Below, one piece after another: positions 1 through 32,000 of a stretch of DNA of 32,000 nt. Made by a program: the position numbers and the translations under genes. Origin of the DNA: Candidatus Heimdallarchaeota archaeon B3_Heim. Its GTDB lineage: Archaea > Asgardarchaeota > Heimdallarchaeia > Hodarchaeales > Hodarchaeaceae. The notes under the pieces were generated by a model. That model was given only the letters and a program-made list of their open reading frames with translations, had not been told where the DNA came from and searched no databases. Positions within the stretch are counted from its first letter, which is position 1, and every line of letters begins with the position of its first letter. The DNA lies in the NCBI GenBank assembly GCA_003144275.1, contig NJBF01000008.1:1-32000 (forward strand), in the 5' to 3' direction.

Positions 1-46
1 TCTTTCCCTCATTTTTACCTTCTTTTATCTTTCCCTCCAGTGTCAT
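1..46 (-). CDS. 5' fragment of a gene running off the window; possibly archaeal CTP-dependent riboflavin kinase
   Basis: ATG at 46 on the minus strand gives MTLEGKIKEGKNEGK..., resembling the 'xEGxVxSGxGEG' N-terminus of archaeal RibK. Only 15 codons are visible. Confidence 0.25.
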   Translation of the reverse strand, partial: MTLEGKIKEGKNEGK

Positions 47-286
47 TCACTTTCTTTTAACGATTATAATGCTTTTTTAGCAATTTTCCTCCCCATAGCT
101 TAGTTACAACAATTTAGACGAAATCTCCTTTTTTTTAATAATGGATTAAAAAGAATCTCAAGTTGAATCTCTCATCAAAACTTGTTTTGAATATAGGAGG
201 TAGCAAAGAAGAAGGAATTACCCAAAAAAGTATTTATATTTGTATAAAGTGGGTCACTTTCGCAAATAATGTGGAGTTTCTAAATA

Positions 287-1249
287 ATGAGTACAAGTGA
301 AAATACATCTGTCCTTCAAGTTTCCAACTTAACCAAGGTTTATGGTAGGGAATTTCAACTCGGTTCCCGTAAAATTGGACGTCGTGTCGAAGCGGTAACT
401 GATGTAAGTTTTTCAGTCAAGAAAGGAGAAATCTTCGGGTTTCTCGGTCCCAATGGCGCAGGGAAGACGACAACTATCCGTTCCATTCTTGGGTATTTAT
501 CCATCAAATCTGGGACCATAAAAATTAACGGTCTCGATTACCTCAGCGATGCCCTAGAAATTAGGGAAGGTCTTGGCTTTATTCGCAGTGAAATTGATCT
601 ATATGGAAATTTCACAGGAGAAGAGATAATTTCGTATTTTGGGAAATTTAGGCCTATCGATCAGAAGTTCTTGAAAAAATTGAGGTCAATATTTAAAGTA
701 GATCTCACTCTTGACTTCAAAAACTTGTCGACGGGAAACCGTCAGCAAGTAATAATTATTACCGCATTAGCTTCCAACCCAGAGTTTGTTATTCTTGATG
801 AACCCTCAAGTGGACTAGACCCCTTAATGGCTACTAGATTTCATCGTTTACTCCTTCAGATGCGAGATGAGGGGAAAACGATTTTTCTCTCGAGTCACAA
901 TCTAACTGAAGTACAAACGATTTGTGATCGAGTGGGTATCATAAGGAAGGGAAAAATCATCGTTATTGAAACTGTTAAAGAACTTCGAAGAAAATCCATG
1001 CAGCTTCTGTCAGTTGAATTCGTCGATGGGGAGACCCCCGATCTGGATGAATTCCAAGCTATTCCGAATATATTCAGTGTGGAGAAGAAAGCCAATACCT
1101 TTCTTGTAAAAGTTAAAGAGGATGTGAATGATCTATTGAAGTTTGTTACTTCGCGCCGTGTCAAGAGGATGACTTTAGAAGACAGTAGTTTGGAAGACAT
1201 CTTTCTTACTTACTATAAAGATGAATTAGATTTGTTAGAGGAGGAATAA
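287..1249 (+). CDS. ABC-2 type transporter ATP-binding subunit
   Basis: Walker A GPNGAGKTT, signature LSTGNRQ, Walker B VILDEPSSGLD, H-loop SSHNL; C-terminal DUF4162-like extension. Confidence 0.95.
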   Translation: MSTSENTSVLQVSNLTKVYGREFQLGSRKIGRRVEAVTDVSFSVKKGEIFGFLGPNGAGKTTTIRSILGYLSIKSGTIKINGLDYLSDALEIREGLGFIRSEIDLYGNFTGEEIISYFGKFRPIDQKFLKKLRSIFKVDLTLDFKNLSTGNRQQVIIITALASNPEFVILDEPSSGLDPLMATRFHRLLLQMRDEGKTIFLSSHNLTEVQTICDRVGIIRKGKIIVIETVKELRRKSMQLLSVEFVDGETPDLDEFQAIPNIFSVEKKANTFLVKVKEDVNDLLKFVTSRRVKRMTLEDSSLEDIFLTYYKDELDLLEEE

Positions 1250-1251
1250 AG

Positions 1252-2100
1252 ATGTTTGAAATATACACAAAACAATTGCGTAAAAAATGGTTTTCTTGGT
1301 CTGCAATCTCCTTTGTGACGGCAGTATTTTCGTTCTTAATGGTAGCAATCTGGCCCTCTTTTGAGCCGTATGTAGAAAGCCTGCAAGAGATGATGGAACT
1401 TCCAATCTATCAGGCCCTACTTGGTGAAGGAGTAGGTTTGACCTCTCTTGAATCATTGCTTACTATGGAGTTGTTCATTATATCTGATATTTTCTTTATG
1501 GGCCTCATTCTACTGTTTGGTGTACAGTGTATCACACGGGAAGCCGATAGTGGTAGTTTAGATTTCATGTTGAGCTTCCCCGTTCCCCGATGGCGATTCC
1601 TTTTAGAGAAAGTCTTTGCATTTATCACTATCACTCTCTCTTATCCGATTTTTACATTTGCTGCAGCAATTTTAGCATCAGTAATTATTCCTGGAATTAA
1701 ATTCAATCCTCGTGGACTGGAAGCCTACTTTTTAGGCCTATTGAGTCGATGGATTCTTTATTTGTCTCTTACCTGTATTGTTATACTTATCTCCGTCGTC
1801 TTCATGGATACTGGAAAAACACTGGGATTTGGTGGCTTGCTCCTTGGAGGTTCTTACATTCTCAAAACGATTGCAGGTCTGCTTAGAATGGCTGATCCCG
1901 CTATGGCAGATATGCTCCAGTTAACTTCCTTTTACTATTACCTGGATGGAATCAAAATTGTAGATGATATCATTAAAGTAGGCTATGGCGCATACCCCTT
2001 TGGACAAGTGATATTCATTATCATAATTGGGGTAGTTTCACTTCTCCTAGCTTTACTGATTTTCGATAATCCTTACTTCCAGAAACGAGAATTTAAATAA
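1252..2100 (+). CDS. ABC-2 type transporter permease
   Basis: About 6 TM helices with the 'ITREADSGSLDFMLSFPVPRWRFLLEK' ABC-2 permease motif; starts 2 nt after the ATPase stop. Confidence 0.9.
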   Translation: MFEIYTKQLRKKWFSWSAISFVTAVFSFLMVAIWPSFEPYVESLQEMMELPIYQALLGEGVGLTSLESLLTMELFIISDIFFMGLILLFGVQCITREADSGSLDFMLSFPVPRWRFLLEKVFAFITITLSYPIFTFAAAILASVIIPGIKFNPRGLEAYFLGLLSRWILYLSLTCIVILISVVFMDTGKTLGFGGLLLGGSYILKTIAGLLRMADPAMADMLQLTSFYYYLDGIKIVDDIIKVGYGAYPFGQVIFIIIIGVVSLLLALLIFDNPYFQKREFK

Positions 2101-2150
2101 ATTAACTGCAGAATTATAATTTCCAATGTAGTCAAAGTGCATTGGTATTC

Positions 2151-2158
2151 TTTTTTTT
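2151..2158 (+). terminator. T-tract, likely archaeal intrinsic terminator of the ABC-2 operon
   Basis: T8 run ~50 nt after the permease stop, preceded by a CCAATG...CATTGG inverted repeat, between convergent genes. Confidence 0.4.
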
Positions 2159-2194
2159 ATACATAATCAACTTTCTAAATCTTTGAAGTGGATT

Positions 2195-3034
2195 TCAGTA
2201 ATTTTGCAAAAACCAGTCTATGATTTTTCTAGCAATACTGATTTCACCAGGTATTTGCGGGAGATCATCTGCAGTAAACCAGTTTGCATCGTTTATCTCA
2301 ATTGGATTTATAGTAATTTGGCCATTTGCGTAATCTGCAAGAAAACCTATCATAAGAGAATCAGGAAAAGGCCAAGATTGACTACCAAAATAACGAATAT
2401 TTTTAACCTCGATTCCTACTTCTTCAAGGATTTCTCTTCTAACACATTCCTCAAGCGTCTCACCTGGTTCAACAAAACCTGCAAGTACACTATAGAACCT
2501 AGCGGGGAAACGAGTTCCATTGGCCAATAATATCTTCTTTTTCTTTTGATCAATAATACCAACAATTATTGCAGGAGAAATTCTGGGAAAAACAAGGAAG
2601 CTGCATTCTGGACATTTTTTTGCTCGTTCATCGAAATTGATTTCTGTAGGAGTCCCACATCGACCACAATATTGAGAATTTTTATCCCAAACCGAGAGTT
2701 GAAAAGCTCGTCCAGCTACCCAGAGTAAGTCTTCGTTTAATAGACCATATAAATTGCGGATACTTTGAAATGACATTTTCTTTGGAATGTCAAGATCATT
2801 GGAAGCTTCGAAAAAATAACAAGGGATATTATCAAATGTCCCAAAATAGATTGGTTGCTTCAGTTCCAAAGACATATTCAATTCGCTTAAATTTGAATTA
2901 AAGGGTATAGAGGCCGAATCATTTAATAATTCTACTAATAGCAAGTTTTCACGAAAAATGAACCAATAAGAAGGGATAGTTTCGTTACGAAATGGTTTCA
3001 TTTCGAATTTAAAGGGCATTAAAATGACATCCAA
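2195..3034 (-). CDS. nudC: NAD(+)/NADH diphosphatase (Nudix, NudC)
   Basis: Zn ribbon CGRCG...CPEC, Nudix box GFVEPGETLEECVRREILEEVG, and NudC motif SQSWPFPDSLM. Confidence 0.95.
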   Translation of the reverse strand: MDVILMPFKFEMKPFRNETIPSYWFIFRENLLLVELLNDSASIPFNSNLSELNMSLELKQPIYFGTFDNIPCYFFEASNDLDIPKKMSFQSIRNLYGLLNEDLLWVAGRAFQLSVWDKNSQYCGRCGTPTEINFDERAKKCPECSFLVFPRISPAIIVGIIDQKKKKILLANGTRFPARFYSVLAGFVEPGETLEECVRREILEEVGIEVKNIRYFGSQSWPFPDSLMIGFLADYANGQITINPIEINDANWFTADDLPQIPGEISIARKIIDWFLQNY

Positions 3035-3289
3035 TACACTCTTTTGGAATTATTTGGAGATCAAAAACTTCTCTTCGACCCCAAAGGAAAAAATTTGAAT
3101 ATATTAAAAAAAATTATTCTGTTTGAGAGGATTTCTGAATTACTTTGCTTAATTCACAAATCCAACGGTACAATCTAGCAAATGAGCTATAACCAGTGGT
3201 AATCCACATTTTTTATTCCAAAATTATTTAAGTGGAACACTTATGATATCACCTCTCTACTGGGAATTACTCAAAGGTGATTCATTCGG

Positions 3290-4480
3290 ATGACCACAGA
3301 ATCTATTGAACTTAAGAAACCTCGGTACATCTTTCTTGATAATATAAAGCTCATGTTTGCAATTCTCGTGATTTTTAATCACGCGAGGGTCACATATGAG
3401 GGGTCGGGATGGTGGTATTATATCGAAGAAAATACCCTAGATCTTTTCAGTACTATCTTCTTTCAAACCTTAGCCTCATTTGGTGGAATTTTTCAAGCTT
3501 CGCTTCTCGGGTTATTCTTCCTTCTGGCTGGTTTTCTGACTCCTAAGAGTTTCGATCGAAAGAAACTCTCTGTCTTCTGGAAAGAACGCCTTCTTCGTCT
3601 TGGTGTTCCTCTCCTTTTGTATGTTCTGCTTATTAATCCCATTATGTTCTATATTCTATCTGTATTAGGAATTGAACCTTGGACTTCCTACCCTAATCTA
3701 CAAGGATCTCTGCTAGATTATTATTTTGACCAATTTAAATCACTGGGTACGTTAATTGATTTTCTTACCAATGTTGGTCCAATGTGGTTTCTTTACGTCT
3801 TGCTCATATTCACATTTGTCTATACGCTTTGGCGGCAGGTTTCAAGATCCGATTCAATTCAGCAATACATTCCAAAAGAATTGCCCATACCAAGGAATGT
3901 TTATTTATTCCTGATTGCTATTGTCCTAGGATGGGTTGCATTTATTGTTCGATTCATTTCCCCCGTCGACAGATTCCCATTAGGGATCCCCTTTGGTTAT
4001 TTGATTCAGTATTTCATGATGTTTGTGGTTGGTGTTATCACTGCTCGATATGATTGGTTCGAGAAGATATCTAAGGATCATATCAAGGTCTGGTCTAGTA
4101 TCCTAGCAGCAACAGTGGTATTATTCTTTCTGTACTTTATCCTGTTTATGGGAGTCGATTCAGATTACAGTGTTGTATTTGGAGGGCCCAATCTGTCTGC
4201 TCTTGTCTTCGCACTCGTCGACAATATGGTATGTATGGGAATGATTTTTGTTTTAATTCCGATTTTCTATTTAAAATTCAATACTCAAGGGAATATCATC
4301 AAGAATTTATCTGATAGCTCTTTTCATATGTACCTTATTCATGCACCCATCCTTGTTACTATATCCCTTGTTTTTATCTCCATCCCGCTTTTCCCTGTTC
4401 TTAAACTTGTCATTGTCTTTCCCTTAGCCGTAATCCTCTGCTATTTAGCCAGTCAGTACGGCCTTCGAAAAATCCTTTGA
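3290..4480 (+). CDS. Acyltransferase family 3 (OpgC/MdoC-like) polytopic membrane protein
   Basis: N-terminal 'RYIFLDNIK...LVIFNH', 'FFLLAGF', 'ERLLRLGVP', 'GPMWFLYVL', 'SFHMYLIH' motifs; about 10 TM segments. Confidence 0.88.
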   Translation: MTTESIELKKPRYIFLDNIKLMFAILVIFNHARVTYEGSGWWYYIEENTLDLFSTIFFQTLASFGGIFQASLLGLFFLLAGFLTPKSFDRKKLSVFWKERLLRLGVPLLLYVLLINPIMFYILSVLGIEPWTSYPNLQGSLLDYYFDQFKSLGTLIDFLTNVGPMWFLYVLLIFTFVYTLWRQVSRSDSIQQYIPKELPIPRNVYLFLIAIVLGWVAFIVRFISPVDRFPLGIPFGYLIQYFMMFVVGVITARYDWFEKISKDHIKVWSSILAATVVLFFLYFILFMGVDSDYSVVFGGPNLSALVFALVDNMVCMGMIFVLIPIFYLKFNTQGNIIKNLSDSSFHMYLIHAPILVTISLVFISIPLFPVLKLVIVFPLAVILCYLASQYGLRKIL

Positions 4481-4743
4481 ACACACACACTAGAATAACC
4501 CAGTATTTGTGAGAACATCTATCGTCTTCCAGAAACACTGTAAACAACGACATATCCCAAGAAGTTTGTTAGAATATTGCACTGGAGGGCTTTAGATTTC
4601 CCTTTAGTTTCAATTATCGAATTCTGGACTCACACCACATGTGTTATTGAAACAAACAAGGCTAATCTAAATGTATTATAAAAAATACTCCTTCCATTAG
4701 AAGCTTTGATCTAAGTATCTTCTATAATTAAATACGGGAAGGA

Positions 4744-4794
4744 TTCATATATTCAATCTTACCATATGAACAATATGTATACATTTATATGAAC
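4744..4794 (+). promoter_or_regulatory. Candidate operator/promoter repeats upstream of the 586-aa gene
   Basis: TTCATAT (4744-4750) is inverted against ATATGAAC (4764-4771), which repeats directly at 4787-4794 (23-bp period). The two direct copies flank the palindrome ATGTATACAT (4775-4784). Confidence 0.35.
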
Positions 4795-4848
4795 TTTGTA
4801 GATTGATTATATTGAGATTTGAATGAAAATTATTTCTAAGGGGCTGTT

Positions 4849-6609
4849 ATGACGGTATCAAAGGCAATTTGGTTTACTCTATCTAAGGAACAACGAATAG
4901 AGGAAATTTCTCTTCGTAGAACCGACAATAAGACCTTCGAACAAATTGCTGACGAACTACTCGGTAATCCAAAAAAGAAATCGACAATTTGGAGTTGGGC
5001 TAAGCGTAATATGGATAATAGAGATTTATATCCGATGATAAAGAGATTACCCGTTGATCCTTACAGAAAATTCACTGAAACCGAACAATGGAAAATGCAT
5101 GATGAGATCGAACTTCTGTTTCCGCAATTAAGCGCGATTACTACGCACATCTTAGCAGAAATCACTAGAATGATTACAGAACATGAAAAAACACGTCTTA
5201 TTAACACAGAGAAATTTGCACAGACCGCTGGATTTTTAGATAACTTGGAACAACGAATAACTGCCTCTATTCAACGAAATCTTCAATCTTTTCGCATACA
5301 AGCTAGTCAAACAATGCCAAGTACTTCCTCTGTTTCACAACCCCCTATCCCTCCTCGTCCACTACCAAGAGGGTCGGTTCCTCCTCCACCACCACCTGGT
5401 ACTGGTGTACATATGCCTAGTTCTGTTACTCCAGGTAGTATGTCTTCTTTACGAACAGATTTTGAAATAATGAGTATGGAAGAAATAACAGCTCTCCCTC
5501 CTGACTTCTTGGAGGCTTTAATCCCTGTTGATAGGGGGAGAATTCAAAACCGTGTAAAAGAGCTGAAAATGATTGATAAGATGTCTCCTGAGGAGCGCGA
5601 GGAGTATCTAAAAAAGAAAGAAGAGGAAAAGGCTCGATCAGAAGCGGCAGAAGGTCTTGGCTCCTCACTTACTGCAATGCTAGATGATGATGATTCATTA
5701 TTTGCCCGGATGCGTCGCTCCGCGGATGATTCCCAAGTATCTGGTACTGGTACTTTTGGTAAGTTCACCACTGAGTACACCTATATTTATTGTATTGCGT
5801 GTGGTAAAACTAATCGCTCGGAAGAGGAATCGATTGAGCAATGTGGGTATTGTCAAGCAGGTCCTGATCATCTTGTCGCTGACGATGACAAATCAAATTT
5901 CTCTTATATTGAATGTTTGTCTCATAAATCCCATGAATATGTAGATCTCGACTATACTCGTGGTAAACAGATTGTCATTTTATCCCGTTGGAAAACTCCA
6001 ATTGGAGAGACAACTCATCCTCATGATTGTCCTTCAGATCAGATTAGGGACATTACGACTGCTATAATGTCGAAAGCTGATCCCGATAAACAATTTTCGC
6101 ATTTTTTGACAATATTTCGTTTGTATATACAGTTAAAACTACAGCCAGATTTGAAACCCCTTTTTGAGCAACTTTTTCTAACTATTCAGAAGCTACCTGA
6201 CAGTGTCTCGAAAGAAGCGGCTGTTTCTGACACGTACGAATTGATGGATCATTTCTTAGGTATTATTGCCTGGATTAGTGAGAGAAATGTAATTGAGGCA
6301 TTACCCAACTATGGTGATATTCAAGCTGCAATCGACAATCTTATACTTGATATTGATCCTCTAAAAGATTCTGAATCTCCCCAAGAATTACGTAAAGCTA
6401 GTGATATTGGTAGTGTAACCTCTAAAGCAGATCAATTATTGAATAAGTTTACAGCAATCATTCTCCGGATTGAATCAGAACTAGTAATACCCTCGCAATG
6501 GAAATGCACGAGCTGTAATAACGTATTTGAGGTTAAGGATCGCAATAAAACCCCTGAAAAATGTGAAGCCTGCGGGAAGATTATAACAAAACTCTTACCG
6601 GTTGATTAA
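4849..6609 (+). CDS. Hypothetical multidomain protein: N-terminal HTH, proline-rich tract, charged helical region, several Zn-binding motifs
   Basis: 586-aa ORF. HTH-like 'KTFEQIADELLG..KSTIWSW'; PPIPPRPLPRGSVPPPPPPG; CIAC-x14-CGYC; CLSH/HPHDC; C-terminal WKCTSC-x15-CEAC. Confidence 0.85.
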   Translation: MTVSKAIWFTLSKEQRIEEISLRRTDNKTFEQIADELLGNPKKKSTIWSWAKRNMDNRDLYPMIKRLPVDPYRKFTETEQWKMHDEIELLFPQLSAITTHILAEITRMITEHEKTRLINTEKFAQTAGFLDNLEQRITASIQRNLQSFRIQASQTMPSTSSVSQPPIPPRPLPRGSVPPPPPPGTGVHMPSSVTPGSMSSLRTDFEIMSMEEITALPPDFLEALIPVDRGRIQNRVKELKMIDKMSPEEREEYLKKKEEEKARSEAAEGLGSSLTAMLDDDDSLFARMRRSADDSQVSGTGTFGKFTTEYTYIYCIACGKTNRSEEESIEQCGYCQAGPDHLVADDDKSNFSYIECLSHKSHEYVDLDYTRGKQIVILSRWKTPIGETTHPHDCPSDQIRDITTAIMSKADPDKQFSHFLTIFRLYIQLKLQPDLKPLFEQLFLTIQKLPDSVSKEAAVSDTYELMDHFLGIIAWISERNVIEALPNYGDIQAAIDNLILDIDPLKDSESPQELRKASDIGSVTSKADQLLNKFTAIILRIESELVIPSQWKCTSCNNVFEVKDRNKTPEKCEACGKIITKLLPVD

Positions 6610-6629
6610 GGATATAACCATTGTAAGCG

Positions 6630-7931
6630 CTAGGGAGTGGCTCGATTTATCAATCGGGGATATAAACATGCTTCTCGAATGTGATCCAAATTCAATACAG
6701 CTTGTATAAATCTCTCTAATCCCAAACCAAAGCCCGAATGAGGGACTGTGCCATATTTCCGTTGATCCAAATACCAATAGTAGGGACTTGGGTCCAAACC
6801 TTCCTCTTTCATACGGTTTAATAACGCGTCATAATCATCTTCTCTTTGTGAGGCACCTATTATTTCACCAACATTCGGGATGAGAAGATCGGCTGCATTC
6901 ATCACTTCAGGATTGGATTCATTGAGTTTCATATAAAATGGTTTCATTCCTACAGGGAAGTGGGTTAGAAAAGTAGGTTTACCAATTTTATCAACCAACA
7001 TCCGTTCGGGTCCTTCTGTTAGGTCTTCTCCATATTCAAGGAACTTACCTGATTCCCCTTTAATATCAAATTCTCTTAATAGATCAATTGCCTTTTCATA
7101 TGATACTCTTTCAAACGGTTTCTCTGGAATATTCACCTTTTGATTAAGCTTTGATACTATAGGTGACTCTTCTGCTCTCAAATAGACATGGATCATCATA
7201 TCTTCCATGAAGTCAAGTAAATCCTCAAATTCAAACCACGGCATTTCTGCTTCAATATGTGTATATTCAGTTAGGTGTCTTCTTGTACGTGATTTTTCGG
7301 CCCTAAAGGAGGGAAGGACACAAAAAACATTACCCAAACTTGGCAATAGTGTTTCTAGATACAACTGACTAGACTGAGTAAGATACGCCTCTTGTTCAAA
7401 ATATTTAAAGCTGAAGAGTGTGGATCCGCCTTCAACCTGAGTTTGAACTATTGTACTTGGTGTTACCTCCACAAATTCTCGTAAAAAGAAAAATTTCCTG
7501 AAGCTTCTGGCCATCATATCACGGAATCGCATGATATCTGAAGCTTGTTCACCGCGTAATACAAGATGACGTTTGTTTAATAATACTTGAGGTCCTGAAT
7601 CTGGGCGTATTTCATGTTCTAATTCAGGTGAGGCATAATCTATTACTGCCGAGATATTATTTATTTGAAGTTCTAATCCACTATAAGGAGCGCGTTTATC
7701 TTCTTTCACCACTCCTTGTGCCGTGACTGCTGTTTCACGAGTTAATTTACTTGCAACCGTTGTTGCTGCTTCACCACTAGCGGGTTTTACAACCGATTGG
7801 ATATAACCAGTGTTATCACGAATGACAAGAAAAGTAAGCTTTCCCTGTCTCCTAACATGATGTAACCACCCGCGTACAGATACCTGTTCACCAATTTTGT
7901 CTGAAAGTGTTTTAATGGATTCAAAACTCAA
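6630..7931 (-). CDS. asnS: Asparagine--tRNA ligase (eukaryote/archaeal type)
   Basis: OB-fold N-terminus (VRGWLHHVRRQGKLTFLVIRD), motif 2 FRAEKSRTRRHLTEYTHIEAE, motif 3 PHSGFGLGLERF; TTG start. Confidence 0.95.
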   Translation of the reverse strand: MSFESIKTLSDKIGEQVSVRGWLHHVRRQGKLTFLVIRDNTGYIQSVVKPASGEAATTVASKLTRETAVTAQGVVKEDKRAPYSGLELQINNISAVIDYASPELEHEIRPDSGPQVLLNKRHLVLRGEQASDIMRFRDMMARSFRKFFFLREFVEVTPSTIVQTQVEGGSTLFSFKYFEQEAYLTQSSQLYLETLLPSLGNVFCVLPSFRAEKSRTRRHLTEYTHIEAEMPWFEFEDLLDFMEDMMIHVYLRAEESPIVSKLNQKVNIPEKPFERVSYEKAIDLLREFDIKGESGKFLEYGEDLTEGPERMLVDKIGKPTFLTHFPVGMKPFYMKLNESNPEVMNAADLLIPNVGEIIGASQREDDYDALLNRMKEEGLDPSPYYWYLDQRKYGTVPHSGFGLGLERFIQAVLNLDHIREACLYPRLINRATP

Positions 7932-8035
7932 TGTAAGACCTTCTTACTTAGTGTTAATATGGAAGATATCAATTAGATGTATTTCCACTACAGAGGGAGA
8001 TTTTTATTATTATCTTTTACCACTTTTGAGATCTA

Positions 8036-9280
8036 CTAAACAATCGATTTAGCATCTAATTCTTCTTTGTGGGGAGGAATTAAATAATGTTTCATTAAAA
8101 TTAGAAGAGCAACCAGTATCATAGCTGTCCCACCAATAAGAAATAATTCTGTCAAGGATATGAATTGAAGTAATATTTGACTCACTAAGGGGGAAAGAAA
8201 CTGGCCAAGAAATAAAAATGATGTAAATCCACTGAAAACTCGTCCTCTAATTGATTGTGAAATACCTTTCCCCAGCTGGCGAGATAAATTTGGTATCAAT
8301 AATCCGAGTCCCACACCAGCAATGGATAAACCAAGAATCATCTCCAACCTTGTTAAAGCTAAGGAAATTATAAAGTATCCAGTACCAAAAAAGGTGAAAG
8401 CTAGAATGAAAATATTTGTTAGGCTGATTCGCTTACTTAACCTTCCGTACAATATCGAAAATATTCCCATGGAAAGAGTCAAGGTTGCGAGTACGATTCC
8501 TACCAAATCGGGATTCAGTAGAAGCTTGTTTGTTAGTAAAAAGGGTAATTCTGCAATGGAAAAAAAGAAAACTATTTGAAAAATGAACACTAAAAAATAT
8601 ACAAATACAATATTACTATAAGGAATCCGATTCTCCTTGGATACAATTGAGTATTGATCTGGTTGGATAACACTTGAATTTTTCATAAATTTTGGTTCAG
8701 GTAGCATTAGAAGTCCAGGGATAAGAACCCATGCAAAGATATAAATGACAAATGGCGCATGCCAGTTTATTGACGCTAAATACCCTCCAAAGCTGAAGAA
8801 AATTACTCCTCCAAATCCCATGAATGCTGCTTGATATCCTAACATTGTATCACGTCGCCTACCCTGAAAATAATCAAACACTAATGTTGTGGAAATTGTC
8901 ATGATCCCTGCAACAGCTAATCCTAAGAAGATCCGACTTAAGAAAATTAAATTAAGAGAATTTAAATAGAACCCCGAACTTCCTGCTAACCCATAGAGAA
9001 AAGCGGCCCCTAATAACGGTTTTTTTCGGCCCCACTTATCAATGATTACACCTACGAGTGGAGATCCAATTGCTATAGCAAGAGCAGGGATACTCAGAGT
9101 TAGACGAATGAATAGTTGTATGTTGGGTATATTTTGAAAATATAGTTCCATTTCAGGAACTGCTGGGGTTATAGTGGCAGTTGCCATCACTGTTAACGTA
9201 CTAACTAGTAGTACTGTTAATGTAACCCATTTTCCTGTTTTTGATTCGTTTTTTGTTTCAGATGTCATGTTAAATCGCAC
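8036..9280 (-). CDS. MFS transporter
   Basis: About 12 TM helices; motif A 'GVIIDKWGRKKPL'; the start may be the ATG of MTSE. Confidence 0.9.
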   Translation of the reverse strand: MRFNMTSETKNESKTGKWVTLTVLLVSTLTVMATATITPAVPEMELYFQNIPNIQLFIRLTLSIPALAIAIGSPLVGVIIDKWGRKKPLLGAAFLYGLAGSSGFYLNSLNLIFLSRIFLGLAVAGIMTISTTLVFDYFQGRRRDTMLGYQAAFMGFGGVIFFSFGGYLASINWHAPFVIYIFAWVLIPGLLMLPEPKFMKNSSVIQPDQYSIVSKENRIPYSNIVFVYFLVFIFQIVFFFSIAELPFLLTNKLLLNPDLVGIVLATLTLSMGIFSILYGRLSKRISLTNIFILAFTFFGTGYFIISLALTRLEMILGLSIAGVGLGLLIPNLSRQLGKGISQSIRGRVFSGFTSFLFLGQFLSPLVSQILLQFISLTELFLIGGTAMILVALLILMKHYLIPPHKEELDAKSIV

Positions 9281-9550
9281 TTTAACCTGAGTGCCATCGT
9301 TTAGTTTATTATTTTAAAGCGATGAACATTTTAATGACAGGGTAATCAGATTTGGTATAACTACTACTACATTGAGTACAATTCTATCTTAAAATTAATA
9401 ACCAAAGGCAACGATTTTCGTTGATTGAGTGATTATCAAAAATTTCATCTGGTTCCTCAAACCAAATCCTAAAAAGGATTATTGCATAATAAAAGTTAGT
9501 TAAGGAATTTCATTGTTTCTCTTGTTATACAAGCGTACGGATAGAATTAA

Positions 9551-10288
9551 ATGAGGAAAGCATCTATTTTACTCATTGTAGGTATTATTTTATCAGCACC
9601 TATCCTAAGCGTTTCATCAACTATCTTCATAGAGCCGAAATTAGACTGGAAAGCTGCTGTGGGGGATTCCATGACCTTCCACTATACAAAATATTATGAT
9701 TCTTTCGATTCTGACGGAAATAGAGACCCGCATTCAACAATATTATCCATAATTAGTTCTAAGGGGGAAAATGTTAATATTTCAATAAAAAAGGGGTTGA
9801 AGGTCAGAGCTGTCATTACAGAGCTAGGGGACGCCCTTCCATCTATACAGTTATCATTTAATGGAATATCTACAGCCATGAGAAGATATACAGAATATTT
9901 CATATTTCACGGGTATGTTCTTGTTAAAACAGTCGATAATCAGACGTACTGGGATAGCAAGGCTATTCATACTGTAGAAAGCTCTCCATTTTCTAATCAC
10001 ACATTAGAAATTTCTGTAGAAGGTGAGAATTTTGTTACCAGGCATTTTAACGTTCATAATTCAGGGCAAATCTCTCAAAGTGTCCATAAGAGGAATTGGA
10101 AGACAGGTTGGTTTACTTATATCCATTCAAAGAATTCAAATGAAACTCATACTCTACAGGAAGTTGAATTCTCGGCTAACACGAAAGGATTATTCACTAA
10201 TTTGATTTCGGAGAGGATTTTTATTCTTTTAATGTTTCTCCTTACCTTTGTGACCATTATAATAATCACAAAACGAAGGACGGGCTGA
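9551..10288 (+). CDS. Secreted/cell-surface protein with signal peptide and C-terminal membrane anchor
   Basis: N-terminal MRK plus hydrophobic stretch; C-terminal TM helix followed by the basic tail KRRTG; beta-rich core. Confidence 0.75.
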   Translation: MRKASILLIVGIILSAPILSVSSTIFIEPKLDWKAAVGDSMTFHYTKYYDSFDSDGNRDPHSTILSIISSKGENVNISIKKGLKVRAVITELGDALPSIQLSFNGISTAMRRYTEYFIFHGYVLVKTVDNQTYWDSKAIHTVESSPFSNHTLEISVEGENFVTRHFNVHNSGQISQSVHKRNWKTGWFTYIHSKNSNETHTLQEVEFSANTKGLFTNLISERIFILLMFLLTFVTIIIITKRRTG

Positions 10289-10451
10289 TTCTAGGGGAAA
10301 ATCCATTATGGATAATATTCACTTTTCAAGTAGCTAAAAATGTCGAGTGAAGTAACACCTTTTTAAATTCCAAATAGCTAATTAATAATAATCAACTGGC
10401 TGAGGTACGAGTTGTTAAGTACTTTTTTAATTCATTAGAGAGGTCAATCTC

Positions 10452-10994
10452 ATGGTCATGTATAGCTGCAAGGTCATTTTATTAGGCCAAGGAGGTGTTG
10501 GAAAAACATCGGTTATTCGACGCTTCGTAGAGCAAGCTTTTAGCCATGACTATAAAACTACGGTTGGTAGTAACTTTTTATTGAAAAGACTACAATTAGA
10601 TGCCGAAACACGCATGACTATGCAAATTTGGGATCTATCAGGACAGGACTCCTTCCGAAATATTCGTACCCAATATTTTCTCCACTCTCACGGCGGTATC
10701 ATGGTATATGACTTAACTCGTCCTGAAACCCTTGCTAAACTTGATAAATGGCATTCAGATTTCACGGAAAAGGCTGGTGAAGTTCCTCTTATGCTATTTG
10801 GTAATAAAGTTGATTTAGAGGAGCAAAGAGCTATTAAATACGAAACTGGAACAGAAAAGGCCAAGAAATTCCATGCCACGTATTACGAAACATCTGCTCT
10901 TAATGGAAAAAATGTTCAGGAAGCATTTACTCGGCTGGCCACCAATATTATTGCCCATATTGATGCTAGACGAAGTAAGATAGGAAATAGATGA
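10452..10994 (+). CDS. Rab-like small GTPase (Ras superfamily; eukaryotic signature protein)
   Basis: G1 GQGGVGKTS, G2 YKTTVG, G3 WDLSGQD, G4 GNKVD, G5 ETSAL; no C-terminal Cys prenylation motif. Confidence 0.93.
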   Translation: MVMYSCKVILLGQGGVGKTSVIRRFVEQAFSHDYKTTVGSNFLLKRLQLDAETRMTMQIWDLSGQDSFRNIRTQYFLHSHGGIMVYDLTRPETLAKLDKWHSDFTEKAGEVPLMLFGNKVDLEEQRAIKYETGTEKAKKFHATYYETSALNGKNVQEAFTRLATNIIAHIDARRSKIGNR

Positions 10995-11004
10995 AAAAAC
11001 TAAC

Positions 11005-11013
11005 TTTTTTTTT
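11005..11013 (+). terminator. T-tract terminator after the Rab-like gene
   Basis: T9 run 10 nt downstream of the stop codon. Confidence 0.45.
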
Positions 11014-11196
11014 CTTGAAATTTCTCGAGAGTCACTTTTTACTTTATTAAAGTACGTTCTATCAACTGTTTTCTTAATTATGACAAAAGTTCTCCTTGGA
11101 GCAATACTAGCTTTGAAATCTACTTTTTTGAAAATAAATCTATTTATAGGTGTATTCTGATAATTCAATTACAAACGGTGAAAGAGCCGAGTAATT

Positions 11197-11394
11197 ATGA
11201 GTAAAAAGGACGATCCTCTGTTAATATTCACAACAAAAGTAAGTCGATGTGCAAACGGGTACCATTTGAAAATTCGTAAGAAAGATGTCGAATTACTCAA
11301 TTTAGCTGGCCAGATGGTTAAGATCAAGGTCTACACTGTCGGTCAAACAGAAGAGGAAACAACTAAAGATCCTTATGAAAAATTAGTTGATTAA
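11197..11394 (+). CDS. Small AbrB/MazE-like swapped-hairpin DNA-binding protein
   Basis: 65 aa; 'TKVSRCANGYHLKIRKKDVELLNLAGQMVKIKV' fits the beta-hairpin/helix/beta AbrB pattern; GGTGA SD-like motif upstream. Confidence 0.65.
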   Translation: MSKKDDPLLIFTTKVSRCANGYHLKIRKKDVELLNLAGQMVKIKVYTVGQTEEETTKDPYEKLVD

Positions 11395-11443
11395 AAAAGG
11401 CTTTTAACTACTTAATCCCCAGTTTCGATATTGAGGTTTTTTC

Positions 11444-12193
11444 ATGTCATTAAACGTTAAACCTACAGGGATCACAAATTTTGATAAAATTCTTGGTGGG
11501 GGAATCCCCTCTGGGTGGTTCATCGCATTACGTGGAGGCGCTGGGGTTGGAAAAACAACATTAGCTATTCAATTTTTACTGGAAGGAATACTCAAATACA
11601 ATGACCCCGGACTGTTAGTTACTTTTAATGAACCTCTACCAGCCTTGAATGCAATTATGCGTAATTATGGCTGGGATCTTCAAGGATTACAAGACATGGG
11701 AGAATTATCCGTCTTAGATTTTAGTTCCACAGAAATGGGTATAATGCAGCAAGCTAGTCGATTACGAGAAGCCTCTCTGGATTATGTCACCCAAAAAATT
11801 ATTGATGAAGTGAGAAGGCTAGGAGTAAACAGATTAGTGATAGACCCGTTAAATACCTTCTCTTTACTCTTCCGTGATTTATTTGAAGTACGAAAAGAAC
11901 TACATAGAGTGATTGGTATCTTGTGGCAAGAGAAGTGCACAACCCTCGCGGTCTATGAAAACACCGATGATTCTGTTACCGATCCTAATAATCCACAATT
12001 CTCCACTGAGGACTTCCTAGCATATGGTGTAATTAACCTACAATATATGCTGATCAATTCATCACGTGAAAGAGCTATCGAAATTCTGAAGATGAGAGGG
12101 ATGAAACATTCCAAGCGAATTCATCCTTATGCGATAACTGATAAGGGTATTTCAATTAAGGCAGATAAACCAATTGTTTTTGGAAAACAATAG
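11444..12193 (+). CDS. Single-domain KaiC/RAD55 family RecA-like ATPase
   Basis: 'TGITNFDKILGGGIP', Walker A GGAGVGKTT, 'VTFNE', Walker B RLVID, and 'RAIEILKMRG..HSKRIHPYAITDKGI'. Confidence 0.92.
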   Translation: MSLNVKPTGITNFDKILGGGIPSGWFIALRGGAGVGKTTLAIQFLLEGILKYNDPGLLVTFNEPLPALNAIMRNYGWDLQGLQDMGELSVLDFSSTEMGIMQQASRLREASLDYVTQKIIDEVRRLGVNRLVIDPLNTFSLLFRDLFEVRKELHRVIGILWQEKCTTLAVYENTDDSVTDPNNPQFSTEDFLAYGVINLQYMLINSSRERAIEILKMRGMKHSKRIHPYAITDKGISIKADKPIVFGKQ

Positions 12194-12268
12194 TTGAACC
12201 ATTTCTTTTATCGGTTCAGAACTAATTTTAATTCCTAAGATGAGCCTCACTATCAGTCGATTTCTTCA

Positions 12269-13066
12269 TTGGGAAGCATAATGACTGAACAAATACAAGA
12301 TCTCTCCTGGCGTATCATTCCTTATTCCCGAAATGATGCTTATCTCAACATGGCTGTTGATGAAGCAATTTACCAGTTATATGAAAAACTTAAAATTAAT
12401 ACTCTACGCTTGTACAGTTGGTACCCAAGTACAGTCTCTATAGGTCACCACCAATGCTTGGATGATGAGATTAATCTTTCCATGGTCAAAAAATACAATT
12501 TTCAAGCAGTTAGACGTATATCTGGTGGAGGAGCAGTTTTCCATGACTCTAAGGGGGAATTAACCTATTCTGTAGTGACTACAAAAAATCAGGTATCCAG
12601 TAAATCTATTGAAGCAAGTTATTATGAGATTGTAGACCTATTATTCTCTCCACTATCTAAACTTGGTATAACGATAGATTATAATCAAATTCATTGTCCA
12701 TCTGTTTTCAGTAAAGGAAAAAAACTCTCTGGAAATGCGCAAGCCCGATCAGGAAACGTAATACTCCAACATGGTACGATCCTCATCGATTATAACCCCG
12801 AACTCATGTATTCTGTTCTGAAAGCTCGACCAGGAAAAACAAAAAAACACATGGTCGAATCTGTCTATCAAAAGATTACTACAATATCAGAACAAATTAA
12901 GAAAACAATGACTCCACGCATGTTAGCAGAATTTATTTCTGAAGATTTATTGACAAACTTTCCTGCAACGTTTTTATTAGGGGAATTAACAACTGAAGAG
13001 CTAAAACTTTCTGAACAACTAGCAGAAACGAAGTATAACACCGAAGAATGGCTCCATCTCAAGTAG
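12269..13066 (+). CDS. lplA: Lipoate--protein ligase family protein (catalytic domain only)
   Basis: 'NMAVDEAI', 'VRRISGGGAVFHD', 'KKLSGNAQ', 'LQHGTIL'; the start may be the ATG of MTEQ; 8-bp convergent overlap with the next gene. Confidence 0.9.
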   Translation: MGSIMTEQIQDLSWRIIPYSRNDAYLNMAVDEAIYQLYEKLKINTLRLYSWYPSTVSIGHHQCLDDEINLSMVKKYNFQAVRRISGGGAVFHDSKGELTYSVVTTKNQVSSKSIEASYYEIVDLLFSPLSKLGITIDYNQIHCPSVFSKGKKLSGNAQARSGNVILQHGTILIDYNPELMYSVLKARPGKTKKHMVESVYQKITTISEQIKKTMTPRMLAEFISEDLLTNFPATFLLGELTTEELKLSEQLAETKYNTEEWLHLK

Positions 13067-14012
13067 AAAAAACTACATTCTCATTAAATTCCTGTTGAAG
13101 ATAATCTACAACAAAATTCTCAGGAAAGAGATACTTTCCATCTACAAGATATTTGGATAGTTGGTACTGGAAAGCATTTTCGAGATGGTTGACCACTGAT
13201 TTAGCGACCATTCGAGCAACTGAAAGAACCGAATTTTTATCTGTAATAATTGCACATAGAAGTGTGTCCCGTTTAACCATAACTATGGAATAATTTTCTG
13301 TCGATATAGAATTTAAGCCTTCACCACCCCCCATCATGCCACTTGCAAATTCATCAATCGCATTTAAAAATCCTGGTACAATATCATTACTCATAGACTC
13401 TTCAGGCTGATTCATGAATAAATGAGAAACTATAGGAACTCCTGTACGGAGAAAAAGATATATTCCTTCAAGTTTAATAAATTTCTTTGACATAGAAACT
13501 GCAATTTTTTGGGAAAACCAATTTAATGCACGATCGATATTCTTCCCAGTCTTTACAGAAATTTCAAATATTTGGAACGATCGTGTGGGGCTTTGATGAG
13601 GTAATTTCTGAAGATTGACCTTCTCTATTAATTTTGGTAGTTCTATGTGAGTTAAATCAGCTTTATTGGCCAAAATCATGAGAGGAGCTTCTGGATTCCA
13701 TTCTAAACATTTCCAAAGCCATTCCACCGCGTCGTTAAGTTTTTCAAGATCGCTGGAATCAATTATAAAGACGATTCCTTGTGAGAGTTTTACATACTCT
13801 TTCCAGAACATCTGTCGGAAACGTTCGTGTCCCCCTAAATCAAATAGCTGAAAAATTATACCTTGAATTTCCAAAATTTCTGTATCGAGTCCTGATGTCG
13901 GAAGCGTATTTCTAAATTCTCCAGTTTGAAGATGTAATACTAACGATGTTTTACCTGCGAACTCTAGCCCGACAATAACTATCGGAATACGCTTTCTTGG
14001 AAATTTCTGCAC
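13059..14012 (-). CDS. Arf/Sar1-like small GTPase fused to a C-terminal longin domain
   Basis: G1 VGLEFAGKTS, G2 LPTSG, G3 FDLGGHERFRQMFWKEY, G4 ANKADL, G5 EISVKTG. Residues ~178-290 (GIYLFLRTGVPIVSH...GFLNAIDEFA...LCAIIT) fit the longin pattern. GTG start. Confidence 0.88.
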   Translation of the reverse strand: MQKFPRKRIPIVIVGLEFAGKTSLVLHLQTGEFRNTLPTSGLDTEILEIQGIIFQLFDLGGHERFRQMFWKEYVKLSQGIVFIIDSSDLEKLNDAVEWLWKCLEWNPEAPLMILANKADLTHIELPKLIEKVNLQKLPHQSPTRSFQIFEISVKTGKNIDRALNWFSQKIAVSMSKKFIKLEGIYLFLRTGVPIVSHLFMNQPEESMSNDIVPGFLNAIDEFASGMMGGGEGLNSISTENYSIVMVKRDTLLCAIITDKNSVLSVARMVAKSVVNHLENAFQYQLSKYLVDGKYLFPENFVVDYLQQEFNENVVFST

Positions 14013-14193
14013 GATTGACTCAACTCGGACACAGGGAGCTTAGTTTTTCCTTATATGAAAGTGTCCTCAGTACGATTAATCGCTAATTATATTTAATAAT
14101 TTGTAAATGGTCTGTTATTGTACCTCAGTTTCACTGCTTTTGTTCATTGTTTGAAAAAAGAAATAGATTTGACTCATCTTGATATTTTGTTTT

Positions 14194-15582
14194 TTATTTA
14201 GAGAGAAATGAGTCGACAAGATTTCGTGCAAAAGCAATTAGCTCGGATTGGCGATCAAGATTTTCTTTAGGATCATACACTTCTATTTGCAGAGTATTGT
14301 TATCGCTAGCAAGATGGATGTGGATCCATTCAGTCTCTTCAGTAATGAGTTTAATACCAATAAAAGTGTCAATTACGCGAAAATCTTTCAAATGCTCATT
14401 TAAAACAGATTTGAAGAAGTTAAACATTTTTTCTAAGGGGAATGTTACTTCTGCTATTCTTTGAGCGAAAACTTGATGATTTCGATAAAGGTCTGTCGAT
14501 TTGAGATTTGATTTCGCCATTTGAGAGAGCACCGTGAAAGACGCAACTATAGCGTCAGATCCTGGAGAAAATACAGGCAATACAAATAATCCTGTATCAT
14601 TGAAGCCGTAGATGGCTCTGTGTTGTAGAACAGCCCGACCTATTCCTCCAGGTTCTCCATGGCCAGAAAAAATTAAATTTTTATGTAAATCGTGATATAC
14701 AGATGGGTGAACAGAGCTTCCAACAACCACGGTTGCATTAGAACTTGGATCATAACGTGAATGCAGGTTTACGGAAGCTGTTTCCTCAGCAGTTCTAATT
14801 CGGCCTTGACTGTCAATTATAATGGCATGTCGAGCTTCTGCATCCAAAGCAATTCCTAGATCTGCACCGATAGCACGAACAGTTTCTCTTAATCGGACTA
14901 AAGAGCTAGGATTTGGTAAAAAGAGCGGAGTACGAGGTCTATGAGCATTGAGGGTAATAACTTGACATCCAAACTCACTGAGTAAATCTGGCATAATTCT
15001 CGAGGCGGGACCACAGGCACAATCAACTACTACTCGTAAATTTGCCTCTTTCATGGATTCTTTACTAGAAGCAAAGAAACCTGCTAAGGCCCGATCATAA
15101 ACTTTCATTGCATCAGCTACGCTAATCCAACCTACATCGGGAGCCGCAACTCTTCTTAAGTCTCCTGATTTTGCAATTTCTACTATCTTCGCTACTTGTT
15201 TACTTTGGAATTCGATTCCTGTCGCCTCAAAAAGCTTTATGGACACCATTCCAGCAAGATTGTGACTTCGAGTGATCATGATCCCTGCATCAGCCCCATA
15301 TCGTCTAACCGCAAATTGTAAGATACTAGTAGGTATCCCATGAAGATCAATTAATTCAATTCCAGCTGAAAGAAGTCCCCCAGAAAATGACCGTTTTAGC
15401 ATACGAGTATCTCGTCTATAATCTCGACCGATCATCACTACTGCATTAGAATCTAAGTATGTACCCATTGCACCCCCTAGAAGTGCAGAAAGTTCTGGAG
15501 TCAATTCGGTATTTGAAAATGCAGTTATTCTCCCACCTTTAGCAAATGATTCATTATCCTTCAACATCTGTCTTATATCCAT
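14194..15582 (-). CDS. Alpha-D-phosphohexomutase (PMM/PGM) family protein, degenerate metal-binding loop
   Basis: 'GRDYR', phosphoserine loop TRSHN, 'VVVDCACGPAS'; the DxDxDR loop reads LDAEARH. Confidence 0.85.
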   Translation of the reverse strand: MDIRQMLKDNESFAKGGRITAFSNTELTPELSALLGGAMGTYLDSNAVVMIGRDYRRDTRMLKRSFSGGLLSAGIELIDLHGIPTSILQFAVRRYGADAGIMITRSHNLAGMVSIKLFEATGIEFQSKQVAKIVEIAKSGDLRRVAAPDVGWISVADAMKVYDRALAGFFASSKESMKEANLRVVVDCACGPASRIMPDLLSEFGCQVITLNAHRPRTPLFLPNPSSLVRLRETVRAIGADLGIALDAEARHAIIIDSQGRIRTAEETASVNLHSRYDPSSNATVVVGSSVHPSVYHDLHKNLIFSGHGEPGGIGRAVLQHRAIYGFNDTGLFVLPVFSPGSDAIVASFTVLSQMAKSNLKSTDLYRNHQVFAQRIAEVTFPLEKMFNFFKSVLNEHLKDFRVIDTFIGIKLITEETEWIHIHLASDNNTLQIEVYDPKENLDRQSELIAFARNLVDSFLSK

Positions 15583-15600
15583 TAAAATATTATTGATCTT

Positions 15601-16752
15601 CTATTTCTTCACAAAAATCTGATCCTTCTCTGTGATTATCGCCTCACTACTAGTAAACAGAGGGCCTATTACTGTACCTTCATTCAAATGAGAACCTGAA
15701 GCAATATGTACTCCATTACAAAGAATACTATTCTTAATTTTCACATTATTCTCAATTGTAACGTCATCCCAAATCACGGAGGCTTGTACTTCACAATTAT
15801 CGCCTATTGTAACCTTATTTCCAATTGTAGTATGAGATTTTATTTTGGTATTATTCCCAATTGTAACCTCATTACCTATCGCTGCTGGTGGCTCAATATA
15901 ACTTCCAGCTGGCAGGGAGGGAGAATTATCGTTAATCCAAATATTATTATCTTCTGATGTGGCTCGAGGAAAATACGGGAAAGCCCATCTTCGTAAAACA
16001 TCCCAATTTGTATATAGATATGTCTGGGGATTACCTGCATCCATCCAGTAGTATTCCCGTCGAGCGTAGCCATAGATGCCGTATTCTCTTGCTAGATAGG
16101 GAAACACATCCCTCCCAAAATCCATAAGATCGTCCAACGATTCCAGAATATCTAAAACATCGTGTTTGAATGCGTAAATACCCGTATTAACTAAATTTGA
16201 TTGAAGCCTTATAGTTTCCTTTTTAGAAAAGGTTAACGTAGCTAAACCCAGTTCTTGGGGAATTGGTTTTTCCAAGAATAACAAAATTCGTGAATCTTGG
16301 TTGAGCATTATAACACCAAATGCTCTGGGATGAGCTACGTCTTTCAAAGTTATACTTGCAATTCCCCCTTTTTCAGTATGAAAAGCCATGAAATCTTGCA
16401 GAGGAATGTTGGTTACAATGTCGGCCATGGTAACAATAAAATTATCGGTATCAATATAATTTGCAGCTTTTCTTACTGCATCTGCAGTGTCCAGTGGATC
16501 AAAAACTGGTAGAACGATATCTAAATCATTGAAATGGTCAGTTTCTTTGAAATATTGAATAATTTCCTCTCTCATATAACGAGTTATAATAGCAATTTTA
16601 CCTGTTATTCCCGCGTTTCGTAATAATTCCAAGTTATAATCGATCATTGGTTTATTTGCTACAGGAACTAACGGTTTGGGAATATTCTGAGTTAAGGGTC
16701 TTAATCTTGATCCTATTCCCCCAGCTAAAACAACAGCGCTCCATTCAGACAT
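15601..16752 (-). CDS. NDP-sugar pyrophosphorylase (mannose-1-phosphate guanylyltransferase-like) with left-handed beta-helix
   Basis: LAGGIGSRLRPLT..IPKPLVP, FLEKP, YWMDAG, and C-terminal hexapeptide repeats (IGNEVTIGNNTKI...). Confidence 0.92.
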   Translation of the reverse strand: MSEWSAVVLAGGIGSRLRPLTQNIPKPLVPVANKPMIDYNLELLRNAGITGKIAIITRYMREEIIQYFKETDHFNDLDIVLPVFDPLDTADAVRKAANYIDTDNFIVTMADIVTNIPLQDFMAFHTEKGGIASITLKDVAHPRAFGVIMLNQDSRILLFLEKPIPQELGLATLTFSKKETIRLQSNLVNTGIYAFKHDVLDILESLDDLMDFGRDVFPYLAREYGIYGYARREYYWMDAGNPQTYLYTNWDVLRRWAFPYFPRATSEDNNIWINDNSPSLPAGSYIEPPAAIGNEVTIGNNTKIKSHTTIGNKVTIGDNCEVQASVIWDDVTIENNVKIKNSILCNGVHIASGSHLNEGTVIGPLFTSSEAIITEKDQIFVKK

Positions 16753-16895
16753 CTACGGTGAAACTCCGGCAAAGTCGTCTACTAATTTCAGAATTTTGTT
16801 TCTAATCCTTGATTTCCATCCTTTGGACTTCCAAAAATTCTCAAGGGTTAAAAATTCTCTGTTAATATAGTACAGAAATTCTTTGAAAAATTCAA

Positions 16896-17102
16896 TCAAA
16901 TATTTCTTCTAAAGTAGATTCGCCAATGGTGCTGACACAATCGCTCTTCACATGTAGAACAATCATAATCAATTTCATCAGCACTTTCTTTTTTCTTATA
17001 ACAAGTATAGGAGTTACAAATGGCCGGTTTCCCACAGTACTGACATTCCTGTGAATCAACTTTAGGGTAGTGACTCTCTATTTTCGTTTTATTTTTTTGC
17101 AT
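16896..17102 (-). CDS. Small Cys/His-rich zinc-finger protein
   Basis: CQYCGKPAICNSYTC...CSTCEERLCQHH (7 Cys plus His in ~45 aa). The ATG at 17102 follows an AGGTGA SD-like motif; the track start is the GTG at 17117. Confidence 0.65.
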   Translation of the reverse strand: MQKNKTKIESHYPKVDSQECQYCGKPAICNSYTCYKKKESADEIDYDCSTCEERLCQHHWRIYFRRNI

Positions 17103-17383
17103 AATCAATATTATCACCTAGATTAAGGTTGTATAGAAATAAAGAGTGATGATTCATGGAAGTATGTCTAGCCTCCCCCAGAGATTCATTCGTCCTTTAT
17201 ACTCTTACAAGGAAGGCTTAAAATAAATCTTTTTAAGCGTTTTCCACAATTTTCGGAAAAATTGCATTTGTTTTTGCGAAATTTTCTTTAAAACTGTTCC
17301 TTTCTTTATGGACATTTATTCCTTTCTTAGGAATACTAAGAAACGAATATGAACCCATCTATTCACCTTTATTATGATTCAAG

Positions 17384-17620
17384 GTGAACCGTTTCCCCGC
17401 CAGGGCAGTCGGGCGGGATACTTACACCCATATAGGACATAAGTCTGTGAATATAGGTCATAGAAACACTGAGTTGATGTATACCTCTCCGAGAAGTCGT
17501 CTAAGTTCGGATAGTCCAATTGTTCGTGTGAGTTGATTTCTACCACGGCATGAGGGGGTAACCAGTGGTTGAATTTCAAGCGTGACTCCATCCTTTCATC
17601 CTCCTGACCCTTTATAAGCT
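17384..17620 (-). mobile_element. Candidate non-autonomous IS200/IS605-type element or structured ncRNA
   Basis: The minus strand ends ...TCCCGCCCGACTGCCCTGGCGGGGAAACGGTTCAC: a GC hairpin followed by GTTCAC, like IS200/IS605 right ends. The segment is more GC-rich than its flanks, has internal direct repeats and no recognisable protein. The left boundary is uncertain. Confidence 0.4.
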
Positions 17621-17791
17621 CCCTAGGAAATTTCGTTTACTTCCTCTTTTCTCGTGAGGTTAAGTGTTCCTATTTGTCTATATTTGGGTATAAATTTATC
17701 GATAGTTAATAACCCTATCATTTAAAAATATCAAAAACTCTAAAACATTATCCTTCGTGATTCCCCTAACTCAAAATTTTGAACCCTGCCT

Positions 17792-18547
17792 TTGTGGTTT
17801 TTCATGCAAGATGAGAATGTTCCGATAAATGATATTACAGAGAGGAAAAAGCCCTCTCTAGAATTAGATGAGAAAGATATCATTATCAATGATTTACGGG
17901 AAGAAATAAAGCGCATGAAAGATCAATCGAAGCTAAAACTCAATGAAGCTTTTGGTGATTCCACTAATCTCGAAAAACAACTTCAAGAAAGTCAAGATGT
18001 GCTCACTACGGTTAAAACTGCTCTTCAAACAGAAGTAGCAAAATCTGAAACACGAGCTGCTGAAAAACAAGAACTAGAGAAACAGATTCAGGAAATGACT
18101 GAAATTCATGCGCAAAAAGACTCGACAGCTGAATCTTATTTGCAGCAAATTGCGAAATTACAACAGCTACTGCAAGATACAGAAAGCGAGATTGAGGGCA
18201 TAGAAGCAGGTCATTTGGCAATTCAAAGGCAGCTAGAAGAAGAAATCAAACGAATGGAGGACCGATATGGCCAAGTAAGTGAAGATTTAAGCCGAGAATC
18301 ATCTAGTACGCACGCGCAAGATATTCTGATTCGGACTGTCCTCCAAGAATCTGAATTGGGAAAAATCACAATGTTCATTGTTGATTATTTCGAAAATTCT
18401 AAAAAGAAGTCACTAGCTAGAGAAACGATAGCCTTAGAATTACAACTTGCCCCGATTATTATTCGCTCCCACTTACGACTACTACATGGTTTGGGGGTTT
18501 GTTCTTTCAACGAAGTTTCCGGAGAAGTTAAATTAATTAGACAATAA
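17792..18547 (+). CDS. Coiled-coil protein with C-terminal winged helix-turn-helix
   Basis: Residues ~25-170 form a heptad-rich E/Q/K/L coiled coil; C-terminal 'SLARETIALELQLAPIIIRSHLRLLHGLGVCSFNEVSGEVKL' fits a wHTH; likely start is the ATG at 17804. Confidence 0.8.
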   Translation: MWFFMQDENVPINDITERKKPSLELDEKDIIINDLREEIKRMKDQSKLKLNEAFGDSTNLEKQLQESQDVLTTVKTALQTEVAKSETRAAEKQELEKQIQEMTEIHAQKDSTAESYLQQIAKLQQLLQDTESEIEGIEAGHLAIQRQLEEEIKRMEDRYGQVSEDLSRESSSTHAQDILIRTVLQESELGKITMFIVDYFENSKKKSLARETIALELQLAPIIIRSHLRLLHGLGVCSFNEVSGEVKLIRQ

Positions 18548-18576
18548 CAGGTGCTTCTTTTATCTGAATAAGCATT

Positions 18577-18921
18577 TTATTTTTTAATGGAGGAGTTGAG
18601 GCGAATTGAATAAACTCCATTATTTCCTGCAATAACAGGCGTTTTCTTTTTCTGAGGTTCACATTTAAGCAATTTATCAACATTAATATCATATATTCCA
18701 ATTTGCTTCTCTCTAATCGTCAGAAACTCCATATCTTCCGGCCGTCCAGCTTTTTCTGGAGTAAAGGATACAGGTTGAGTCGCTTTAGGCTGTAAACGTA
18801 AGCGAAATAAACGATGTCCACATTCACACCCTGTGAAAAGTTCGTTGGCTTTTTCTGGTGTTCGATCGCATTTTGCACAACGATAGCGTGTTAAATTGAC
18901 CTCTCCACTTGTTAAAGCCAT
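18577..18921 (-). CDS. oapC: OapC/ArvC family Zn-ribbon protein (DUF2072)
   Basis: YRCAKCDR...FTGCECGHRLF Zn ribbon and C-terminal 'GIYDINVDKLL...GVYSIRL'; third gene of the oap operon. Confidence 0.85.
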   Translation of the reverse strand: MALTSGEVNLTRYRCAKCDRTPEKANELFTGCECGHRLFRLRLQPKATQPVSFTPEKAGRPEDMEFLTIREKQIGIYDINVDKLLKCEPQKKKTPVIAGNNGVYSIRLNSSIKK

Positions 18922-18936
18922 ATTTTCACCGTCAAA

Positions 18937-19254
18937 TCAGACAAGAGCAATTGAAAGATGTTCATAGTTATGGGGTGCAATTACCGTCATCTTGAGATTT
19001 CTCCTATTGAACAGTCCGCTCATTCTGAGGGGGGTTGGATTGAGAATTTTATATCCCAAGAACTTTTGGTGATCTATTTGAGTCATAGTTTCCTGTATCA
19101 ATGCAGCTTCTTCTTCAGGATTAAGACCGCCTTCAAAAACCAAAACACAATCTGTTTTCAGTTTTGAAATTATATAATCACATTTTTGGGTGCTGTTCAT
19201 TTTTCGTGTGGTATGTTCGGTTACAAAATTGATACGTAAGTCCACTTTTTGCAC
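18937..19254 (-). CDS. oapB: OapB/ArvB family protein (DUF2073)
   Basis: 'VLVFEGGLNPEEEAALIQETMTQID...F.G' and 'MTVIAP' motifs; lies between oapA and oapC; GTG start. Confidence 0.88.
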   Translation of the reverse strand: MQKVDLRINFVTEHTTRKMNSTQKCDYIISKLKTDCVLVFEGGLNPEEEAALIQETMTQIDHQKFLGYKILNPTPLRMSGLFNRRNLKMTVIAPHNYEHLSIALV

Positions 19255-19257
19255 CTC

Positions 19258-19872
19258 TCACATTCCTGACACAGATAGGATACTTCCATACAATTCATTC
19301 ATTCCAGATCCATCTTTTGCTGAAATTGGAATAATGTCACTTTGGAATGTTTCTTTTACAAGTTCTGGATCAGCCTCGGCCAAATCGGATTTATTGGCCG
19401 CTACAATGATTGGGATTTTTCTTGCTTCAAGATTTCCTATCACAGTCCAATTTATTTGGTCAAATGGTGCACGAGCAGCGTCAACTACTACTATTGCAGC
19501 ATCCATTTTATCTAAGCTTTGAATAGCTTTTATTACACCTCGGGTCGCTTCTTTTGCTCGTTGAATACTATCCTGTCGTGATAAACCATGTTGTTGGAAT
19601 TCACGATAATCAATTGATGTGGTAATACCTGGAGTGTCAACAATGGTTAAATCTAAGGATCCATTATGGTCACTAATAACACAGTGTTCCAGAGCTTTGC
19701 AATCACGAGTTTCATGAGGGACTGGGCTCACCACACCTAATGGTTCACCGTTTCCACATTCATTGGAAATACGATTTGCGAGAGTTGTTTTTCCTGCGTT
19801 AGGAGCTCCCAGGATTCCTATAGTAACTTGGGTTTTTCGGCTACGTGCAAATAATCGCGATAAGATACTCAT
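19258..19872 (-). CDS. oapA: OapA/ArvA Era-like small GTPase
   Basis: G1 GAPNAGKTTLANRI, family motif PHETR, G3 VDTPGITTSIDYREF, 'AKEATRGVIKAI', G4 ANKSDL, G5 ISAKDG. Confidence 0.92.
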   Translation of the reverse strand: MSILSRLFARSRKTQVTIGILGAPNAGKTTLANRISNECGNGEPLGVVSPVPHETRDCKALEHCVISDHNGSLDLTIVDTPGITTSIDYREFQQHGLSRQDSIQRAKEATRGVIKAIQSLDKMDAAIVVVDAARAPFDQINWTVIGNLEARKIPIIVAANKSDLAEADPELVKETFQSDIIPISAKDGSGMNELYGSILSVSGM

Positions 19873-19985
19873 CTCATCGATGCCTCCTATTAATTTCTTG
19901 ATTGTTACAAGATTAAGTTAGAGAAAATACTCCTTTTCGCATTAAAAGAAACACATAATATGAGGATAGTACAATTTCCAGTAAA

Positions 19986-21365
19986 TTACCGATTAGAGGA
20001 TCCAAGATGCTTTTCTAGCTCAAAATCTAAAGGATTAGCATAAATGTATTTATGAAAGCTCGCTCCAATAATTCGTAGCGCAGTTATGAGAAGTAGAAGC
20101 GCCACTAACACAAATTCGAACCCAAGATCTTTATCGGTAATAGCTAATACTGTCAAGAGAACTTCCATCAATAATCCAGCAAATAAGGAACCGGTAAAAG
20201 CAAAAATACCTTCAAAAGTGAGCAATATTGAGTAATAACGAGCTCGTGTATCTACAGTGGAACAGTCAAGCGAATAGGACGAAATTGCTGTATCCTCGGC
20301 ACCGAAAGCAAATCCTCCTGGAATATTAACAAGAAGGAGGAACCACACATTTCCTGTAACTAATCCTATTGCGTAACCAAAAGGAACAACCGCATATCCA
20401 AAACGAGAAAGAGTTATCACAATTTTTTTACCAAATCGATCTGCAAGTATTCCCCCAACGGATTGACCAAGTCCCCTTGGTAAATTAAATACTGCCCATA
20501 AAATCGAAACTTCCAACCATGAGTGAGCTACTCTGAGAGTGACAAATGGGAAAATTGGCCAAGCCATGCTCATACAAAATTTAAAGAAGCTGTTGATTGG
20601 GAGTAACCTTTTAAAGGGTTCATTCCTTTCAATCAAGTTTCGGGTCGAAGGATGGAGCTCATCTCGAAATATAGCTCTTTTACGAATGTCATATTTTTCT
20701 TTAAGAAATAATTCACTCCCTAATGCTAGCGTAAAGATAATAGCTCCAGTTATGAATGGAATAAAGAAGACTGGTTTACTTTCTGCATATGTAGCTATTT
20801 CTGAGGGAAATGGAAATGGTGTACTATCCATCCACCATCCTAAGAGAAGAATAACAAAAAGCGAGCTTAATGTGCCAATCGAATTAATAAATCCGATAAA
20901 TGATGCACGTTTTTCTTCAGAGGTATAGTCACCAAGAAAAGCTATCCAAGCTGGGATAAAGCTGAATCCAAGTGACGTCATGATTATTGATAGGAGTACG
21001 AGTTCAAGAGGATTGGATACAAATGGAGTGAGAAAAATGGTTAAGGCCAAAGTCGTTAATCCAATGGTCATGACTAATTTACGCCCTCTCAGATCAGCTA
21101 GCCAACCCCAAACAGATTGAAATAAATTTGAACCTAAATTTCTCACAGATGTGAGAATAGATTGCTCTAAAGGACTTGCACCCAAAACTACCCCAAAATA
21201 GGAAAGATAAGTGAAGATAGATGACCTTCCAGCCGCCCAAGCGATACTGGTGGTATAAATAGGAATTTTTTCCCTCTTCTCTTTAGATTTTCTTTCTGAG
21301 TCTGTATCTTTATCTGAAGAAGTGGTCGACGTAATATCAGAACTCATTAGTTTAAACAAATCCAA
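19986..21365 (-). CDS. MFS transporter
   Basis: About 12 TM helices; motif A 'GWLADLRGRK' and 'GILADRFGKK'. Confidence 0.9.
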   Translation of the reverse strand: MDLFKLMSSDITSTTSSDKDTDSERKSKEKREKIPIYTTSIAWAAGRSSIFTYLSYFGVVLGASPLEQSILTSVRNLGSNLFQSVWGWLADLRGRKLVMTIGLTTLALTIFLTPFVSNPLELVLLSIIMTSLGFSFIPAWIAFLGDYTSEEKRASFIGFINSIGTLSSLFVILLLGWWMDSTPFPFPSEIATYAESKPVFFIPFITGAIIFTLALGSELFLKEKYDIRKRAIFRDELHPSTRNLIERNEPFKRLLPINSFFKFCMSMAWPIFPFVTLRVAHSWLEVSILWAVFNLPRGLGQSVGGILADRFGKKIVITLSRFGYAVVPFGYAIGLVTGNVWFLLLVNIPGGFAFGAEDTAISSYSLDCSTVDTRARYYSILLTFEGIFAFTGSLFAGLLMEVLLTVLAITDKDLGFEFVLVALLLLITALRIIGASFHKYIYANPLDFELEKHLGSSNR

Positions 21366-21464
21366 TATACTTAAGATTCTATTAATTTAGGTTAATATAA
21401 GACAATAATCCATAATCCTAGAACATTTTTGGCGAGATGAAGATTGGTTAATCAATATATTTTC

Positions 21465-23240
21465 TCAGATATCCTGTCCAGCGAATTGCTTCTCATACAA
21501 ATCAGTAAAAATTCCCCCCTTGTTCATCAGTTCATGAAAAGTTCCCATTTCTACAATATTACCCTTATCAAGAACCACGATTTGATCAACAAACCGAATG
21601 GTACTTAATCTGTGGGCGATAACAAGGGTGGTACGATTACTAAGAATGTTATGCATACTTTGTTGGATCACCAGTTCAGTATGTGCATCAACTGAAGAGG
21701 TGGCTTCATCCAAAATTAATATTTTTGGATTTGCAAGCAGGGCGCGTGCAAAACAAATTAATTGACGTTCACCCATGGATAAACGAGAGCCACGCTCCCC
21801 TACCTGAAAATCAAGTCCTTTGCTCATCGTAAAGTCATAGGCTCCTACTTTTAGAAGCGCTCTTTCAATTTCTTTATCTGAAGCGTTAGAATTTCCGTAT
21901 AGAAGGTTATTCCGAATGCTATCACTGAACAAAAAACTATCTTGGGGGATAATTGCAATATTTTCCCTGTAGTTCTCTAAATTACAGTCACGGATATCGA
22001 CATCATCTAACATAATATTTCCGTCTTCAAAATCGTAAAATCGCAATAGTAGACTAGCTAGGGTAGTTTTTCCAGCGCCAGTATGACCCACTAACGCATA
22101 TGTCTGTTGGGGAGGAATCACTAAAGAAAAGTCTGTCAAAACAGGCTCTGTATCTGGAGTATAGCGAAATGTTACTTTGTTAAATACTAATTTCCCCGCA
22201 ACATCAGTGAGATATTTATCATCTCTTGATACAACTTGAGGTTTACTGTCCAAGATATCAAATATTCGTTCTATTGCAGCCATAGAGCTTAATAAGCTGT
22301 TGTAGAAGTTTGAAAGCACCATAATCGGAAGCGACAAACGTGTAACATATGAAAGAAAGGCAACTAATGTTCCTGGAGATATGAGCTCTTGACCCACTGA
22401 ATATCCCCCTACAGAAAGAACTAAAGCGGTTCCTAATGTTAGGAGTAAGTCCATAAGGGGAAACATAATAGCAAATAGCATTAATGCTCGTATTCGTGCT
22501 TGGTAATTATCTAGATTTAAAAGGTTAAATTCGTCTGTGACAAATTCTTCTGCTGAAAGTGCTTTCGTTACCGTTATTCCACTGATTGCCTCTTGATAAT
22601 ATCCAGTAACCTTAGCTAATGTTCTTCTCGTTCGTTGCCAAGCTGATCTAGTTTTGATTCGAAAATAGACAATAAAAACAGCTAAGAAGGGAAAAAAAAC
22701 AATTATTGTCAAACTCAAAGTAACATCTAGGGAAAACAATACAAGAAATAAGAGCCCTAGAAACATAACATTAACAACGGCATCGATAATTCCAGTAGAA
22801 AGTAAATTAAGTAATCTTTCCACATCATTCGTAATCCTAGATACTATTCGCCCTGTCGCTTCCTTATCATAGTAATCCATACTAAGTTCTTGAAGCTGAT
22901 AGAATGCCTCTTCTCGTATTTTCGTTATTATACGTAATCCTGTAATTGTGGTAACATAGCTTGTGATAACATTTAACAAAAATGAAAATACTGTTACAGA
23001 AAAATATATGATAGCAATAAAGCCTAATCCATTCAAATCCTTCTTGAGAATATAGTCATCAATAACGGATTTTAATAACAAAGGTTGGATGATTGTCAAA
23101 AACGTGGCTAAAAGCATCCCAACCAAAGCAACAGAAAAAATTTTACGATGGGGTAGTGTATAACGAATCAATCGCTTAAAGAGTTCAAAATCAGAATACT
23201 TATGATGCAGCAAATCTCGCTGATCCTGCCCGTGTGCCAT
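21465..23240 (-). CDS. ABC exporter fused TMD-NBD subunit (heterodimer; canonical Walker B/H-loop)
   Basis: GHTGAGKTT, LSMGERQ, ILILDEATSSVD, IAHRLST. Confidence 0.95.
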   Translation of the reverse strand: MAHGQDQRDLLHHKYSDFELFKRLIRYTLPHRKIFSVALVGMLLATFLTIIQPLLLKSVIDDYILKKDLNGLGFIAIIYFSVTVFSFLLNVITSYVTTITGLRIITKIREEAFYQLQELSMDYYDKEATGRIVSRITNDVERLLNLLSTGIIDAVVNVMFLGLLFLVLFSLDVTLSLTIIVFFPFLAVFIVYFRIKTRSAWQRTRRTLAKVTGYYQEAISGITVTKALSAEEFVTDEFNLLNLDNYQARIRALMLFAIMFPLMDLLLTLGTALVLSVGGYSVGQELISPGTLVAFLSYVTRLSLPIMVLSNFYNSLLSSMAAIERIFDILDSKPQVVSRDDKYLTDVAGKLVFNKVTFRYTPDTEPVLTDFSLVIPPQQTYALVGHTGAGKTTLASLLLRFYDFEDGNIMLDDVDIRDCNLENYRENIAIIPQDSFLFSDSIRNNLLYGNSNASDKEIERALLKVGAYDFTMSKGLDFQVGERGSRLSMGERQLICFARALLANPKILILDEATSSVDAHTELVIQQSMHNILSNRTTLVIAHRLSTIRFVDQIVVLDKGNIVEMGTFHELMNKGGIFTDLYEKQFAGQDI

Positions 23241-23241
23241 T

Positions 23242-25053
23242 TTATTCCTCTCTCTCCTTAATGATTTTTTCTAGTGTGAGTTTTACATCGATTTGGCCAC
23301 TTTCTTGGGTCTTCCAAAGCAGAGGATAGATTTCACCAGTTTTGATTAGTTCATCATGAGTTCCTTCTTCAATTATCTGTCCGCGATTTAGAATCACGAT
23401 ACGATCAACATTTTTTAAAGTACTGAGACGTTGAGTTATGAAAATTACAGTATGCTTGATTGAAGAAGTCTTTAGCATTTTATCAAATGCCGTAAGAAAT
23501 TGTGCTTCTGTATAAATATCGAGAGAGGAGGTGGCATCGTCAAGGACCATTATTGGATTTTTCCGAAGAAGCATCCTCGCAATTGCTAATCTCTGCTTTT
23601 GACCTCCAGATAGTGTCACTCCCCTCTCTCCTACAAGAGTATTAAGTCCATCAGGTAAGGATTTTATAAATTCGGCTAGCTGTGTAATTTTTAAAACCTG
23701 TTCAATCTCCGATGTATCAATATCACCAAGTTCAAATATTAAATTCTCTGCTATTGTCCTTCCAAACAGGAATGGTTCTTGATGTACAAATCCAACACAT
23801 TTCCGCCACGTTGATAGATCAAGATCTGCAATATTATGTGAATTCCCATTGTATTCAACAAGAACCTGTCCTGAGGTTACATCCTGAAAACGTGGAATTA
23901 GGGAAATTAGCGTACTCTTCCCAGAACCAGTTGATCCTAATATTGCTACTTTTTCTCCCGATTTTATTGTCAAGGATATATTTGAGAGAATAGCACGATC
24001 TGAGTACTTGAATGAAACTCGATCAAACAGAATATGAGGAGTTTCATTTAAAGGAACAGTATATCCAACCATTTCCTTCTCTGTGAACGATGTATCTTCA
24101 ATAAGAGAAAACACACGGTTCCCTGCTGCTACTACACGTTGATATGTTATTAGAGAAAACGCAAGAAATCGTGTAGGTAAAGCGAGCATTGTAAAGTAGG
24201 TGAATAACGAAATGAGTATTCCTGTGGATATTCGTTCTTCAATGGCTGCTACCCCCCCAGCATAGATTAGAATCGTTACTAGAAGATTCACAACTAAGAC
24301 AATGGAGGGAAGGAAAATTGATCGGATTTTAAACGCATATGCCCTGAGTTCCATGTATCCTTGATTATGTTGGTCAAACTTTTGCTTTTCTCGTTCCTCC
24401 GCGTGAAAGGCCCTAACTATTTGAGCTCCTGAGATATTTTCAGTAATAACTGCAGTCAGTTCTCCATATTTTTCGCGTAATTCAAAAAATAGCGGCCCTA
24501 AGATGCGAGAAATCCCGTATGAAAGAAGAATTAGGCTTGGAGTGACAACAGCTATAAGTAGGAAGAGTGTGACATCAATGGAAAGGAGAATTAGATAAAT
24601 ACCTGTGTAGGTCAAAAATGCTTGCAGGAGAATTCTTTCTCCCCATACAAGAAATTCACCAATTGGTTCAAGATCTGTTGTTGCCCGTGACATCAAATCA
24701 CCTGTTCTGTGGCGATCAAAGAATTTCATATTAGACGTTTCATACTTGACAAAAAGATCCGACCTAATTTCACGAATGATTGCTTCTCCTTGTAAATAAC
24801 CTGAATATCTTCCCACAAAATGCATGATTCCGCGAATAAGACTTGCAATTACGATTAAAACCACGCCTGAAAGAACTAAAGATGTTTCAAAGTTACCTGT
24901 TTCTAGTGATTTGAGAATATTATCAATCGTAAGTCCTATTAGCAATGGAATGGCTAATTCAGCGACTTGAGATATAAAAATGGATACTAACACGAGTAAA
25001 GCTAGAGATTTACGTGTAAGTAGGTATGAAAGTAGCTGTTTTAAGACATTCAC
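23242..25053 (-). CDS. ABC exporter fused TMD-NBD subunit (heterodimer; degenerate Walker B/H-loop, TM287-like)
   Basis: GSTGSGKST, LSGGQKQ; Walker B MVLDDATSSLD (E to D) and switch ITQRLST (H to Q), as in TM287/288-type heterodimers. Confidence 0.95.
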   Translation of the reverse strand: MNVLKQLLSYLLTRKSLALLVLVSIFISQVAELAIPLLIGLTIDNILKSLETGNFETSLVLSGVVLIVIASLIRGIMHFVGRYSGYLQGEAIIREIRSDLFVKYETSNMKFFDRHRTGDLMSRATTDLEPIGEFLVWGERILLQAFLTYTGIYLILLSIDVTLFLLIAVVTPSLILLSYGISRILGPLFFELREKYGELTAVITENISGAQIVRAFHAEEREKQKFDQHNQGYMELRAYAFKIRSIFLPSIVLVVNLLVTILIYAGGVAAIEERISTGILISLFTYFTMLALPTRFLAFSLITYQRVVAAGNRVFSLIEDTSFTEKEMVGYTVPLNETPHILFDRVSFKYSDRAILSNISLTIKSGEKVAILGSTGSGKSTLISLIPRFQDVTSGQVLVEYNGNSHNIADLDLSTWRKCVGFVHQEPFLFGRTIAENLIFELGDIDTSEIEQVLKITQLAEFIKSLPDGLNTLVGERGVTLSGGQKQRLAIARMLLRKNPIMVLDDATSSLDIYTEAQFLTAFDKMLKTSSIKHTVIFITQRLSTLKNVDRIVILNRGQIIEEGTHDELIKTGEIYPLLWKTQESGQIDVKLTLEKIIKEREE

Positions 25054-25096
25054 TAAGGATTTGCACCTCTAAGGTTAGATAATTTCAACCAAGAAG

Positions 25097-26011
25097 TTAG
25101 GTACTAGCCTCATCAATTTTTTCCTCAAAAAAACCGAGAATCTCGCTTTTCAAGTCGAAAATTATATAAGGATTAGCTACAATTATATTTAACTGAAATA
25201 TCGATCTAGATTTCATGAACCAACTGATTTCTGTCACCGTACGGGAACTGAACTTATTACTTGTGGCATCTAGCGCATTTTTCGCAAGAGAGTAGGCGTA
25301 TTTGTCTGCATTCACGTTTACTTCCAGTGGATAAAGATAATATTTTTGATCCTTCTGATTAGCAAATTTTGTTCTCATTCCTTTGAGGATATCGACTACA
25401 TCATCCACACTGTCGAACTTATCACCTTCATGATCCCTCCAAGTAATTGTACCCTTATCCAGTGACTCAGATGGGATAGTTATCTCGGTGTTCTTAATGA
25501 TAGTCCCCAATAATTTTTGATTAGTGATTAGTACATGCACTCCTTCCGGGGTAAGGATATTAGTATAATTGATAGAAATTTCTTCCACAATTCCTTCTAC
25601 CTTAAAATTGGGAAGGATGACATAATCACCTACACTAAACGGATTAGTAACCAATAAATACAAACCACTGATGAAATTGCCTATCGTTGAAGAAGATGCA
25701 AAACCGATTGCAGTACCGAGTAATGCAGCCGCACCAACAAAGAATTCTGGACCACCTAACCACAACAACCCTAATAGTAAAATTGTGGCTCTACCTATGG
25801 TGCGTAACGCATTATGTTGAGTCGGAGTTAGTTTTGACTTAATTCTGTTTAATAAAAAGCTCCAAAGAAGCCAGAAACAAATGAAAATCAGCATACCAAT
25901 TGCCAGACCTTGTAAGAATGGAATGGAATCGTCATATAATGATTGAAAAGTTATTATTACCTTGTCAAGGGAATCTTGTAAGACTGTCAAGTATATCACT
26001 TCAATTTTCAA
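25097..26011 (-). CDS. mscS: Small-conductance mechanosensitive channel family protein
   Basis: 'GTAIGFASSSTIGNFISGLYLLVTNPFSVGDYV...GIVEEISINYT'; TTG start. Confidence 0.88.
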   Translation of the reverse strand: MKIEVIYLTVLQDSLDKVIITFQSLYDDSIPFLQGLAIGMLIFICFWLLWSFLLNRIKSKLTPTQHNALRTIGRATILLLGLLWLGGPEFFVGAAALLGTAIGFASSSTIGNFISGLYLLVTNPFSVGDYVILPNFKVEGIVEEISINYTNILTPEGVHVLITNQKLLGTIIKNTEITIPSESLDKGTITWRDHEGDKFDSVDDVVDILKGMRTKFANQKDQKYYLYPLEVNVNADKYAYSLAKNALDATSNKFSSRTVTEISWFMKSRSIFQLNIIVANPYIIFDLKSEILGFFEEKIDEAST

Positions 26012-26217
26012 ACGGAATGTTTATTTTTAATTAGCTTACCTCACCATTTCCCTCCTTCAGGAATCTTGGGAATATCCACTTAGATATTTATTCTCAGGTC
26101 AATCATAATGCATCAGATCGAGGTAGAGAATACCCATTAGGAAGCTAATAAAACAGAGAAATCTTACCTCCCAATCATGATACTGTATATAAAATCATTC
26201 TAATATTCTAAATATCA

Positions 26218-27165
26218 CTAAGGCGTGTTAGATAAATTTTTCAAAGGATCAATCTCACGCCTGAGGATAAATAACGCAATAAGGATTCCCAACAATCCAA
26301 AGATCTTATAGAATGATTGCAGGGTAAGTGCTCCTGTCACCTCATATATTAAATCCTCATAGAATACAAAATAAGCCCCGATAAATGCTATTGTTACCGA
26401 TAGAGCATTCGTAATCGGTGATACAATCGATAAGCGACCACGTTCAAATGCTAATTGCTGTGCAATTGTTGCAAAACCATAAGTAATAATGAGCATGCAA
26501 AAGGAATAGAGGATTATGCCGTTTCTTGGAAGAATCGTTTGAATTTCTCCATTTAGACCAATTAGTAAGCTCTTTGTAAAGAACGTTCCGATTCCAAAAA
26601 AGGCTCCAGCAAAAATTGGTAGAATTAATTCTGAAGAACCCCCCTTTTTTACAATGAATAAAATTACGATCATTGCTACCATTAATCCTAATGTTACGGG
26701 AAGAAAAAGAAGCAGGAGAGGTTCATTCATTTCATTATTAGATTCGATATTTGGAGTTAAAGCGAATAAAAGTAATCCTACAATTAATATTCCGACCCCC
26801 ACCCACTCAATAATCGATAAACGCTCTTTGAAAACAACAGCCGCAAAAATGAAAGTAAATAGCAAATTTGTATTGACTAGAGGTTTAATAATTGATACAT
26901 CGTAGATATTTAACGCAACAGTATAAATAATAAAGCCTGTTAAAGCAGCTATCCCACCGATAAACCACATAGGCGTTGATAATAAGTTCCAAGCTGCTGG
27001 AAGAACATCTCGAAAGAAATCATTAATTTTAATTCCACCTGATCGGAAGATGCCGATTTTCATGATAATTGCGGATCCTCCTGAAATGACCCCGTAAAGG
27101 AGCATGATTAGCAAAACGACTGTATTACTCTCAAATGACATAGTTACAAACCACTGTACTGCCAC
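26218..27165 (-). CDS. EamA/DMT superfamily transporter
   Basis: About 10 TM helices; 'VSIIKPLVNTNLLFTFIFAAVVFKERLS..EWVG' and 'LSIVSPI'; the start may be the ATG at 27141. Confidence 0.85.
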   Translation of the reverse strand: MAVQWFVTMSFESNTVVLLIMLLYGVISGGSAIIMKIGIFRSGGIKINDFFRDVLPAAWNLLSTPMWFIGGIAALTGFIIYTVALNIYDVSIIKPLVNTNLLFTFIFAAVVFKERLSIIEWVGVGILIVGLLLFALTPNIESNNEMNEPLLLLFLPVTLGLMVAMIVILFIVKKGGSSELILPIFAGAFFGIGTFFTKSLLIGLNGEIQTILPRNGIILYSFCMLIITYGFATIAQQLAFERGRLSIVSPITNALSVTIAFIGAYFVFYEDLIYEVTGALTLQSFYKIFGLLGILIALFILRREIDPLKNLSNTP

Positions 27166-27212
27166 GAGTCTGAAAATTTGCTTAAATTGAATGATAGGTG
27201 AAATAATCTAAT

Positions 27213-27869
27213 TTATTCTTCTTCATCTCCACGAATATCAGATACCTCTTTTATTCTCTCCTCAGAAGGCTGGAAAAGCTCCTCCTGAAGAATCTCAGTT
27301 CTTTGAGCTAGATAATTAAGTTCATCAGATGATAATTCTGGTGATTGATCATCAGATTCACTTAACGTCTCAAATGAAGGCAGAGTAGATGATGCAGAAC
27401 GGACATCTTGTTGATCATCAATAGTCTTATCTTCTTCACCAAGGGTGAGGTATTTTACTTCTTGATAGGAAAGCTGGTGTGATGTATCCTGAACAATTGG
27501 TTTTGGGGGATGTTCCTCTGAGGAAGATTCCTCCCTGATTATGCCAGTAACAGACTCATAAGTCTCCTGATCCACATATTCTATTGATGTTTCATGAGTG
27601 ACCTTATCGTCCATATGTTCACTTTCTAATTCGATGTGAATGAACAACTTCCCATAATTCTGTAGAGGAATAACTGGTACGTGTAATTCCAGAAAATCAC
27701 GCTTGGAAGCCCCAGTATAAAATCCACGTAGGTGATCTGATTCATCCAAGATCTTTACACGATATTTAGTTACTCCATCATTTAATTTGCATCGAATATA
27801 GAAAGGAATGCAAATATTCATAACAGAAAATTCATCCCCCACATCGTCCACGATTTCTATTTTCCTCAT
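27213..27869 (-). CDS. Hypothetical cytoplasmic protein: beta-rich N-terminal domain plus acidic low-complexity tail
   Basis: 218-aa ORF with alternating-hydrophobic beta strands over ~100 aa, then an E/D/S-rich tail ending DEEE. Confidence 0.75.
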   Translation of the reverse strand: MRKIEIVDDVGDEFSVMNICIPFYIRCKLNDGVTKYRVKILDESDHLRGFYTGASKRDFLELHVPVIPLQNYGKLFIHIELESEHMDDKVTHETSIEYVDQETYESVTGIIREESSSEEHPPKPIVQDTSHQLSYQEVKYLTLGEEDKTIDDQQDVRSASSTLPSFETLSESDDQSPELSSDELNYLAQRTEILQEELFQPSEERIKEVSDIRGDEEE

Positions 27870-27980
27870 GATTTTTTACCTACTGGAAATGCAATGATTG
27901 GCACATATACGCATAAATTTAACTGGAACCACCTTAGAACTTAGTTTTGACAAAACATTTAATTAATCATACCATAAAGA

Positions 27981-28544
27981 TTATTCCGCAAAATAACCAT
28001 TCTTGTTATTTATGACGGTGAGAGAACGATTATGTAGAATTTTGATGGCATACTTAAAAATCTTAATTCTTCCTTGCATAATTTTTCAATTACTTGGAAA
28101 AAACAGAATAAATCCTTTACATTTTCAAGCACAAGAGGTGATTTTCTTCTTACTGGTATTATCCCAACAATTAACTTAGTAGGGGATGACCAAGTTGTAA
28201 CCTGCATCCCTTCTTCAATTTTGGAGTAACGCTTAGGAATAGAGGACGTTAATGACTCTATTGGAGTTGGGTAACAGCTTATTACTTGTTATATATTTGA
28301 TAATTTAATTAAAGACGATACCAGATTTGAAGCGAAGTTCATCACAACATTTTATGATTATGAGAGGGGAATTTCGCTACAGGTATCTCTACTCAAATCC
28401 TCTCATTCTGAATCAGATCTTAAACTACATTTTCTATCTCCATTCTGGATGAAAAATGGTTTGATTCTTCAGCGTTTATCTGCTGACATAAAGGTAGTTC
28501 CCTTCGGTCAGTTCACGCTCTGTTTATTCTATCCTGCCGGATAG
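27981..28544 (+). pseudogene. Probable decayed gene (possibly a secreted beta-rich protein)
   Basis: One + frame runs ~187 codons with only three internal stops (TAG, TAA, TAA), far fewer than expected in AT-rich DNA. It contains a 'FITTFYDYERGISLQVSL' segment. No clear start. Confidence 0.4.
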
Positions 28545-28817
28545 GAGATGTGTGACTCATCCCATCGTGATGCCAAAAAGTTAACTTTTTTCGTGTATCC
28601 GATAAATTCAGTCTCCTAGAGAGAGATTCTTACAGTAAAGTTAGCTCTACCAGGGTATCACAAATAAGATCTTTACTTTTTGTTTCCATTTGAATTAATA
28701 ATAAAAAAACCTCTGTAGATTATCAGCAGAAATCCACACCAATTTCACAATTCAAATGATAAATGCGTTTAAATTGACATTAAATTATCAGTAAAAGAGA
28801 GATTTATGGAGATAGAA

Positions 28818-28844
28818 AGAAGGAGATTTTAAATCTCTCCTTCT
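28818..28844. terminator. Inverted repeat/hairpin downstream of comE-like gene
   Basis: AGAAGGAGATTT (28818-28829) pairs with AAATCTCTCCTTCT (28831-28844) with a 2-nt bulge, ~100 nt past the minus-strand stop. Confidence 0.3.
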
Positions 28845-28946
28845 CTCCTTAGAATGGGTTGAATTATGGGTAGATACAACTGTATCTGATTAACAATTGT
28901 TAATAATTTCTTTTAAATAGATTTGGGATTGAATCTCATACTTTCT

Positions 28947-29504
28947 TCAATCGAATCGTTGCAGAAAATTTTCTGCAATCCTTATCGGATGCCACGGAAT
29001 ATTCGCTAATTCTTTTTTACCTTCTTCAATGATAAGATGTAAGATGTTCAATCCCTTGGTTGTGAGAAAGTTTTCTAAATTATCATTTAAAATGCTCTGA
29101 GACGCTTTTAGAGATTGAAAATAATCAATATTCAAAGATTCAAGGAATTTAGAGAAATTAATGACAGAAGATACGGTTTGTTGTCCACCTGTGGTAAAAT
29201 ATTGCGAATTATCCAAAATGAGGATCTTTAGGTTATGAGGTTTATAGTAAGCAGCCGTTATTACAGAACCAAAGCCCATCAATAAGTTCCCATCACCAGT
29301 AATAACAGTTACTCGTTTTTCAGGATTCATAACTGCTAAACCTAGTCCTACACCGATAGGTAACCCCATCGATCCTCTGAGATAGACTTGAGGTTTAGCC
29401 AAATAATGATACACCTCCCTACTAATATTCCCGTTGGAACTAACTATTAAATCGTTCTCACCAATGTGATCCTGCAGAGATGAGATTACTTCATACCCTT
29501 TCAT
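28947..29504 (-). CDS. comE: ThDP-dependent decarboxylase beta subunit (sulfopyruvate/phosphonopyruvate decarboxylase-like)
   Basis: 'YLRGSMGLPIGVGLGLA', ThDP motif 'GDGNLLM...LDNSQYFTTGGQ'; 4-nt overlap with the alpha subunit. Confidence 0.78.
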   Translation of the reverse strand: MKGYEVISSLQDHIGENDLIVSSNGNISREVYHYLAKPQVYLRGSMGLPIGVGLGLAVMNPEKRVTVITGDGNLLMGFGSVITAAYYKPHNLKILILDNSQYFTTGGQQTVSSVINFSKFLESLNIDYFQSLKASQSILNDNLENFLTTKGLNILHLIIEEGKKELANIPWHPIRIAENFLQRFD

Positions 29505-30007
29505 TGACTCAACACTCCCTTCTTCACCATTAAGACTACTGGTGAGGATTGCTCATCCATAACTGTTATCGCTTTTTGTATACTCACTTCCCAATCTTTT
29601 TCATTTAAATCCCAATAAACTAGATTTAATGATCCTAAGAAGGAATTATTTATCTTTCCCATTATTGAATGTTCAGGAAAGTCATTATCCTCCTTTAAAC
29701 CCCTGTAGCTCATTAAAATAAGTATAGGCAGCTTATATAATTGAACTAGCGATGTCAATGCATCCCCTATATTCCCTAAGCCACTATTTTGCATATAGAC
29801 TAAAGGTTGTTTCTTTGAAAGAGCCGCTCCGGTGGCAATAGCTATAGCTTCATCTTCTCGCGTCGCAGAAAGGTGTTTTATTGTTGATTTATCTTCTTGA
29901 CTTGCTATATAGGATAAGAACTCCTTAAAATAGGAACAGGGTACCCCAGACACTAAATCGAAATTATCTTCAATAAAACTCACGAATTCATCAAGATTAA
30001 TCATCAT
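29501..30007 (-). CDS. comD: ThDP-dependent decarboxylase alpha subunit (sulfopyruvate/phosphonopyruvate decarboxylase-like)
   Basis: 'GVPCSYFK', 'TREDEAIAIATGA', 'MQNSGLGN', 'LILMSYRG...PEH'. The start is set to the ATG at 30007; the track extends to 30070. Confidence 0.78.
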   Translation of the reverse strand: MMINLDEFVSFIEDNFDLVSGVPCSYFKEFLSYIASQEDKSTIKHLSATREDEAIAIATGAALSKKQPLVYMQNSGLGNIGDALTSLVQLYKLPILILMSYRGLKEDNDFPEHSIMGKINNSFLGSLNLVYWDLNEKDWEVSIQKAITVMDEQSSPVVLMVKKGVLSQ

Positions 30008-30200
30008 AATTCTCCTATTCTTGCAGAAAAGATTTGACTTTAAGTATGATTTTTTAGTAAAAAAAATCAATTTTGAAATGGAGTAAAAAACCCTCTTTTC
30101 GTGATATTCCTTTCGTTACCAATGATAATTGCATTTAGGTATTGGAAAAGGAAAATTCATTGATTTACTCTAATGAGCTGGTGCTGAAATGTTCGTGCAA

Positions 30201-30629
30201 TTACGAATCTAACCTCATTCTTTTTGAGAAATAGCACACTTCTTCCCATTGTTTGTATCCTGCACCAATAAAACACTGTTTACTCACCAAATTATTAGCA
30301 AAAATTAACGCACTGTAGACCTCAATCCCTTCCTCATCAAATAAATATTCTTCTGCCGCTAGTAAAAGTTCTTTACCGATACCCTGATTCTGGTAATCTG
30401 GATGTACTGTTAATCGATTTATCCACCCCTTTCTATTGTCATGTGAAACCAATACTACTCCTACTAACTTTTCACTTACTAATTTCCCCAATAACACTAC
30501 ATTAGCTGATTCTATTTGATCTTTCATCTGATTTGGATGATCCCGTCCTTCTACCCGCGGTTTTAACCCCACTTTCTCCCATAATTTTAGTACATCAGCA
30601 TATCTTGCTAGAGAAAGTTTCTGAATCAT
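30201..30629 (-). CDS. GNAT family N-acetyltransferase
   Basis: 'GWINRLTVHPDYQNQGIGKELL' acetyl-CoA motif A. Confidence 0.9.
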   Translation of the reverse strand: MIQKLSLARYADVLKLWEKVGLKPRVEGRDHPNQMKDQIESANVVLLGKLVSEKLVGVVLVSHDNRKGWINRLTVHPDYQNQGIGKELLLAAEEYLFDEEGIEVYSALIFANNLVSKQCFIGAGYKQWEEVCYFSKRMRLDS

Positions 30630-30644
30630 TATTTCCTGCTCTCT

Positions 30645-31412
30645 TTATTGTTTTTCTCTTAAAGAGTTCCATACAGCCATAAAAGCAGACGCTTTTTCTA
30701 AATCAATAGGTGAATGCAAATTAGTGGGCTCGTACTTTAATGAACTTCCAATGATCACTCCTGAAATAAGAGGAAAAATAGTACTTACATTATCAACAGT
30801 CACTCCGCTTCCCAATATCGGTTTGTGTTTGGTTCTAGAGACAAAATGGGTTAACGTATCTAATGGGAGTAGCGCACCTGTTTCTCTCCCCGATAATATT
30901 ATTGCGTCTGCTCCACCACGATTTAGCGCATTTTTTGCTGCTTCATCCAAGGTAAATTGTCCAAGAGGTGTAGCATGTTTTACTCCAATATCAGCAAGTA
31001 TCAAAACTTTAGATTGGAGAACCTGTTTTTCTTGAATAACTTGTGAAGCAACACCCTCAATTATTCCTTGATCTGTAACATACGCACCTTCCCATATATT
31101 ACAGCGAATAAAACTCGCGTGATTAATCGTGGCCATTGTTATGGCTTGTAAACACGCATTTCTCAGAATATTCACTCCAACAGCTATTGTAGGAACTGAA
31201 TCTATGATTTTGTTCACTATTTTACTCATTAACAAAAATTTGGCGTCAGAAATTCGTGTCTTGGGAAAGGGAGAATCATGAAAATTTTCTATGAGTAACG
31301 CGTCAAATCCAGCCTGCTTTAAAGTTAGAGCATCGGCTATACTTATTCTGAATGCTTCATCTAAATTAAATTCTGGTGATACATAACTTTCAAATGATGG
31401 GAGATGTATCAT
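30645..31412 (-). CDS. btpA: BtpA/SgcQ family TIM-barrel protein
   Basis: (KPIIG)MIHLP, 'GFDALLIENFHDSPF', 'GVNILRN', 'ADIGVKHA', 'ADAIILSGRETG', 'GSGVT', 'GVIIGSSLK'; start position anomalous (see findings). Confidence 0.88.
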   Translation of the reverse strand: MIHLPSFESYVSPEFNLDEAFRISIADALTLKQAGFDALLIENFHDSPFPKTRISDAKFLLMSKIVNKIIDSVPTIAVGVNILRNACLQAITMATINHASFIRCNIWEGAYVTDQGIIEGVASQVIQEKQVLQSKVLILADIGVKHATPLGQFTLDEAAKNALNRGGADAIILSGRETGALLPLDTLTHFVSRTKHKPILGSGVTVDNVSTIFPLISGVIIGSSLKYEPTNLHSPIDLEKASAFMAVWNSLREKQ

Positions 31413-31574
31413 CCCAATTATTGGCTTCTGAGTTAAGTCTAGAGGATGTTTAGGTGTCGGTACTTACTTCACTTCCAATTAAGTGTTCCGCTTTAACCAT
31501 ATCTAATATTATTTCTTAAATTCCCCCTCATTGGAAAAGTTGTTAAAGGTATCCAAAAACAGAAATGACTTGCT

Positions 31575-31642
31575 ATGATGACGGTTTTACCGGCTGAACT
31601 AAACATTTTACTGTTTAGAGATGATGAGTACTGGCAAACTGA
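31575..31642 (+). ncRNA. Box C/D guide sRNA
   Basis: Box C ATGATGA (31575-81), 12-nt guide, box D' CTGA (31594-97), hairpin CTAAACA/TGTTTAG, box C' ATGATGA (31621-27), 11-nt guide, box D CTGA (31639-42). All four boxes match consensus in an intergenic region. Confidence 0.85.
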
Positions 31643-31660
31643 TCATATAGATGAATTCAA

Positions 31661-32000
31661 ATGACTGCATGTAATTGTGGAGCTTTAGGAGAATATAAAG
31701 ATCCATTCAATCCATATTCTCTCGAATATTGCTCTTCTTGTTTTTCAGCTTACCTAGAAAAAAAAATTCTGCGGGGAGTGCGGCGTAGAGTTAGGGGGCA
31801 TCCGATCGCTGTAGCCGTATCAGGAGGAAAAGACAGCTTAGTATTACTTAATGTTCTATATTCATATCAAAACGAGCTTAAACTATCTTCTTTAATTGCA
31901 CTAATCCTTGAAGAGGAAATACCAGATATTCAGCAGGAAAGACAGAAAATAATCCAATACTTACATAAACACTATTCAGATTTGCCTATTAACATTGTCA
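31661..32000 (+). CDS. TtuA/Ncs6/TtcA-family tRNA thiolation PP-loop ATPase (5' part, truncated by window end)
   Basis: Manual translation, not in the ORF track: MTACNCGA...YCSSCFSAYLEKKI...IAVAVSGGKDSLVLL. It has an N-terminal Zn finger and the PP-loop SGGKDS; the frame is open to the window end. Confidence 0.85.
   Translation, partial: MTACNCGALGEYKDPFNPYSLEYCSSCFSAYLEKKILRGVRRRVRGHPIAVAVSGGKDSLVLLNVLYSYQNELKLSSLIALILEEEIPDIQQERQKIIQYLHKHYSDLPINIV

Follow-up and report, generated by a model that had tools for sequence, protein, structure and literature searches.

Fusions of small GTPases with longin or roadblock domains have been described from Asgard archaea. Specifically, Arf-like GTPases fused to longins are reported from Lokiarchaeum (cited in PMC4917890), and two later studies list 26 GTPases of MK-D1 that are combined with roadblock or longin domains (Tran et al., 2024; PMC10933270) and describe the AArf GTPases, some of which bear extra domains such as longins, N-terminal longins being mentioned, and many of which likely do not act on membranes (Zhu et al., 2025; PMC11914678). 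Two Asgard ArfRs, HodArfR1 and GerdArfR1, have been described individually (Vargova et al., bioRxiv 10.1101/2024.02.28.582541) and need their own helix for membrane binding; according to the same study, eukaryotic paralogues are not traceable to particular ArfRs and the deep branches are unsettled. For the most part, longin domains (defined in PMC3747258) and roadblock domains serve as dimeric platforms and not as catalysts; the Rags dimerise through their C-terminal domain, which lies at a distance from the GTP pocket (PMC3747258). GAP longins, characterized by a GP motif and an arginine finger, are also known and include Asgard examples (PMC12290439).

The gene considered here lies within a window of 32,000 nucleotides, the whole stretch of DNA that was analysed, and begins with a GTG codon (Table 1). 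Its product is a conserved ArfR (AArf)-longin fusion belonging to a subfamily of the Heimdallarchaeia, and its build is a published one: the remark of a sequence-only reading that GTPase-longin fusions were already known in Asgard archaea agrees with Tran et al. (PMC10933270) and Zhu et al. (PMC11914678). That reading had also described an Arf-family G-domain with histidine in place of the Arf/Ras glutamine, no N-terminal amphipathic helix and a longin-like C-terminus, and this set of observations is confirmed. The Pfam matches of the 317-residue protein are led by Arf (120 bits, residues 6-170), followed by SRPRB (52 bits) and Gtr1_RagA (22.5 bits).

Table 1. Position in the window of the ArfR-longin gene, its domains and its nucleotide-binding motifs.
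Feature	Position	Strand	Basis
ArfR-type GTPase gene with C-terminal longin domain, 317 aa	13059..14012	-	ORF, Pfam, AF2
Arf-type G-domain, residues 7-171	13500..13994	-	Pfam Arf 120 bits; VIA structure comparison
G1 P-loop, residues 15-22; Arf-type Leu/acidic at positions 2-3	13947..13970	-	homologue alignment
G2 Thr39; invariant in 58 homologues	13896..13898	-	alignment
G3 motif Asp58-His62; His62 codon CAC at 13827-13829, site of the Arf/Ras catalytic Gln	13827..13841	-	58 homologues, codons
G4 NKxD, residues 116-119	13656..13667	-	alignment
G5, residues 150-153; Ser152 invariant, residue 153 variable	13554..13565	-	alignment
Longin domain, residues 179-315; about 4 residues from helix alpha5	13068..13478	-	AF2 models, Foldseek, VIA

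All five nucleotide-binding motifs, G1 to G5, are intact and are invariant or nearly so in the homologue alignment; Thr39, Arg66 and the switch II Trp70 are invariant, and the interswitch has the length seen in Arf. Judged by the G1 and G3 criteria given in PMC11914678, the protein carries an Arf-type G1 (Leu, acidic) and a G3 of the form DxGG, the third residue of G1 being Glu in place of Asp. The closest solved structures of the G-domain are Arf proteins, with VIA Z scores of 26.9 to Arf1, 26.8 to GerdArfR1, 26.6 to HodArfR1 and 24.4 to Sar1, such that Arf1 and both Asgard ArfRs rank above Sar1. The G5 motif stands as it had been quoted from the sequence, while the valine that had been matched with Sar1 is shared by just 7 of the 47 close relatives compared (Met in 23 of 47) and is thus not a family signature. 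The spacing to the switch II Trp is 7 in all 21 family members compared and in HodArfR1, versus 6 in 17 of 17 Sar1 and 47 of 47 eukaryotic Arf/Arl sequences. At the N-terminus, strand beta1 is preceded by six residues, as it is in 31 of 47 family members, none of the nine in-frame codons between the preceding stop and the GTG offers an alternative start, and the AF2 model has no N-terminal helix; together these data argue that the amphipathic helix is absent.

The assignment of the C-terminal domain was reached by structure, which overruled two sequence-based results: Pfam gave no match above cut-off for this domain, with a weak MAPKK1_Int match only, and a profile search against PDB sequences returned a roadblock as the best match. 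Folded alone by AF2 (pLDDT 83), the domain displays the longin order of elements, a strand coming first, and it aligns over its whole length with TRAPP Trs23 (VIA Z 12.8, rmsd 2.8, 128 residues) as well as with Mon1, Ccz1, Sec22 and AP-sigma, Foldseek being in agreement. Its likeness to SRX (Z 9.8-10.3) does not exceed that to other longins. Roadblocks align only up to about residue 113 of 143, and the leading helix before beta1 is missing; a roadblock identity was rejected on these grounds, and the longin proposed from the sequence holds. An identity as a GAP longin of the FLCN/NPRL2/SMCR8 type was likewise rejected, the adjacent GP motif before beta2 being absent and a G191-x-P193 arrangement occupying the beta1-beta2 loop in 45 of 47 relatives. 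Within the longin, Arg267 is invariant (47 of 47) and Lys247-Arg248 nearly so (13209-13214 and 13269-13274 of the window, minus strand); these are candidate contact residues, and they might have a role beyond that of scaffold.

Those homologues of the protein that bear a taxon name indicate Hodarchaeales. Orthologues of the gene, at 52-95% identity, are found across the genus of this genome, and in loci L001-L013 the genes for phosphomannomutase, the GTPase, lipoate ligase and KaiC follow one another in this order. No partner gene was found beside the GTPase gene, the conserved neighbours being metabolic genes and KaiC. The phosphomannomutase-like neighbour (14194-15582, minus strand) is highly conserved, and by eye its metal-binding loop looks degenerate, with one Asp replaced by Glu and the last by Arg. 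A second paralogue, with different neighbours, is present in several genomes; in one of them (G019, L014:1-1228) it adjoins what by eye are cheC/cheD-like genes. Elsewhere in the window, a single-domain small GTPase of RasL/Rab type with Gln (10452-10994, plus strand; Pfam Ras 166 bits) lies 2 kb away and served as an outgroup, oapA (a GTPase), oapB and oapC stand in a row (18577-19872, minus strand), a stretch of about 1 kb is free of ORFs (16753-17791) and is followed by a coiled-coil-like ORF (17792-18547), and ORFs of 586, 245 and 218 residues (4849-6609, 9551-10288 and 27213-27869) gave no Pfam match above cut-off, the first having a weak zinc-ribbon match at its end. In haloarchaea the oap genes adjoin a replication origin.

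The same genome contains 51 Pfam Arf matches. Six of these are ArfRs: three have a long C-terminal tail, the present gene and two further longin-fused ones (C96:102494-103426 and C27:23437-24468), one is the orthologue of HodArfR1 (identified via L069), and the five other than the present gene carry Gln at the catalytic position. More distant fused ArfRs are common in other families of the Heimdallarchaeia and were found as well in Korarchaeia and in two families that do not belong to that class, and the tails of 7 of 14 fused groups are homologous to the longin described here (profile probability 80-97%, shuffles under 1%). Fused genes may be adjacent to one another: in other Heimdallarchaeia, one locus holds a tandem pair of ArfRs with C-terminal tails, the former with Gln and the latter with His (L036:533-2387), another a cluster of four such genes (L024:265-6498), and adjacent pairs resembling the tandem are present in G148, G154, G164 and G173. 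Seven ArfRs labelled as Korarchaeia or Thermoproteota (L249, L254, L265, L266, L271, L281 and L301) have a longin-homologous tail (hhalign 94%) and outscore all other archaeal ArfRs against the HMMs of Sar1 and Arf, yet carry Gln. A search of the ESM Atlas matched only the Asgard cluster to which the protein itself belongs and clusters like it. Arf-like GTPases were also seen on 45 IMG/VR contigs (L081-L125), many labelled as giant-virus MAGs, one of which (L104) encodes a Sar1-like protein.

For phylogenetic placement, eukaryotic Arf/Arl and Sar1 sequences were gathered from metagenome contigs and protein searches, and 126 usable SRbeta sequences as well as Asgard Rag, RasL, ArfL and MglA were added. 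Short Sar1 and SRbeta fragments were used as search seeds only, all sequences in the trees being retrieved ones, and the labels Arf1 and Arl1/2/3/5/8 given to metagenomic sequences are our own assignment from switch II motifs and do not come from annotation. The trees comprise 69-86 sequences over about 165 columns of the G-domain, with Arl6, Arl13, Arl16, Arfrp1 and the eukaryotic Rags lying outside their sampling. Under LG+C20, with the histidine column removed, the protein is placed among longin-fused ArfRs in a clade of 24 members, all of them from Asgard archaea (97/85); two branches, with supports of 95/89 and 96/90, stand between this clade and the Sar1, SRbeta and Arf/Arl sequences. 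In a tree without outgroups, the eukaryotic sequences all lie on one side (65/82) and the present family is among those furthest from them. When ArfL and MglA are included, ArfL (100/99), Rag (100/97) and RasL (100/99) each form a clade that excludes the protein, Sar1 nests with Arf/Arl1/2/3/5 (96/95) and the backbone is a polytomy. The affinities of the protein are with the Arf-related paralogues of Asgard archaea, and it belongs to none of ArfL, Rag, RasL and MglA; identity as a Rag or an ArfL was rejected. An SRbeta+Rag grouping in a first quick tree, likely the result of long-branch attraction, was gone once more SRbeta sequences were included.

The catalytic position itself varies in a restricted manner. 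Among 58 homologues, residue 62 is His in 49 and Gln in 9 and is never anything else, while residue 63 varies freely, which suggests that the site stays catalytic. The codons concerned (CAY and CAR) are one base apart, and a syntenic orthologue of 77% identity (L005) has Gln62, encoded by CAG where the present gene has CAC. At larger scale, 117 Asgard ArfR G-domains include 38 with His and 76 with Gln at this position, and a tree of 44 Asgard ArfR sequences, built without the histidine column, requires 12 His/Gln changes. Three fused ArfRs (L054, L064 and L065) have Lys or Ser there and are possible pseudo-GTPases. Histidine occurs also in RasL proteins of the same genome (C53:43709-44242 and C79:11097-11606, both single-domain), in a published Helarchaeales RasL and in ArfL proteins. 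Judged from these comparisons, His62 is probably an alternative to Gln that recurs and is tolerated functionally, and its likeness to the histidine of Sar1 would be convergent. In the available parts of PMC4917890, Tran et al. (PMC10933270) and Zhu et al. (PMC11914678), no mention of such toggling was found.

We propose that the protein is an ArfR-longin switch with a Rag-like tail and a convergent histidine, a reading that, taken whole, we consider fairly probable. The protein is predicted to bind and slowly hydrolyse GTP, with His62 positioning the water, the task of Gln in Arf and of His in Sar1. Having no amphipathic helix, it would not insert into membranes on its own; given that HodArfR1 and GerdArfR1 bind membranes through theirs, it should be soluble unless recruited by a partner. 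The longin, which follows directly upon alpha5, would provide a platform on which another longin protein dimerises or docks, as in Rag, the putative partner being a paralogue or a stand-alone longin, and nucleotide exchange and GAP activity would be supplied in trans. Since the tail is attached at the same point as in Rag, a platform is by analogy more likely than a GEF or GAP acting in cis, and the Rag precedent likewise weighs against the self-contained GTPase-regulator module that the sequence-only reading had proposed. Prediction of a homodimer with GTP gave a score of 0.22 against a mark of 0.42, which we count neither for nor against dimerisation. The tandem and clustered paralogues of relatives (L036, L024) fit with candidate heterodimers. 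Were the protein such a soluble GTPase with a longin of its own, it would offer a handle on what prokaryotic longins do for GTPases.

The rival to this platform is a longin that serves as a built-in GAP, GEF or nucleotide lock, touching the switches in cis or across a dimer, and in whose presence His is favoured. Support for such a role can be found in the distribution of the residue, His being present in 38 of 93 ArfRs that have a C-terminal domain and in 0 of 24 that do not (two of the 24 being cut by contig ends), and in the finding that each of the 12 changes maps to a branch of fused ArfRs, for which the crude chance is about 0.03 by branch length; the conserved Arg267 and Arg248 of the longin, and the existence of arginine-finger longin GAPs in Asgard archaea (PMC12290439), are in keeping with it. 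The restriction of His to tailed ArfRs in this sample, together with the invariance of Arg267, means that the tail may tune catalysis. Nonetheless, we judge a built-in regulator unlikely: an independent-pairs test of His against fusion is not significant, with only 2-3 pairs, His is found also in single-domain RasL and in ArfL, the beta1-beta2 loop has G-x-P where GAP longins have the adjacent GP, and the linker is only about four residues long. In the Arf fold, moreover, alpha5 terminates on the side remote from the nucleotide, which we also count against it.

Two further explanations concern descent, the sequence-only reading having suggested that the protein may lie near the root of Sar1, SRbeta and Rag and having called its histidine Sar1-type. 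That the family stands at the root of Sar1, with His inherited in common, draws on the shared five-residue G3 motif and on 34% identity to vertebrate SAR1A, and is extremely improbable. The identical motif is present in a RasL-type protein of the same genome, the G5 valine is not conserved, switch II exceeds that of all 17 Sar1 sequences by one residue, and the amphipathic helix of Sar1 is missing. An AU test rejects a grouping of the family with Sar1 (p=0.005; placement rank 78 of 116), Sar1 nesting instead among eukaryotic Arf/Arl, and against a Sar1 HMM the score of the protein, histidine masked, is below average, at place 51 among 116 Asgard ArfRs. The Sar1 reading is thus refuted as far as the data go; a sporadic histidine in a clade unrelated to Sar1 is largely what the toggling, the Gln of L005 and the trees revealed. 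A better case, though still an improbable one, can be made for an archaeal sister of SRbeta, the single-chain forerunner of a pair, SRbeta and the longin SRX, that was split later. SRbeta has His at the same site and binds a longin, the family scores 64 bits on a His-masked SRbeta HMM compared with 53-58 for other ArfR groups (the present protein ranking 15 of 116), a family+SRbeta grouping is not rejected by AU tests under the mixture model (p=0.080 and 0.152), and Hodarchaeales ArfRs branch unstably with SRbeta in Vargova et al. However, no best tree joins the two, the placement ranks 68 of 116, 21 log units worse (p=0.017 on a fixed backbone), and 49 of 116 SRbeta placements are not rejected, such that the long branch of SRbeta fits many places. 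G3 is DxPG in SRbeta and DxGG in the family, the C-domain resembles SRX no better than it does other longins, and a transmembrane anchor is lacking. If true, a link to SRbeta would be relevant to how ER targeting arose. As to Rag, its clade excludes the protein. For Asgard GTPases, the present example shows that a catalytic histidine does not mark Sar1 ancestry, and the natural His/Gln pair formed by the present gene and its syntenic orthologue could be used to measure the effect of the swap.

Comparison with known systems places the ArfR-longin protein among several partial likenesses. With the Asgard GTPase-longin and GTPase-roadblock fusions (PMC10933270; PMC4917890) it shares the joining of a G-domain to a longin without an operon partner; in the Lokiarchaeum ArfL fusions sampled the longin is N-terminal and the clade a separate one, whereas here it is C-terminal. 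With HodArfR1 and GerdArfR1 (8OUK/8OUL and 8OUM/8OUN) it has in common the Arf-type G1 and G3, the normal interswitch and the invariant switch II Trp, and with HodArfR1 the length of switch II; with the Asgard ArfR/AArf proteins at large it shares close structural likeness and a distribution in Heimdallarchaeia, but it is without their N-terminal amphipathic helix, has a C-terminal longin, and its family mostly has His in place of Gln. Sar1 has the same His within an identical five-residue G3 motif, yet differs in its helix, its shorter switch II, the absence of the extra longin and the rejected sister grouping. SRbeta, paired with the SRX of SRalpha, likewise combines a His at G3 with a longin, and differs in that the present protein has DxGG, no N-terminal membrane anchor and its longin in cis after alpha5. 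Finally, Rag/Gtr proteins display the same succession of a G-domain and, directly after it, a domain of the longin/roadblock class, with neither lipid anchor nor helix; here, the tail is a longin rather than a roadblock, and the G-domain is of Arf type and lies outside the Rag clade.
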